A stretch of DNA of 64,000 nucleotides from NCBI GenBank assembly GCA_963662275.1, contig OY759316.1, positions 736,001 through 800,000 of the forward strand. Direction: 5' to 3'. The stretch comes from Candidatus Cloacimonadales bacterium. GTDB taxonomy: Bacteria; Cloacimonadota; Cloacimonadia; Cloacimonadales; DAONDQ01. Every line of letters starts with the position of its first letter. The first letter of the stretch is position 1. The notes beneath the pieces were generated by a model, which did no database searches, was not told the DNA's origin, and was given only the letters and a program-made list of their open reading frames with translations. Both the position numbers and the translations under genes were made by a program. Shown here piece after piece: positions 1 through 64,000 of the stretch.

Positions 1-393
1 AAACGTTTCAAGGATAAGATACGTAAGCTTACTCCCCGCAACAGTGGCATCCCAATATCCATGACGATAGGAAGCCTGAATCCTGTACTAAGGGGATGGG
101 GTAACTATTTCAAAGTTGCGAGTTGTAAAAGCATCTTTGCGAGCCTGATGGAATGGATACGAAGGAGGCTTCGAATGAAGAAGATGCGTGAATGGAAGAG
201 CTGGAAAGCATTCCATAAAGCAATGCGCAGACAAGGCTTCAAGGGAGAATGCCCAAAACTATCTATGACCAGATGGCGTAACGCTCAGAGCTTCCACTTA
301 TGCTTTGCCTTGCCGAACAAGTGGTTTGAAGAAATGAAGTTGTTTGATTTGACATCACTTCAGACAAGTGTTTTATTTAATTACTACGAGTAA
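1..393 (+). CDS. ltrA: Group II intron reverse transcriptase/maturase, C-terminal (thumb/X domain) part; 5'-truncated by the window edge
   Basis: Frame is open from base 1 (KRFKDKIRKLTPRNSG...LNPVLRGWGNYF...WIRRRLR), the maturase X-domain signature; intron DV/DVI follow directly. Confidence 0.93.
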   Translation, partial: KRFKDKIRKLTPRNSGIPISMTIGSLNPVLRGWGNYFKVASCKSIFASLMEWIRRRLRMKKMREWKSWKAFHKAMRRQGFKGECPKLSMTRWRNAQSFHLCFALPNKWFEEMKLFDLTSLQTSVLFNYYE

Positions 394-490
394 TTACAAG
401 GATTATCAGGAGCCGTGTACGAGACCCGTACGCACGGTTCTGTGAGAGGGATGATGCTGGAATTAATTAGCCAGCATCACCCTACTCGAT
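1..490 (+). mobile_element. 3' part of a group II intron (short DV, IIC-like); ends at ...CCTACTCGAT
   Basis: DV GAGCCGTGTACGAGACCCGTACGCACGGTTC (410-440), DVI hairpin GATGCTGG...CCAGCATC with bulged A, terminal AT at 489-490. Confidence 0.92.
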
Positions 491-637
491 TAGCGCAGAC
501 AGTTCTTCTTTCCTCCTTTTATCTTCCATTCTCACCTTTTATCTTCCATTCCAACATTTTGTCCTTCTTCCTTCCCTCCTTCAATTCTTCTGTCCACTAC
601 AACCTACGCCCAACAACCTTCTGCCAAACCATTTCTC

Positions 638-667
638 TTGACATAGTTTCCGTATAAAAGTTACATT
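638..667 (+). promoter_or_regulatory. Putative sigma70 promoter for the 707 gene
   Basis: TTGACA at 638-643 and TACATT at 662-667, upstream of the GAGG RBS. Confidence 0.4.
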
Positions 668-706
668 CATTAGGAATTACAATTATGTTAAGAAAAGTGA
701 GGTATC

Positions 707-2944
707 ATGAAAACAGCATTTGTTCTTTTATTTCTATTCACATCCTTTTGTTTTGCGTTACCGCGTGGGACGACACAGAATCCTTATCCTGATGGAGGCA
801 TCATAGTTGGTCATGCTCCAGCAATAGAGTTACCTCAACACAACCAATCAATACTGATTTCGCATCCGCTGGATAGGGATAACTGGGAACCTGTGGATAC
901 ACTTCATTTTGATACAATCCTTCCAGCAGGAAGTTATTTGGGGTTTCAATATCAGCAAAATAGTCATCATACAATGTTGTTCACGAATATTGGAGAACTA
1001 ATACCGGAATCAAAAACGGCAATACAAAAATCTCCAGCATGGCTCAGGGTTGATTTGGAAAGTGTGCTGAATAAACTTTCAGTTGCAAAGCAACTGATAT
1101 GGGCAAGTGTCATCAATGATGCTGTTGATCCGTATATTGATGAGATCGCTTTCAGTATTGCTCATTCTTCCATTCAATATTTATCGTCAACCTATGCAAA
1201 TCCACAGCTCATGATAGAAAATGCCAACATGATTTACCAGGTAGATACTAATTTGCCATATGTGGATATCATGGATTACGGTACTTCCACAACGAATCCT
1301 GATTATTATTCAACAACACGTTACAGAAGGATGAATGCTGATAGTACGATCAGTTATATAGAAGTGCCCCGCGATATCTATTATTGGTATATTGTGCATC
1401 CTAAAATTACGGATGAAATACCTGCTTATATAGATCCGTCTATCGTTGAAAGCAATACATCACATGTGAATAATATCGCTGCCCCACCTACCGGCAAGTT
1501 CTGGCGTACTTTTTTGTATTCTGTACAGCAGGACACTCTTCCTGTTCTTAGTCAGGTATTAGCAAATTGCCAGACATTAAGAAACTGGAATGGAACTCCT
1601 GGAGATGCAATAACCGCTATCCAGGATTGGATCAATGCAACGATCAGTTTTACTTCTAATGCAGAACGACCTCATCAGCCTGTTCGTATTTTTCAAAAAC
1701 ATTTTGGAAGATGTGGAGAACATGCTGATTATACAGCAGCCGCTGCTCGGTTAGCTTTAATTCCTTGTACAAGTATTCAAGCCATTTCAGTTGATCATAC
1801 CTGGAATGAGTTTTGGGATGAGAATTGGATTCATTGGGAGCCTGTAAATCATTCAATTAATGACCCTTTTGTCTATGAAAACGGATGGACTTGGAGTTTT
1901 GGATCAGTATTTGAGACAAGAAGCGATGGTTTCCTGACACCGATTACAGAGAGATATTCTGAAGGAATTGCCACGATTAATATCGTTGTCCTCGATAACC
2001 AACAACAACCAATCGACGGAGCCAGGGTATTGTTAATGGTGAATGCTGCCGGAACACTGAAATTCGATATGCAGGGAATTACTGGGAATGATGGGATTTG
2101 TACATTTCCGGTTGGAGAAAATCGTCATTTCGCTGCTCGAGTGGAAACATCCATTGGATCATTACCTGAAACTGGAGGAGAATATCTTGATCTAGTTGAA
2201 AGTACGTCTGATGGTAATGTGTATTCATATCAGTTTGATATCAGTAATAGCATGCCCGCAGCTAATATAAATCTGATTGAACCAGCTCCGATTGATGAGA
2301 ATTACCGCCTGGTAACATCACTGAATGTCTCCAAACAGGTTTTATGCGGGGTTGTTATGTGGGATGATATCATGGATGTCTCAACCAGACCCTCTGTATA
2401 TAAGACCCTAGACATACCTGGTGATGCGAATTTTATTCTGACAGACTCAGATAATATTATGTTCTATCAAGCAGTTTCAGTGGCAGATGCGTATAACTTT
2501 TCAGGTTCATTTTCCCAGGAAACAGGAATATATCATATTCCTTCGACAATCGATTGGTATGGCTGCGTCGATAATTTTAATCATCTCTCAAATGCACAAT
2601 ATATATCAGGCTCAATGAGATTAGAACAACTTGTTGTGAGTACAGATGATCATCTGGCTATTGATTCTGAATTTAGGGGCTTTCCCAATTATCCAAATCC
2701 TTTTAATCCCAATACAGAGATCAGGTTTCAGTTGCCAAAATCAAACCTGGTTGAGCTTTCCATCTATAATATCAAGGGACAGAAAGTCAAGACCCTACTG
2801 AATCAGTTTATGGAAGCTGGTCAGCAGAAAATCATCTGGAACGGCACAGATGATACAGGGTGTTCAGTCTGTTCAGGTATATACTTTTATCGTTTGGAAG
2901 CAGGTGATAAGTGCTATATACACAAGATGGTGCTGTTAAAATAG
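707..2944 (+). CDS. Secreted transglutaminase-like (PNGase-core-like) protein with C-terminal T9SS-like/FlgD-Ig sorting domain
   Basis: Signal peptide; GRCGEH...DHTWNEFW...WIHWEP catalytic core; C-terminal NYPNPFNP...SGIYFY..KMVLLK. Confidence 0.8.
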   Translation: MKTAFVLLFLFTSFCFALPRGTTQNPYPDGGIIVGHAPAIELPQHNQSILISHPLDRDNWEPVDTLHFDTILPAGSYLGFQYQQNSHHTMLFTNIGELIPESKTAIQKSPAWLRVDLESVLNKLSVAKQLIWASVINDAVDPYIDEIAFSIAHSSIQYLSSTYANPQLMIENANMIYQVDTNLPYVDIMDYGTSTTNPDYYSTTRYRRMNADSTISYIEVPRDIYYWYIVHPKITDEIPAYIDPSIVESNTSHVNNIAAPPTGKFWRTFLYSVQQDTLPVLSQVLANCQTLRNWNGTPGDAITAIQDWINATISFTSNAERPHQPVRIFQKHFGRCGEHADYTAAAARLALIPCTSIQAISVDHTWNEFWDENWIHWEPVNHSINDPFVYENGWTWSFGSVFETRSDGFLTPITERYSEGIATINIVVLDNQQQPIDGARVLLMVNAAGTLKFDMQGITGNDGICTFPVGENRHFAARVETSIGSLPETGGEYLDLVESTSDGNVYSYQFDISNSMPAANINLIEPAPIDENYRLVTSLNVSKQVLCGVVMWDDIMDVSTRPSVYKTLDIPGDANFILTDSDNIMFYQAVSVADAYNFSGSFSQETGIYHIPSTIDWYGCVDNFNHLSNAQYISGSMRLEQLVVSTDDHLAIDSEFRGFPNYPNPFNPNTEIRFQLPKSNLVELSIYNIKGQKVKTLLNQFMEAGQQKIIWNGTDDTGCSVCSGIYFYRLEAGDKCYIHKMVLLK

Positions 2945-2961
2945 ACAAATAGCTTTAGTGA

Positions 2962-3120
2962 ATCATCTATGTAACATTGTTTCAACTATGAAACAGTGTT
3001 ATAGTGTAACGTAACTTATTGATTTAGAATATGTTATGATCTATTCTGCAATCTACGTGTATCATCTATGTAACAGTGAAGGTATCAGGCTATCTGGAAG
3101 ATGCTTCTCTAACTTATTGA
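2962..3120. promoter_or_regulatory. Putative bEBP upstream activator sites and IHF site(s)
   Basis: Imperfect palindrome TGTAACATTGTTTCA-acta-TGAAACAGTGTTATA (2970-3003); ATCATCTATGTAACA at 2962 and 3061; TAACTTATTGATT (3012-3024) matches the IHF consensus YAANNNNTTGATW, with a partial second copy at 3110. Confidence 0.6.
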
Positions 3121-3151
3121 AGTATAAACACATAACAGAAATAATAATTTG

Positions 3152-3167
3152 TGGCTCACCTCTTGCA
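3152..3167 (+). promoter_or_regulatory. sigma54 (-24/-12) promoter
   Basis: TGGCTCACCTCTTGCA = GG-N10-GC, about 33 nt before the ATG at 3200; a sigma54 activator gene lies next door. Confidence 0.75.
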
Positions 3168-3199
3168 CTTATAGATACACAATAGAACAGGAGGTTAAA

Positions 3200-5389
3200 A
3201 TGAAACTGAGATTTTTTGTGTTTCTTCTAATTGTAAGTCTGGCGGCACTTCTTAATGCAGCCTCCATCACAGGTAATATTGCAGATCAACAAGGTCTTCC
3301 GCTTGCTCAATGTAATGTCACTTTACATGGTATTGGTGATAATCCTATGGATCCTCCACATGTTGGACATCATAGTGACCAAATCAGTGTTACAGATGAA
3401 CAAGGTATTTATACTTTTGAAAATGTCGAAATCGGTTCTTATACCATTCAAGCTGATAAGCGTGGCTATCTTGAGCAACCTTATATTGATCCCACTACTG
3501 GACATCTGAATGTGATTGAAATTGATGCAGATGAACAAGAAGTCGAAGGGATTAATATTGTTATGACCCGCGAAGGTGGACCTCTTGAACGCTTCGGTAG
3601 CGTTAGTGGTTTAGTAAAAGGTACAGATGATCTGCCGCTTAGCGGTATCATGGTTGGTGTTGCATTAGCATCACAACCTGATTCCCTGATTCCTTTCCAT
3701 TATGCAGAATCGAATTGGGAAGGATTTTATAGCATCATGGGTTTGGAAACAAATCAAAGTTATGTTGCAAAAGCAATCAACAACTTCACCATGACTGCAA
3801 TTTCTAATGATGTTCCTTTCACGACTACCACCTCATTACCCTATGTGAGAAATTTGGATATTACTCTTCCTTATCAAGGTTATTCCATATCCGGTACTGC
3901 TTACAATAGAGAAGGGCTTCCGATTCCACATGCCTTTGTTGTACTGTACAATATTGTTCCCAATACCACAAATAGCATTTATCTTTGGATTGGTACATTT
4001 GCTGATATGGATGGACACTACACATTACAGCATATTGTTCCGGGTTCCTATAATATGGCATTGGTCAATCACTTCTGGATGCCTGTATTTTATCCTTCAA
4101 CAACCGATTATGATGCCGCAGGTGTCGTGACTGTTGTTGATGCCAATGTTGAAGGCATCGATATTACCATTCCAATACCTCAAACTTATACCCTGAGCGG
4201 GTTTGTTACTGATGCAACTACAGGTTTAGCTTTATCCGGTATCAAAGTACGCATCGATCGTCCTGGGATGGGACATCATGGTGATCCAACAACCGGACCA
4301 GCAGATTCTACAAGCTGTCCTGATTTTATCACCAATGCAACGACTGATGAGACTGGATATTGGTCTTTTGTCGTTCCACAAGGTGATTATGTCTTAGTGG
4401 CTGTTGATCCGACCCATGTTTATCGTGCCCAATTCTATGGTGGAGCTTCAAATCCATTCGAAGCAACTCATCTTATCGTTGATAGCGATCTGGATAGTCT
4501 TAACTTTGCGATGTCAATTAATGTACCTACTGTAACTAACAGTATCAGTGGATTGATCACTGAAAACGGTGCAATACCTTCATACCCGGTTATGGTAGTA
4601 GCTGTATCCAGTGATGAAGATTGGGAAGATGCCACAATGACAGATCAGAACGGTGCATATACTTTACGTCATGTTCGTCCTGGTGATTATTACGTTGTCG
4701 CATGTGCTCCTTCTGCACCTCCAACATACTATCAAAATTCAATTACTTGGGAAGATGCTCAACTTGTCACAGTTAATGGAAGCGTCTTAGGCATAGATAT
4801 CCAGTTGAATTATACCCCACTCAGCGGACCGGGTACATTAGAAGGTACTGTAGTCTCAGCGGGTGGTACTCCCCTTGCAAATGTAACGGTTGCTCTTCAG
4901 GATAATCAGGATAATGTAATTACTTTCGCCACAACTGATGCAAACGGACAATACTCGATTCCGCAACTTGCTGATCAGAACTATAAAGCGATTGTGACTA
5001 TTCTGAATGTTCCTACATATGAAGAGCAAGTCTTGGTAACTGGAAATGTGAATCGTGATTTTGTTTTAAACGCACCTACTGGAACTGATGATCAATACCA
5101 GACTTTACCGACTACATCTGTATCTCTTAGAAACTACCCGAATCCCTTTAATCCTGTCACAACGATTGCTTTTAACGTCCCTAAAGCATCCAATGTGACC
5201 GCAGAAATCTACAATCTGAAAGGACAGAAAGTTAAGACCTTGGTCCATGGTTTCCTTTCAACCGGTCTGCAGCAATTGAGTTGGAATGGTACTAATGATA
5301 TGGGTAAGACTGTATCCAGTGGTATCTACTTCTGCAAAGTAAAGGGAAACAATTTCCACAGCACCCATAAAATGGTCATGCTGAAATAA
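3200..5389 (+). CDS. Secreted protein with tandem carboxypeptidase-regulatory-like (beta-sandwich) repeats and C-terminal T9SS-like sorting domain
   Basis: AGGAGG RBS then ATG 3200; signal peptide; repeated ISG.V.D..G.PL....V...TD..G.Y modules; NYPNPFNP CTD. Confidence 0.85.
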   Translation: MKLRFFVFLLIVSLAALLNAASITGNIADQQGLPLAQCNVTLHGIGDNPMDPPHVGHHSDQISVTDEQGIYTFENVEIGSYTIQADKRGYLEQPYIDPTTGHLNVIEIDADEQEVEGINIVMTREGGPLERFGSVSGLVKGTDDLPLSGIMVGVALASQPDSLIPFHYAESNWEGFYSIMGLETNQSYVAKAINNFTMTAISNDVPFTTTTSLPYVRNLDITLPYQGYSISGTAYNREGLPIPHAFVVLYNIVPNTTNSIYLWIGTFADMDGHYTLQHIVPGSYNMALVNHFWMPVFYPSTTDYDAAGVVTVVDANVEGIDITIPIPQTYTLSGFVTDATTGLALSGIKVRIDRPGMGHHGDPTTGPADSTSCPDFITNATTDETGYWSFVVPQGDYVLVAVDPTHVYRAQFYGGASNPFEATHLIVDSDLDSLNFAMSINVPTVTNSISGLITENGAIPSYPVMVVAVSSDEDWEDATMTDQNGAYTLRHVRPGDYYVVACAPSAPPTYYQNSITWEDAQLVTVNGSVLGIDIQLNYTPLSGPGTLEGTVVSAGGTPLANVTVALQDNQDNVITFATTDANGQYSIPQLADQNYKAIVTILNVPTYEEQVLVTGNVNRDFVLNAPTGTDDQYQTLPTTSVSLRNYPNPFNPVTTIAFNVPKASNVTAEIYNLKGQKVKTLVHGFLSTGLQQLSWNGTNDMGKTVSSGIYFCKVKGNNFHSTHKMVMLK

Positions 5390-5405
5390 TTCATCTGTAC
5401 ATCTG

Positions 5406-5436
5406 AAAGGGAAAAGCTTAGGCTTTTCCCTTTTTT
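5406..5436 (+). terminator. Rho-independent terminator
   Basis: AAAGGGAAAAGC-ttag-GCTTTTCCCTTT followed by a T-run, just after the 5389 stop. Confidence 0.8.
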
Positions 5437-5484
5437 AATTGACATATCTGTTACTGAAATGTTACAGGTGTAACAAATGAATAT

Positions 5485-8400
5485 ATGGGGTGCTATATGC
5501 CTTCCGAACAAATTATGTTCTCTCAACTGGAAGTAGTTGAAACATTAGGCGAAAGTATCTTTTCCCGAACCTTCCTTGTACAGGACTCCCGAGGAAAGAG
5601 ATTTGTCAGGAAAGAGTATAAAAGCGGATTACTTAGTGAAGCCAGAAGAGAATATATGTTTCTTCAAACAATCCGTGGTGATGGTATAGTTTCTCCGATC
5701 ACGTATGGGGAAGATGGACATCCGTGGCTTCTCATGGAGTATATTGAGGGAAGTCCTTTAAATCCAAATGTTTTTAAAAGCAGTAAAATAACCTATCGTT
5801 TTTTAGCTCAGCTTGCCTCGATCATAGCAAAAATCCATGCCTGCGGTATTGTTTTAAATGATTTGAAACCAACTAATTTATTAATCCATGAAAATAAGCC
5901 TGTACTGCTTGATCTCGGACTGGCAACGGTCAATCTCTACCAGGATGCAAATTTTCGAGGTACAACAGCCTATGCTGCTCCAGAGAAGATATTAAGACAG
6001 ACAAATCACCAGGCGGGGGATATCTTTTCCATGGGTATGCTGATTTACTTTGTAGAACATGGGAAAACACTTGTCGATGAGGTTGGCATCAATTCATACC
6101 AGAATTTCCTTAGTTCTGAGGAAACATGGCAGGAATTTATTAACGGTCATATTGAAGATGATTTCTTATTGAGTATGCTGGATTACCAACCCAAGGATCG
6201 TCCGGCTGCTTATCAAATAGCAAAGCATTTTGCTGAATTGGGTACGATAACCTGCACAGATCTGAATATATATGAAATTCAATCGGTCATTTTCAAGTCT
6301 CAGCAGGTAGCTGTAGAACGATTATGGAATAAAAAGCAGTTAAAATGCCAGTTTGCAGATGAACCATTCCATTTGGAGCAATTACTCTCACTATGGTCTG
6401 AATCCAATGGGAAAAGACTGCTGGTACTTGATGAACGTTCATTTATTTCTCAGCCGGATTTATTCTTCCAATCTTTTCCTATTGGTTACAGAGATAAAAG
6501 CGTATTCCGCGATCTCTTCATGGATTGGATCAGCGAACAACCAGTTTCTCTGCTATTGAAGCGCAATAAAACCAGGGGACTTAGCAGTTTCTTTGATGAA
6601 TTAGCAGAATTTCATTCCGCCATGGTTCTATGGGATGACTTAGAAAGTGACTTGAAGCCTGTTGGCACAACGGAGATTCGTTCAATTATTGATAACTTAT
6701 GTATTCCAGATACACAAAAGCAGCAGATGATCAAGCAACTGAAATCAAGCAGAGCATTTCACTTACGCCTGGCGTTAACAGAATTTTTACGTAAGAAAAG
6801 CGATCATAACTCTCAAAACGATTTGGTTGATTTTCTAGCCTGGCTTGAATCTCCTATACCAGTCTCTTTAGCTGAACATGCTTGGGAGAATTGGTATCAA
6901 TTAATCCAGGATGGTATCATCAAACATCAGTTAAGACTTGAAGGAGAGCAAATCAGTGTTGAAAAATCACGTAAATCGATTCATCTACCTCAAGAGGATT
7001 TGTTGCAGAAAATTGATTTAGCTGCTCTCCATAATGGACAGTTTTACGTTTCCGGTTTGATTCATTTTGCCTTGGGAGATGTGGGAAAAGCTCTTTCTTC
7101 ATGGGTGATATATGTGGACGATTTAAGCCATAAGCAGTACTATTTTTCTGCCTATGAATTTCTGCGTCAGTTGCATTCGATGATACCTAATGCGGACTAT
7201 CCCTTTGAATTACGCAAGAAAGAAGCTTTCATAGCTCGAATTGTTGGTCGTTTTGAAGAAGCGATGGACTTATATACACAATTAAGAAAGGAAACTAAGG
7301 GATTAACAGAAGCTGTTCTGGCAGTAGATCAGGCAATCGTACTTCAATCGTTGAATCGCCATGATGAGGCAATCGAAATTTACCAGGAAGCTATAGAGCT
7401 TTTCCGGATAAACCAGGATTGGAAAGCAACCTTACGAGCCATGAATAACCTGGGAGCTGTCTATTTTGGACTCCAGCGTTACTTTGATGCAGAGCGTCTT
7501 TTCAATGAGGTCTTACTGCAGGCGCGAGCCATCAATAATCTGCAATTTGAAACGATATCATTTCTGAATCTTGCTGACATATATTTAAAAAGAGGAGATT
7601 GGAATAAGGCTCTCTTCTTTACGGAAAAGGCAATTGCCATAACAATCAGGAATCAGAAGTGGAATCTCCAGGTTAATGGAACAATACTAATGTGCAGAGC
7701 GCTATTTGCGCAGGGTGAATCAGGAAAAGCAATTCAGTGTCTGACAGATATTTTGGATGATAGCAGATGTAAGGAGAATCCAATACTTACTTCAGAAATT
7801 AATGCCTGGCTGCTTCATTTTTCTGAGCTGAACACGAATGATATTGTGGATTCTTTGTATAAGGAATTACTCGAACATCATGAACCAGAGCAAGAAATAC
7901 TGATTCGTGAGCTTTTCTTTTCAGCGTATGGTCGCAAACATTATTGGCAAGCTGTTCTATTGGCAAAAAAACTGGACAAGGTTACGATGTTGAAGTTTTT
8001 TTTAGATAATGACGTAGAGTCCATTGAAAAGCGTTTGCAGGAACTGAAGCAGCAACAGGAAATAGATTCCTATCTATATTATGCTCTTCATCTAATGAGA
8101 ACGGGCATGATTTGCGAAAAAGATACTCTCTACGATGAAATCTGGGAATCAGCAGAGCTTTTTGCCTATGAACCTTTACGGAAGTTCAATAAACATTTTA
8201 CGGGAGTTTATGATCACAGTTCAGATGTCTTGGAATATCTATGGATGGATATATCCACAGGTTTTGATTTTTCATCGGCTATCAGTAAAGCGCTAGAATT
8301 AATCACTCGTATGACTCGTATGGAAAGAACCATCTACCTGGAGTATCAGAATGGCACACTGAAAAGTATTGCTGCAATGAATCATGAAATGAAGCCAATA

Positions 8401-9708
8401 GAGTTGGATTCGATTATCCTGAGCCAAACTATTTTACAGAATTCGATAAAAAACCGAGGAGTGAAGTTTTTCTCCCATCTTAATGAAACAGTATCTATCG
8501 ATGTGCATTCCAGCATTTTAGGCTTAGGGCTTCGTTATGCTATTAGTTGCCCAATATATGCTAAGGATCAAATCTTGGGGATATTCTATTCTGATTCCCG
8601 TGAGGAGATGATTCAAACGGAAGAAGAGAAGCAGGTTATCCGCATTATGATGCTGCAAGTTCAGAATGCCCTGGAACGTCTTGTTTTCTATCAATACTTA
8701 CAGGAACATGGGGAAGTGACTAACTTGGATAATGATGTATTACAATCGCATCAAATGGTTGGAAGCAGCAAAGTCATACAGGAAGTGCTTCAGAAAATCA
8801 ATATGGTTGCCAGGTATAATGTTAATGTGCTTATCACAGGACCGACGGGCAGCGGTAAAGAACTTGTGGCTCGTGCTATCCATGAGCAATTTGCTGAACA
8901 GAATCCCTTTGGTGTTAAAACTCCTTTTATTGCTGTGAACTGTGCTGCAATCCCTGAGCAGTTATTAGAATCTGAACTCTTTGGATATAAGAAAGGCGCC
9001 TTTACCGGCGCTTCTTCAGATAAAAAAGGAAAAATAGAATCTGCTGATAAAGGTACTTTATTCCTGGATGAGATCGGGGAAATGCCCATGCTTCTTCAAG
9101 CAAAATTATTGAGAGTAATCCAGAATATGGTTGTGACTCCGCTAGGCAGCAGCCAGGATGTACCTGTTAGCGTGAGAATCATCACAGCAACAAACCGTAT
9201 GTTGGATGACCAGGTAGCCAATGGTCATTTTCGTGCTGATTTATACTATCGTTTGAAAGTTGTGACTATCGATGTACCCGGATTGTCTGAGAGAAAAGAA
9301 GATATTCCATTACTGATACATTCGTTCATGCAGAAATTCAACCAGAAATTTGGTAAGTCTGTGACTGGAATCCATCCTAAGGCAATCCAATATCTACAAC
9401 AGAAGGAATGGAAAGGCAATGTACGTGAACTCGAAAATACCATGGAGAGAGCTGTTCTTTTGTGTCAGAGAGAATATCTGAGTATAGAGAATTTCCAGGA
9501 AACATCTGAAGCAGAGACACCAGCTCTATTTACTCAAGTTCCACTTGTCTGGGCAGAATATCAGCAATATCGAGCTAGAGTGATTGATGAACTTGATCAT
9601 CGATATGTTAAGCATCTACTGGAAAAAACAGATGATAATGTCATGGCAGCCAGTAAACTGGGACAACTGGAAAGAGTGCAGATCTATCGTCTGCTTAAGA
9701 AGACATGA
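5485..9708 (+). CDS. sigma54-dependent enhancer-binding protein with N-terminal Ser/Thr kinase, TPR and GAF domains, AAA+ core and C-terminal HTH (start may be ATG 5497)
   Basis: NDLKPTN, DLGLA and GTTAYAAPE kinase motifs; TPR helices; GPTGSGKE Walker A, ESELFG, GAFTGA, LFLDEIGE, FRADLYYRL, WKGNVRELEN. Confidence 0.92.
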   Translation: MGCYMPSEQIMFSQLEVVETLGESIFSRTFLVQDSRGKRFVRKEYKSGLLSEARREYMFLQTIRGDGIVSPITYGEDGHPWLLMEYIEGSPLNPNVFKSSKITYRFLAQLASIIAKIHACGIVLNDLKPTNLLIHENKPVLLDLGLATVNLYQDANFRGTTAYAAPEKILRQTNHQAGDIFSMGMLIYFVEHGKTLVDEVGINSYQNFLSSEETWQEFINGHIEDDFLLSMLDYQPKDRPAAYQIAKHFAELGTITCTDLNIYEIQSVIFKSQQVAVERLWNKKQLKCQFADEPFHLEQLLSLWSESNGKRLLVLDERSFISQPDLFFQSFPIGYRDKSVFRDLFMDWISEQPVSLLLKRNKTRGLSSFFDELAEFHSAMVLWDDLESDLKPVGTTEIRSIIDNLCIPDTQKQQMIKQLKSSRAFHLRLALTEFLRKKSDHNSQNDLVDFLAWLESPIPVSLAEHAWENWYQLIQDGIIKHQLRLEGEQISVEKSRKSIHLPQEDLLQKIDLAALHNGQFYVSGLIHFALGDVGKALSSWVIYVDDLSHKQYYFSAYEFLRQLHSMIPNADYPFELRKKEAFIARIVGRFEEAMDLYTQLRKETKGLTEAVLAVDQAIVLQSLNRHDEAIEIYQEAIELFRINQDWKATLRAMNNLGAVYFGLQRYFDAERLFNEVLLQARAINNLQFETISFLNLADIYLKRGDWNKALFFTEKAIAITIRNQKWNLQVNGTILMCRALFAQGESGKAIQCLTDILDDSRCKENPILTSEINAWLLHFSELNTNDIVDSLYKELLEHHEPEQEILIRELFFSAYGRKHYWQAVLLAKKLDKVTMLKFFLDNDVESIEKRLQELKQQQEIDSYLYYALHLMRTGMICEKDTLYDEIWESAELFAYEPLRKFNKHFTGVYDHSSDVLEYLWMDISTGFDFSSAISKALELITRMTRMERTIYLEYQNGTLKSIAAMNHEMKPIELDSIILSQTILQNSIKNRGVKFFSHLNETVSIDVHSSILGLGLRYAISCPIYAKDQILGIFYSDSREEMIQTEEEKQVIRIMMLQVQNALERLVFYQYLQEHGEVTNLDNDVLQSHQMVGSSKVIQEVLQKINMVARYNVNVLITGPTGSGKELVARAIHEQFAEQNPFGVKTPFIAVNCAAIPEQLLESELFGYKKGAFTGASSDKKGKIESADKGTLFLDEIGEMPMLLQAKLLRVIQNMVVTPLGSSQDVPVSVRIITATNRMLDDQVANGHFRADLYYRLKVVTIDVPGLSERKEDIPLLIHSFMQKFNQKFGKSVTGIHPKAIQYLQQKEWKGNVRELENTMERAVLLCQREYLSIENFQETSEAETPALFTQVPLVWAEYQQYRARVIDELDHRYVKHLLEKTDDNVMAASKLGQLERVQIYRLLKKT

Positions 9709-9805
9709 GGCTAGAGGCTAGAGACTGGAATTAGGTGTCAGGTATTTGTAGCTATCATTGAAACTTGGAATATACTTTCGAATAAAAAAATAGAGAGGGG
9801 TCATT

Positions 9806-11074
9806 ATGCAATCATCAACGATTAGGTTACGATACCTGGATTTGATTAAAGGACTTTCTGAAGCAGTTGATCTGATTAATCCTGCTGTTTCAAATCATCA
9901 CAGGCAAGTTTCTCTAATCACCTGGATGTTTTGTAAAGTGTTGGATTATAATCCCAAACGTACTCGAGACTTGGTCATCGCGGCTGCTCTTCATGATATT
10001 GGTGGTCTATCACTTCAAGAAAGGTTGGATGCTCTGCAATTCGAAATAAAACATCCTCATCAGCATTCAGAAAACGGGTATCTGCTGCTGAAGGATTTTC
10101 CTGCATTAAAACTATCTGCTCGTCTCATTCGCTTTCATCACGTATCCTGGGATAATGGTAAGGGAAGAAAATTCATGGGGCACATGGTTCCATACGATAG
10201 TCAAGTACTGCATCTAGCTGACCGTGTAGCTGTTCTCATCAGTAAAAATCAGGAAATACTTGGTCAGGTGAAGAGAATAACCGATGTGATTGCCAGTAAT
10301 TCAAGTAAGTTATTTGATCCAAAACTTGTTAGTATGTTCCAGGAGATTGCACAAAAAGAGTATTTCTGGCTGGAACTTGATTCAACAAGTTCTGAGCTGC
10401 TATTAGGGGAAAGACTCAAATTGCGCCAAACATATTTAAAAACGAGGGATGTATCTCTGATTTCCAGGCTTTTCTCCCATATCATTGATTTCCGAAGTCA
10501 TTTTACTGCTACGCATTCCAGTGGTGTTGCTGCAGTAGCTCATTTTTTGGCAATATCAGCAGGTTTAACGGAAGCGGAAGCAGAATTGATTCGGATTGCT
10601 GGATACTTACATGATCTAGGCAAATTAGCAGTACCGGCAGAAATCTTGGAGAAACCTGGGAAACTCACGGAAGAAGAATTCAATATTATCAGAAAACACA
10701 CTTACTATACACACTATTTGCTACTCAAAATTGGCTTACCACTTGAAACCATCCATTGGGCTGCCTATCATCACGAAAATCTATCAGGTCATGGCTATCC
10801 CTTTCATGTCGATGATCCTAAAATCAGCTTTCCAGCTCGTATTATGGCTGTAGCAGATGTCTTTACTGCTTTGACTGAAGATAGGCCTTATCGGCTGGGA
10901 ATGAATCGGGAAGAGACTATTTCAGTATTGAATAACTTCGTGGAATCAAGGAAATTGGATTCTGATATTGTTGCTCTACTTATTTCATCCTTCAAGGAAA
11001 TCAATCAATGCCGACGGCTTGCCCAAGCAGATGCTGTTGTGTCTTATCTAGCTTTTAAAGAACAGATGCTCTAA
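9806..11074 (+). CDS. Tandem HD-GYP domain phosphohydrolase (putative c-di-GMP phosphodiesterase)
   Basis: Two HD domains (LHDIG; LHDLGK...HHENLSGHGYP...ADVFTALTEDRPYR). Confidence 0.9.
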   Translation: MQSSTIRLRYLDLIKGLSEAVDLINPAVSNHHRQVSLITWMFCKVLDYNPKRTRDLVIAAALHDIGGLSLQERLDALQFEIKHPHQHSENGYLLLKDFPALKLSARLIRFHHVSWDNGKGRKFMGHMVPYDSQVLHLADRVAVLISKNQEILGQVKRITDVIASNSSKLFDPKLVSMFQEIAQKEYFWLELDSTSSELLLGERLKLRQTYLKTRDVSLISRLFSHIIDFRSHFTATHSSGVAAVAHFLAISAGLTEAEAELIRIAGYLHDLGKLAVPAEILEKPGKLTEEEFNIIRKHTYYTHYLLLKIGLPLETIHWAAYHHENLSGHGYPFHVDDPKISFPARIMAVADVFTALTEDRPYRLGMNREETISVLNNFVESRKLDSDIVALLISSFKEINQCRRLAQADAVVSYLAFKEQML

Positions 11075-11131
11075 AAGGAATGTTTTTTAAATTCAATCTC
11101 AACCACTTATCAATCTGATTTTTCGATTTTA

Positions 11132-12559
11132 TTACTTTGAGATAACCATTGTTACACGATAGAATTGCTGTCTTATACTTGGTATGGCTGTAGTCCAAGT
11201 TACTCGACCAGAGACTGTCTGGAATGTGCCATCAGAAGTAACATTTGTTAATACCGGGGTTATTGGGTCGGTAAAAGAATACACTTGATATGAACCTGTT
11301 CCGTAATCATCCCAGGATATTTGTATTTGACTAGTTGTTTTATTTATAACAATATCTGTGGGGACATAGGTGTCGCTGATTCCCATATAGTTCTGAGCTG
11401 TAGCAGCAGCATTTACATTTGTATAAGTGAGGTTGGACGGGAAAAAACTGTAACCTGTAAAGGAGGGAATCATTGATCCTGACCACCAATAGGGAACAGA
11501 GACACTATATATTCCACTTGAGTTAGTAATTGCTGAATATCCATTACCATCGCTCACAGTGACTCCGAGCATAGGCAATGAATCCCCATCGACAATTGTA
11601 CCAGATATAGCATATTGTGGGGCTGCAGCCAGTTGAAGAATACCGACTCCATAATGTGCCTTACCACTATAGGAACCTCCCCAAGTCATTGTATGAGTGG
11701 AATAGTTCCAAGTATCATGAACGTAAATTGTAGTGCTTGTACTTTCATAACCGATACCCAACATAGTGTGTCCCTGTAACTGGATTAACACTGGAATCCC
11801 GGCATCGATAGAAGCTTTATAAGAATCATACGTGTATCCTAATGTATTGCCGTTCCAACCGTATATATATTGATTGTAATTCGTACTAACAGTATAATCC
11901 CGTGATTCAAAAAATAATCTTAATCCATGATTTCCATCTCTTTTACGTGTTTCGTGGTCTTCGGAATTGGTATAATTGTATATTGCAGAGCCATTTGCAA
12001 AGTAGAAAAAGGTGGTCGATCCATCTGAATTATTCCACCAGTCCTGGTTAGTTCCCATATAATCAGCAGTACACTCGGAATAATTTGCGGTTGGATCTCC
12101 TGTACCAAAAGGGTCGTCATCATGATTATTATAACCGGTCCAGAACCGATTCACGTGTCCTTGGGTTAATAAATTGTCGTACCCGGTATGGGTAGCGCTC
12201 AGAGGACATTCACCTGAACCCCAGGTACTGTTGTTTAAAGGGACAACTCCGCTATTTGTTGAACCAATGTAGACATGACCATAGTCGTGGCGATCGTAAT
12301 ATCCAGCCATCATTGCTGCTGATGTAGCTGCACATCCATAGCTCCAATCGAATGCAGGAACATCACTAAGCATGACAGAAGAACGTGTAGGAATGGCAAT
12401 AGGACCGGGTATCCTCTGTTCAACTGGAATACCTGGAACAGTGACTTCATCAATCAACTGTCCGGATGGATCGCGGAACGTACGTACAAGTGTTTGATCA
12501 GCAGAGAGCATTATGAAAAACAAGCTACAAAAAACAGTCATCATCCATCTTGACATCAT
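11132..12559 (-). CDS. Secreted papain-fold cysteine peptidase-like protein (C39-like/C10-like) with C-terminal beta-sandwich domains
   Basis: GGGAGG RBS before ATG 12559; signal peptide; WSYGCAATSAAM, GHTMLGIGY and YVHDTWN Cys-His-Asp motifs. Confidence 0.7.
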   Translation of the reverse strand: MMSRWMMTVFCSLFFIMLSADQTLVRTFRDPSGQLIDEVTVPGIPVEQRIPGPIAIPTRSSVMLSDVPAFDWSYGCAATSAAMMAGYYDRHDYGHVYIGSTNSGVVPLNNSTWGSGECPLSATHTGYDNLLTQGHVNRFWTGYNNHDDDPFGTGDPTANYSECTADYMGTNQDWWNNSDGSTTFFYFANGSAIYNYTNSEDHETRKRDGNHGLRLFFESRDYTVSTNYNQYIYGWNGNTLGYTYDSYKASIDAGIPVLIQLQGHTMLGIGYESTSTTIYVHDTWNYSTHTMTWGGSYSGKAHYGVGILQLAAAPQYAISGTIVDGDSLPMLGVTVSDGNGYSAITNSSGIYSVSVPYWWSGSMIPSFTGYSFFPSNLTYTNVNAAATAQNYMGISDTYVPTDIVINKTTSQIQISWDDYGTGSYQVYSFTDPITPVLTNVTSDGTFQTVSGRVTWTTAIPSIRQQFYRVTMVISK

Positions 12560-12720
12560 ATCCTCCCTCACAGAGTTTTTAGATTTCACAATTTAATTTA
12601 ATTTAATATGCGAAGATAAATTAGCAACAGTTTTTTTTTATTTGAACAAAAAGACTCATGTTTATGAACTAAGAATGAATTCTTCTTGTTTTTGTAAAAG
12701 CAAAGCACGTAACGTATATA

Positions 12721-12753
12721 AAAATAACGGGCTACCTATTATAAGTAGCCCGT
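12721..12753 (-). terminator. Rho-independent terminator downstream of the 12816-16409 gene
   Basis: ACGGGCTAC-N9-GTAGCCCGT hairpin with a T-rich tail on the minus strand. Confidence 0.7.
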
Positions 12754-12815
12754 CTATCAATTAGCTTTTCAATTCAAGAATTAGAATTCTAGCCTCTTGT
12801 CTCTAGTCTCTTCTG

Positions 12816-15800
12816 CTATTTCACTATCATCATTTTCTTTGTGATATTCATGCTTTCAGTACTGAGCTTGTAGAAATAGATACCACTGCCACAGGCTGTT
12901 CCATTTTCATCGAGACCGTTCCAGGAAATCTGGTGTGAACCTGCTTCCTTACTATAGGTCTTTACGATTTGACCACGAACATTATAGATGGTCAGAGTTG
13001 CCGTTTCTCCATTCTTCACATCCAATCCAATAGTGGTTGAATGGTTGGAATTAAATGGATTTGGATAAGCATTTTTCAGCATGGTAGTAGTCGGAATCAC
13101 TGGTGCTGTATTGGTGGTATTAACCATCACATAGTTGCTGAAGTTGCTTGTACCATCAAAGTTCACCATTTCCAGCCAGTAGTAATATGCATTTTGTGCT
13201 TCAATTTCATGATCTACAAAGCTATAGTTATGGGTAGTCGTTGTATTCGTTCCAGTAATCATACCCACGTTAACCTGTACGGCATTTGCAAGAATACCAT
13301 CATTGGAACGCAGAACATTGAAGCCTTGGTTATTTGTTTCTGATTCAGTCGTCCATTGCAGATTCACGAACATTTGCGCTGAAACCAGGGCTGTGAAAGA
13401 TGATAATTCTACAGGAAGGTCTCCACCGTTTTCGAAACCAATTGTAAAAGGAGCCTTTGAAAGAGAAGCGATGGCAACCGTTACACTCCTTAGAGCTGAA
13501 GAGATGGTTGTTAGTCTTGTAGTTCCCTGGAAAACAACAGGGGCATTTCCTGTCCAATTGAAATCGCCGTCATCCAGAGCTGTCCAGGTAAATGTGGCAT
13601 GCAGCTCTGAAGTGATTCCACCTGAAACAAGCCATTGCCTGTTGATTTTTGCAGGCAATAAAGGATCCGTCGCTTCTGCAGCGCTTAAACTTGTTACGAT
13701 ACCTGCTCCGGTGAAGGTCAGGTTTGGAGCACCGCTGAAAGTCAAGGAATTACCATTGAGGTTCAAAATACCGCTGGTGATAGTTAATACCCCGACAGTT
13801 ACATCATTTGGAAGCATGACAACACCTGAATTATCTAATGTCAGGGTATTGATGATTGCAGGTAATTCGATGGTTCCTGTTGAACCGACATTGACATTAC
13901 CGTTTACATTACCTATGATCGAACCACCAGAATGGTTCACGTTGCCATTGATAGTCAATGTATTTCCATCACCAATCGTATAATTACCGACCAGGTTCAG
14001 AACACCATTGATCGTGGCTGTAGTAGAAATTGGCACTCCTAAAGTAATAGCATCAATTTTCATGTTATCTAAATGGCAATTATTACCATAAGCGCCGGTA
14101 AATAGAAAGGCAATATAAAGAGTTGCCTGGTTTTCAGCACCGGCAGGTAAATAGAAACTATTTATCACCCAGCCATTTGTAGCACGATATCTGTAATATT
14201 TATTCGTACTATTCCATGCTGTTCCATTTGTTGACCATTGGACTACAACATTGTCGTCATTATTATAACCACTATCCATATACCAATCGAAAGTAATAGC
14301 GATATTTATCTTTCCGGTAGTAACAAGGGGAGAGGAAACCATCTTTAATCGTATCTGATCTCCAGCTTCACAAGTATATGAATTGAATTGAACACAATTT
14401 GTTCCTTCTGAAGGAGTAACAGTAGGATTTGTACTCGTTGCGGCAGTAACATAGGTGATGGTGGGAGCATTTCCTGCAGGATTGGTCACAATTTCAGTTG
14501 CCCAATCAGCCGGTGCTGCATTAAAACCTTGTGTATATATGGTTGAAACTGAACCTGTTGGCGTTCCGCTTTGAGTTACTCCACCTGCATTTGTAGTCAA
14601 ATTATTAAGAACAGTGCTATTTAATGGTAACTCATATCCTGTATTCATAGCATGAGCTGCTGTATAGATTAAATTCACAGTTCCTGCAAATATCGGAGCA
14701 GCGTTTAAACCGCCTGCATCACGAGATATTGTTGCCCCGGTAGCCATTGTCAAGTAAGAACTATTTACTAGTCTTCCGTTTGTAAGCGTTAATGTGCCAT
14801 ATATTGTAACGGCTCCGCCAAGAGCAACGTTTCCGGCATTATTTATCGTAAGATTATTCAATCCACCCGTTATGGCATTCAGAGTGGTTGATCCGTTCAT
14901 AATCAGATTGGATGATGCTCCACCATTAAATGAGCCTGCAGCATTATAGGTTATAACACCATTCAACGTCAAAGTATGGGTGCCAATCCTCAAGGCTGCT
15001 ACCCCAGTTCCACCAGAAAAACGCAATTCACTCGTTACGGTCAGATCAGAACTTAGCGTTACATCAGCTGCATCGAAGAGGTAAAATATCATAGCAGTAT
15101 TGGAGCTGGGGACTTCATAGCCAGTGCTGTAAGCAACGGAACCATTATCATAGAGCAATCTTAATCCGCCACTGCCAACATTGAAATTTGGAGCCACAGC
15201 AAAGCTTCCGGCAGGAGTTGTAGCTGAAGATACACCTCTTTGCACAATAGCAGAAGTAGTTCCACCGTCTCCTAAAGTGATCATGCCTGAATTTGAAACG
15301 ACTCCGGCAAATAAGTTCGCCCTGGATACAACAAAACCATTGGAACCTGCTATGGTCAATCCTAATGCGCTGGTATTTGAAACATCAAAACTTGTCATTG
15401 GTGAAGAAATGGTTCCATTATTGGTAAAAGTCTGCGCATAGGGAGAGTTAAAAATAAATCTAGTATACGAACCTATAGCAGATATGGTTCCTGCATTGGT
15501 TAGATTTCCAACCAGAACTAACCAGGTACTTGTAGTACTAGTGCCTGCAGTCAGAACAAAATTAGAACTATTTGTTAAAGTACCATTTACTGTCATAGTC
15601 TTTGATGCTGCAAGCGTTTTGGTACCTGCTCCTGAGAGATTCAGGATACCGTATGTGCCTGGAGCAATGGTCTGGGCAAGGGCGCCTGTATAGTTGACAG
15701 TGCTGGTTGTTGCTAATGTCATTGTTGGTGTACTGGAAAAAGTACCGCCAAAATTCATTGATCCAGTACCTGAAATGGCAAAAATACAACCCGTGGTTCC

Positions 15801-16409
15801 TGAAGTTACGTTTCCTCCAATGCTGAATGAACCTGTCGTTACGTTGATATTGTCCGTACGTGTTCCCGCTGCTATTAAGGTTCCAGACATGGTCAAAGTG
15901 GTGCCAATTGTACATGTACCTGCATTTACGTTAATAGTGCAGAAGAAGCCTGTATCTGGTCTTGGCATGGATACTGTTGTTGTAACTGCGAGAGAGTTGG
16001 TTCCACTGATTGTAATGGCTGAGCTTGCAGTCACTGCTGCAAAAGTAATGGAATAACAGGCAGCCGGGATGTCCACAGTAACTGTGATTCCTGCATTGAT
16101 CGTCACAGCCTCTGAGGAAGTAGGGACGGGAGCGCCTCCCCAAGTTGCGGTATCACTCCAGTTACCGGAGACAGAAGCTACCGTGGAATTTGTAGCCCGT
16201 GTTCCATCCTGTTGAAGTGGCTGTTGGATGCTTTCATTGAAATCTGGGAAAGCCTGTGCATCTTCATTGTTGTTTTGATTAGATAGATCCGGAAGCCGAT
16301 CAGCCTGGATAGTTTGATGTCCTGTGTTGGCAGTTTCTTTAGTGCCTGTTAGGCAATACAGAAACGCCAAACTGCTCAGGAGAAGTACAAAAAAGACAAG
16401 TTTTTTCAT
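12816..16409 (-). CDS. Large secreted adhesin-like protein: Thr/Gly/Asn-rich beta-helix, jelly-roll domain, LPVELSSF linker, C-terminal T9SS-like sorting domain
   Basis: Signal peptide; passenger-like repeats; LPVELSSFTA...W.TESETNN.GF motif; NAYPNPFN...SGIYFY..KKMMIVK. Confidence 0.8.
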   Translation of the reverse strand: MKKLVFFVLLLSSLAFLYCLTGTKETANTGHQTIQADRLPDLSNQNNNEDAQAFPDFNESIQQPLQQDGTRATNSTVASVSGNWSDTATWGGAPVPTSSEAVTINAGITVTVDIPAACYSITFAAVTASSAITISGTNSLAVTTTVSMPRPDTGFFCTINVNAGTCTIGTTLTMSGTLIAAGTRTDNINVTTGSFSIGGNVTSGTTGCIFAISGTGSMNFGGTFSSTPTMTLATTSTVNYTGALAQTIAPGTYGILNLSGAGTKTLAASKTMTVNGTLTNSSNFVLTAGTSTTSTWLVLVGNLTNAGTISAIGSYTRFIFNSPYAQTFTNNGTISSPMTSFDVSNTSALGLTIAGSNGFVVSRANLFAGVVSNSGMITLGDGGTTSAIVQRGVSSATTPAGSFAVAPNFNVGSGGLRLLYDNGSVAYSTGYEVPSSNTAMIFYLFDAADVTLSSDLTVTSELRFSGGTGVAALRIGTHTLTLNGVITYNAAGSFNGGASSNLIMNGSTTLNAITGGLNNLTINNAGNVALGGAVTIYGTLTLTNGRLVNSSYLTMATGATISRDAGGLNAAPIFAGTVNLIYTAAHAMNTGYELPLNSTVLNNLTTNAGGVTQSGTPTGSVSTIYTQGFNAAPADWATEIVTNPAGNAPTITYVTAATSTNPTVTPSEGTNCVQFNSYTCEAGDQIRLKMVSSPLVTTGKINIAITFDWYMDSGYNNDDNVVVQWSTNGTAWNSTNKYYRYRATNGWVINSFYLPAGAENQATLYIAFLFTGAYGNNCHLDNMKIDAITLGVPISTTATINGVLNLVGNYTIGDGNTLTINGNVNHSGGSIIGNVNGNVNVGSTGTIELPAIINTLTLDNSGVVMLPNDVTVGVLTITSGILNLNGNSLTFSGAPNLTFTGAGIVTSLSAAEATDPLLPAKINRQWLVSGGITSELHATFTWTALDDGDFNWTGNAPVVFQGTTRLTTISSALRSVTVAIASLSKAPFTIGFENGGDLPVELSSFTALVSAQMFVNLQWTTESETNNQGFNVLRSNDGILANAVQVNVGMITGTNTTTTHNYSFVDHEIEAQNAYYYWLEMVNFDGTSNFSNYVMVNTTNTAPVIPTTTMLKNAYPNPFNSNHSTTIGLDVKNGETATLTIYNVRGQIVKTYSKEAGSHQISWNGLDENGTACGSGIYFYKLSTESMNITKKMMIVK

Positions 16410-16789
16410 GAGGTACTCCTTTTTATTTAGTATTGTTTCTTTTAATTTCTTTCATATATAAATACAATGACAGTTTTATTCCAAAAGTACCATATTTTGA
16501 AAAATTCGTAATTGCTTTAAAATAAGACAGTTACACGTATCTCGAAAATCTGGTTTTGCGAGTTATTTCAAAAATGCCTGAAATTATATGAAAGTGAAAT
16601 TTCATTTGAAATTTATTGTTCCTAACTGTAGTGATTTCTTTAGGAATCGTGATGACATGGTTTACCTTGCTTGAATAAGTTTATTTCAACAAAAATGAGT
16701 TGGATAAATAGTGGCTAAGTAGTATTAATACACATAATTTGCCCATAGATGCTACACAATTGCATCCAACTTGAAACCTATATCAAACT

Positions 16790-16873
16790 TGTCCCATACC
16801 TGTTTCGCGAAACAGGAATGAAACAGGAATGAAACAGGTACGAAACAGGTATGAAATTGGTATAAATTGGGAC
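16790..16873. repeat. 11-bp tandem repeat GAAACAGGWAY (about 5 copies) abutting the palindrome CCTGTTTCGCGAAACAGG
   Basis: Units at 16809, 16820, 16831, 16842 and degenerate 16853; inverted copy ATACCTGTTTC to the left. Confidence 0.85.
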
Positions 16874-17004
16874 ATAAGATACCGATCTTATAGACATTTT
16901 GTATATATGATTGGGAAAAATTATGAATACTAAACAAACGAATTGACAAGTGACAGGTTGTCTCTTATATGAATATGTCGAACAATATTGGAAGGAGATT
17001 AGAT

Positions 17005-18054
17005 ATGTCGAATGTTTACTTTCGAAAGATAGATAAAAGTACTTCGGTTCAAGAGGTACAAGCCATAACACAATCATTGCTGGAAGAAATTGTCGAAAAG
17101 GAAAAGATCAAACTTGAGAAAGAGATTCCCCTAAAAGTCCATTTTGGAGAGATGGGTAACACTTCCTACATAAAGTCCGAGAATTATGAAGGAATCATCA
17201 AATATCTCCAGGATCATGATATTGAGACATGCTTTATGGAAACCAGCGTTATGTATGGCGGGCAAAGGCATAATCGGGAATTGCATATAAAAACAGCTAA
17301 AGAACATGGTTTTACACAATTACCAATTGTCATTGCGGATGGAGAGAGGGGAGAAGGCTTTACAGAAGTTGAAATTGACCAAAAACACTTCAAGACATGT
17401 AAAATTGGCAGAGCATTCCTTGATTATGACCAGTTGATTGTCGTGTCTCATTTTAAGGGTCACATGCTTGCCGGTTTTGGCGGAGCAATCAAGCAGCTTG
17501 CCATGGGGCACGCTTCCAAAGGCGGTAAGATGGCGATGCATATGGGAATCAAACCTCATATTGTGAACAGAAAATGTAAAAAATGCAACTTCTGTAAAAC
17601 CCGCTGTAATGAACATGCTATCACCATTGGCAGGAAGTCTTATATCAATCATGAGAAATGTGTGGGATGCGGAGCTTGTGTTTCAATTTGTCCGCACAAA
17701 GCGGTTTCGATTTTCTCCCTAACGAGTGTGATGCACTTTTTGGGAATTGGGAACAATTTCCAGGAAAAGCTGATTGAATATGCATATGCTGCTCAAAAAG
17801 GGAAACGCAATCTCTATATCAATTTTGCCATGAATATCACTGCCGGATGCGATTGTGAGCCGAGAAAGATGAAAAACCTGGTCGATGACTTTGGTATATT
17901 CATTTCCACAGACCCCGTTGCTATCGATAAAGTATGCCTCGATTTGCTCAAGGAAAATGGAAAGAAATTTAGAGGTGCCAAGCAATTGGATTATGCAGAG
18001 CATATTGGGTTTGGTACAACGAAATACAAGCTGATTGAAATCCTTGGGAAATAG
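17005..18054 (+). CDS. DUF362-domain protein with 4Fe-4S ferredoxin domain
   Basis: AGGAG RBS before ATG 17005; KVHFGE, SHFKGH.LAGFGGAIKQL, CKKCNFC...C and CVGCGACVSICP, GCDC. Confidence 0.88.
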   Translation: MSNVYFRKIDKSTSVQEVQAITQSLLEEIVEKEKIKLEKEIPLKVHFGEMGNTSYIKSENYEGIIKYLQDHDIETCFMETSVMYGGQRHNRELHIKTAKEHGFTQLPIVIADGERGEGFTEVEIDQKHFKTCKIGRAFLDYDQLIVVSHFKGHMLAGFGGAIKQLAMGHASKGGKMAMHMGIKPHIVNRKCKKCNFCKTRCNEHAITIGRKSYINHEKCVGCGACVSICPHKAVSIFSLTSVMHFLGIGNNFQEKLIEYAYAAQKGKRNLYINFAMNITAGCDCEPRKMKNLVDDFGIFISTDPVAIDKVCLDLLKENGKKFRGAKQLDYAEHIGFGTTKYKLIEILGK

Positions 18055-18088
18055 CATGGATAATAATATCTGAATAAATAGAAAAAGG

Positions 18089-18178
18089 TGTCGCCCCGCT
18101 GGGGCTTTTAGGTGACTTTGATGTTGTCTGCACCGGGCTTACGCCCGGTGTTATGGTCGGAAAGCCCGTACCGGGCTG
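18089..18178 (+). repeat. REP-like triple-hairpin element; inverted copy of the array unit
   Basis: GCCCCGCTGGGGC, CCGGGCTTACGCCCGGTGTTA (18133-18153) and AGCCCGTACCGGGCT hairpins. Confidence 0.7.
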
Positions 18179-18184
18179 AAAAGG

Positions 18185-18234
18185 TAGTGATGATAACGAA
18201 AGTATCAGATAGTGGCGATAACGATAGTATCAGG
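18185..18234 (+). repeat. 25-bp imperfect direct repeat (2 copies)
   Basis: TAGTGATGATAACGAAAGTATCAGA / TAGTGGCGATAACGATAGTATCAGG. Confidence 0.7.
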
Positions 18235-18288
18235 TAGAGATTCGAGAGTAATCTTCTGCTTCTTCACCCCATCGGGATTTTCTTGCTA

Positions 18289-20158
18289 ATAGGGGTAGGG
18301 GAGTAATCCATTACTGGCTCCCCTCCCTCCGAACCGTACGTGCGGTTCTCCCGCATACGGCTCTCCAGAAAACGAGTTCTCATTTAAGAGATTGACATAA
18401 TTCCTGATGGGCTTTGGTTAATGAGAAAAACCCAGCATTATCAAAGATGTAATTTGGATACCTGATATTGTCTTTTCCTGTGGCAATACCATAGCGCTTT
18501 TTCCTCTTTCTGAGGATACTGCGTAGCCTGTGTCTTACCCAGCCATCCAAGTTAGGAAAGACTGTTTTGTAACAGTGTTTGTAATACTCGAACCAACCTC
18601 TTTGAATCGGCTTGATTTTAGCTATTATGGTTTGTAAGCTGTGGGCATTACTGCGTCCGGTACATTTACGGATGCTGTCTTTGAACTTGTTGATACTCTT
18701 CTGTCTGGGGTATCTTTTACCCTTGAAGAAGTGGTATCCTAAAAATTCCACCGCTTCCGTTTCTGCGTCCAGTATTTTAGTCTTTTCAGGATGCAAAACC
18801 AGACCTGCTTTTTCAACCCATTCGCCTATTGTACATAAAGCCATTTCTGCTTCCTCTCGACTTTGACACATGACTACAAAATCATCCGCATAGCGTATCA
18901 TTCTATAGCCTTTGCCTGCCATAAGCCAGTCCAGAGGATTCAGATAAATGTTTGCCAGTAATGGACTGATAACTGCTCCCTGAGGTGTTCCCGTTTCCGG
19001 TGTCCAGGTTGACGTTGTATCCATTACTTTTTGATTCAAATAGTCATTGATAAGATTCAGAACTTTCCCGTCTGCTATCTTTTCTCCTACACGCTTCATC
19101 AGCTTGTCCTGCGGTATACTGTCAAAGTATCCTTTCAGGTCTGCATCCACAACAAAGACGTATCCCTGCTTGAGAAGTCCATCGACTTGTCTTAAAGCAT
19201 CTTTGCAGTCGCGTTTGGGACGAAAGCCATAACTGTGTTCGGCAAATCCCTGTTCAAATATCGGTTCGATTACATTGCGCAGTGCTGTTTGTACTACTCT
19301 GTCCGTGACGGTCGGTATGCCCAAAGGTCTCTTTTCCTTACTGCCCGGTTTATCTATCCAGACACGTTTGATTCCATTGGGTTGATACGCTTCCTTTTGC
19401 AACAGTTCGGAGGTTCGTACTAATCTTGCCAGCGCATGTCTTTTGTAGTGCTGGATGCTGACATTGTCGATACCGGCACTACCTCTGTTGGATGCCACGT
19501 GTTTCCAAGCTGATGCAAGGTTTGCCATGGCATATACCTTGTCTATCAGACTGAACCATTTTCCACCTTTGACGCCCATTTCGAGCGCTGCCAACATTTT
19601 GTCAGACCATACTGACGGTTCCACCCAACTCCATTGCGGAGGGATTTCTCGTTCTTGTTTAGCCGTTTTCGGCAATAATGAACGTTGATCTTCCATCAAT
19701 ACTCCTTTCAAAATTCATTTTCCTGTGCCCCTTCGCTACTTTCAGGTTATAGTGTCCTGAATATCATCGCTACTATGAACACTCTGACTCCTGCTGATGT
19801 CTCTTCCCATCAGCAGGTCTCATAGCTTGAGATAGAAACCTTCACAACATTCCGTCTCCAGTCACTTGATACAATCAGTACATGGCTTTTGCACGTCATC
19901 TCAGCCTGTCTGCCATCTTCCGGGGGAAACTCCGGTTCACCCGAAGTGCATCATTCCAGAAGATTTTGGTCTTCGCTTAAGGCTAGCAAGCTCGACATTG
20001 TATCCTGCCGAATCGAGTTCGTTATCCTACGGACTGCTGTTTCGTCATTTGTTACTCCCCACCCCATCTCACGATGAAGCAGTTACATAGACTACCAGGC
20101 ATGACGTAGCCTGAAATGGGACTTGCACCCATCCGATTTCTATCTATCACTATCGTAC
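18289..20158 (-). mobile_element. Complete group II intron (1870 nt) encoding an RT without endonuclease domain
   Basis: 5' end GTACG at 20158; DV GAGCCGTATGCGGGAGAACCGCACGTACGGTTC; DVI and 3' end CCTACCCCTAT at 18289; removing it restores an intact repeat unit (..TTGCTA|TAACACCCGGGCG..). Confidence 0.9.
18380..19696 (-). CDS. ltrA: Group II intron reverse transcriptase/maturase
   Basis: AGGAG RBS before ATG 19696; AGID, RPLGIPTVTDR, SYGFRP, GTPQGAVISPLLANIYL, RYADD, FLGY, RGWFEYY. Confidence 0.96.
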   Translation of the reverse strand: MEDQRSLLPKTAKQEREIPPQWSWVEPSVWSDKMLAALEMGVKGGKWFSLIDKVYAMANLASAWKHVASNRGSAGIDNVSIQHYKRHALARLVRTSELLQKEAYQPNGIKRVWIDKPGSKEKRPLGIPTVTDRVVQTALRNVIEPIFEQGFAEHSYGFRPKRDCKDALRQVDGLLKQGYVFVVDADLKGYFDSIPQDKLMKRVGEKIADGKVLNLINDYLNQKVMDTTSTWTPETGTPQGAVISPLLANIYLNPLDWLMAGKGYRMIRYADDFVVMCQSREEAEMALCTIGEWVEKAGLVLHPEKTKILDAETEAVEFLGYHFFKGKRYPRQKSINKFKDSIRKCTGRSNAHSLQTIIAKIKPIQRGWFEYYKHCYKTVFPNLDGWVRHRLRSILRKRKKRYGIATGKDNIRYPNYIFDNAGFFSLTKAHQELCQSLK

Positions 20159-20335
20159 TAACACCCGGGCGTAAGCCCGGCGGGAGAGACACAAGAATAA
20201 CGTGACACAATCTTCTTCTGCTGCTTCTTCTTCTTCCTTCTCCATCCCATCGGGATGTTCTTTCTATAACGCTCGGGCGTAAGCCCGGCGGGAGAGATAC
20301 AAGAATAACGTGACACAATCTTCTTCTGCTTCTTC

Positions 20336-22228
20336 GGAGATGTCCCGAAACTAGCATGATTTTATTTTCTTCTGTTGTAAAATATGTGATTGTTTTTACA
20401 GGCAAACTAAATTACTCAATAGTTTCCGAAAAGCGATGCAAAGACAAGGAAAAACGGAGTAATATTTACCTAATTCATGTTTGAATTCTGGTAGGAAGAG
20501 TCTTCATCAGGCTTTTCCTTCAGTATTTTGTAAGTGCAGAAACATTTTCCCTATATTATGTCCTAAAAAGAGGAGGGATAACTGTTCCTTGCATTTTCTC
20601 AATGAACGGACAGTAAATCTCTCAAACTTCCTGTTCCACTTCATGAAAGCAAATACAGCCTCCGGTTCGATGCCTCTTTGCTTTCTCAGCTTGTCGCCTT
20701 TTTCAGAAAGCAGATTATTGACTGTCTGACGTTTTAGTGGAGCTATATGAGGATCGTAGGTCAGTGATTTATGAGTTTTATCCTTGTAGGGAATACACTT
20801 TTTATTGTGAGGACATTCTCTGCAGTCATTACATATATAGGTTTTCACGATTCGTTTCGGACCGTTCTTCTCTGTCTCTTCTTCCTTGATTTTGACCAGT
20901 CTCCGATTAAATTGACAGACCCACTCATCATGCTCCTCATCATAGCTGAAGCCTGTCAGAAGAGAGTCCCGATAATCTCTCTTATAATCCTGGGTCTTGA
21001 GATAGCTTGTTATCTCTTTTTCAGCAGCATAATTCAAATTCAGCGCAGTGCCATAGGCAGCATCTCCAACAACGTCGGTAGGATATTGTCCCAATTCATC
21101 ATGCATTTGCTCCATGAGATTGGGAAATTCAACGGTTTCTTTAGGGATATTGAATAAGTGAATGCCTGTGACAAATTGCTCTGAAGTTCCGATACTGGCA
21201 ACATAACCCGGTGCCAGCTGTCCATTTTTCAATCGCATAAATGTGGCATCATTATCAGTCTTGGATGTGCTGCTGCGTCCTTCTCCAATTATCTCAAGCT
21301 GTTGCTCATATTTCTCCAGCTTAGTTATATCATTGCTCTTTGATTTGGAGATTTCGCGCAAAAGAGATTTGATTTTCTTGATAGCCCGAGTATCTGACGG
21401 ATGATTTTTCTGTAGTCGGGACATTGCTTCTTTCAGCTTGTTTTCTGCTGAGACCAGTCTATCTCTGATCTGTTCAGATGCGACTGTAGCAGTTTTCTCT
21501 GATTCAACCGCATGCAATTGCTCACCAAGCTCAAGAAGATCAGCGGTTCCATATTGCTGTTGCTCTTCCTGATTATATTCCTCGATCTTTTTAAACAATC
21601 CCTCAACTCGTGTCTTGACCAGTTCCTGATAACGAAGCGCATTGCTTTTCCAGATGTAGGAATTCTTGCCGGCATTTGCGTGAATCGTCGTCCCGTCAAC
21701 AAAACAGGTGTCGAGATCAAGATATCCTAATGATGATGCTTTCAGTACTACCTGATAAAATACATCAATAAGAATATCAGAACACTTAGTCCAGGCAAAG
21801 GTGTTGATCGTTCTGAAATCAGGTTCCTGTTCTCCTGCCAGCCAGATAAAATTGATGTTCTCCCGAACAGCCTTAGCTATCTTCCGACAGGTATAAATAC
21901 CATTGATATAGGCATACACAATGATCTTCAACATCATCTTGGGATGATAAGCAGGTGTACCTTCATCAGAGTATCTTGTGTATAGCTCAGATAAGTCCAG
22001 TTGCTCAACGACATCGTTAACATAACGAACCATGTGCTGGGGAGGTATTCTCTCTTCAATATTAAGTCCATAGAGTGTCCCCTGATTCGGATTGTGCTCT
22101 CTGAAATTCATAATTCTCTCTATGCTTAGTTTTTAAAGGCAACAATACACCCTATAACAATATGTCAAGTAATATGATTAATATTTAATAGTTGCTATTT
22201 TTCTATCATTTAGTTTCGGGACATCTCC
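20336..22228 (-). mobile_element. IS1182-family insertion sequence
   Basis: Perfect 18-bp terminal inverted repeats GGAGATGTCCCGAAACTA (20336-20353 and 22211-22228) around a single transposase. Confidence 0.92.
20507..22111 (-). CDS. IS1182-family DDE transposase
   Basis: AYHPKMMLK..PDFRTI (DUF772-like), VDGTTIHANA, TDNDATFM, GDAAYG, Cys-rich segment, IEPEAVFA.MK. Confidence 0.93.
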   Translation of the reverse strand: MNFREHNPNQGTLYGLNIEERIPPQHMVRYVNDVVEQLDLSELYTRYSDEGTPAYHPKMMLKIIVYAYINGIYTCRKIAKAVRENINFIWLAGEQEPDFRTINTFAWTKCSDILIDVFYQVVLKASSLGYLDLDTCFVDGTTIHANAGKNSYIWKSNALRYQELVKTRVEGLFKKIEEYNQEEQQQYGTADLLELGEQLHAVESEKTATVASEQIRDRLVSAENKLKEAMSRLQKNHPSDTRAIKKIKSLLREISKSKSNDITKLEKYEQQLEIIGEGRSSTSKTDNDATFMRLKNGQLAPGYVASIGTSEQFVTGIHLFNIPKETVEFPNLMEQMHDELGQYPTDVVGDAAYGTALNLNYAAEKEITSYLKTQDYKRDYRDSLLTGFSYDEEHDEWVCQFNRRLVKIKEEETEKNGPKRIVKTYICNDCRECPHNKKCIPYKDKTHKSLTYDPHIAPLKRQTVNNLLSEKGDKLRKQRGIEPEAVFAFMKWNRKFERFTVRSLRKCKEQLSLLFLGHNIGKMFLHLQNTEGKA

Positions 22229-22805
22229 GTTCTTTCTATAACGCTCGGGCGTAAGCCCGGCGGGAAAAGCTCTAAAATAACGGGACACTATCTTCTTCTG
22301 CTTCTTCTTCTTCCTTCTTCATCCCATCGGGATGTTCTTTCTGTAACGCTCGGGCGTAAGCCCGGCGGGAGAGGATCGAGAATACGGGACACTATCTTCT
22401 TCTGCTTCTTCATCCTATGGGGATGTTATTTTTATAAATGTACTCTGCTAGCCCAGGAAGTCCTTCCTGGGTTGAGATGGCACGACAACGTTTGAGTTCG
22501 GTAGGACGGCACAATACATATACCGAAGCAATCAACGCCTGAAGGAGTTACCACACAGGCTAAAGGAGTTGCCACCAATCGTATTACGGCTTGTTAAGCC
22601 GTTAATAGAGTGGTTGTTAACCCCGAATCTCTATATACCAGAACTTTGTAAGATGTTATGAGGTTTGGGTGAATCATAAATCTAAAACTTAAATTGATTG
22701 TTACTAATTCAAGTATTCTGCTGAAGTAATTTCGTTGACACATTTATTTAGAACATCATTACTGCCATAGAAATCGAAAATCATCATTTGAAGGGCAGTG
22801 AAAAT

Positions 22806-23660
22806 ATGGAAATTATTGATAGCTTTCATTCTTCAGTTCCCCAAATCCTATATAAATATCGCTCATGGTCTGATGTATATCACAAAAGATTATTAACAAA
22901 CTGTGAGTTGTATTTTCCATCTCCATTAAAATTCAATGATCCATTCGATAGTTGTGTTGCTTTAACACCTTATGGATCAAAATCAGATATTTTGCTCTTA
23001 GGAATCGAATTATTAAGGACTCAGAATCCAGGAATGCCTTATAAGGAAGCTTTGAAAAGAGCCAAGATAGTGAATAAAGAACAAAATTATAGAAATGAAG
23101 AAATGATAAAAGAACAACATAGGCAGATGCTTGAAAGCAATTACGGAGTATGTTCTCTAACCTCTGATTTTGATAACCTTGTTATGTGGTCTCATTACTC
23201 AAACTCTCATGAAGGATTTTGTATTGGACTGGATGTTGATTTATTAGTTCATGATATATATAGACAAATACCAGATTATTCTCCAGATAAACTATTCTTA
23301 TTATGCGATGAAGTAATTTATTATACAGATTATCCTGAACTATGGTACAAACTAGCTCCAAAAAATAATGATACTCGCACAATTGATGAAATATACAGAG
23401 AAGCTTTGCAGCCACTATTTGCCAAATCGAAACAATGGGAATATGAGAAAGAGTGGAGATTGATTACTTTTCAAAGAAATGATTTAACTTTAACTTTTTT
23501 CACTCCGGCAATCAAATCTATTTATCTTGGATGCAAAATGATAGCCAAGCATAGAGCAGAGATTTTGACTATCATCGAGCATAGGTATCCAGGACTACAG
23601 GTTTATCAAATGAAAATGAAAGCAAAGGAGTTTGGCTTAGATTATGAGCAAATTCTATGA
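22806..23660 (+). CDS. DUF2971-like protein
   Basis: LYKYR..FPSPLKFNDPFD, MWSHYSNSHEGFCIG, K...WEYEKEWR, IYLG motifs. Confidence 0.8.
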   Translation: MEIIDSFHSSVPQILYKYRSWSDVYHKRLLTNCELYFPSPLKFNDPFDSCVALTPYGSKSDILLLGIELLRTQNPGMPYKEALKRAKIVNKEQNYRNEEMIKEQHRQMLESNYGVCSLTSDFDNLVMWSHYSNSHEGFCIGLDVDLLVHDIYRQIPDYSPDKLFLLCDEVIYYTDYPELWYKLAPKNNDTRTIDEIYREALQPLFAKSKQWEYEKEWRLITFQRNDLTLTFFTPAIKSIYLGCKMIAKHRAEILTIIEHRYPGLQVYQMKMKAKEFGLDYEQIL

Positions 23661-23719
23661 ACAAAGATATTTTGACTATGCATATATGAGAATCTTAGTT
23701 ATAAATAAAAGGGAACCAT

Positions 23720-26700
23720 ATGTCGATTATAAATGAGTTTATCGATGCTTTGCAAATTGAGATTGATGAATGTAAGAAAGGAAAGGGCGGTAACAAGGTT
23801 TCTATTACTAATGGAATCTTAATTCGTCAGGATTCAGATTCGTTTATTTATGAGTTTTCAATGGATAGCATTCTACAGGTATTAGACGGAACCCCTGCCA
23901 GCATTGAAATCAGAGGAAAAGAGTATGAATGTGAAGTAATTTCAACAAATGGAAATAAAATACAACTTAACCTTCAACAACTTGTTGCTCAACAAGTACC
24001 ATCAGCAAAATTGAAAATCAATACTTGGTTTTTGTATGAAAGACTTAAGAAAAAATATGAAGATAATTTGAATTGCATTTCAAGATTCAATAATAGTATG
24101 AGATTCTTCGAAGGTCTGGATTCCAAAATATGCGATACAGAAGTAATACCTTCATATGTGGATAGAGAAGATTCGCTCAACCCTTCACAGAAAGAGGCTG
24201 TCAAATCTTCACTCAATGATTTCAAATCTATCATTTGGGGACCACCGGGTACTGGTAAAACCCTGGCAATTTCAAGAGCAATTGCAAATCATATTAATCT
24301 GGGTCGCAAAGTTCTTCTTGTTTCGCATTCAAACAATGCCGTTGATCAAGCGCTCATAAAAACAGCCGATTATATATATCAAAAACAACCAACGAATGAA
24401 TACTCAGAATTCAAGCTTGTTAGATTTGGAATTCCTCAAAAGGACAAATACGATGAGATAAAGAAAGATTTTAAGTTATTACTAATAGAAGATATAGTTA
24501 GAGAAAAGTCATTAGTGTTAGTTAAAGAGAAAGATGAACTAACACAGAAGTGTAATCAAATCAAAGAAATAAGGGAACAGTTTAGTTCTTATGACTCATA
24601 TATCCAAGAAAACGTAAGATTAACTACCAATTACAATAACGAAAAAACTCAGTTTGAATCTCAAAAAGAAGAACTTATCGAATTAAGAGAAAAGCATCAT
24701 TTACAAACTTTGAAGCTTTCAAAAGCTCAAACTGCTGGTATTTTGCAAAGGACTTTCTTAGGTTTGAATGAACAAAAGATACAAGTGAATTTACAGAATA
24801 TTCAAAGAAAAATTAATGAAACAGAAGTACTAATAAATAAATCAAATGTGCAGTTAAACATGCTTTCAAAAGATATCATTACTAATCAAAAGAATTTGGA
24901 AACCTCGAAATCAATTGTTTCCGCAAGATTGTTGGAACTGGGGAAAAGAACCATTGATATTGGGCATGAAATTTCTATTTTAACAAAAGAGTATGAAAAT
25001 TATCAGTTGCGTCTAAACATAATAAATCAAACAATCAACGATTTGAAAGCTAAAATACTTAGTGAAGCAATGCTCATTGCTACAACACTGACGAAATCAT
25101 ATCTATCAAAAGAACTTGAGAATTTGGATTTTGATATCCTAATCGTTGATGAAGTAAGTATGGCTCCAATGCCTATGCTTTTCTGGGCTATTTCAAAAGC
25201 AAAAAAAGGTGTTACTATTATCGGTGATTTCAAACAATTACCGCCGATATGTATTTCCAAAGATGAGTTAGCAATCAAATGGCTTGGTAAGAGCATTTTT
25301 GACTTGCTAAAAATTCACAACTATTCAAGCGCTCAAACCAACGGAGTTAAATTACTCGGAGAGCAATTCAGAATGAATAAATCAATTTGTGATTTAGTCA
25401 GATCAAATATATATGAGAATAAACTGCATGATTCTACTCATGTAAAAGATAATGTAATTCTTGATGGAATAAGTGGTACTTCTGCAATCTGTTTAATTGA
25501 TACTTCCCCGGCACAATCCATGGTGTTGTCAATTAGATGAGGGAGGAAGATATAACCCAATCAATGCAATGATCTGTATTTCATTGATAAAAATGATTTG
25601 GAATGATATTGTGAAAGATAAAACAATCGGGGTTATTACACCATATCGAAATCAAGCAAAGTTAATCCAAAAAATGATAGATGATGATAAGAAAATTAAA
25701 TCCAAAATCAGTGTTAATACTGTTCATAGTTTCCAAGGGGGCGAATTTGACATTGTCATTTTTGATAGTGTAGAAGGTGATGGAGCAAAAAAATGGTCGA
25801 TAATAAAAGACTCAGATAAACAAGATGCTCATCTTTTACTGAATGTTGCAATCACAAGGGCTAAATGTAAACTATATGTTGTATCTAATAAACAATATAT
25901 TGATAAATGTTTCGAAGCGAGTTCATTTTTTAGAATCACACTTAATGAAATAGTAGAGAATGGGATATCGGTATTATCAACAAGTGTGTTTTCAACTTTA
26001 AAAGACGAAAATTATGATAAATGGATAGATATAATCAACGCAAGAATCGATGAACCAATTCATTTTGGGAACGGGTTTTCTCATGATGAATTCTGGCCTA
26101 GTTTCCATAACGATCTACTAAAAGCAAAATCGGAATTAATTATCTTTTCTCCATTTCTTACAAGCGAACGATTAGGAAAACTACAATTACTATTAATTTC
26201 TTTATTAAAAAAGAACATAAAGATATATATAGTAACGCTTTCTCCAAAACAAGCACCGGCAATTATGAATGACACACCTATCGTTATTAGCAAATTGAAA
26301 GAATTAGGCATATGTGTTAAATTTCGAAATAACATGCATGAGAAAATCGCTATCATTGATCGTAACATTAAATGGATAGGTAGTTTGAATATATTAAGTC
26401 ATAATACCAGAACAGAATATATGGAGAGATTTGAAGGTGAAAAATCAGCAAAGGAATTGTTTGATAGGTTTGAGCTTGAAGATTTACTTATGAAACCTAA
26501 TATCAATGGTGAAAAGTGTCCTAGCTGTGCAAGTGGTTTCATAGAAACAAAATATAACCAACGTCAGAAGAAGTATTTTTATGGCTGTTCGGGTTTTCCA
26601 GATTGTGATTTTACTGCTGAAGTCTCGATTACAGCTTTAGATCAGATAAATTACCATCAAACAAAGAAGACAAACACAGTTACAAAATCAAACATGTCAC

Positions 26701-26843
26701 AAAAAGTAACAAAAAGTAGGGTATCCAAGAAACATGTTGGAGAGGATGAATATGAGACATCCGAATGTTACTGGAGAAAAGATAAAGCACCAGGTTTTAC
26801 TTATGCAGCTTCAAGAAATGAATGGTACAAAAAAAAGAAGTAA
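23720..26843 (+). pseudogene. SF1 (Upf1/DNA2-like) helicase fused to a PLD nuclease and a C4 zinc ribbon; split by a +1 frameshift near 25500-25513 (ORFs 23720-25540 and 25497-26843)
   Basis: WGPPGTGKT, SHSNNAVD, IVDEVSM, GDFKQLPP and QFRM in the first ORF; VITPYRNQ, TVHSFQGGE, NVAITRAK, HEK....D..GSLN and CPSC..GCSGFPDC in the second; deleting one base gives ...DTSPHNPWC... Confidence 0.8.
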
Positions 26844-26898
26844 TTCAATTTTTGATTTAATGACATGAAGCAATCAGCTTTGTTCTTTCAGATTAGTC

Positions 26899-26961
26899 AT
26901 GTCGTTTCTATCGACATGTTCCAATAACGTGTCGATTTTAGAGACAAAAAAACGACACGTA
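26899..26961. repeat. Palindromic direct repeat, copy 1 (downstream of fic)
   Basis: ATGTCG-N7-CGACATGTTC..ATAACGTGTCGATTTT-N-CGACACGTA, shared with 28147-28208. Confidence 0.85.
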
Positions 26962-26970
26962 TTGTTTCTG

Positions 26971-28053
26971 TCATGCAGTCAGTACTTTAATCAAAGCAGG
27001 ATGTTTATAGATAGTTTCTTTTCCAATTTTGGTTGATTCGAGAATGCCAATTCTTTCTAATTCTCGCAGATATACAGATGCAGCTTGTCTTTTTACAATA
27101 CCAGCCTCAACAAGAAAAGCTATCTTGCAATAAGGCTGACGAAAGATAAGCTCAATAAGCTCTTTAGAGTATATGGTTGGAAGTTGAGTTCTGCATTTTT
27201 CTACTGTTGAATCGAAAAGATCTCGAATGGTTATGATTCGATTTGTTGTCCAAAGGGCTGTCTGTTCAATTCCTTCCAGCATAAACACAATCCATGGTTC
27301 CCATTCTTCATATTCTGTAACTCTTTCCAGTAATCTGTAGTATTCGGGTTTATTCTGTATAATATAACGACTCAGATAGAGAACAGGAATTTGCAGCAAG
27401 CCTGAATTAACGAGTAATAGAATATTAAGAATTCTACCTGTACGTCCGTTCCCATCAGTAAAAGGATGAATCGCTTCAAACTGGTAATGACATACAGCCA
27501 TCCTGATCAAAGGGTCAAGGTCACTTTCTTTCAATATGAAATCTTCGAGATTCTGCATCAGCTCCTTAACTATTTTACCACCTGCGGGTGGAGTATATGT
27601 TCTGGTTCCTCTATTTGGGTTTCCAATGTAAACTTGTTCATTCTGTGTGCGGAAATTGAAAGGTTTGTCGTGGATAAGACTGCAGATTTCTTTAATCAAA
27701 GTCAATGATAGTGGTTTTGATGCCAACGATTCATATCCGTATTTAAGAGCTTTCCGATAATGAAGAACTTCTTTGGTAGGCTGGTCGGTAACATTTGATT
27801 CATCCAAAGTACCTCTGAACAGTTCATCCTGTGTTGTGACAATGTTCTCAATTTCAGAACTCAGCTTTGCTTCCTGTAAAGGAATTGCGTTAATCAGAAT
27901 TGCCTGGTCAGGAATAATGCCGCCACAGCCTTTCAATTCAGCTAACGCCCTGGTTGCAGAAAGACACTTTTTCAAGACTGCCTTGGTTTCAAGTTCGATA
28001 TTCGGTGGTAAGGGAGGTAAAACATCATAAGGTCTCTGTGGATCATTCTGCAT
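26971..28053 (-). CDS. fic: Fic-family adenylyltransferase (SoFic-like: N-terminal inhibitory helix, C-terminal HTH)
   Basis: Canonical HPFTDGNGRTGR motif; SSEIEN inhibitory motif; GGAGG RBS. Confidence 0.93.
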   Translation of the reverse strand: MQNDPQRPYDVLPPLPPNIELETKAVLKKCLSATRALAELKGCGGIIPDQAILINAIPLQEAKLSSEIENIVTTQDELFRGTLDESNVTDQPTKEVLHYRKALKYGYESLASKPLSLTLIKEICSLIHDKPFNFRTQNEQVYIGNPNRGTRTYTPPAGGKIVKELMQNLEDFILKESDLDPLIRMAVCHYQFEAIHPFTDGNGRTGRILNILLLVNSGLLQIPVLYLSRYIIQNKPEYYRLLERVTEYEEWEPWIVFMLEGIEQTALWTTNRIITIRDLFDSTVEKCRTQLPTIYSKELIELIFRQPYCKIAFLVEAGIVKRQAASVYLRELERIGILESTKIGKETIYKHPALIKVLTA

Positions 28054-28146
28054 TTTGATCCCTCCAATGTTGTACGAGATATGCTATAATCAGATATTCG
28101 GTATTATTTTGTCAAGAAACATAGCAGTATTTTCAATAAATTCGAT

Positions 28147-28208
28147 ATGTCGCTGCAAACGACATGTTCTCATAACGTGTCGATTTTGTGATTGAAAATC
28201 GACACGTA
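28147..28208. repeat. Palindromic direct repeat, copy 2 (upstream of fic)
   Basis: ATGTCGCTGCAAACGACATGTTCTCATAACGTGTCGATTTTGTGATTGAAAATCGACACGTA. Confidence 0.85.
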
Positions 28209-28351
28209 AAGATTCTTAATTAATTTTAGGCTTTAAATTTAACTAAGGAAACAAAGGAAGTGCGAAGTCCGAAGTACGATGTAAGAAAGAAGACAAGATA
28301 CCATAAGATTGGAATTATGGTTAACAACCGTCTGAAGGCGGAGCTACAACC

Positions 28352-28444
28352 AGCAGGAACGGCGTCCTACTCTACGAAGAAAGACAGTAGGATCGGCATC
28401 CTACTCCACGAAGATAGATAGCAAGAACGGAGTCTTACTCAACA
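28352..28444. repeat. 34-bp tandem repeat (3 copies) with internal hairpin, REP-like
   Basis: AGCAGGAACGGCGTCCTACTC / AGTAGGATCGGCATCCTACTC / AGCAAGAACGGAGTCTTACTC at 28352, 28386 and 28420. Confidence 0.75.
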
Positions 28445-28523
28445 ATAAAAAAAATCCTTGCTCAATTTATTAAAAATCTACATCTTGGAAAAATGAATAA
28501 AATTAAGATAAAAAGGAGTCATC

Positions 28524-30113
28524 ATGCAGAAATTACTTTTGTTAGGTGATGAGGCTTTGGCACAGGGAGCGCTTGATGCTGGAATGTCAGGGGTCTATGC
28601 ATATCCCGGAACGCCATCCACTGAAATCACAGAGTATATCCAGGAAAGCCAGGAAGCGATCGATCGTAATATTCACCGCACTTGGGCTTCCAATGAAAAA
28701 ACTGCTGTTGAAGCTGCAATCGGTATGTCTTATACGGGTAAACGTACGATGACTTGCATGAAGCATGTGGGTTTGAACGTAGCAGCTGATCCGTTTATGA
28801 ATTCTGCCTTTACAGGAGCCAATGGCGGTCTGATTATCACAGTTGCAGACGATCCTTCCATGCATTCATCCCAGAATGAACAGGATTCCCGCTTTTTTGC
28901 CAAGTTTGCCATGCTTCCCTGCCTGGAACCCTCGAATCAGCAGGAATGCTATGATGTGGCTTTTCATGCCTTTGATCTTTCTGAAAAGTATCATTTACCT
29001 GTGATGGTTCGTTTAACGACCCGTCTTTCCCATTCCCGGGCAGGTGTGGCTCGTAAGCCAATATTAGCTGAAAAGCCCTTAAAAATGCCTGAAGATCCCA
29101 ATCAATTCATCCTACTGCCGGCAATTGCCCGCAGAAAATATAAAGCTCTCCTTGCTGTGCAGGCTGAGCTAGAGAAAGAATCAGAAAATTCTCCCTTTAA
29201 TCATTATTATGACGGTACTGATAAATCCATCGGCATTATCGCCTGTGGTTTAGCCTACAACTATGTGATGGAGAATTTCCCTACGGGACGTTGCCCATAT
29301 CCTCTATTAAAAGTCTCCCAGTATCCCCTTCCCAGGAAGATGGTCACCCGTCTTTTTGACGAATGTGAAACGATCCTGGTTGCTGAAGAAGGTATGCCTG
29401 TCGTGGAAGAATTGCTAAAAGGTTATATGGGAAATCCTAAGACCATACATGGCAGATTGGACGGAACGATTCCCCGTGATGGTGAATTGAACCCCAATAT
29501 CATTGCCAAAGCCTTAGGCATGGAAAACAAGTTTGGTTTAGCCGTTCCTGAAGTCGTTGCTCCAAGACCGCCGATGCTTTGTGTCGGTTGTCCTCATTCT
29601 GATTCATTCTATGCATTGAATGATGCGCTTGAAGCTCATGGCAAGGGACATGTTTTCTCTGACATCGGCTGTTATACATTAGGTTTCCTGCCACCATACC
29701 ATGCCATTAATTCCTGCGTAGACATGGGTGCTTCCATCACGATGGCGAAAGGTGCTGCAGATGCAGGTTTCTTCCCATCTGTTGCCGTCATTGGTGATTC
29801 CACATTCTCACATTCCGGTTTAACTGGTTTGTTGGATGCCGTTTATGATAATTCCAATGTTGTCATTGTCATTTTAGATAATTCAACGACAGGAATGACC
29901 GGCGGTCAGGATTTCACAGCGTTTGGGAAATTAGAAGAGATTTGCCTCAGTATTGGCGTTCCACGTGAACACATTCGTGTTGTGAAGCCACTGAAGCAGC
30001 ATCACGATGAAATGGTGCAGGTTTTTAAAGAAGAAATTGCATATACAGGTGTTTCTGTGGTGATTCCCCGTCGGGAATGTCTGCAAGTCACACGTAAAAA
30101 ATATAAGGCATAG
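28524..30113 (+). CDS. iorA: Indolepyruvate:ferredoxin oxidoreductase alpha subunit
   Basis: YPGTPSTEI, MKHVGLNVAAD, DDPSMHSSQNEQD, RPPMLCVGCPH, GDSTF TPP-binding motif. Confidence 0.93.
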   Translation: MQKLLLLGDEALAQGALDAGMSGVYAYPGTPSTEITEYIQESQEAIDRNIHRTWASNEKTAVEAAIGMSYTGKRTMTCMKHVGLNVAADPFMNSAFTGANGGLIITVADDPSMHSSQNEQDSRFFAKFAMLPCLEPSNQQECYDVAFHAFDLSEKYHLPVMVRLTTRLSHSRAGVARKPILAEKPLKMPEDPNQFILLPAIARRKYKALLAVQAELEKESENSPFNHYYDGTDKSIGIIACGLAYNYVMENFPTGRCPYPLLKVSQYPLPRKMVTRLFDECETILVAEEGMPVVEELLKGYMGNPKTIHGRLDGTIPRDGELNPNIIAKALGMENKFGLAVPEVVAPRPPMLCVGCPHSDSFYALNDALEAHGKGHVFSDIGCYTLGFLPPYHAINSCVDMGASITMAKGAADAGFFPSVAVIGDSTFSHSGLTGLLDAVYDNSNVVIVILDNSTTGMTGGQDFTAFGKLEEICLSIGVPREHIRVVKPLKQHHDEMVQVFKEEIAYTGVSVVIPRRECLQVTRKKYKA

Positions 30114-30122
30114 GAGGATATC

Positions 30123-30713
30123 ATGAAAAAAGACATTATACTTGCTGGTGTTGGCGGACAAGGTATCCTGACGATTGCCACAGTGATTGGTTCTGCTGCT
30201 GTTGATGCTGGTTTATATATCAAACAGGCAGAAGTACATGGAATGAGTCAACGTGGGGGAGATGTGCAATCCCACCTGCGTCTGTCAGATAAAATGATCT
30301 ATTCAGACTTGATCCCTTTTGGGGGAGCGGATATCATTTTATCCGTGGAGCCGATGGAATCCCTGCGTTATTTACCTTACCTCGCGAAAGATGGCTGGTT
30401 GATCACGAATACTACCCCTTTCAACAACATTGCGAAATATCCTGAGATGGAAAATGTCATCACAGCTATAGAAAAAATTCCTCACCAGATCATGCTGAAT
30501 GCGGATGAAATAGCAAAGAGCCTGAATGCTGCACGTTCCATGAATATGGTCATGCTGGGTGCATCCTCCCATTATCTTGACATCTCTGCGGAAAAGTTAG
30601 AAGAGGGAATTAGGGCAGTATTTGAAGAAAAAGGTGAGAAAATCATAGAAAGCAATATCCTTGCGTTTCGCGCCGGTAGAGAATTTGCTGCAACTGCTTT
30701 AAAAAGCGAATAA
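30123..30713 (+). CDS. iorB: Indolepyruvate:ferredoxin oxidoreductase beta subunit
   Basis: GVGGQG, EVHGMSQRGG, NMVMLGA; adjacent to iorA. Confidence 0.93.
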   Translation: MKKDIILAGVGGQGILTIATVIGSAAVDAGLYIKQAEVHGMSQRGGDVQSHLRLSDKMIYSDLIPFGGADIILSVEPMESLRYLPYLAKDGWLITNTTPFNNIAKYPEMENVITAIEKIPHQIMLNADEIAKSLNAARSMNMVMLGASSHYLDISAEKLEEGIRAVFEEKGEKIIESNILAFRAGREFAATALKSE

Positions 30714-30726
30714 GGAGAAAAAATTC

Positions 30727-32250
30727 GTGGCTAAACAGGTCAGAACTGCTATAGAACCCACTCGTGAACAGAACTATGCGGAATGGTATCAACAGGTCAT
30801 TAAAGCTGCTGAACTTGCAGAAAACAGTGATGTACGCGGTTGCATGGTCATTAAACCCTGGGGCTTTGCCATTTGGGAAAATATACAAAGAGTTTTAGAT
30901 GAGATGTTTCGTGAGACAGGTCATAAAAATGCCTATTTCCCTATCTTTATACCAAAAAGCTTCTTTGAAAAGGAAGCAGAACACGTGGAAGGATTTGCCA
31001 AGGAATGTGCGATTGTTACCCATTCCCGTTTGGAAGATGATGGAAAAGGCGGATTAAAAGTCGCCGGAGAACTTGCGGAACCGTATATTGTACGTCCGAC
31101 AAGTGAAACCATTATAGGTGCGTCATTTGCACGTTGGGTCAATTCCTATCGGGATTTACCGCTTCTTATCAATCAATGGGCAAATGTGGTTCGCTGGGAA
31201 CTTCGGACACGTTTATTTTTGCGTACTGCAGAATTCTTATGGCAAGAAGGACATACTGTTCATGCCACAAGTGAGGAAGCAGTTGTCGAGACGATGAAGA
31301 TGCTTGATGTTTATGCCACATTTGCAGAGGAATATCTCGCTCTTCCAGTGATCAAAGGTGAAAAGACAGATTCAGAAAGATTTCCAGGGGCAATTGCCAC
31401 ATATTGCATTGAATCCATGATGCAGGATAGGAAAGCATTGCAATCCGGTACTTCCCATTTTCTCGGACAGAACTTTGCCAAATCTTCACAGATCAAGTTC
31501 CAAAGTCAAACCGGTGATGTGGAATATGCCTGGACTACATCCTGGGGTGTTTCAACACGCTTAATCGGTGCCTTGATCATGGCTCACAGCGATGATAACG
31601 GTATGGTGATTCCACCACGCATTGCACCTGCACATATCGCTTTGATTCCAATCTATAAAAATGATGAGGAAAAAGTAGAAGTCATGAGTTTCGTCAAGGA
31701 ACTTGGAGAAAAACTACATAGTATTCGTTATCTTGAACAGAAACTGCGAATCGAAATTGATAATCGTGATATGACATCCAGCGAAAGAAGCTGGAGTTGG
31801 ATCAAGCACGGTATTCCTTTACGAGTCGAGATCGGGATGCGTGACCTGGCATCTGGAACTGTCATGGTTGGACGTCGTGACCAGGATTCTAAAGATAAGA
31901 AATCCATGTCTGTTGAAGAGCTATTGACACAAGTATTAGATATACTTGAAGATATTCAGAAAACGATTTATGAACGCGCCTTGGCATTTAGAAGTATAAA
32001 TACTCACAAAATAGACGACTATGAGCAATTTAAAGCCTTCTATACACCCAAAAACAGCAACGAACCTGAAATTCATGGTGGGTTTGCTAGTTCTCATTGG
32101 TGTGGAGATGGTGCTTGCGAAACCAAGATCAAAGAAGATCTGAAAGTTACCGTTCGGTGTATTCCTTTGGATGCTGTACTCGAAGATGGAATCTGTATTT
32201 GCTGCGGAAAACCATCCAAACGTCGCGTGATTTTCGCTAAAAGTTATTGA
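30727..32250 (+). CDS. proS: Proline--tRNA ligase (archaeal/eukaryotic-like type with C-terminal Zn domain)
   Basis: VRPTSET, FLRTAEFLWQEGH, GTSHFLGQNF, SWGVSTR, C-terminal CICCG..FAKSY. Confidence 0.97.
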   Translation: MAKQVRTAIEPTREQNYAEWYQQVIKAAELAENSDVRGCMVIKPWGFAIWENIQRVLDEMFRETGHKNAYFPIFIPKSFFEKEAEHVEGFAKECAIVTHSRLEDDGKGGLKVAGELAEPYIVRPTSETIIGASFARWVNSYRDLPLLINQWANVVRWELRTRLFLRTAEFLWQEGHTVHATSEEAVVETMKMLDVYATFAEEYLALPVIKGEKTDSERFPGAIATYCIESMMQDRKALQSGTSHFLGQNFAKSSQIKFQSQTGDVEYAWTTSWGVSTRLIGALIMAHSDDNGMVIPPRIAPAHIALIPIYKNDEEKVEVMSFVKELGEKLHSIRYLEQKLRIEIDNRDMTSSERSWSWIKHGIPLRVEIGMRDLASGTVMVGRRDQDSKDKKSMSVEELLTQVLDILEDIQKTIYERALAFRSINTHKIDDYEQFKAFYTPKNSNEPEIHGGFASSHWCGDGACETKIKEDLKVTVRCIPLDAVLEDGICICCGKPSKRRVIFAKSY

Positions 32251-32324
32251 TTATCTGCTTCATCGCAGAAAGGAAGATACATTCATCAATACCATGAGAC
32301 CAGATTGGGTAAGCGGGACATTAC

Positions 32325-33560
32325 ATGATTCGTGATAATATCCAGATATGCTGTATCACGATTGGTAATGAGATACTTCTAGGAAAGACAGTTAACACCA
32401 ATCTGGCTTTCATAGGTAGAGAACTGACCAGGATTGGTTTGGTTTTAACCAGTTCAATCACGATACCCGATGATGCTGATGTTATTCGTGAAACTCTCTC
32501 TGATGCCTGGCAGATGAACGACATTGTTATTACGACTGGTGGTTTGGGACCAACGTCTGATGACATTACAAAGAAAGTAATAGCTCAATTTTTCGGTAAA
32601 GAATTGGAGTTTTCTGAGAGAATCTGGGAAAATGTTCAGGGTATTTTTCAAAGAAGAGGGATTTTAATACCAAATATAAACAGAAACCAGGCAGAAGTTC
32701 CACACGACTTTACTCCTTTAACAAATAACTATGGAACCGCTCCAGGGTTGTATTATGAAGAGGCTGGGAAACAGTTCTTCGCTCTTCCGGGCGTTCCTTT
32801 GGAAATGAAATATTTAATTTTAGAGCAAGTAATTCCTATTTTACACGATAAATATCCTCGTTCACCGCTCCTAGTGCTTACGATTCATACATTTGGTATT
32901 GCTGAATCTGCCATTGCAGAAATGCTTTCAGACCTAGTTATTCCTGATGGGTTAAACCTGGCATATTTACCACAGACAGGAAGAGTGGATCTACGTATCT
33001 ATGGTTCCAACCAGGAAGCATTTGAGAATGTTGGTATGTATCTGGAGACAATACTTCAACCCTATATTTGGGGAATAGATAATGATGAACCGGATGCAAT
33101 ATTGCATAAAATTATGTTGAGTTCCGGGAAAACACTGTCTCTAGCTGAATCATGTACCGGCGGATTAGTACAGGAAATGATTACCAGGCATGCTGATTCT
33201 TCCAGGTATTTTATGGGGGGAGTTGTATCATATAGCAACACAGTTAAGAAGGAGCTGCTTCAGGTTTCGTCACAAGATTTGGAGTTTCATGGTGCTGTAA
33301 GTCATGAGGTTGCAATTGCCATGGCAAAGGGTATCCAAAAACTCTTAAAAACAGATATTGGAGCAAGTATAACTGGCATAGCAGGTCCATCCGGTGGAAC
33401 AGAGGAAAAACCTGTAGGTACCGTTCATATTGCTGTTACCGATGGCAGACAAATAAATCATGAGGAAATGCATTTTAGCGGAGATCGCGATTCTATCAGG
33501 AAGAAATCGGCTGAAAAGTGTATTTTTATGATCTATAATATGATAAAGAACATGGCTTGA
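32325..33560 (+). CDS. cinA: CinA family protein (MoCF domain plus NMN deamidase PncC domain)
   Basis: GNEILLG..NTN, GGLGPTSDD, AESCTGG, GAVS, TGIAGP.GG. Confidence 0.93.
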   Translation: MIRDNIQICCITIGNEILLGKTVNTNLAFIGRELTRIGLVLTSSITIPDDADVIRETLSDAWQMNDIVITTGGLGPTSDDITKKVIAQFFGKELEFSERIWENVQGIFQRRGILIPNINRNQAEVPHDFTPLTNNYGTAPGLYYEEAGKQFFALPGVPLEMKYLILEQVIPILHDKYPRSPLLVLTIHTFGIAESAIAEMLSDLVIPDGLNLAYLPQTGRVDLRIYGSNQEAFENVGMYLETILQPYIWGIDNDEPDAILHKIMLSSGKTLSLAESCTGGLVQEMITRHADSSRYFMGGVVSYSNTVKKELLQVSSQDLEFHGAVSHEVAIAMAKGIQKLLKTDIGASITGIAGPSGGTEEKPVGTVHIAVTDGRQINHEEMHFSGDRDSIRKKSAEKCIFMIYNMIKNMA

Positions 33561-33570
33561 GGAGTAAATT

Positions 33571-34830
33571 TTGAGGATTCTTATCATTGGTAGCGGTGCC
33601 AGGGAACATGCTATAGCTGATGCCTTTAATAGAAGTCCCAAAGTACAAAAGATATTTGTGAGCCCTGGAAATGCAGGAATCAAAAAGAATTATTCATTAT
33701 TGCCATTCGTTTCATTTGAAGAGATAGTGACCCAAGTCACGGAGAATCAGATAGATATCGTATTCATTGGACCAGAGCATTATCTTGCTGATGGAATTGT
33801 AGATTATTTAGAAAAGAATAAAATCAAGGTCATTGGTCCAAGCCAAAAAGCATCCCGACTAGAATCGAGTAAGATTTTTGCCAAGAATCTGATGCAGAAA
33901 TTACATATACCAACAGCATTTCATCGAGAATTTCATAATTTAGATGAAGCGCTGCTTTATTCAGTTCATTGTTCCTATCCTCAAGTCATCAAAGCGGATG
34001 GATTGGCAGCAGGGAAAGGTGTTAGAATTGTACAAAATCCGATAGAGGCAAAATATTTTCTAGACGAATTGATGAATTCTAATAAATATGGCAATGCAGG
34101 TAATTCTGTGATCATGGAAGAATTCTTAGAAGGTTGGGAGGCCTCTGTATTTGCATTTTGCGATGGCTTACATTTTCAAACTACAATTTTTGCCCAGGAT
34201 CATAAGCGGCTTTTAGACAACGACATGGGACCTAATACAGGGGGGATGGGTGCATATGCACCAGTTTTAGCTGCCGAAGTCTATCGAAGCCAGGTGGAAG
34301 ATATAATTTTCAAACCGATTTTTAATGAACTTTCTGCAGAAGGTTACCCTTTCAAGGGAATCTTATATGCAGGTTTAATGATAACGAAACAGGGTCCCAA
34401 AGTTGTCGAATTTAATTGTCGACTGGGAGATCCTGAAACGGAAGTAATATTGCCTTTACTAAAAACAGATATTTACGAGATTTGTACCAGAATTCTCCAA
34501 TGTGAGATGGACTCTATTACTTTAGAATGGAATTCTGGTTTTGCTGTTGGTGTCGTTGCAGCAGCAGCCGGTTATCCAGAAGTATACGAAAAAGGGGCTG
34601 AAATTCAGATTTTAGGTAAATTAGATACAGATACTCATCTCTATTATGCTGGAGTATCGAGTTACGATGATAAACTTGTTACGAATGGCGGACGTGTGTT
34701 ATGTTTGACTGCACTGGCAGAAGATATGGATACAGCTATTGCCAAGGTCTATAAGAATTTACAAATGATTCATTTTGATCATTGGCAGTATCGTCATGAT
34801 ATAGCTTCAAAATGGGAAAAATTAGGTTAA
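33571..34830 (+). CDS. purD: Phosphoribosylamine--glycine ligase (TTG start)
   Basis: GSGAREHA, KADGLAAGKGV, QDHKR...GPNTGGMG, EFNCRLGDPE, TNGGRV. Confidence 0.96.
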   Translation: MRILIIGSGAREHAIADAFNRSPKVQKIFVSPGNAGIKKNYSLLPFVSFEEIVTQVTENQIDIVFIGPEHYLADGIVDYLEKNKIKVIGPSQKASRLESSKIFAKNLMQKLHIPTAFHREFHNLDEALLYSVHCSYPQVIKADGLAAGKGVRIVQNPIEAKYFLDELMNSNKYGNAGNSVIMEEFLEGWEASVFAFCDGLHFQTTIFAQDHKRLLDNDMGPNTGGMGAYAPVLAAEVYRSQVEDIIFKPIFNELSAEGYPFKGILYAGLMITKQGPKVVEFNCRLGDPETEVILPLLKTDIYEICTRILQCEMDSITLEWNSGFAVGVVAAAAGYPEVYEKGAEIQILGKLDTDTHLYYAGVSSYDDKLVTNGGRVLCLTALAEDMDTAIAKVYKNLQMIHFDHWQYRHDIASKWEKLG

Positions 34831-34845
34831 CTCCTGGAGAGATAC

Positions 34846-37800
34846 ATGAATAAGCATCTTTTAGTATTAATCAGCTTTGTTCTGTTTGTAACGTGTTTGT
34901 TTGCGAAGCCATTTACGATCATTTCGCAAAATGCAGACCATATAACTTTAAAATTCATTCTTCCAAAATATCAGTTAAAAACAATCCAACTATCAGGAAT
35001 TGATTATCAAACGATTCAAGCAGATGGTTCCTCTTATCTATGTGATGAAGGGAAGCCTTTATTACCATATTATGCTGAAGTGATAGGTATTCCAGTAGAT
35101 GGAGATATCAGTTTTAATATCCTCAGCCAAAAAACAGAAATACTCCGCAATGTGATGATTCAGCCTGCTGATCGGATGAAAGTTGATGAAAATGGAGTAT
35201 CGAATTCGTTTTATAAGGACATAAGCACCTATCACAGCAATGCCACATATCCAGGGCAGATATTGATGAAACGTGAAACGGCATTTATTGGGGATAGGCA
35301 TATGATACCAATTCATTTGATTCCATTTCAATATAAAACTGCCCTAAAAGAACTCACAATAGTAACTGAAATGATCTTTGATATTCAAATCAATGGTTCT
35401 AAAGCAGAGACAAGAGGATGGACAACTTCGAAAAATAAAATTGATGCCGTAGCTGATTCATTATTTCTCAATAATGAATTCTCCAAGAAATGGAGAAAAC
35501 CCAAAGATGTAGCTCAGAATTATATAGCATCACGCGATGCTAGTGATCAGATCAGTACTGTGAAGTTGATAGTGAATAAAGAAGGAATTTACAAGATCAC
35601 TTATTCATATTTGAAATCACAAATTGAAATGCTCCAAGATTCACTAGGGATAACATTAGCGTGGAATATAGATGAGTTAAATCCTCGATACTTGGAATTG
35701 TCAAATCATGGAAGCCCAGTACCTATCCATTTCCAAGGAGAATCAGATGGTAGATTTAATACGAATGATTATTTTGAATTCTATGGAGATATGAATCATG
35801 GTCAAACCTCATATTTTGATAGTTACACAGATGGAAATGTCTTTCAACTGAAATTATCAAATGACTTTGGTGCCCGGATGGTAGTAGAAAATGGTGGATT
35901 GGTTTCAAATTCGGCTCATTATACAATTCCTGATGCTTTTGAATCTACGATACATCTTGAGCAACAACAGGTTATGGATAAGTTAGGGAATATGTATACT
36001 ACTGATAATCATTATTATCGAGAAGATAATTGGTTTTGGCGTAAGATTACAGCTCCCAATTTAGAAATTATTCCATTCCAGTTACAATATCCTAAAGATT
36101 CATCGATTCGGGGATTCCAAGCCAAAATATCTCTTGTTGGTATTACCTATAATGAAAGTCTTCAACCATCCGAAAATGATCATCATGCACTGGTTAGAAT
36201 CAACAATGCATTAATTTCTTCCCGAAATTGGCGGAATCAGAATGAACAGATCTTTGCGAATTCGCAGCCATTGGCTAATGCATATCTGAGAAACGGCACA
36301 AATACATTATTCATTGATTTACCTGGAGATACTGCTCAAGGTGATCGTGAACAGATAGCACTTGACTATGCTGAAATTAAGTATTGGCGTCTATACAAAA
36401 CATCAGTGGATTATATCAAATTTTCTAAACCATCTTGGCAACCGGCAAAACTTTTTCAATTTACTTTAGATGGTTTCAGCAATGATCAGATTTCCATCTA
36501 TAAAATCGGTTCCAGTATTATGAATAATCTTCAGATCGAACCGTTTACAATAAGTGGAGGGGCACCCTATAAAGTCACTTTCCAGGATAGTGTAAATTCA
36601 AATGATGTTTGGTTTTATGCGATAACGGAAAATAACAAACTGTTACCATCAAAGGTGGGTATTGATTATCCTTCAGATTTACTGAATCCTGCGAACGCTG
36701 CAGACTGTCTTATTGTGACAGCACGTGATTTTATGAATAATGAAGGTACACTCCTCTATCAACAGCTTTGGGAACAATTAAATCATACTGTAAAGATTGT
36801 TGATATTCAGGATATTTATGATGAGTTTAATTATGGCATAAAATCTCCTGATGCACTAAAAGATTTTATTCGCTATGCTTATAACAATTGGAGTGCTCCC
36901 CAACTTGGATATATCTTGTTATTGGGAGAAGGAACAGATGACGAACGTGATTTCAGTGATACAGAGCCTTTTAATATCATACCTGTAAAAAAATTATGGA
37001 CTTCAAAACATGGAGCTACCGCAAGTGATAATTGGTATGCTTGTATTGTGGGTGAAGATCAAATAGCTGATTTAGCAATATCGAGAATTAATGTTTGGAA
37101 AAATGAACAAATACTACCAATTGCACAAAAATCACAAAAGTATATCAATACTCCCTATACTACTGATTTATGGTATGGACAGGCAATAATGGCTTCAGGT
37201 GGAAGTACTTCAGAGGGTGGAGATATTTTTGCGCAACAATGTGAAGAGACTAGAAAAACAACTATTCCAGCGGATTATTATGTATCAAGGGTTTATGCAG
37301 CAACATCTCCAGCATTATCTCAATATTTCGGAGGAACTCAAGAGTTAAAAGATAAAATTAACCAAGGTACAACTTTTCTTCAATTCATGGGGCATGGAGG
37401 AGGACGTATCTGGGCTGACTATAATCTATTCGATTTTAATGAAGTAGCTACCTTGAACAATCATGTATATCCTTTTGTTAGTAGTCTTGCATGTTATTGT
37501 AACTCATTTGACACAAAGGGAGTATCCTCGATAGGTGAAGCATTTGTTATGCAAACTGATAAAGGTGCCATTGGTTCTATAGGATTTACTGGTTTGGGAT
37601 ATTTATATCAGGACTTAGATTTCAGTTTGGCTTTATCAGAAGGTATGTTCAAATATGATTTTGCTACTATTGGAGATATCATTCAATATACAAAGGCAAG
37701 ATTCTTTTCTACAAGTTATGGAGCTGCATTGGATGCTTTAACTATGGGATCTGCAGAAATAGGTGATCCCATGATTCGAATAAAAAAACCTATTAAAATC

Positions 37801-39834
37801 ACCAATATTGACGTTAATAATAAGTATGTATACAGTCCTGGAGATACTCTAGAAGTAAAGGTTCAATTCCCAAGTAGTGTTACTAAAGCACGTCTCAATG
37901 TATTTGATGATAAGGAAATATTAAAAAATATCCCTTTTGATATTCAAGTTACTAATGGATTGTTCATTATCAAATATGTTTTTCCGAATATTTTATCAAG
38001 TTCGTATTTCCGAAGAATCAGGGTCTCTGGTGCAGATAACGAAAATGAGTATTTAGCAATAACAGTAGTTGCCGTTGGGAGTTCGAATATTACAGATATC
38101 GTCCTTACTCCGACAAGTCCTTCCATTGCTGATTCTGTACAGATTGAAGCTCGAGCTTCTGATCCTAATGGATTGATATCCGTTACTTGTAAAGTCCATA
38201 AAAAAAATACTGATAGCAGCCAAATTATTAGTATTCCTATGGTTCTAATCAATCCAGAAACGAATATATATCGAACAGCAACTGCAATACCTGCCGCAAC
38301 AGCTGGATCAATGATGGAATATTGGTTTCATATTGTCAATTCTCTGAATACTGTTACTGAGACTCTTGTAAATAATTATACTGTAGGGGGACCTGACTTG
38401 TTCAGCAAAGATATCCGTTACACAAGAATTGCCCATCAGCCAGTAGTAGAAGTGTTAATAAAAAACATGGGTACAACAGCTAGTTATGCAACTGATCTTA
38501 GATTGTATACTGTTTCTGGAAGTCCTTATCATTACACTTTGGAACAAACTCAGGCAATTCTACCCTTTGCTCCAAATACAGAAAGATGGGAACAAATTAT
38601 TTTAGATAGACCTTATCATGAGGCTGTTACTTTCGAAGCAAGAGTTAATCAATCAAATGCGTTTTCTGAATTAGGTTCCAGAGTGAATAATAATATTCAG
38701 ATGATTACTAGTGTTAATGATTTTGTGGCAACCAATTCTCCTTTATCAATCCAGAGTATAGATCAGAATTTGACATGTATTATTCCAACAGGCTTTGTAC
38801 AATCAGGTTTAGAAGTTGATGTTTCGATTCTGGATTTGCTTCCAAAAACAGCCTTAAATCAACCTGATGCTGTGCAACTGAAAATGGCGGATAACAACCT
38901 CTCGATTCCTTATTCTCTGGAAATTACTGATCCTAGTGTTGTAGATTCATTAGGATATTTTTTAAGTCCGTTGAAGATCAACATGAAATTCTATTACAGT
39001 TCAACTGATTCACTTGTACAACTTCAGGAACAAGAAAGTAACTTCAAAGTTTATCGTTGGGAGGAAGTATATCGTAAATGGGTACACCAAGGAGGGGAAA
39101 TATCTGCGGATTCGGATTTTGTGATTTACGGAATAAACAGAACCGGAATTTATGCATTATTGCAGGATAACGATTATGTCATACCATCCATTGATGCTAA
39201 TGTCCAAGATCAGGAATTCTCCTATGGTGGCTTGATTTCTGGAAATGGGGTAATATCGATTTTACTGAGTGATACAAATGGGATCGATATTTTTAAGTAT
39301 CCTATGAAAATGTCCTTAGATGGTGAAGAGATTGATGCATCTAATTACACAATTAGTTATCAGCCAGATTTGATAAATCGCATACCAATAAAATATCAGT
39401 TAAATTTGGATCAGGGTGAATATACCCTTTTGATTCAGTGTACTGATGTAAATGGCAATTTTAATAGAAGAGCTATTAACTTTATCGTGAACACGAATTT
39501 TAATATAACAAATCTGGCTAATTATCCTAACCCAGTAATCAACAGAGCCTATGAACCAGTCAATGACGCTCGTACTAGATTTACCTATATTCTTACGGAT
39601 GATGCTGATAAAGTAACCATTAAAGTATATACTGTATCCGGAAGATTAGTAAGAACTTTTAGGGATATGCCTTCAGGTATCGGATATCATGAGTATCCCC
39701 GTACAGTTTATGGTTGGGACTGTACAGATGAACAAGGTTTTGAACTTGCCAATGGAGTTTATTTTTACAAAATAATCGCTGAAAAGGGTAAGAAAAAAAT
39801 CGAAAAAATTCAGAAACTAGCCATTTTGAAATAG
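34846..39834 (+). CDS. Gingipain-family (C25) PorU-like sortase/peptidase with C25 propeptide and C-terminal sorting domain
   Basis: Signal peptide; EGIYKIT, DYFEFYG, IYDEFNYG, ASDNWY, GHG...SLAC His-Cys dyad; NYPNP...LANGVYFY. Confidence 0.82.
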   Translation: MNKHLLVLISFVLFVTCLFAKPFTIISQNADHITLKFILPKYQLKTIQLSGIDYQTIQADGSSYLCDEGKPLLPYYAEVIGIPVDGDISFNILSQKTEILRNVMIQPADRMKVDENGVSNSFYKDISTYHSNATYPGQILMKRETAFIGDRHMIPIHLIPFQYKTALKELTIVTEMIFDIQINGSKAETRGWTTSKNKIDAVADSLFLNNEFSKKWRKPKDVAQNYIASRDASDQISTVKLIVNKEGIYKITYSYLKSQIEMLQDSLGITLAWNIDELNPRYLELSNHGSPVPIHFQGESDGRFNTNDYFEFYGDMNHGQTSYFDSYTDGNVFQLKLSNDFGARMVVENGGLVSNSAHYTIPDAFESTIHLEQQQVMDKLGNMYTTDNHYYREDNWFWRKITAPNLEIIPFQLQYPKDSSIRGFQAKISLVGITYNESLQPSENDHHALVRINNALISSRNWRNQNEQIFANSQPLANAYLRNGTNTLFIDLPGDTAQGDREQIALDYAEIKYWRLYKTSVDYIKFSKPSWQPAKLFQFTLDGFSNDQISIYKIGSSIMNNLQIEPFTISGGAPYKVTFQDSVNSNDVWFYAITENNKLLPSKVGIDYPSDLLNPANAADCLIVTARDFMNNEGTLLYQQLWEQLNHTVKIVDIQDIYDEFNYGIKSPDALKDFIRYAYNNWSAPQLGYILLLGEGTDDERDFSDTEPFNIIPVKKLWTSKHGATASDNWYACIVGEDQIADLAISRINVWKNEQILPIAQKSQKYINTPYTTDLWYGQAIMASGGSTSEGGDIFAQQCEETRKTTIPADYYVSRVYAATSPALSQYFGGTQELKDKINQGTTFLQFMGHGGGRIWADYNLFDFNEVATLNNHVYPFVSSLACYCNSFDTKGVSSIGEAFVMQTDKGAIGSIGFTGLGYLYQDLDFSLALSEGMFKYDFATIGDIIQYTKARFFSTSYGAALDALTMGSAEIGDPMIRIKKPIKITNIDVNNKYVYSPGDTLEVKVQFPSSVTKARLNVFDDKEILKNIPFDIQVTNGLFIIKYVFPNILSSSYFRRIRVSGADNENEYLAITVVAVGSSNITDIVLTPTSPSIADSVQIEARASDPNGLISVTCKVHKKNTDSSQIISIPMVLINPETNIYRTATAIPAATAGSMMEYWFHIVNSLNTVTETLVNNYTVGGPDLFSKDIRYTRIAHQPVVEVLIKNMGTTASYATDLRLYTVSGSPYHYTLEQTQAILPFAPNTERWEQIILDRPYHEAVTFEARVNQSNAFSELGSRVNNNIQMITSVNDFVATNSPLSIQSIDQNLTCIIPTGFVQSGLEVDVSILDLLPKTALNQPDAVQLKMADNNLSIPYSLEITDPSVVDSLGYFLSPLKINMKFYYSSTDSLVQLQEQESNFKVYRWEEVYRKWVHQGGEISADSDFVIYGINRTGIYALLQDNDYVIPSIDANVQDQEFSYGGLISGNGVISILLSDTNGIDIFKYPMKMSLDGEEIDASNYTISYQPDLINRIPIKYQLNLDQGEYTLLIQCTDVNGNFNRRAINFIVNTNFNITNLANYPNPVINRAYEPVNDARTRFTYILTDDADKVTIKVYTVSGRLVRTFRDMPSGIGYHEYPRTVYGWDCTDEQGFELANGVYFYKIIAEKGKKKIEKIQKLAILK

Positions 39835-39842
39835 GAAGAAAA

Positions 39843-40853
39843 ATGAAAACAAAACTGATTATACTATTCCTTCTGTTGGTTAGCATACATACATTATTTG
39901 CAGGCCGATATGCTGGGGATTTTATGGCGATTGGCGCTGGGACACGTGCTTTAGGAATGGGTGGAGCTTATGCGAGTATTGCTGAAGATGGTTCATCTAT
40001 CTATTGGAATGCTGCTGGAATTGGACAAATAAGGCAGTCAGAAATGACTATGATGCATGCCTATTTATATAATGGCATTGCCTCCTATGATAATATAAGT
40101 CTTTGTCAGCCATTGCCTAATGATGTTACAATAGGTATCAATTGGATACGATTGACCATCGATAACATACCTCACTTCGATGAAAAGTGGTTAGTTGGAA
40201 CAAATGTTGACCAGCGTTCAACCAATCCGCAATATCACTTGCCTGGAACACCAGATGAAGAGTTTTCGAGCACGGATGATTTGTTTCAATTTGCATTTTC
40301 AAAACATACTTCCTATAAGGCAAATTTGGGTTGGCAATTTTTTGAAGTTCCATTTGATTTTTATTTTGGAGGAAATGTAAAATTTATTAAACGACGGATG
40401 TATGATCAACTTGGCTCAGGAACCGGTATTGATTTATCATTTATGACAGCAACGGATTTAGCGATACTCTTTGATCAAGCTTGGATGGGAAAATTGAATT
40501 TTGGAATTAATTTCCAAGATGTATCCGGTACAGATATCACTTGGGATGTAGCTTCCAATCACAAGGATCAAGTTCTTTTTAATACAAAATGGGGTATTTC
40601 CACAATTCAACCTCTTTCATTTATGAACTCACAGATACTGTTTGCCATGGATACAGACTATGCCTATAAAATCGTTCACCATTATGGAACTGAATTTCAA
40701 TATCACAAGATTGCTTCAGTAAGATTTGGATTTTATGACAGCAATTTTTCTACTGGAGTGTCATTCAAATTGTATGGTTTTAATATTGATTATGCTTTTA
40801 TTACCAATCCGCTTGGTAGTACAAATCGAATAGGTTTAAGATTTAACTTTTAG
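39843..40853 (+). CDS. PorV/PorQ-like outer-membrane beta-barrel protein
   Basis: GAGTRALGMGGAY...IYWNAAG N-terminus; IDYAF...terminal Phe; directly follows the porU-like gene. Confidence 0.8.
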   Translation: MKTKLIILFLLLVSIHTLFAGRYAGDFMAIGAGTRALGMGGAYASIAEDGSSIYWNAAGIGQIRQSEMTMMHAYLYNGIASYDNISLCQPLPNDVTIGINWIRLTIDNIPHFDEKWLVGTNVDQRSTNPQYHLPGTPDEEFSSTDDLFQFAFSKHTSYKANLGWQFFEVPFDFYFGGNVKFIKRRMYDQLGSGTGIDLSFMTATDLAILFDQAWMGKLNFGINFQDVSGTDITWDVASNHKDQVLFNTKWGISTIQPLSFMNSQILFAMDTDYAYKIVHHYGTEFQYHKIASVRFGFYDSNFSTGVSFKLYGFNIDYAFITNPLGSTNRIGLRFNF

Positions 40854-40861
40854 GAGAATAT

Positions 40862-41641
40862 ATGCGAAAACACATAGTATTCATTCTCTTCATACTTATT
40901 CTGGTTGCTTTTGGTTGTACAGGGAAAGAAATGATAACAAAGGATAAAACACCTCCAGCAAAACCGGTTTTACTTCCTCACTTAGGAGATACAGGAGATT
41001 TTCCTGACTCTGTCTATTTCAATGGATCATGGGTATTATTAACAGATGATTCAAATGGCATCGATGCAATTCCAGATACTGATGGAATTCGACTATCTTG
41101 GATTCACTTTCTTGATCTTGATATCGATCTTGTGAAAATTTGGAGATTCAGCGATTTTTCTGAACCTGGTGTGATCGCTACAATACCACCATCACAAGAA
41201 ACATATACTGATGTAAAAAATGCTAAAATAAATGGTGACAGTTTGTATTATACTTACTCATATTTTATTGAAGTTATCGATAAATCCGGTAACAGTACGT
41301 TATCTGATACTGTATCATACAGGCTCCTCGAGAAACAAATTGCGCATTATCCGGCAAACGGGGCTACCGTAGCCACAATGGATAGTCTGAATTTCATTTA
41401 CTACAGAAGTGGAAATGTGACAAAATTCCGAATTCTATTGTTCGATGATTTACATAATTTAATCTGGTCACAGAATTATGAAGGAGAAGAGCAAACATCT
41501 TATGCAATTCGATATACTGGGACAACAGCTTTTCTTCCCAATACAACGCTGTTTTGGAGAGTAGATGCTTTCGAATGGGACAGCAGTTTAAATAAGTTTA
41601 TTGGTTCTGAATCTCTCGAAAATACGTTTTATGTTCGATAA
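40862..41641 (+). CDS. Lipoprotein with fibronectin type III-like domains
   Basis: Lipobox AFGC; DKTPPAKP, YTD...YSY.IEVIDKSGNS. Confidence 0.7.
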   Translation: MRKHIVFILFILILVAFGCTGKEMITKDKTPPAKPVLLPHLGDTGDFPDSVYFNGSWVLLTDDSNGIDAIPDTDGIRLSWIHFLDLDIDLVKIWRFSDFSEPGVIATIPPSQETYTDVKNAKINGDSLYYTYSYFIEVIDKSGNSTLSDTVSYRLLEKQIAHYPANGATVATMDSLNFIYYRSGNVTKFRILLFDDLHNLIWSQNYEGEEQTSYAIRYTGTTAFLPNTTLFWRVDAFEWDSSLNKFIGSESLENTFYVR

Positions 41642-41865
41642 TTTATTCTTACAGATGTGATTAACAAAGAAAGATGTAAGTTTAAATATAATTGGGTTTA
41701 ATCCAAATCTGTAAAGACAGCTCAAAGAACGTGAAGCAAGATGCTAAATTCGAATAGTCTTCAATAAAACGAAATGAGCATATGCTCAGAAATTGTATAA
41801 TTTGCTTGACTGAAATGGTGCTAAAATAGAATGTACCATTTTTAAAATGCTTAGAAGGGGCAATT

Positions 41866-42366
41866 GTGAAGAAATTATTGCTTATTGTGTTACTGTCATT
41901 AATGTTGAGTATTGCATTATGTCAAATAGCTGGATCTGGTTCATATCCATCAATGCCAACAACGAACAATGCCTCTGCATATACCTATTCCGGAAGTATG
42001 AATAATGAAGAGAAGCTAAAGATTTATACATACATCTGGGGTCAGGTACTTCGCCCGGGGTTATATATTGTTCCTGATGATACTGATTTATTGACATTAT
42101 TGTCACTTGCTGGAGGGCCATCAGAAAATGCAAAACTAGCAAAGATCCGAATTATCCGCCCCACATCTACTTCCCAAAAAGTAATTCTCGTGAATCTGAA
42201 ATCATATATGGAAACTGGAAATGAGGCTCTTATTCCTATACTACAACCGGGAGATACTGTCATTGTTTCGGGTACAATATTCTACGCCTTTTCACGAGTA
42301 ACAGACTTTTTATCCAAAGTTGCATTAGCGCTCAGTATTTATTTGACAATACATAACTTAAAATAA
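41866..42366 (+). CDS. SLBB-domain (Wza-like) protein
   Basis: IWGQVLRPGLY...LSLAGG...LQPGDTVIV; upstream of the wzc-like gene. Confidence 0.8.
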   Translation: MKKLLLIVLLSLMLSIALCQIAGSGSYPSMPTTNNASAYTYSGSMNNEEKLKIYTYIWGQVLRPGLYIVPDDTDLLTLLSLAGGPSENAKLAKIRIIRPTSTSQKVILVNLKSYMETGNEALIPILQPGDTVIVSGTIFYAFSRVTDFLSKVALALSIYLTIHNLK

Positions 42367-42377
42367 TTAGAGGATAT

Positions 42378-44657
42378 ATGGAACAAACGAATCTCGATCA
42401 GAGTCCAAGCGAAATCAAGATATCTGATTATTTGCCAATGATTCTTCAATACCGTTTACTAATTATAGGGATTTTTCTCCTGGTATTTGCAGGAACCGTG
42501 GTTTATACTGCGAGATTACCGAAGATCTATGAATCTTCTGCAAAAGTACTATTACAGGACAAAGCTGATAATCAACAAATGTTATTCCTTCAAGTACCGG
42601 GTATCGGACCTTCTACAATTAATAATAATATGGAGATAATGAAGAGTCGTCCCGTTGTCGCATTAGCTTATCAGATTATGCTGAAAAATAAAGATGCTAA
42701 TAGTTTCCCTGTCACAAAATCTGCCAGCCCAGTAAGTACACTTAAAAGTCTCTTCCGTGTTGATTCGAAGCGAGATACCGATATATTAACTATAAGCTAT
42801 GATTCAACTGATCCCGTTGAGACAATGGTCGCTGCAAATGCTTTAGCTGAAGCACTTGAGCAACAAAACACACAATATGCAAGATTAGAATATACGAATA
42901 TTCGTGAATTTCTTGAATCTCAACTTGATGCTATTTCCAGAAGGCTTCAAACTTCCGAGGAGGATTTGAGGACATATAAAATTGAAAATGGGCTCACCGA
43001 ATTGAGCCAAGAAACTTCTTCCTTGATCTTGAAATCTGCTGATATACAAGTGTATTATGAAACAGCTCAAATGGACTATAGCGTGGCAAAAAAGACGCTG
43101 AATTTTTTATCAAGTCAATTGATACAGCAGGATTCCATGTTAACCGATGTAAATTCTATTATATCTACACCATATGTTGAAGTATTACGGCAAAATATTG
43201 TAACTAACCAAGCTTTGTTGTCTAAACTGATCACAAAGAATAACTACCCCTCTGATCATCCCCAGATAATACAACTGAATAATGAATTAACAAATGCAAA
43301 GGAAAAACTCCAGTTGGAATTAGCTAAAATACTGGATAGAAGTTTAAGTCAAAATCCTCTTGAATTTAGGGGACAATTGGTACAAAAAATTTCAGCAGCG
43401 CAAGTCGAATTGGTTGCTGCCCAAGCTAAAGTTGATGGTCTCAAATCAACAGTTGATTCATACAATCAACGGATCATGGTACTTCCGGATAAAGAACTGG
43501 AATTAGCACGCTTAACACGTAATATGGTGCTGGATGAAAAAATACATGATATGATGGTTGAAAAGTATGAAGATGCTAAAGTGGCTGAACAGGCAAAGAT
43601 GGGTAATATACGTATCATCGAGCGTGCTGTTGTACCTTCGTATCCTATAAAACCGAAACCCTCTGCGAATTATCTTATGGGTATCATATTAGGATTAGGG
43701 TTGGGAATTGGTGCTGCTTTTCTTGTTCATTCCCTGGATACCAGAATTCGAACTCTTGATGATATTGAAACCTTCGTTAAACTACCGATATTAGGAACAA
43801 TACCAGTCATACAAGAAGCGGAATCAGATTTAGAAGAATTCAATCAATTAATTGAAAAAGCAGATGGCGAATCTAAAACAGAACTGACCAGATCTCTGCA
43901 ATATGTTATGGCTCAGTTAGTTTCTCACTATGCGCCAAAATCTCCAATAGCTGAATCATATCGTACTTTACGTACAAATATTATAGCAAAAAAACCACCA
44001 CGTTCGGTAACAATTCTGGTTACCAGTTCAGGACCTAAGGAAGGTAAATCCACTAGCATCGCTAACATGGCTGTTACTTTAGCACAGATGAATGCGAAAG
44101 TTATCCTTGTTGATCTTGATTTACGTCGACCAATGATCCAGAATAAATTCATGATCGATAAAGAAAATGGAGTAAGTGATTATCTAATTGATTCTAATCT
44201 GACAGTTGCTCAGGTTGCCAAACATACCGAGATTCCAAACTTGGATGTGATTACCAGTGGTTTCATACCTCCTAATCCATCCGAAATGCTTTCGTCAAAA
44301 CGATTTGATGAGCTTATTCTGGACTTAAAAGAGAATTATGACTTTATACTGTTTGATTCACCTCCAGTTATTGCGGTAACAGATGCTTTGATTTTAGCAA
44401 AGAAAGTGGATATGTTATTGATGATCGTCAGAATCGGATTGACAGAGAAAGGAATAGTAAAAAGGGCTCGTGAATTACTTGCTAATGTAAATGCGAAAAT
44501 TGATGGAATCGTTGTCAACGGTATTCAAATTAATAGATATTATTCGAAACAGAATAATTATTATTACTATTACTACTATTATTACGGCGAAGATGTGCCC
44601 AAAAAAGATAAGAAGTTTTTCGCGAAACTCCTACGCAAAGATAAATCTCTATCTTGA
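42378..44657 (+). CDS. wzc: Wzc-like polysaccharide co-polymerase / BY-kinase
   Basis: Two TM helices with periplasmic coiled coil; ESYRTLRTN, GPKEGKS, DLDLRRP, FDSPP; C-terminal Tyr cluster. Confidence 0.9.
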   Translation: MEQTNLDQSPSEIKISDYLPMILQYRLLIIGIFLLVFAGTVVYTARLPKIYESSAKVLLQDKADNQQMLFLQVPGIGPSTINNNMEIMKSRPVVALAYQIMLKNKDANSFPVTKSASPVSTLKSLFRVDSKRDTDILTISYDSTDPVETMVAANALAEALEQQNTQYARLEYTNIREFLESQLDAISRRLQTSEEDLRTYKIENGLTELSQETSSLILKSADIQVYYETAQMDYSVAKKTLNFLSSQLIQQDSMLTDVNSIISTPYVEVLRQNIVTNQALLSKLITKNNYPSDHPQIIQLNNELTNAKEKLQLELAKILDRSLSQNPLEFRGQLVQKISAAQVELVAAQAKVDGLKSTVDSYNQRIMVLPDKELELARLTRNMVLDEKIHDMMVEKYEDAKVAEQAKMGNIRIIERAVVPSYPIKPKPSANYLMGIILGLGLGIGAAFLVHSLDTRIRTLDDIETFVKLPILGTIPVIQEAESDLEEFNQLIEKADGESKTELTRSLQYVMAQLVSHYAPKSPIAESYRTLRTNIIAKKPPRSVTILVTSSGPKEGKSTSIANMAVTLAQMNAKVILVDLDLRRPMIQNKFMIDKENGVSDYLIDSNLTVAQVAKHTEIPNLDVITSGFIPPNPSEMLSSKRFDELILDLKENYDFILFDSPPVIAVTDALILAKKVDMLLMIVRIGLTEKGIVKRARELLANVNAKIDGIVVNGIQINRYYSKQNNYYYYYYYYYGEDVPKKDKKFFAKLLRKDKSLS

Positions 44658-45465
44658 TGTTCTCGGATTGCTTCCAGATGGGTACCATGAAATCAAGACC
44701 ATTTTTGCAGAGATTGATGTTGCTGATGTTCTGAAATATACTTTGACAAGAACTAAGAACATCGAAATTTTGACCAACGTGAATGCTATATCCAATCAGG
44801 ATAATCTTGCAGTTAAAGTTGCAAGTTTTATTCAAGAGAAATACCAAGTTCCTTATGGTGTTCGGATTGAATTGAAAAAAAATATTCCTTTAGCTGCTGG
44901 CATGGGTGGGGGTAGCAGTAATGCAGCAGTGACAATACGGTCTCTATCTGATTTGTGGGAGCTGAAGTTACCTGAAGCAGAAATGATGAGTATAGCTGCA
45001 AAGTATGGGAGTGATGTTCCATTTTTTTTATATGGTGGTACTATGCTTGGTAGCCACAAAGGTGAGAAACTGGCATTATTAGCGCCATTTATTTGGAATT
45101 ATATTCTATTAGTAAAACCATATTTTGGAGTTTCTGCAAGTGAAGCTTATGCTTCAGTGGAATACAACGAAAAAGCAACGAATTGGGAACAATTGATCAG
45201 TTCTGGCGATGTAAAAATGTGTTTTAACCGTCTTCAGGCAGGAGTAATTAGACAGTACCCTGTTATTGGTGAAATTATTACGGAGATGAATAAAACTGGA
45301 GCCATAAAGACAATTATGACTGGAAGTGGTTCAACATGTGTTGGATTTTATAATGATTCAAGCACGATGCAAAAAGCAAAGGACCATTTTGAAATAAAAG
45401 ATTACTGGACATGTTGTACTAAGACTCGAAATCAATCCAACATGAATTTTGAAGTTAATGAATGA
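44593..45465 (+). CDS. ispE: 4-diphosphocytidyl-2-C-methyl-D-erythritol kinase
   Basis: AKINLYLDV, KNIPLAAGMGGGSSNAA, GSDVPFF, MTGSGST; likely ATG 44593. Confidence 0.93.
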   Translation: MCPKKIRSFSRNSYAKINLYLDVLGLLPDGYHEIKTIFAEIDVADVLKYTLTRTKNIEILTNVNAISNQDNLAVKVASFIQEKYQVPYGVRIELKKNIPLAAGMGGGSSNAAVTIRSLSDLWELKLPEAEMMSIAAKYGSDVPFFLYGGTMLGSHKGEKLALLAPFIWNYILLVKPYFGVSASEAYASVEYNEKATNWEQLISSGDVKMCFNRLQAGVIRQYPVIGEIITEMNKTGAIKTIMTGSGSTCVGFYNDSSTMQKAKDHFEIKDYWTCCTKTRNQSNMNFEVNE

Positions 45466-45471
45466 GGGAAG

Positions 45472-46419
45472 ATGTTTTCAAGACTTAAGATTTTTGCTGG
45501 TAATGCTAATCGGGAATTAGCAGAAGAAGTGGCAAAATTTGCGGGTATTCCACTTGGAGATATGGATATCTTCAAGTTCTCAAATGACGAGTCATTTGTT
45601 AAAATCAATGATAACGTCAGGGGAACGGACGTCTTTATTATTCAGCCAACGTGCTATCCAGTCAATGACAATATGATGGAATTATTGATTATGATAGATG
45701 CCTTTAAAAGAGCATCAGCACAAAGGATAAATTGTGTAATTCCATATTATGGATATGCTAGGTCAGATAAGAAGGATCAGCCGCGTGTTCCTATAACAGC
45801 AAAACTCGTGGCAGATTTGATTACTCAAGCTGGAACGAATCGAGTCATTACAATGGATTTGCATGCAGACCAGATTCAAGGATTTTTCAACATTCCTGTG
45901 GATCATTTGTATTCAATTCCCATTTTTGCCAGATATTTTAAGTCGATAATACCTTTGGATAATGTGGTTGTGGTATCACCGGATTCTGGAGGAGCAAATC
46001 GCGCTAGAGCTTTAGCAAAACGGTTAAACTGCAGTTTAGCTATTGGCGATAAACGGCGTCAAGGAAACTCAGATCAAACAGAATTGCTCAACATCATAGG
46101 TGATGTAGCTGGAAAAGAAACAATTCTTTTTGACGACATCATTGACACAGGTGGCTCATTAGTAAAAGTGGCAATGGCATTAGAGAAATTTGGTGCAAAA
46201 AAAATATATGCTGCTTCGGTACATGGAGTTCTTTCTGGAAAGGCGATCAACAACTTGGAAAATTCGCCTATAGAAAGATTATTCATCACGAATTCGATAC
46301 CTTTAAATGAAAAAAAGAGAGCATGTTCCAAAATTGTTCAATTGTCAATTGCGGAGATGCTAGCGATAGCTATTAAAAAGGTACATATTGAGGAATCGAT
46401 CAGCAGTCTTTTTAGATAG
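45472..46419 (+). CDS. prs: Ribose-phosphate pyrophosphokinase
   Basis: PYYGYARSDKK, DLHADQIQGFF, VSPDSGG, DDIIDTGGS. Confidence 0.97.
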   Translation: MFSRLKIFAGNANRELAEEVAKFAGIPLGDMDIFKFSNDESFVKINDNVRGTDVFIIQPTCYPVNDNMMELLIMIDAFKRASAQRINCVIPYYGYARSDKKDQPRVPITAKLVADLITQAGTNRVITMDLHADQIQGFFNIPVDHLYSIPIFARYFKSIIPLDNVVVVSPDSGGANRARALAKRLNCSLAIGDKRRQGNSDQTELLNIIGDVAGKETILFDDIIDTGGSLVKVAMALEKFGAKKIYAASVHGVLSGKAINNLENSPIERLFITNSIPLNEKKRACSKIVQLSIAEMLAIAIKKVHIEESISSLFR

Positions 46420-46436
46420 AATCATGTGGAGGAAAA

Positions 46437-47048
46437 ATGATATTCAGATTGGAAGCTACAAAGCGTACCGTCGGTAAGAAATCGCTTAATCATGTATTGC
46501 GTAAGAACGGGATGATCCCTGCTGTTATTTACGGTCAAGGAAAAGAGGGATTATCTATTAGTCTTAACAAAGTGCAATTTGTGAAAGAGTATAAAAAGAG
46601 TATCGGCGAACTAGCCTTTTTCAACATCGTAGTTGATGGCAAAGAATACAACACCGTTATTAAAGAAAAACAGATTCACCCCGTAAAACGTGATGTGATC
46701 CATGTTGATTTTCTTGAACTGCATAAGGATATACAAATCAGAATTGATATTCCATTAAAGTTCAACGGTCAACCTGAAGATCTTAGAAATGGTGGTATTC
46801 TGGAAATCGGTATGCGTCATCTCTCAGTAACATGTTTACCTGCAGAAATCCCACAAGATTTCGAAGTAGATGTTTCCAGACTCAAAATTGGACAAAGCAT
46901 TCATGTTAAAGATGTAGATGTAAAATCATTGCATATTCATGATTCCTTGGATTTAACTATCATCAGTATGCATGCTGCACGCGGACAGGAAAAAGCAGAT
47001 CAGATAGCAGAAGCAGCAGCAGAAACGGAGAAAAATGAAACTAAATGA
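46437..47048 (+). CDS. rplY: 50S ribosomal protein L25/general stress protein Ctc
   Basis: LRKNGMIPAVIYG, QIHPV...HVDF; prs-rplY-pth synteny. Confidence 0.95.
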   Translation: MIFRLEATKRTVGKKSLNHVLRKNGMIPAVIYGQGKEGLSISLNKVQFVKEYKKSIGELAFFNIVVDGKEYNTVIKEKQIHPVKRDVIHVDFLELHKDIQIRIDIPLKFNGQPEDLRNGGILEIGMRHLSVTCLPAEIPQDFEVDVSRLKIGQSIHVKDVDVKSLHIHDSLDLTIISMHAARGQEKADQIAEAAAETEKNETK

Positions 47049-47626
47049 AACTAATCATAGGATTGGGAAATCCCGGTAAAGAATACAGGTTTACCCGTCA
47101 TAATATTGGTTTCTTAGTATTAGATCATTGGGCTGAAAATCGTGGTCTGGTTTTTCAGAAAGAATCAGACTATGATTTTATCCGTTGGAAAAATAACCTG
47201 ATTATTAAACCTACTACGTTCATGAACTGTAGTGGACAAGCGATTCGCAGATTATTAAATAAGTATCATAATTTAGAAGATATTTTAGTTATCGCAGATG
47301 ATATTTATCTTTCTTTTGGAGAGATCAGGATTCGAGAAAAAGGGGGAGATGGCGGTCATAATGGTTTAAAATCCATTATTGAGGTTCTCAACTCACAAGA
47401 GTTCAAGCGCATGCGAATCGGGATACAAGAACCAGCGCAACAGAGCCTTCGTGATTATGTACTTTCAGAATTTTCAGCAGAAGAAACGCAAATGTTAGAG
47501 AAACTTCTGGACGAAGTAACCAAGTTGGTAGATTTGTTCTTAAGTAGAAATTATCAAGTAATGGCTGATGCTTACAGCCAAAATAAAAAAACCTATTCCG
47601 GTAAATCCAAAACCGGGATCGAATGA
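47045..47626 (+). CDS. pth: Peptidyl-tRNA hydrolase
   Basis: GLGNPG..Y..TRHNIGF, KPTTFMN.SG, GGHNGLKS. Confidence 0.96.
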   Translation: MKLIIGLGNPGKEYRFTRHNIGFLVLDHWAENRGLVFQKESDYDFIRWKNNLIIKPTTFMNCSGQAIRRLLNKYHNLEDILVIADDIYLSFGEIRIREKGGDGGHNGLKSIIEVLNSQEFKRMRIGIQEPAQQSLRDYVLSEFSAEETQMLEKLLDEVTKLVDLFLSRNYQVMADAYSQNKKTYSGKSKTGIE

Positions 47627-47642
47627 CCAAAGGAGGAAACGA

Positions 47643-47933
47643 ATGATACGATCTTACGAGAGTATGATCATTTTAGACCCAACATTGAACCAAGAAGAAT
47701 TAGAGAAAGAAAACAACAAGATTCTCGATTTTATCAGGGATAATGGAGGAGAAGTGATCAAGACAGACATTTGGGGAAAACGTCGATTAGCATATCTAAT
47801 CGCCAAAAAGAGTGAGGGTTTCTATCTTATCAATTACTTCCAATTTGAATCAAAGAATACAAAAGTGATTGAAAAATTCTATCAGATTAATGAAAGGATA
47901 CTACGGTTTAATCTCATTAATTTAGAGCAATAG
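47643..47933 (+). CDS. rpsF: 30S ribosomal protein S6
   Basis: AGGAGG RBS; YESMIILDP, WGKRRLAY.I. Confidence 0.95.
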   Translation: MIRSYESMIILDPTLNQEELEKENNKILDFIRDNGGEVIKTDIWGKRRLAYLIAKKSEGFYLINYFQFESKNTKVIEKFYQINERILRFNLINLEQ

Positions 47934-47942
47934 GGGGGTATA

Positions 47943-48377
47943 ATGGCTATGGATTTAAAGGTTCCAAGATTGAATGTTGTACTGATTAGCGGACGTGTTA
48001 CACGTGATCCGGAACTTCGGTACACCCAGAAAGGTACTGCTACGTTACGTTTTTCTATTGCTGCTGATCGTTCAATTAAAGATGAAAATGGGAACTTTCA
48101 GAATGTAACAACTTTTGTTGATATTATGACTTGGACAAAATTAGCGGAAATCTGCGCTGAAAATCTTCATAAAGGCAGTCCGGTGATTGTTCAGGGACGT
48201 TTGGAAATACGAAATTATACGGATCGTGATAATCAGCAAAAGAAAATTACTGAGATCGTAGCTGAAACAGTGCAATTTCTCGAATATAAAACCAGAACAG
48301 ATAGTGCTGTCGAGGATAATCTACACGAATCTGAGCCTGTAAACCCACCTATTACTGATGACGATGTTCCATTTTAA
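47943..48377 (+). CDS. ssb: Single-stranded DNA-binding protein
   Basis: GRVTRDPELRYT; C-terminal DDDVPF. Confidence 0.96.
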   Translation: MAMDLKVPRLNVVLISGRVTRDPELRYTQKGTATLRFSIAADRSIKDENGNFQNVTTFVDIMTWTKLAEICAENLHKGSPVIVQGRLEIRNYTDRDNQQKKITEIVAETVQFLEYKTRTDSAVEDNLHESEPVNPPITDDDVPF

Positions 48378-48388
48378 GAGGAGAGAAT

Positions 48389-48625
48389 ATGAATACTTAC
48401 GATAAAAAGAAGAAGTTCGGAAAGAAAAAGGTATGCCGTTTTTGTGTTAACAAAGAACTGCAACTTAATTATAAGAATATTGATATGTTCCGCAGCTTTA
48501 TTTCGGATGTTGGAAAAATTGAGCCTGCTCGTATTACCGGTAATTGCTCGAAGCACCAGAAACGAATTGCATCCGAAATTAAACTTGCTCGTCAAATGGC
48601 TCTTATTCCATACGTGATAGAGTAA
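48389..48625 (+). CDS. rpsR: 30S ribosomal protein S18
   Basis: CRFC, GKIEPARITG, IKLARQMALIPY. Confidence 0.96.
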   Translation: MNTYDKKKKFGKKKVCRFCVNKELQLNYKNIDMFRSFISDVGKIEPARITGNCSKHQKRIASEIKLARQMALIPYVIE

Positions 48626-48634
48626 ACTACACAG

Positions 48635-49525
48635 GTGTTATTAACGGCTGTTTTTACGGCTTTAATAAGTCTTATATCCCCATTTTTGGGTTTGATCTTT
48701 CTCATTGCTAGTGGCGGGAAGAGTATCATTAGGAACTTCTCGCACGGATATGTGTTTTTCATTCTGTTCAGCGGAATCGTGGTTCTAACTACGCAGTTAG
48801 GTTTATTTCCTGCGGATTTAGTCAGATATGTGGATGTATTGATCGGTGTCGGTTTAGGATCATTCATTTTTTTTGTTTTTCTATTGAAAACTTCAAAATA
48901 TGAATCTTCCATCCTCGCTTTCAGTGGTTTCACTATCCTCTATGCATATGTAAGATCCCGTCTGTTCGGATCGTTCATGCTGCAAAATTATGATCTGATG
49001 GTTGAGTTAAACCCATCATTATTGCCCATGGGTAAGAGTTTGACCCCTGAACAAATAACGATGTTTAAGTATATCGTAAAACTGGGCAGGGATCTCATCG
49101 ATCATTATAATATAGCATTATGGTGTATCGCTATGATCATCGCAGTATATCTTGGATCACTTCTGCTCACAAGAAGTAGGGTCATGACATGGGATCATAA
49201 ATTCCTGAAATTACCTTATGAATTGATCTATCTCTTTATTGGAACAATGATCTTGATTGTAATACCGCTAACAAAAGTCTTAGGACTTAATCTGTTACTT
49301 GCGATATTGCCACTGTATCTGATTCAGGGAAATGCTGTCCTGGATTTTTTCTGGGGTGTTCATTTTGCCAGGTCGCCACTATTACGGTTGTTGTTAATCC
49401 TGGTGATACTTTTGAATTACCCTCTGTTGGTTCTTCTAGCTTTAGTTGGACTGTTTGATAATTGGTTTAATTTCCGAAAAATAGAAATAAGGGAGGAAAA
49501 TGATGAAAATCATTTTGTTGAGTGA
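48635..49525 (+). CDS. DUF2232/YybS-like membrane protein
   Basis: Multi-pass hydrophobic protein ending GLFDNWFNFRK; located between rpsR and rplI. Confidence 0.75.
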   Translation: MLLTAVFTALISLISPFLGLIFLIASGGKSIIRNFSHGYVFFILFSGIVVLTTQLGLFPADLVRYVDVLIGVGLGSFIFFVFLLKTSKYESSILAFSGFTILYAYVRSRLFGSFMLQNYDLMVELNPSLLPMGKSLTPEQITMFKYIVKLGRDLIDHYNIALWCIAMIIAVYLGSLLLTRSRVMTWDHKFLKLPYELIYLFIGTMILIVIPLTKVLGLNLLLAILPLYLIQGNAVLDFFWGVHFARSPLLRLLLILVILLNYPLLVLLALVGLFDNWFNFRKIEIREENDENHFVE

Positions 49526-49946
49526 CATAAATAAGTTGGGTTCGACAGGTGATGTCTTGACCGTTAAGGATGGCTATGCCAGGAATTACTTATTACCTCG
49601 AAAATTTGCGATCATAGCAACCGCTTCGAACTTAAAGCAGCTTCAATCCATCAAGGAAAGAGCATTAAATGAAAAAGAACTAAAACTACAACAAATGAAG
49701 TTAGTAGCAGATTCAATCAATTATGCTGAACTGGTTTTTGTTCGTAAGGTTGATGAAAATGGTCATCTTTATGGTTCTGTTTCTGAAACTGATATCGTTC
49801 ATGGGCTTGCAGAAAAGGGAATTGAAATTCACAGAAATATGGTTGAAATAGAACATCATTTGAAAGAACTCGGATCTTTCAAGGTACAAATTACCTTGGC
49901 TAAAGATATTGTTGCTTCACTAAGTGTAAGGATTGAACAAGAATAA
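49500..49946 (+). CDS. rplI: 50S ribosomal protein L9
   Basis: LG..GD...VKDGYARNYLLP, LYGSV. Confidence 0.96.
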   Translation: MMKIILLSDINKLGSTGDVLTVKDGYARNYLLPRKFAIIATASNLKQLQSIKERALNEKELKLQQMKLVADSINYAELVFVRKVDENGHLYGSVSETDIVHGLAEKGIEIHRNMVEIEHHLKELGSFKVQITLAKDIVASLSVRIEQE

Positions 49947-49962
49947 AGCAACGGGAGAAATC

Positions 49963-50541
49963 ATGAAAAAGTTTTTTGTGATCTTGAAGACCATTATTAT
50001 TTGGTTTGTGTTTATCGCTGCATTATCAATGATTGGAATTACCTCAGATTTCAAGAATAAGGGGCTTGTTTTAGCACTCTATTTTTTGTTTTTTGCTGCT
50101 GTTTTTGGTGTGATTCTATTAGTCATTCGTTCCAAACAAGGTAGAGACCTTGAAGTAAAAAAACAATGGATTTGGTTACCAAGGATTGTTGGTAGTATTC
50201 TGATTATATTTGGAGTGTTACTTCCGGCTTTAACATTGGGAAGAGTTCAAATTCCCAACCTGAAACCCAACTTTTTTGTAGAACTATTACTAACTATTGT
50301 TTTAGTTGGTATTGGAGCATATGCTATTAAAATGATCAACACAGCTAAGAGTCAGAAGAGTCTGGCTTCAGTTGGGGGGTATGTCCTTCTAATTGCGGAA
50401 TCATGTGTACCTGGATTATTAATTTCCAGATTTGATTCAAGCAATGATACTCTTGGTGTTGTTTATTTCGCAGCAATCTTTGTCTCAATTCTATGCTGGT
50501 GGGGATTTTCTATGTTAAAAGGTCATCAGCACGAAATCTAA
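49963..50541 (+). CDS. Hypothetical membrane protein (about 6 TM helices)
   Basis: GGGAG RBS before ATG 49963; hydrophobic segments throughout. Confidence 0.7.
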   Translation: MKKFFVILKTIIIWFVFIAALSMIGITSDFKNKGLVLALYFLFFAAVFGVILLVIRSKQGRDLEVKKQWIWLPRIVGSILIIFGVLLPALTLGRVQIPNLKPNFFVELLLTIVLVGIGAYAIKMINTAKSQKSLASVGGYVLLIAESCVPGLLISRFDSSNDTLGVVYFAAIFVSILCWWGFSMLKGHQHEI

Positions 50542-50869
50542 AATATCCTGGCAGCACGCTGCCAGTCCCTTAAGAGATTTAATTTTCCGTCTCGCTGGAG
50601 AAAAGTACAAGACATTAGTTGAGATCGCTTTGTTGTGGGAGGACTTGGTAGGTCCTCTTTTAGCAGAGCGATCTTTTATTTCTCATTTGGATCAGAATGT
50701 CCTTTTTGTTGGTGTGACAAATTCGACTTGGATGCAGGAATATGTCATACTAAAGCAACCGCTAATTACAAAATTACAAGATCGCGGTTTTTCTCAAGTA
50801 ACCGATATCGTATTTGTCATAAAAAGAGCAAAAAAGACTAGTAAACGTCGTGAGAGGAAAAATGCTTAA
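50531..50869 (+). CDS. DUF721/DciA-like protein; start uncertain (ACG 50531 or TTG 50630)
   Basis: W..LVG..LA.RS......LFVGV..STWMQE...K..LI.KL motif typical of DUF721. Confidence 0.65.
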   Translation, partial: TKSKISWQHAASPLRDLIFRLAGEKYKTLVEIALLWEDLVGPLLAERSFISHLDQNVLFVGVTNSTWMQEYVILKQPLITKLQDRGFSQVTDIVFVIKRAKKTSKRRERKNA

Positions 50870-51518
50870 GATTGCTCCATCCTTTTTATCTGCTGATTTT
50901 TCACAAATTAAACTAGAACTGGAAAAGCTTACAGTTGCGCAACCGGATTGGCTTCATTTAGATGTGATGGATGGTCACTTTGTCCCGAATTTAACATTTG
51001 GTCCACCTCTGATTGAAAAGATTCGGAATCATACGGATTTGCCCCTTGATGTTCATTTAATGGTCACAAATCCATCCGATTATATTGAGCAACTAGCCAA
51101 GATTGGAGTACAGTGTATTTCTTTTCACCAGGAAACCATTTTCCATGCTCATAGGTTAGTGCATCTGATTAAGGATAGGGGTGTTTTGGCTGGTATTGCA
51201 CTCAATCCAGCGGCACCGGTTCATACTTTAAAAAACTTACTTGCGGACTTGGATTTTGTGCTATTAATGAGTGTTAATCCGGGTTTTGGTGGACAGGAAT
51301 TCTTACCTCTTGTACTTCCTAAAATCGCTGAACTCAAGATATTGTGTGAATCAATAAATCCGAATTTATTGATTGAAGTAGATGGTGGTGTGAACGATGA
51401 GAATGGTAGGGATCTTGTGAAAGCCGGAGCAGATATATTAGTTGCCGGCTCATTCATTTTTAAGGCAAAAGATTATAAGGAACAAATCAGGAGATTGAGA
51501 TTATGTTCGGAGATTTAG
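50862..51518 (+). CDS. rpe: Ribulose-phosphate 3-epimerase
   Basis: IAPSFLSADF, HLDVMDGHFVPN, MSVNPGFGGQ, EVDGG. Confidence 0.97.
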   Translation: MLKIAPSFLSADFSQIKLELEKLTVAQPDWLHLDVMDGHFVPNLTFGPPLIEKIRNHTDLPLDVHLMVTNPSDYIEQLAKIGVQCISFHQETIFHAHRLVHLIKDRGVLAGIALNPAAPVHTLKNLLADLDFVLLMSVNPGFGGQEFLPLVLPKIAELKILCESINPNLLIEVDGGVNDENGRDLVKAGADILVAGSFIFKAKDYKEQIRRLRLCSEI

Positions 51519-52825
51519 CAGAACGACTGGAAAAGGTTTTTAAGAGTCTGCGCGGAAGAGGAGTTCTTACCGAACAGAATGTGAAAGATTCCTTACGCGA
51601 GATTCGAATGGCTCTCTTGGAAGCTGATGTTAATTTTAAGATTGTGAAGAATTTTGTTCTGGAAATTGAAAAAAGAGCGTTGGGTCAAGATGTCTTAAAG
51701 TCTCTTACTCCTGGACAACAAGTTGTAAAGATTGTCCATGAGCAACTTATTGATCTCATGGAGACAGGTACTTTTAAGGTTCAAATACATGATAATAAAC
51801 TGACAAAGATCTTGCTCGTAGGTTTACAAGGTTCAGGAAAAACCACGGCTTGTGCAAAACTGGCACAGTTCTTCCGCAAGAAAACCATCAAACCTATGCT
51901 GGTTGCATGTGATGTGTATCGACCTGCCGCTATTCATCAATTACAAATTCTTGGAAAACAACTGGATATTCCGGTTGTTACTGATGATACAAAAGATGTT
52001 CTTCGCATAGCTGACAAAGCTCTCAAAGAAGCAGAGAGGGAATCAATCAATCTTTGCATATTTGATACAGCCGGGAGATTGCACATAGATGAAGATATGA
52101 TGAAGGAAGTAGAGAATCTGAAACGGTTCGTGAAACCGGATTATACATTTTTTGTCGCTGATGCTATGACAGGTCAGGATGCCGTTAATGTAGCCCGAGA
52201 ATTTAATGAAAGAGTCAGTTTTGATGGTGTCATTCTTACAAAGATGGATGGTGATGCTCGGGGTGGGGCTGCTTTATCCATTAAAGCAGTCACAGAAAAA
52301 CCTATAGTCTTTATCGGTGTTGGTGAGAAGATTGGAGACTTGGAAGAATTTCATGCTGACCGAATGGCATCAAGAATCATGGGAATGGGTGATGTGTTAT
52401 CCCTGATAGAACGTGCGGAAGCAAATTTCGACCAGGAAGAAGCAGAAAAGCTTTCCAAGCGCTTGAAAAAGAATCAATTCACATTTACAGATTTTCTAGC
52501 CCAGTTGCAACAAATGAAGAAGATGGGTCCTCTTGATCAACTGATAAAAATGATACCTGGTCTTAGCCCTAAAATGATGGGAGATGTGAAGATCGACGAT
52601 AAGGAACTGAAGCATGTTGAAGCCATTATTTACTCCATGACTGAAAAGGAACGTGAAAATCCCGATATCATCAACGGTGCTAGAAGGTTACGCATTGCGA
52701 AAGGCAGTGGAAGAACCGTCCAGGAAATAAATCGTTTATTACGTCAGTTTGAACAGATGAAGAAAATGCTGAAAGGTTTCAATAGTGGCAAATTCAAACC
52801 TGGTCAGATGGGTATGCCATTTTAG
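51503..52825 (+). CDS. ffh: Signal recognition particle protein
   Basis: GLQGSGKTT, DTAGR, TKMDGDARGGAALS, Met-rich M domain. Confidence 0.98.
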   Translation: MFGDLAERLEKVFKSLRGRGVLTEQNVKDSLREIRMALLEADVNFKIVKNFVLEIEKRALGQDVLKSLTPGQQVVKIVHEQLIDLMETGTFKVQIHDNKLTKILLVGLQGSGKTTACAKLAQFFRKKTIKPMLVACDVYRPAAIHQLQILGKQLDIPVVTDDTKDVLRIADKALKEAERESINLCIFDTAGRLHIDEDMMKEVENLKRFVKPDYTFFVADAMTGQDAVNVAREFNERVSFDGVILTKMDGDARGGAALSIKAVTEKPIVFIGVGEKIGDLEEFHADRMASRIMGMGDVLSLIERAEANFDQEEAEKLSKRLKKNQFTFTDFLAQLQQMKKMGPLDQLIKMIPGLSPKMMGDVKIDDKELKHVEAIIYSMTEKERENPDIINGARRLRIAKGSGRTVQEINRLLRQFEQMKKMLKGFNSGKFKPGQMGMPF

Positions 52826-52899
52826 AGATTGATGTTCTTGGGCTTCCGAACTCTGATTAGGCACATTATAGTTCATCATGAAGCAATTCTTATATTGCA

Positions 52900-54075
52900 T
52901 TATTCCAATAGTAACTTAGCTTCTATCAATTCATGAAATAAGGAACTAAGATTTCGTTCGAGGTTATCAATTGAATAGATATTGGTGATCTTCTTAAATG
53001 CGTTATCTCTAACCTGAACAAAATCATTCGGATGATCAACCACAAAATGAATTGCTTTTACAAATAATTGCTCGTTATCAAGCTGATAGGTAAATCCATT
53101 CTTTCCATGTTCTATAAGATCACCTACTCCCCCTACAAGGCTGGAAATGACAATCTTCCGATTTGCCATCGCTTCTATAATTGTAACCGGAGTACCTTCA
53201 TTCAATGAAGTTAATAGTAATATATCTATGTCGGCATATATAGGCTTCATTTCCTGGATAAAACCTGTGAATATGATTCTATCAGTTAGATGCGCTACTT
53301 TGATTTCCATTTCTAATTCAGCCTTCATTTCTCCATCACCGATCAGACAGAAGGTAAGATCATCTCGACTTTTGATTAATTCCTTAGCAATATCAAGAAA
53401 CATACGAGGGTTTTTAATGGCTGTCAATCTACCGATAAAGGCAATAATATGCTGGTTATCAGCAATTTTAAACTGTTTTCGGAATTTGCCCTTATCCTCA
53501 CTCTGATGGATGATATTTGAAAAATCAAAACCTAATGGGATGATCCTGATCTTTTTTTCGGTAACAATATTGAAATGAAGTAATTCATTCTGCTGCTGAT
53601 TGCTGATCACAATGATCCGATCTGATATTCTTGCCATCCATCTTTCGATTGATATTGAAACAAGAGTCATCATTTTACCAAAATAACCCCTAAAATTATT
53701 ACCATGAAAAGTATGGACTATGATCGGCACACCGCATAACCACGCTGATACTCGACCAACAAATCCAGCTTTTGCAGTATGTGTGTGGACTATATCAGGC
53801 TTGATTTGGCGGATGATCTTCATCATTTTAATGATGGTAAAAATATCTTTAATGGGATGAATGCTGCGACTCATTGATTCAATGTAGTATGGTTTGATTC
53901 CATATTCATCAGCTAAATATGTCATATCCGTCTCATAAGCTTCTATTTTTCCACTCAGGACATAGGACTGATATTCTTCATTGGTAAACAGTTTCGTTAC
54001 GAGCAGCGCATGAAATGAACCTCCGCTTATTCCTAAACGAGTGATGATATTCAGGATTCTAATCTGTCTATTCAT
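52900..54075 (-). CDS. Glycosyltransferase family 4
   Basis: HTHTAKAG, GRL..IKN, SLNEGTPVTIIEAMA. Confidence 0.9.
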   Translation of the reverse strand: MNRQIRILNIITRLGISGGSFHALLVTKLFTNEEYQSYVLSGKIEAYETDMTYLADEYGIKPYYIESMSRSIHPIKDIFTIIKMMKIIRQIKPDIVHTHTAKAGFVGRVSAWLCGVPIIVHTFHGNNFRGYFGKMMTLVSISIERWMARISDRIIVISNQQQNELLHFNIVTEKKIRIIPLGFDFSNIIHQSEDKGKFRKQFKIADNQHIIAFIGRLTAIKNPRMFLDIAKELIKSRDDLTFCLIGDGEMKAELEMEIKVAHLTDRIIFTGFIQEMKPIYADIDILLLTSLNEGTPVTIIEAMANRKIVISSLVGGVGDLIEHGKNGFTYQLDNEQLFVKAIHFVVDHPNDFVQVRDNAFKKITNIYSIDNLERNLSSLFHELIEAKLLLE

Positions 54076-54082
54076 ACTACCA

Positions 54083-55258
54083 TTACTCGATTTCTTTCAT
54101 TTCATAGATCTGTTCAATTTTATCAATAATCTTAGGCAGCATATAGTTTTCCTTCACCGTCTTCTCCCCAGCTATCGCAATTTCTTTTGCTTTTTCAGGG
54201 CTTTGTTTCAGATACGTAATTTTTCCTATTAAATCATCTACGTCTTTAGGCTTCATTAAAAGTCCATTTATTCCATCAACAATAGCTCCATCAATACCTT
54301 GCCCTTGCACACCAATAACAGGAATACAGGCATACATCGCTTCCAAGTAAACAATACCGAAGGACTCGCTATAACTGGGCAGAACAAAAGCATCAAAAAG
54401 AGGATAAAGATTTCGGACAATTTCGTTTGGTTGCCTGGGAATCAAAGCTATATCGCTCTCAAGATGGTTATCTAGAATCAACTGTTTGAGGTGATCTTTC
54501 ATTGGACCACCTCCCAGTATGACGAGTTGAATATCATGATTATCAAGATTCAGCATTTTTACAGCTTCGATTAAAAAATCAAATCCTTTTTCCTGCACCA
54601 GATTACCAACTGATAAAATCTTATAACTCCCGGGTCTCATTTTACTCTTAAGATCATTCTTGAGATTGGATTCTGCAGGAAGAAATGCGGGTATACCATT
54701 ACCAATAACGGTGATCTTTTCTTCATCCAAATAAGATAGCAAATCTTGTTTTATCTTTGGATTTACTGTAAAAACATGCGTCCAATTGGAAAAAGATTTG
54801 AACATGGTTACTTTGTACAATATCCTGGAATATGGATTCTTAATCAAACGTGGGTGTGATTTGATATTATGGAGTGTTAAATATGTCTTTATCCTATTCC
54901 TATCCAATTCATTACGTAAACAGAACAACTCAGGTACATGACGGCAATCATGAACATGGATCATATCCGGCTTCCAGTCCTTGATAGTTTGTCTGATCCC
55001 CGGAATCACATCCCGGAAATAATCAAATACGGAAAGAAAAAATGAGACTTTATTCACCGGCGAATTCACGTAAAGTACTTCATAGTTAGCTTCAGGGTGA
55101 ACACTTGCCTGGTATTGAGCAGGATGATAAGAAGTAGTAGCAATCACTTTCACTTTATACCGTTTGGAAAGCTCATCAACTTGTTGTTTTACAAATATTC
55201 CAGCTACGGGATTTACTTCATCCGGAAACAAATCCGTTATGAATAGCAGTTTTCTCAT
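54083..55258 (-). CDS. Glycosyltransferase family 4
   Basis: GNL..EKG, PSYSESFGIVYLEAM. Confidence 0.9.
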   Translation of the reverse strand: MRKLLFITDLFPDEVNPVAGIFVKQQVDELSKRYKVKVIATTSYHPAQYQASVHPEANYEVLYVNSPVNKVSFFLSVFDYFRDVIPGIRQTIKDWKPDMIHVHDCRHVPELFCLRNELDRNRIKTYLTLHNIKSHPRLIKNPYSRILYKVTMFKSFSNWTHVFTVNPKIKQDLLSYLDEEKITVIGNGIPAFLPAESNLKNDLKSKMRPGSYKILSVGNLVQEKGFDFLIEAVKMLNLDNHDIQLVILGGGPMKDHLKQLILDNHLESDIALIPRQPNEIVRNLYPLFDAFVLPSYSESFGIVYLEAMYACIPVIGVQGQGIDGAIVDGINGLLMKPKDVDDLIGKITYLKQSPEKAKEIAIAGEKTVKENYMLPKIIDKIEQIYEMKEIE

Positions 55259-55324
55259 TCATTATCCTCTTATTTAGACAATAAGCGTGATTTCGCATTT
55301 TTGTCAATGAACTTCATTCTTAAC

Positions 55325-55379
55325 TCTCTCAGGACTCTCTCAGGATTCTCTCAGGATTCTCTCAGGATTCTCTCAGGAC
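55325..55379. repeat. 11-bp tandem repeat TCTCTCAGGAY (5 copies)
   Basis: Units at 55325, 55336, 55347, 55358 and 55369. Confidence 0.92.
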
Positions 55380-55532
55380 ACCCTTAAATAATCCTTAGGA
55401 TTTTAGAGATGGTTGAGAGTAATTTGAGTTAGCATTGATTGTTTATTATATGTCGTTTTCATTGGATAAATCAGAAACCTACTTGGATGGAGTAGGGGAG
55501 TTATCAATGTAGCATGAAAGTGGTCGAAGGAT

Positions 55533-57278
55533 CTATGGAATGATATCGAATACAGTAACTTGTACTTTCCCTTGTCTCTTCAAAATCATGGCGTATTCTT
55601 TACCATACAGACATTTCTTCCTGGTTTGGATTAATTTTGCCTTAAAGAAATAAGCTCTTCTTGTATCATCGAGACAAATATCATTAGATTTCCAAAAGTA
55701 ATGATCAACGGGTAGGGAACGTAAATAAGCCAATGATTCCTGCTTTGCTTCATTCAAAAGATGTATGGGAAGAAAATCCGGATATTGTAGATTAGATGGA
55801 AAGAGAATCCAGTCCCAGAGAAGAAGTTCGTCCAATTCAGAAGATGACGGTATCAATGCTATATCACAAGGTTCATCAAGCTGCTCAGCAGATAACGTTC
55901 TTAAGAGAGTTCTCTGTTGTTCATTGAATTGATAGAAAGATTGAACTATCTTCGCTTTTTTCAGCCAGTCCTTGGTTTTAATGTCCTTTCCGGTAGTAAT
56001 GATATAAGAGGCAAACTCATCAAGCTTATTAAACCCATTTCCCTTTCTTAATTCAAAACAATCTCTAACAACACTGGGAAAGTGTCCTGAATTGATATAA
56101 GAATTCAAGACGATTTCCACGTTCTCACAAGATTGAATCTCAGCAAAGGACATCCATTTCGTAGATAGCACTCGATACGGAGGATCGGAAAGGTATTCAA
56201 TTCCATATTCATCAGTTTTCTTTGCCATGTCAGTTCCTGGAAGTATTTTCAAAAATCCTAGCTGCAGGTGATCGGGTTCCAGGATAAGAAGCTCATTGAT
56301 CGTTTCTCCCAGTTTATCTTTAGTTTCAAAGGGCAATCCAACAATAGCATCATAGTGTTGATGGATTTGCCTAATTTCCTTCAGCTTACGCAATTTCGGT
56401 TCAATCATTTCCCATTCACCTTGTCTTCCTATTTCCCGAATGGTTTGTGAATGTATAGATTGAATACCTATCTCAAACTGGAAGCGTTCCTGTGGGACGC
56501 TACCTAAAATATTGAAATCCTCTTCATCCAAATATAATGGATGTATCTCAAAGTGATACATGATATCGGGGGATTCTTCCTTGAGAAATTGCCAAATTTG
56601 CCTGGCGAAAGATTGATTTACATTAAAACTGCGGTCGATAAATTTAATAATGAAAGGTTCAAATGCCCATAATTGTCTAAGCTCAGATTTTATGGTTTCA
56701 ATATCCCTATATTGCAGATCCTGGTCTTCCCTTGAGGATAAACAGTAGGAGCAGTGAAACGGGCATCCCCGACTTGCTTCATAATAAACATACTTATGCT
56801 TCAAAAGCTCTTTATCACTGGACATATATGGAAATGGAAGTGTTAAAAAATCTGGATTAGAAATACGAAGAATCCTATCAGAATAACTGAAATCTGATTC
56901 TGCAAGTCTGCGAAAAGCTGTTTCACCGGCACCGCATACAATATAGTCAATCATAGGAAACTGATCAAGCCAATGTTCTGCATTATAACTAACTTCCGGA
57001 CCGCCGAGAATGATCTTGGTATGAGGAATTACCTTTTTTATTTCAGGAAGAAGAAGTTTCAATTGCATGGAATTCCAGATATAAACGGATATTCCAATAA
57101 CATCTGGATTAGATTCTACAATTTGAAGCAAAATGAGTAAAAGATCATCGTGAATAGTAAATTCTCTCATATCAATATCATGGCTAAAATTGAGCAAACT
57201 CGTCCGTAAGGCATAAATCGCTAGGTTAGAGTGTGTAAAACGTGCATTGAACGCAAGTAACATTATCTTCTTTTTCAT
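55533..57278 (-). CDS. B12-binding radical SAM protein (DUF4080-type C-terminus)
   Basis: B12-binding N-terminus (SVYIWN, LGGPEVS); YEASRGCPFHCSYC CxxxCxxC motif. Confidence 0.88.
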   Translation of the reverse strand: MKKKIMLLAFNARFTHSNLAIYALRTSLLNFSHDIDMREFTIHDDLLLILLQIVESNPDVIGISVYIWNSMQLKLLLPEIKKVIPHTKIILGGPEVSYNAEHWLDQFPMIDYIVCGAGETAFRRLAESDFSYSDRILRISNPDFLTLPFPYMSSDKELLKHKYVYYEASRGCPFHCSYCLSSREDQDLQYRDIETIKSELRQLWAFEPFIIKFIDRSFNVNQSFARQIWQFLKEESPDIMYHFEIHPLYLDEEDFNILGSVPQERFQFEIGIQSIHSQTIREIGRQGEWEMIEPKLRKLKEIRQIHQHYDAIVGLPFETKDKLGETINELLILEPDHLQLGFLKILPGTDMAKKTDEYGIEYLSDPPYRVLSTKWMSFAEIQSCENVEIVLNSYINSGHFPSVVRDCFELRKGNGFNKLDEFASYIITTGKDIKTKDWLKKAKIVQSFYQFNEQQRTLLRTLSAEQLDEPCDIALIPSSSELDELLLWDWILFPSNLQYPDFLPIHLLNEAKQESLAYLRSLPVDHYFWKSNDICLDDTRRAYFFKAKLIQTRKKCLYGKEYAMILKRQGKVQVTVFDIIP

Positions 57279-57288
57279 GAATGTCCTT

Positions 57289-57361
57289 GTAGAGTCGCTC
57301 AACCTGAACTTCTCAAAATTCTTGTTTGGCGGTATGAGACGCTCGGGTTGAGCGTCTCTAT
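57289..57361. repeat. Inverted pair of REP-like hairpins (REPIN-like)
   Basis: GTAGAGTCGCTCAACCTGAACTTCTC ... GAGACGCTCGGGTTGAGCGTCTCTAT. Confidence 0.65.
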
Positions 57362-57487
57362 AAATACATTCAAAGCATTATTATTGAGTGTCAAGGACTG
57401 TTTTGCATACGAGATTTAATTTGACACATGCGCCCTTTTGAAAGAACTGGAGAGTAGATTTCTAATGAATTTAGAAATGGAGGTTAC

Positions 57488-59836
57488 ATGCCCAAGAAAG
57501 AACGGACGAGTGATTCAACTATGAACAATATGTATGATGTGATACCATTACGTCGAATGCTCGTACCCCCAACAATGATGGTTCCCTTACTTATCGGGAG
57601 AAGTGCAACGCTTTCAGCAGCGGATCATTCTCTCCGTGGAAATCACTATGTTTTATGTGTTCCCCAGAAACGGGAAATTGAAAATAAACGCAATCCTTCT
57701 GCTTCTGATCTTTACCGGTACGGTACTATTTGTGATATCGTCCAGCATTTTCCTCTTCCTGATGGAAATATGCGTCTGCTGTTACAGGGACTATTCCGCG
57801 TGAAAGTAGATCGTTTCACAAGAATCGGAGATCAGCTTCGTGCCACTTATACCTTGGCTCCTAAAACAGGTATGCTCATTGGTCCTCGTACCACTGCCTA
57901 TATGCGCAATCTGAAAAATGCCTTTGAAACATATGCGAAACTGAATAAGAATCTTCCTGACGAATTGATGAAGGATTTTGAGAATCTTACTGAACCAGAG
58001 GATTGTTTTTATTTCATCCTGACATACATCGAACAGGATCTAAAAACCAAAGAGCGACTTTTCGAGATTGATGACCTTGATGATAGTATCCAAGCTCTTC
58101 TGCGCGTATTACATACGGAAATTGAGATCATGAAGTTGGAACGTCAGATTGAAGGTAAAGTTAAACAGACTCTAAGTAAATTGCAGAAAGAATACTACCT
58201 TACCGAACAATTGAAGATCATCCATAAAGAGTTGGGGATTTCCAAGGAAGCTGAGGATGAATTGATAGAACTTCGCAAGCTTGTGGAAAAAGCTAATTTA
58301 AGTCCAGAAGCTCGTTTGCACGCCGAAGAGGAATTAAAGAAACTCTCTCGTCTAACACAACATGCCCAAGATTATAGTGTGATTTACAGTTATGTAAATT
58401 GGATATTGGAATTGCCCTGGGATCTTAAAAAGAGCAAGGATATTAACCTGCAAACTGCTGAAGATATCCTCAATGAAGACCATTATGGATTGGAAAAGGT
58501 CAAAGATCGCATTGTGGAATATCTTGCCGTCTTGAAGATGTCACAAAAAACGACTGGGCAGATACTATGTTTTGTCGGACCTCCCGGTGTTGGTAAAACT
58601 TCTTTGGGCAAATCTATTGCACGAGCCCTTGATCGTGATTTTATTCGCATATCTCTTGGTGGTGTGCGGGACGAAGCAGAAATTCGTGGTCATAGACGTA
58701 CATATGTAGCTGCTTTACCTGGGGTGATTATGCAGAGTATGAAGAAAGCAGGAAGCACTAATCCGCTAATCATGATGGATGAAATCGATAAAATGAGTAT
58801 GGATTTCCGTGGTGACCCTTCCGCAGCTTTGCTGGAAGTGCTTGATCCGGAACAGAACTTCAACTTCCGTGATCATTATCTTGATTTCGGATATGATCTT
58901 TCCCATGTGCTATTCATAACAACAGCCAACCATTTAGGTTCAATACCACGTCCTCTGATCGATAGAATGGAAATCCTCTATCTGCCAGGTTACACACAAT
59001 ATGAAAAATTGAATATAGCCAAACGCCATCTCATTCCAAAGCAATTGGAAAAACATGATGTGGCGGGAAGAATTGATATTGAATTTGAAGATCTTTCCAT
59101 TGAAAAGATTATAGCGCTTTATACACGTGAAGCTGGGGTGCGTGAACTTGAACGTAAAATATCCGCTGTTATCCGCAAGATCGTCAAAAAATACATGAAG
59201 GATAACGCCCAAACAATCTATAAAGTAACGCCGATCGATATTGAAACTTACCTTGGTATTCCCGAACATCTCTATTCTGAGATCAATCGTGAAGATGCCA
59301 TTGGTGTTGTCACTGGTCTTGCCTGGACATCTGCAGGGGGGGAGACCTTGCAGGTGGAAACTGTCAAAATGAAAGGTGACGGAAAGATCAAACTGACCGG
59401 TAATCTTGGTGAAGTGATGAAAGAATCTGCACAGGCTGCTTATTCCTTTGCACGTAAACATGCAGGTGAATACGGTATTGAAGAGGATTTCAATAAAAAG
59501 TATGATGTCCATCTTCATATTCCTGAAGGTGCTATTCCCAAAGATGGTCCTTCTGCCGGTGTGACAATGGTGACATCCATCGTTTCCGTGCTTTCTGATC
59601 GACCCGTGGATCATAATATTGCTATGACAGGTGAGATCACGCTCTCTGGTAAAGTACTTCCTATCGGTGGCTTGGCTGAAAAGATGATTGCTGCCAAGCG
59701 TGCCGGCATTACTACTCTCATTATTCCGGAAAAGAATCGACCCAGCCTTATTGAGATTGCTGCTGAAATTAAAGAAGGTATGACGATAAATTTCGCTGAA
59801 ACAATCGATGATGTACTTAAATTAGCTCTCAAATAA
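57488..59836 (+). CDS. lon: ATP-dependent Lon protease
   Basis: GPPGVGKTS, DEAEIRGHRRTY, DEIDKM, PKDGPSAG, AMTGEI. Confidence 0.98.
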   Translation: MPKKERTSDSTMNNMYDVIPLRRMLVPPTMMVPLLIGRSATLSAADHSLRGNHYVLCVPQKREIENKRNPSASDLYRYGTICDIVQHFPLPDGNMRLLLQGLFRVKVDRFTRIGDQLRATYTLAPKTGMLIGPRTTAYMRNLKNAFETYAKLNKNLPDELMKDFENLTEPEDCFYFILTYIEQDLKTKERLFEIDDLDDSIQALLRVLHTEIEIMKLERQIEGKVKQTLSKLQKEYYLTEQLKIIHKELGISKEAEDELIELRKLVEKANLSPEARLHAEEELKKLSRLTQHAQDYSVIYSYVNWILELPWDLKKSKDINLQTAEDILNEDHYGLEKVKDRIVEYLAVLKMSQKTTGQILCFVGPPGVGKTSLGKSIARALDRDFIRISLGGVRDEAEIRGHRRTYVAALPGVIMQSMKKAGSTNPLIMMDEIDKMSMDFRGDPSAALLEVLDPEQNFNFRDHYLDFGYDLSHVLFITTANHLGSIPRPLIDRMEILYLPGYTQYEKLNIAKRHLIPKQLEKHDVAGRIDIEFEDLSIEKIIALYTREAGVRELERKISAVIRKIVKKYMKDNAQTIYKVTPIDIETYLGIPEHLYSEINREDAIGVVTGLAWTSAGGETLQVETVKMKGDGKIKLTGNLGEVMKESAQAAYSFARKHAGEYGIEEDFNKKYDVHLHIPEGAIPKDGPSAGVTMVTSIVSVLSDRPVDHNIAMTGEITLSGKVLPIGGLAEKMIAAKRAGITTLIIPEKNRPSLIEIAAEIKEGMTINFAETIDDVLKLALK

Positions 59837-60076
59837 ATGCGTTTTAGATTTATCGAACAGACTCAACTTCATGATGGAACCCATCGTTTCCTCCTGGAAG
59901 TTGAGCCTGCTGAACTTGTCATGGTAGGCTTCCTGCTTGAATCCTTTGACGGTTTGTTCAATTACACTACAATTGATGATAAGAATTCTCTTGTCCAGGT
60001 TGATTTCCTGCCCGATGCCTATGAGGATGGAAAGAATATGCTCGAGTTTATGAAGGAATGGGAATGCGGAAGGTGA
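59837..60076 (+). CDS. Small DUF4911-like protein
   Basis: FLLESFDGL..YTTID motif; directly follows lon. Confidence 0.55.
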   Translation: MRFRFIEQTQLHDGTHRFLLEVEPAELVMVGFLLESFDGLFNYTTIDDKNSLVQVDFLPDAYEDGKNMLEFMKEWECGR

Positions 60077-60166
60077 CAGGTAACAGGTCAAATCCTGGCT
60101 CATCGCCTTCGCGAGGACGACAAAACCTGAAACCTGCTACTACATGTGTGTTCTTCTCTGCAATTT

Positions 60167-61141
60167 TTAATTTTTAATTTTTAATTCTTCTACCTTCCCG
60201 CCCAAGTTCTTAACAAATGCATAATCAACTTTCTGCAAATGCGGTTTTGTCTTTCCTGCATCCAGGTATTGCACGACCAGAGCGGGTGGATTATCATACA
60301 CAGAGACTTGTACATAGCCTGGCGGAACATAGCCAATTGGATGCGTAATTGACCCAGTGTTGATGACTAATGCACCATGATCCTCATAACCGGGTACTAC
60401 TTTCCTACTGAAGAAATGCGTTGTAGCAGACAGAACAAGGTCACACTTCTCCATGATGATCTTCTTCTGCTCAAGTAGCAATTGGTCAATCCAGAAGCCA
60501 TAGCGAGAATGAGCACACACAATGATGATGTCATGCTCCCGTTTATCTATCTGCGAAATAAGAGATGTCACATACGCCTTTGATTCACTATTAAATGCTA
60601 TCGTGTCTTCAGGTGGCTGATCAGGATAATGCAGTTGAACCAGGTGAATAGTCCAGCCATTTACAGGTATCTTCGCATAATATTCAACGCCATTATACCG
60701 TATCTGGACATTTGGGTTATTCTGTAATTCGACTTCTTTGAAGAAGGCTCCTCCTGCTCCCCAATCTGCTTGTCCTTTCCCATAATACTGATTTTCGCCA
60801 TCTGCAGCACAGGGATAAAAATGAGAATGCCACCAGATGTTCTTATGAAGGAAAGTAATGAATTCAGCCTTCCCAACTGCCTTCACATGATCACCCAATC
60901 CAATAACGAAAGCATCATTATCTTTCTCCATCCATTTGACCATATGCTGAAATGGCTTCTTGGAAGAGGGAGCATCGCCTTCATTGTCACTGAAGATAGC
61001 AAAATTGAACGCTGCGCTCCTTACCAGTTGTTTATATGATGTTGACTTCTGCCACGTATTTGTGGCTGTAGATGTTGTGTTTTTCGCTTGTAGGAGAAGA
61101 ATAACAGAGAGAAAGCAGAGGTATATGAAGAATTTCTTCAT
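60167..61141 (-). CDS. Secreted metallophosphoesterase-like protein
   Basis: Signal peptide; FAIFSDN, GLGDHV, DGEN, AH and H motifs (variant calcineurin-like set). Confidence 0.6.
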   Translation of the reverse strand: MKKFFIYLCFLSVILLLQAKNTTSTATNTWQKSTSYKQLVRSAAFNFAIFSDNEGDAPSSKKPFQHMVKWMEKDNDAFVIGLGDHVKAVGKAEFITFLHKNIWWHSHFYPCAADGENQYYGKGQADWGAGGAFFKEVELQNNPNVQIRYNGVEYYAKIPVNGWTIHLVQLHYPDQPPEDTIAFNSESKAYVTSLISQIDKREHDIIIVCAHSRYGFWIDQLLLEQKKIIMEKCDLVLSATTHFFSRKVVPGYEDHGALVINTGSITHPIGYVPPGYVQVSVYDNPPALVVQYLDAGKTKPHLQKVDYAFVKNLGGKVEELKIKN

Positions 61142-61153
61142 ATGAATTGCAGG

Positions 61154-62425
61154 TTATTCGAAATAGAAGATGGCTTCGATCGGATTGATCTTTGCCGCTT
61201 TTAAAGCTGGATAAAGACCTGACAGAAAGCCTACCAGGAGGGAAAAACCTATACCGATAATAATCCCTTGCGCTGGAATTGGCATAGCCAGATGTACCAA
61301 TGAAGAGACAATTTTAAGTAGCACCGAGGCAATCACAATGCCAAATAAAGCACCTAAGCCGGCAAGAGTGATGGCTTCCATGATAAAATAGAAAAAAATA
61401 TCACCTTCCGTAGCTCCAACGCTTTTTCGTACTCCAATTTCAACCATTCTTTCATTGATAGAGATTAAAAGTGTACTAAAAAGACCAATACCTCCAACGA
61501 TCAATGAAATAGAGGCAATAGCAAAAAGTGTGATGTTCCATTTTTTGAAAGCGCTATTCATCTCAGTTGTTATTTTTAACAGAAAATCACCTATATTCTG
61601 AAATTCAAAATTCTGGTACATTCCGCGTTGAGCCAGGAGAATCTGCCTAGCCCTATTCTTTAATGGCGTATAGGAAGCATCATCCTTTGCCTGGAGATAA
61701 ATGTAATCCACAGCATTATGTGATCGAAGGTACTTAGCACCGGTTTGCAGCGGAATATACACGGCTTCCAGGTCATTCTTGCGTTCCCAGCTATTGAAAT
61801 CCATACCAGCTTTGTTCATTTTATCCATATTCAAAACTCCCACAGCCCGGTATCTCATGCTGCCTACTGTGACGAACTGACCTAAGGGATCGATACCTTT
61901 GAAGTATTTTTGAACAAAGTAATAACCAAGAATACAAACCTTCTCCCCGGTATCCGTTTCAAAAGAACGGAAAAAACGACCGGATTTAAGAGTATATGTT
62001 TTATTCACGAAAAAGCTGTTATTTGTAGCTTTCAATTGGACTATTTCGCGTTTTTTATTATTCAGGTAATTCTGCCGTTCTTCTATCATACCATAGATAG
62101 ATTTCAGATCCAGTTGCTTCTTTAAAGCTTCATAATCAATAAGACCTAATGCCCTGACATTTTCCTTTGTTTTGATGAATGCTTTTTTCTCACTGTTTTC
62201 CATTACTATACCAAAATATATATTTGAACCGGTAATCAATACAGACCTGTTCCAGCCCATGCCTTCCATATTTGATTGAATGAGCATTTTCAAGCCATAG
62301 ATAGAAGAAAACATGGTTACAACAGCCATGACACCAATGACAATACCCATCAGTGTGAGCAAGGATCTCATCTTATGTGAGAAGATCGATTGCAGACTGC
62401 TGCGCAAGCCATCGTAAAGATGCAT
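61154..62425 (-). CDS. MacB/FtsX-like ABC transporter permease
   Basis: RSLLTLMGIVIGV, SLIVGGIG, ERMVEIGVRKSVGA, GLYPA.KAA..NPIEA. Confidence 0.92.
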   Translation of the reverse strand: MHLYDGLRSSLQSIFSHKMRSLLTLMGIVIGVMAVVTMFSSIYGLKMLIQSNMEGMGWNRSVLITGSNIYFGIVMENSEKKAFIKTKENVRALGLIDYEALKKQLDLKSIYGMIEERQNYLNNKKREIVQLKATNNSFFVNKTYTLKSGRFFRSFETDTGEKVCILGYYFVQKYFKGIDPLGQFVTVGSMRYRAVGVLNMDKMNKAGMDFNSWERKNDLEAVYIPLQTGAKYLRSHNAVDYIYLQAKDDASYTPLKNRARQILLAQRGMYQNFEFQNIGDFLLKITTEMNSAFKKWNITLFAIASISLIVGGIGLFSTLLISINERMVEIGVRKSVGATEGDIFFYFIMEAITLAGLGALFGIVIASVLLKIVSSLVHLAMPIPAQGIIIGIGFSLLVGFLSGLYPALKAAKINPIEAIFYFE

Positions 62426-64000
62426 TAATAAACTTCCTTACCACACTTTGGACATTTCTTGAATTCGCCTTCATTCTTTGAAATATGTTCTTCCATATAC
62501 GGATTTCCACATTCGGGGCATTTGATAAGTACAGGTTTATTATTAGTAATAAATTTACATTCAGGATAATTTGAACAGGAATAGAACTTCCTTCCTGTCT
62601 TGGATTTACGTTCAGATAACTCTCCTGTCTCACACTGAGGGCACTTCACACCAAGAGTAAAGTTACGCGTAAACTTGCAGGTCGGATAATTCGTACAGGC
62701 TATGAACTTACCAAAGCGTCCTGCCTTTAGAGTCAGGTCACTTCCACACTTCGGACATTTCTCCTCAAGCACTTCCTGTTTTACGATCGTGATTGTTCCA
62801 TCAGCAGTACGTGTGAAGTTCTCAAGATGCTTACATTCGGGGAAATTGGAACAACTGAGGAATTGACCTTTCCTACCCCATTTTATCTGCATGTGTCCCG
62901 TGCCACAAAGTGTACATGGCATATCAGTATCTTCCTTCATGTCAGACTTTGTCTGCTTGATATTCACTTTTCCCATCAGTTCCATCAGTACTTTATAATA
63001 TCCTGAGAGAACATCTTCCCACTTCTGTTTTCCATATTCAATTTCATCCAGTTCAGTTTCCATTTCAGCAGTAAATTTTACATTGAAGAGCTTGTCGAAT
63101 TGAGCTACCAGGAAGCCATTCACTTTCTTACCTAAATCTGTAGGTGCAAACTGTTTTTGAATAAGCGTCACATATTGCCGTTCCTGGATCGTTGAAAGAA
63201 TAGCCACATAGGTGGAAGGTCTTCCAATACCCTTGGATTCCAGTTCTTTGATCAAGGCAGCTTCTGTATAACGGGCAGGTGGTTTGGTGAAATGCTGGAG
63301 AGGAACGAATTTATCAATGAGAAGCTCATCTCCCTCATGATAATCCTGATGAATATTCTCACCTTCCGAGACAGAAATATGAGGATATACTTTTCTGAAG
63401 CCTTCATCTGTGACATGCGCTCCCGTTGCTGAAAAAAGCGCTTTTCCTAATTCCACATTCACTTTCGTAGTGGCAATCTGGATAGGTTTCATCTGTGTAG
63501 CAACAAAGCGCTGCCAGATGAGTGTATATAACTTTAACTGATCTTTACTTAAACTAGCCGATACCTGCTCAGGAGTTCGGAAAGGATCTGTGGGGCGAAT
63601 CGCTTCATGTGCGTCTTGAGCTTTATTCTTATTGGCAAATACACGCGCTTTAGATGATACCTGGTCTTTTCCAAAACGTTGCGAGATAAGGTCTCTACAG
63701 GCTGCAAGAGCTTCTTCAGAGATACGCAGAGAATCTGTACGCATGTAGGAGATCAAACCTACACGCTCACCATTGACATCCACACCTTCATACAATTCCT
63801 GGGCTACTTTCATCGTCTTTTTTGCCGGGAAACCTAATACTTTTGATGCTTCCTGCTGAATTGTACTGGTAATGAATGATGGACCCGGTTCCATCTTGCG
63901 AGTGGATTTCTCAATACTCTTCAGGACTGGTAAACCTGCTTTCAGGGATTCCATTAGTTCTAAGGTCTGCTTTTCATTCAGCAGTTCCACCTTTTTCCCT
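62425..64000 (-). CDS. topA: DNA topoisomerase I (5'-truncated by the window edge)
   Basis: ISYMRTDS catalytic Tyr, QDAHEAIRPT, GIGRPSTY, C-terminal C4 zinc ribbons. Confidence 0.97.
   Translation of the reverse strand, partial: GKKVELLNEKQTLELMESLKAGLPVLKSIEKSTRKMEPGPSFITSTIQQEASKVLGFPAKKTMKVAQELYEGVDVNGERVGLISYMRTDSLRISEEALAACRDLISQRFGKDQVSSKARVFANKNKAQDAHEAIRPTDPFRTPEQVSASLSKDQLKLYTLIWQRFVATQMKPIQIATTKVNVELGKALFSATGAHVTDEGFRKVYPHISVSEGENIHQDYHEGDELLIDKFVPLQHFTKPPARYTEAALIKELESKGIGRPSTYVAILSTIQERQYVTLIQKQFAPTDLGKKVNGFLVAQFDKLFNVKFTAEMETELDEIEYGKQKWEDVLSGYYKVLMELMGKVNIKQTKSDMKEDTDMPCTLCGTGHMQIKWGRKGQFLSCSNFPECKHLENFTRTADGTITIVKQEVLEEKCPKCGSDLTLKAGRFGKFIACTNYPTCKFTRNFTLGVKCPQCETGELSERKSKTGRKFYSCSNYPECKFITNNKPVLIKCPECGNPYMEEHISKNEGEFKKCPKCGKEVY

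Follow-up and report, generated by a model that had tools for sequence, protein, structure and literature searches.

Background

The DNA analysed here, a 64,000-nucleotide stretch of contig OY759316.1 from a Candidatus Cloacimonadales bacterium (the window), contains a group II intron directly beside a hairpin-forming repeat, and the question raised by the locus is how an intron that does not look like a typical class C (IIC) member selects such a site. Class IIC was described in Toor 2006 (PMC1702495) as having a 5' exon stem-loop in place of IBS2 with no EBS2, an IBS1-EBS1 pairing of only 3-4 bp, an EBS3-IBS3 pairing for the 3' exon, a domain V whose distal stem is 2 bp short of the IIA/IIB length and in which CGC replaces AGC, and an epsilon' bulge of 11 nt with AGGAA. 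A literature search returned no relevant paper on group II introns in Cloacimonas.

Intron boundaries, copies and coding sequence

A complete group II intron of 1870 nt (family A) was located at 18289-20158 on the reverse strand, in agreement with the sequence-only reading of the window; it carries an RT ORF, begins with GTACG at 20158, and matches the Rfam model RF00029 (domains V-VI) at 18289-18365 of the same strand with 63.6 bits, where the gathering score is 40. Six copies of the element were found in the genome, 100% identical to one another, plus one 272-nt 5' fragment with 98% identity to the intron, and the copy alignments break off exactly at the 18289 and 20158 ends. The earlier statement that the rejoined exons give the uninterrupted repeat unit was confirmed within the window, where the 3' exon side (18259-18288) matched the uninterrupted unit at 20237-20266 with 87% identity and the 5' exon side (20159-20227) matched 20267-20335 with 94%; for the other two hairpin families, empty paralogous sites equal the joined exons exactly (e.g. 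...GCTATGGGCTA continuing into TCATCTTGCATAC). Contigs from four sequencing runs confirmed the intron junctions, and flanks of other intron copies appeared in the same runs as loose ends. No contig in the four runs joined across the window intron, which says nothing on empty alleles. The intron is to all appearances intact, and the identity of the copies suggests recent activity. In two runs, a joint skipping 18368-19767 was observed, one side of which (27 nt) is too short for interpretation.

The RT/maturase ORF (18380-19711, reverse strand) lies in domain IV and likely starts at the ATG at 19696, behind AAGGAG, and was recognised by the RVT_1 (8e-40) and GIIM (3e-17) profiles and by TIGR04416 (378 bits, cut-off 300). 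An En domain was absent from the ORF in the domain profile search.

Ribozyme structure and exon-binding sites

Subtraction of the ORF leaves a compact ribozyme of ~540 nt. The minimum free energy fold of domains I-III from the single sequence was uninformative for the exon-binding sites, which were therefore located by alignment with relatives. The consensus DI-DIII fold of 10 relatives contains 85 pairs, 58 of them with compensatory changes, and the EBS1 hairpin is not preceded by any d2/EBS2 arm.

A clear EBS1 had previously been reported as missing, and was identified in this alignment as UAGCCU at 19980-19985 (reverse strand), in the 9-nt terminal loop GCUAGCCUU, with (GG)GYUA as its IBS1 partner; homologues of this loop are the EBS1 loops in the Rfam D1D4-3 model and in family B, the textbook IIC family of the same genome. 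Covariation of EBS1 with IBS1 was observed across relatives (UAUCCU with GGGAUA, GGAAC with GUUCC, CUGUC with GACAG, UAGAU with AUCUA, AAUAUC with GGUAUU, ACUAA with UUAGU, and UAGGG with CCCUA), with one internal mismatch in the pairings of L021/L022 and L027/L023. The pairing comprises 4 bp at three own-genome sites, up to 6 bp at four, and 4-6 bp in relatives. EBS3 was assigned to A297 (19862, reverse strand), whose partner is the first base of the 3' exon (IBS3, 18288), a T in 6/6 full copies. This pair covaries through three states, namely A-U here, G-C in most relatives, and U-A in pBN3 and the Cupriavidus introns.

The 5' end GUACG occupies 20154-20158, with A3-C4 (20156-20155) as epsilon, and epsilon' is G104-U105 (20054-20055), where six nucleotides (GGAGUA) bulge from stem Ic; all three lie on the reverse strand. 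In the clade the bulge is 6 nt (GGAGYA), and the A3/G3 alternation covaries with epsilon' U/C in 9/10 aligned relatives. The odd GUACG start is compensated, A3 being paired with the U in epsilon'. GUACG is no class marker, given that relatives begin with GUGCG and that epsilon' makes up for the change between A3 and G3, and its earlier use as a sign of class was abandoned. Domain V (18331-18363, reverse strand) had been called full-length and AGC-type; the AGC triad was found as stated, and the domain is not quite full length: its 33 nt include a distal stem of 4 bp (GCGG with CCGC) and a 5-nt loop, GAGAA. Domain VI and the 3' end ...CCUACCCCUAU occupy 18289-18330 of that strand, with the likely branch A at 18296.

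Class assignment

An RT phylogeny, one of the checks proposed in the sequence-only reading, was calculated under LG+G4 after removal of the long rows L037 and L038 (which had distorted an earlier mixture-model tree), of L035 (frameshifted RT), and of the duplicate or partial sequences L022, L027, L029, L033, L034, and L036; it includes no class B or CL1B reference. The intron's clade received 100/100 support and adjoins class C inside a 100/99 superclade. It stands apart from all three class C references (one so designated by Miura's table label, two by features), with the branching among them unsettled; as class C sampling consists of three references, the clade may fall inside a wider class C. 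The F-like and E references group away from the RT, outside the C superclade. Clade member pBN3, 48% identical in amino acid sequence to the intron's RT, is labelled 'Unclassified', neither C nor g6, in Table 3 of Miura 2022 (PMC8919778). Near-C unclassified types (U1/U2, g6) are placed beside class C in that work and in Toro and Nisa-Martinez 2014 (PMC4244168), and introns right behind terminators include the g6, U1, and U2 types (Miura 2022). Table 3 is silent on U1/U2/U3, so the equation of the clade with U1/U2 is one that we infer. In the parts of PMC8919778 and PMC4244168 available to us, the lineage is given neither an RNA structure nor an assignment of EBS, and targeting of repeat hairpins is not mentioned for it. 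Membership in Toro's g1 via 'Ca.ac.I1' was considered and dropped, the name referring to Catenulispora and not to Cloacimonas.

That the intron is not a typical IIC, as had been claimed, was supported by several features. Its domain V, with a 4-bp distal stem, a 5-nt loop, and AGC, is of the class E/F type, as in 12/12 clade members examined, against a 3-bp stem, a 4-nt loop, and usually CGC in IIC (Toor 2006, PMC1702495); the class C references likewise have the 3-bp distal stem and 4-nt loop. The triad of family B is AGC too, so CGC is not a universal IIC feature. With regard to the published IIC description, the 5' exon stem-loop without EBS2 and the EBS3-IBS3 pairing were found, and the shorter domain V distal stem (here reduced by only 1 bp), the CGC triad, the 11-nt AGGAA bulge, and an RT within the class C clade (as represented by three references) were not. 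Of the E/F features, the 5-nt domain V loop was found, and EBS2-IBS2 and an E/F-type RT were not. Domain I and exon recognition are IIC-like, and domain V is of the E/F type.

The alternative of a plain divergent member of class C or g6, with no distinct lineage, is considered unlikely, though it is the strongest of those weighed. The best solved-structure matches of the RT are IIC RTs (PDB 7uim, 216 bits, and 6ar1, 210 bits), the targeting behaviour is the same as that of IIC, and the RT falls inside the superclade shared with class C. The sole Rfam D1-D4 match, a weak one, is to D1D4-3 (31.9 bits, gathering score 32; 34-47 bits in clade members L035, L041, and L050; 52-140 bits in IIC references), which is of the IIC type according to the labelled references of the present analysis. 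In addition, Toro and Nisa-Martinez 2014 (PMC4244168) placed g6 outside class C, which they found monophyletic, and described its RNA structure as similar. However, against the same solved IIC RTs, family B, a true IIC, scores 280-293 bits and a class F RT 164-180 bits, compared with 210-216 bits for the intron; the E/F-type domain V of all clade members examined, the 6-nt epsilon' bulge, the separation of the clade from each of the class C references, three in number, and the label of pBN3 point in the same direction. The lineage is accordingly taken to be a poorly described sister of IIC as far as sequence comparison can place it. Of the earlier proposal of a non-IIC lineage on REP hairpins, the hairpin guidance and the REP-like targets were retained; the implied remoteness from IIC was not, given the D1D4-3 match and the superclade.

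Target hairpins and insertion sites

The 5' exon target (20159-20183, reverse strand) consists of the hairpin CGC-CGGGC-TTAC-GCCCG-g-GTG followed by TTA, with IBS1 GUUA at 20162-20159. Insertion a few nt 3' of the stem-loop was confirmed; the distance from CCGGGC-TTAC-GCCCGG, previously put at about 5 nt, is 6 nt in the minimum free energy fold and shrinks to 3 nt when the stem is continued past a bulged G, as it is in the CGGAT family. The identical intron was found behind three different hairpins, CCCATAGC..GCTATGGG at four sites, CGGAT..ATCCG at two, and CCGGGC..GCCCGG at one. A perfect stem of at least 5 bp ending 2-7 nt upstream was present at 7/7 own-genome sites and at 223/20,000 random positions (1.1%), which exceeds chance. 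Folded as DNA, the 32-nt 5' exon had an energy of -7.0 or lower at 7/7 own sites (0.9% of 5,000 random 32-mers reach -6).

Insertion sites of relatives, whose comparison had also been suggested, were examined in other genomes (L020, L036, L021, L033, L027, L023, L035, L024, L026, L025, L041, L050, L059, L063, L066, and L068). All 16 lie behind predicted hairpins, with folding energies of -3.9 to -10.8 (15/16 at -5.7 or lower), and here as at the 7/7 own sites the intron is located 3-7 nt after a GC-rich hairpin. Relatives with a different EBS1 occupy sites behind unrelated hairpins. A long EBS-IBS match, named at the outset as the competing explanation of targeting, was thereby checked and set aside: the occurrence of an identical intron behind three hairpin sequences excludes EBS2-IBS2 pairing. 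Sites 1482825 and 1484835, in a tandem array, possibly go back to a single insertion that was copied along with its repeat unit, and the independent events may number fewer than seven; at least three hairpin families remain. At several sites IBS1 shares bases with the 3' stem arm, where hairpin formation and EBS1 pairing would therefore compete.

With the origin at ~4.16 Mb and the terminus at ~2.15 Mb by GC skew, 6/7 copies are oriented with fork movement, so that their sense strand is the lagging-strand template; the window copy is the exception and runs against the fork. The co-orientation with replication could also come from gene-strand bias.

Nature of the hairpins

In this genome family A prefers hairpins that look like REP-type palindromic repeats and lack a T-run, and the hairpins used by family B are terminators with a T-run. 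A hairpin motif scan of the genome gave 79 matches over the three families, both dispersed and arrayed in tandem, with units of 70 nt and 108 nt and in both orientations, and arrays lie within 75-330 nt of 2/4 full-length PF01797 (Y1-transposase) genes. From this arrangement the hairpins look like true REPs beside RAYT-like genes, the likeness to RAYT being drawn from membership in PF01797.

It could be argued instead that the hairpins are T-less ('I-shaped') terminators whose repeat character is secondary, so that the intron would target terminators as IIC does; we regard this as improbable, somewhat more so than membership in class C or g6. The window copy does lie downstream of a transposase gene, in the same sense and between convergent genes, and Miura 2022 (PMC8919778) saw L-shaped terminators preferred no more than I-shaped ones, but the upstream 'gene' is an IS itself inserted into the array, the hairpins form tandem arrays and occur in both orientations, and arrays flank two of the four full-length Y1-transposase genes. 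Ordinary sequence-specific homing, in which the repeat would merely supply many copies of a homing site and the hairpin would be incidental, is very improbable: 4/7 own sites do belong to one repeat family, EBS1 pairing reaches 6 bp, and Zimmerly and Semper 2015 (PMC4424553) report homing to sites defined by sequence for all classes except C, but the three families have only G-Y-T-A/T in common near the junction (the slash marks the insertion point; ~10^4 occurrences expected in 8.8 Mb on both strands by our own arithmetic), no EBS2 arm is present, and relatives with another EBS1 are still found behind unrelated hairpins.

Proposed mode of insertion

The reading preferred here, to which a probability of roughly 70% is assigned, is that of an active endonuclease-less group II retroelement belonging to a lineage that is sister to class C and works like one. 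The excised intron RNA with its RT/maturase would reverse-splice into DNA that is single-stranded, at a point directly 3' of a folded hairpin, and the site would be read in three ways: by the hairpin as a structure, by an EBS1-IBS1 pairing of 4-6 bp (UAGC[CU] with [GG]GYUA) starting at or overlapping the 3' stem arm, and by a single EBS3-IBS3 pair (A with T). EBS2-IBS2 would play no part in recognition. Since there is no endonuclease, the primer is presumably the nascent lagging strand at the replication fork.

Comparison with known introns

The intron resembles class C (B.h.I1, GsI-IIC, the E. rectale intron, and family B) in lacking En, in its compact ribozyme, in insertion a few nt behind a stem-loop, in a short EBS1, an EBS3 as in IIB/IIC and no EBS2, in the Rfam D1-D4 family that it weakly matches, and in its many identical copies, mostly co-oriented with replication. 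It differs in an RT that forms a separate clade, in targets that are repeat hairpins without a T-run, and in an EBS1 pairing of up to 6 bp. In the IIC-attC introns (S.ma.I2 type), the target is a folded, imperfect DNA stem-loop. These introns also use a non-terminator stem-loop, that of a repeated recombination site (PMC4424553), but their target is attC and that of the present intron a REP-type hairpin; an integron context was not seen within the window. Class E/F introns (IIE/IIF; Pe.th.I2, Ni.ha.I1) are likewise small, without En, and have a domain V with a 5-nt loop, but their EBS2-IBS2 is well defined (Nagy 2013, PMC3753933), they match Rfam D1D4-4 or D1D4-6 rather than D1D4-3, and their RTs, unlike that of the intron, lie outside the C superclade.

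Near-C 'unclassified' RT types behind terminators have already been published (Miura 2022, PMC8919778), and the finding is no new principle. What it provides is an anatomically resolved intron outside canonical class C, with EBS1, EBS3, and epsilon-epsilon' each defined by covariation, that chooses its targets in the IIC manner by a hairpin, 4-6 bp, and 1 bp. The presence of IIC targeting in a non-canonical intron implies that this targeting mode is separable from the IIC-specific features of domain V and epsilon', which bears on the origin of structure-guided DNA recognition in group II introns. The two hairpin-targeting families of one genome, one on terminators with a T-run and one on REPs without, form a natural pair for what the RNP reads beyond the stem, and the six identical copies and compact RNA make the intron a candidate for biochemical and structural work.

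A broader joint reading is offered tentatively, at slightly less than even odds: that hairpin-guided retrotransposition without EBS2 is a shared and possibly ancestral habit of class C and several 'unclassified' RT lineages, that the present lineage keeps this habit with an E/F-type domain V and has specialised on REP/RAYT-type hairpins lacking a T-run, and that the hairpin niche is partitioned with the classical IIC family in the same cell, the landing pads being shared with an IS.

Neighbouring repeats and IS

The uninterrupted neighbouring repeat unit (20228-20340, reverse strand) offers an unoccupied hairpin-GTTA/T site with its junction between 20267 and 20266, and an inverted hairpin copy followed by TGTTA/T (18133-18156, forward strand) is an unoccupied candidate site on the opposite strand. 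The IS (20335-22229, reverse strand; DDE transposase 20507-22111) lies in the same repeat array and is not part of the intron. Two further units of the 108-nt hairpin repeat were found on its far side (22229-22411, reverse strand), and the IS is a second user of the repeats that the intron also occupies.

Structure and copies of the intron

The group II intron under study (family A) was delimited by region reading and an Rfam scan; it was complete, extending on the minus strand from 20158 (5' GUACG) to 18289 (3' ...CCUACCCCUAU), and its domains V-VI matched RF00029 with 63.6 bits (gathering score, 40). An ORF of 443 codons in domain IV (18380-19711, minus strand; likely start, ATG 19696 behind AAGGAG) contained RVT_1 and GIIM domains (TIGR04416, 378 bits), and no endonuclease domain was found in it by domain profile search. 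The genome, a single contig of 4.38 Mb with 39% G+C, held 6 copies of the 1870-nt element at 100% identity and an additional 5' fragment of 272 nt that was 98% identical, and the flanks of the copies diverged exactly at the proposed intron ends. The window exons aligned with the adjacent uninterrupted unit at 20237-20335 (18259-18288 at 87%, 20159-20227 at 94%), which bears out the rejoined-exon string of the sequence-only reading; for the other two target families, unoccupied genome sites were identical to the joined exons. Contigs of runs X1 and X2 contained a joint that skips 1398 nt, from window 18368 (just upstream of domain V) to 19767 (just upstream of the ORF). If real, this joint would represent an ORF-less intron derivative; with only 27 nt on its shorter side, an artefact or an origin in another organism is possible.

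Target sites

At 7/7 sites the 5' exon of family A ended with (C/T)TA, preceded by a GC-rich hairpin, and the first 3' exon base was T in all six full copies. The earlier observation of a group II intron next to a hairpin was thus confirmed by the RF00029 match, the copies, their ends, and the hairpin at every site. Three hairpin families were used: CCCATAGC-TKAC-GCTATGGG + CTA (4 sites), CGC-CGGAT-TGAA-ATCCG-a-GCG + TTA (2 sites), and CGC-CGGGC-TTAC-GCCCG-g-GTG + TTA (the window copy). Two of the seven sites share one tandem array and are maybe a single event, which still leaves three hairpin families. A perfect stem of at least 5 bp ending 2-7 nt upstream was present at 7/7 own sites versus 223 of 20,000 random positions. 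Using DNA parameters, the 32-nt 5' exon folded at -7.0 to -8.3 kcal/mol at all seven sites, and 0.9% of 5,000 random 32-mers reached -6 kcal/mol. Homologue sites were also compared, since occupancy of hairpin-free sites would count against hairpin targeting; a predicted hairpin lay 3-7 nt before the intron at 16/16 foreign sites with a readable 5' junction, so this comparison does not refute it.

Three 5' fragments of a sister intron (GUGCGAUAG..., about 125 nt, 77-79% to family A) were located in the same genome at 3889056-3889162, 2539099-2539203, and 514287-514391 (minus); they were 98-99% similar to one another over the first 100 nt, and each began about 5 nt past a CCGC-GTAAAT-GCGG hairpin. 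Like the 272-nt family A fragment (3864934-3865205), they are 3'-truncated remnants, the opposite of the outcome of incomplete reverse transcription.

Exon-binding sites and the GUACG start

EBS1 was located in the terminal loop GCUU-GCUAGCCUU-AAGC using the Rfam D1D4-3 alignment of family A and the IIC intron family of the same genome (family B). Although no clear EBS1 had been recognized earlier, UAGCCU at 19985-19980 (minus strand) pairs either over 6 bp with GGGCUA or over 4 bp with GUUA, with one G-U in each case, and this loop position covaried with the 5' exon across relatives. The EBS1/IBS1 pairs at the related loci were UAUCCU/GGGAUA (L035), GGAAC/GUUCC (L024), CUGUC/GACAG (L026), UAGAU/AUCUA (L025), AAUAUC/GGUAUU (L020), GAGC/GUUC (L033), ACUAA/UUAGU (L041 and L050), and UAGGG/CCCUA (four sites of genome G016), with one internal mismatch in L021/L022 and L027/L023. 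EBS3 was A297 (19862, minus strand; motif GUG-N-YUGG). With the first 3' exon base it gave A/T in the window intron and L036, G/C in most relatives, U/A in two plasmid introns, and G/T in L020.

Long EBS-IBS pairing as the sole basis of targeting would have made the hairpins incidental. A consensus fold of 10 relatives (85 pairs, 58 with compensatory changes) was devoid of a stem-loop ahead of the EBS1 hairpin, the position of EBS2 in IIA/IIB introns, and EBS2-IBS2 pairing cannot apply to every site because introns of identical sequence follow three distinct stems. The short pairing that does occur cannot by itself explain the hairpins at 7/7 sites.

Both GUACG and GUGCG starts were present within the clade. 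Epsilon' was assigned to G104-U105 (20055-20054, minus strand), and the second base of this GU/GC dinucleotide in the Ic bulge covaried with intron position 3 (A3-U or G3-C in 9/10 aligned sequences, the exception being the decayed L035). The GUACG start noted previously is therefore real, but it is a compensated variant and no class mark.

Ribozyme class

IIC introns are defined in a passage of Toor 2006 (PMC1702495) by small size, a domain V (DV) distal stem 2 bp shorter, a CGC triad, an 11-nt AGGAA epsilon' bulge, an EBS1 of 3-4 bp, EBS3, no EBS2, and a 5' exon stem-loop. Family A shares the size, stem-loop, EBS3, and lack of EBS2, and its short EBS1 roughly fits, but it differs in DV, triad, and epsilon' bulge. 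DV in family A and all 12 clade members examined had AGC, a 4-bp distal stem, and a 5-nt loop, whereas class C references had CGC, a 3-bp stem, and a 4-nt loop. Class F-like references shared the architecture of the clade, and a 4-bp distal stem with a 5-nt loop has been described for IIE/IIF (Nagy 2013, PMC3753933). The AGC-type, non-IIC DV of the sequence-only reading accordingly stands; its description as full-length does not. Introns with class labels from Table S2 of Toro 2013 and Table 3 of Miura 2022 served to match the Rfam D1-D4 families to classes (class C, D1D4-3; F-like, D1D4-4; D, D1D4-2; E, D1D4-6; CL1A, D1D4-7). The clade matched D1D4-3 weakly (31.9-46.8 bits), and two members, L020 and L036, gave weak D1D4-4 matches instead (30-31 bits).

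Phylogeny and placement

A scan of one genome per species yielded 19 loci related to family A. The closest RTs were from Cloacimonadota MAGs (72-61% identity), followed by Thermoanaerobaculia, Pyrinomonadaceae, and proteobacterial MAGs (57-54%); the nearest plasmid introns were from Cupriavidus and Paraburkholderia (48-50%). Among 41 genomes of the order, a close homologue was found in 4, own genome counted, and was absent from the single same-genus genome.

An RT tree of 31 rows was inferred with IQ-TREE (LG+G4; support as ultrafast bootstrap/SH-aLRT). One 100/100 clade united the window RT with those of its MAG relatives, of the pBN3/Cupriavidus introns, and of an intron from Desulfosporosinus. 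It shared a 100/99 superclade with a second unclassified clade (89/89) and with class C (97/92), for which the tree had a Pediococcus intron, family B, and an intron of P. hospita assigned to C by Miura; the branching order of these three subclades was without resolution in this tree. F-like, D, E, g1, A, CL1A, and ML references fell outside. Against the solved IIC RTs 6ar1/7uim, family B scored 293/280 bits, family A 210/216, and class F Ni.ha.I1 180/164.

Family A works like a IIC intron. It was filed as a sister lineage with IIC-type targeting because, as far as tested, the three RNA features named above and the clade of its IEP differ from IIC. The proposal of a non-IIC lineage homing to REP hairpins is thus partly supported: the hairpin targeting, the non-IIC RNA features, and a clade separate from the three class C references hold, but remoteness from IIC does not, as the clade adjoins class C. 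Sequence-defined homing sites are ascribed to all lineages except class C in a passage of Zimmerly and Semper 2015 (PMC4424553). That exclusivity is already weakened, for near-C unclassified types, by Miura 2022 (PMC8919778), where section 9 places g6, U1, and U2 types near class C, these types are among the introns directly behind terminators, and Table 3 lists the pBN3 intron as 'Unclassified, canonical' with no U group stated there. In a table of Tobes and Pareja 2006 (PMC1525189), 2/9 copies of a P. putida group II intron are counted with REPs. Outside subscription journals, no literature was found on the RNA, exon-binding sites, or REP-hairpin use of the family A clade.

On a 2029-nt contig of a Desulfosporosinus MAG (L028), the 3' end of a clade member abuts another intron 5' end (...CCCCTAT, then GTGCGCTCG); a tandem copy, an intron circle, and circular assembly of the contig are possible explanations. 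An intron 'Unclassified' per Miura on P. hospita plasmid pmHSR1_P (L043; NZ_CP024940 562500-565400) combines a 5' part of class C type (D1D4-3, 140 bits), which lies behind a T-run, with an RT belonging to the second unclassified clade and a domain V of F type, and may be nested or composite. In three Cloacimonadales genomes, an in-frame TGA occupies the same RT ORF codon (...KTKIF*KFPKRK...; L021, L023, L033 at about 1189-2560, and L060, L061, and L064 of G020 and G038), inside a short insertion relative to the family A RT; its conservation across genomes hints at read-through or recoding, the alternative being a possible shared defect.

Second intron family and replication orientation

Family B had 11 genome copies of about 2.1 kb, with an RT 38% identical to that of family A. 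One 3' end lies in the window at 1-490 on the plus strand (contig about 734380-736490; DV/DVI match 408-490). This family is textbook IIC: 10/11 copies followed a hairpin with a T-run (terminator) and 1/11 a T-less hairpin, the first 3' exon base was T in 11/11, the EBS1 loop was A-rich, and D1D4-3 matched with 51.6 bits. It starts with GUUUG, not GUGYG, and its DV has AGC and a 3-bp distal stem. GC skew placed ori near 4.16 Mb and ter near 2.15 Mb, and all 11 family B copies and 6/7 family A copies, the exception being that in the window, were oriented with fork movement. This co-orientation is consistent with integration at the lagging-strand template, a known behaviour of introns without En (PMC4424553); gene-strand bias is the alternative.

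Repeat hairpins and neighbouring mobile elements

A genome motif scan gave 79 matches to the target hairpins over three motif families. Tandem arrays with units of 70 nt and 108 nt were present, and many sites were unoccupied. PF01797 (Y1-transposase) had 15 matches, 4 of them full length, and hairpin arrays lay within 75-330 nt of two of these four genes (1451063-1451401 and 3137270-3137614; RAYT-like, about 150-180 aa); for one of the two, an intron copy lies on the opposite side of the gene. Such arrays next to Y1-transposase genes correspond to the REP/RAYT layout. Since the flanking hairpins are those that the intron targets, a true REP/RAYT system in this Cloacimonadales genome is suggested.

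An IS of about 1895 nt was identified at 20335-22229 on the minus strand, with inverted ends GGAGATGTCCCGAAA and a DDE transposase (20507-22111; DUF772 + DDE_Tnp_1_6). It had 20 full copies in the genome and lay 7-182 nt away from 4/6 family A intron loci. At least 5 of the 20 copies were positioned 8-9 nt past a hairpin-GTTA motif, so the IS apparently lands at the repeat hairpins that the intron uses.
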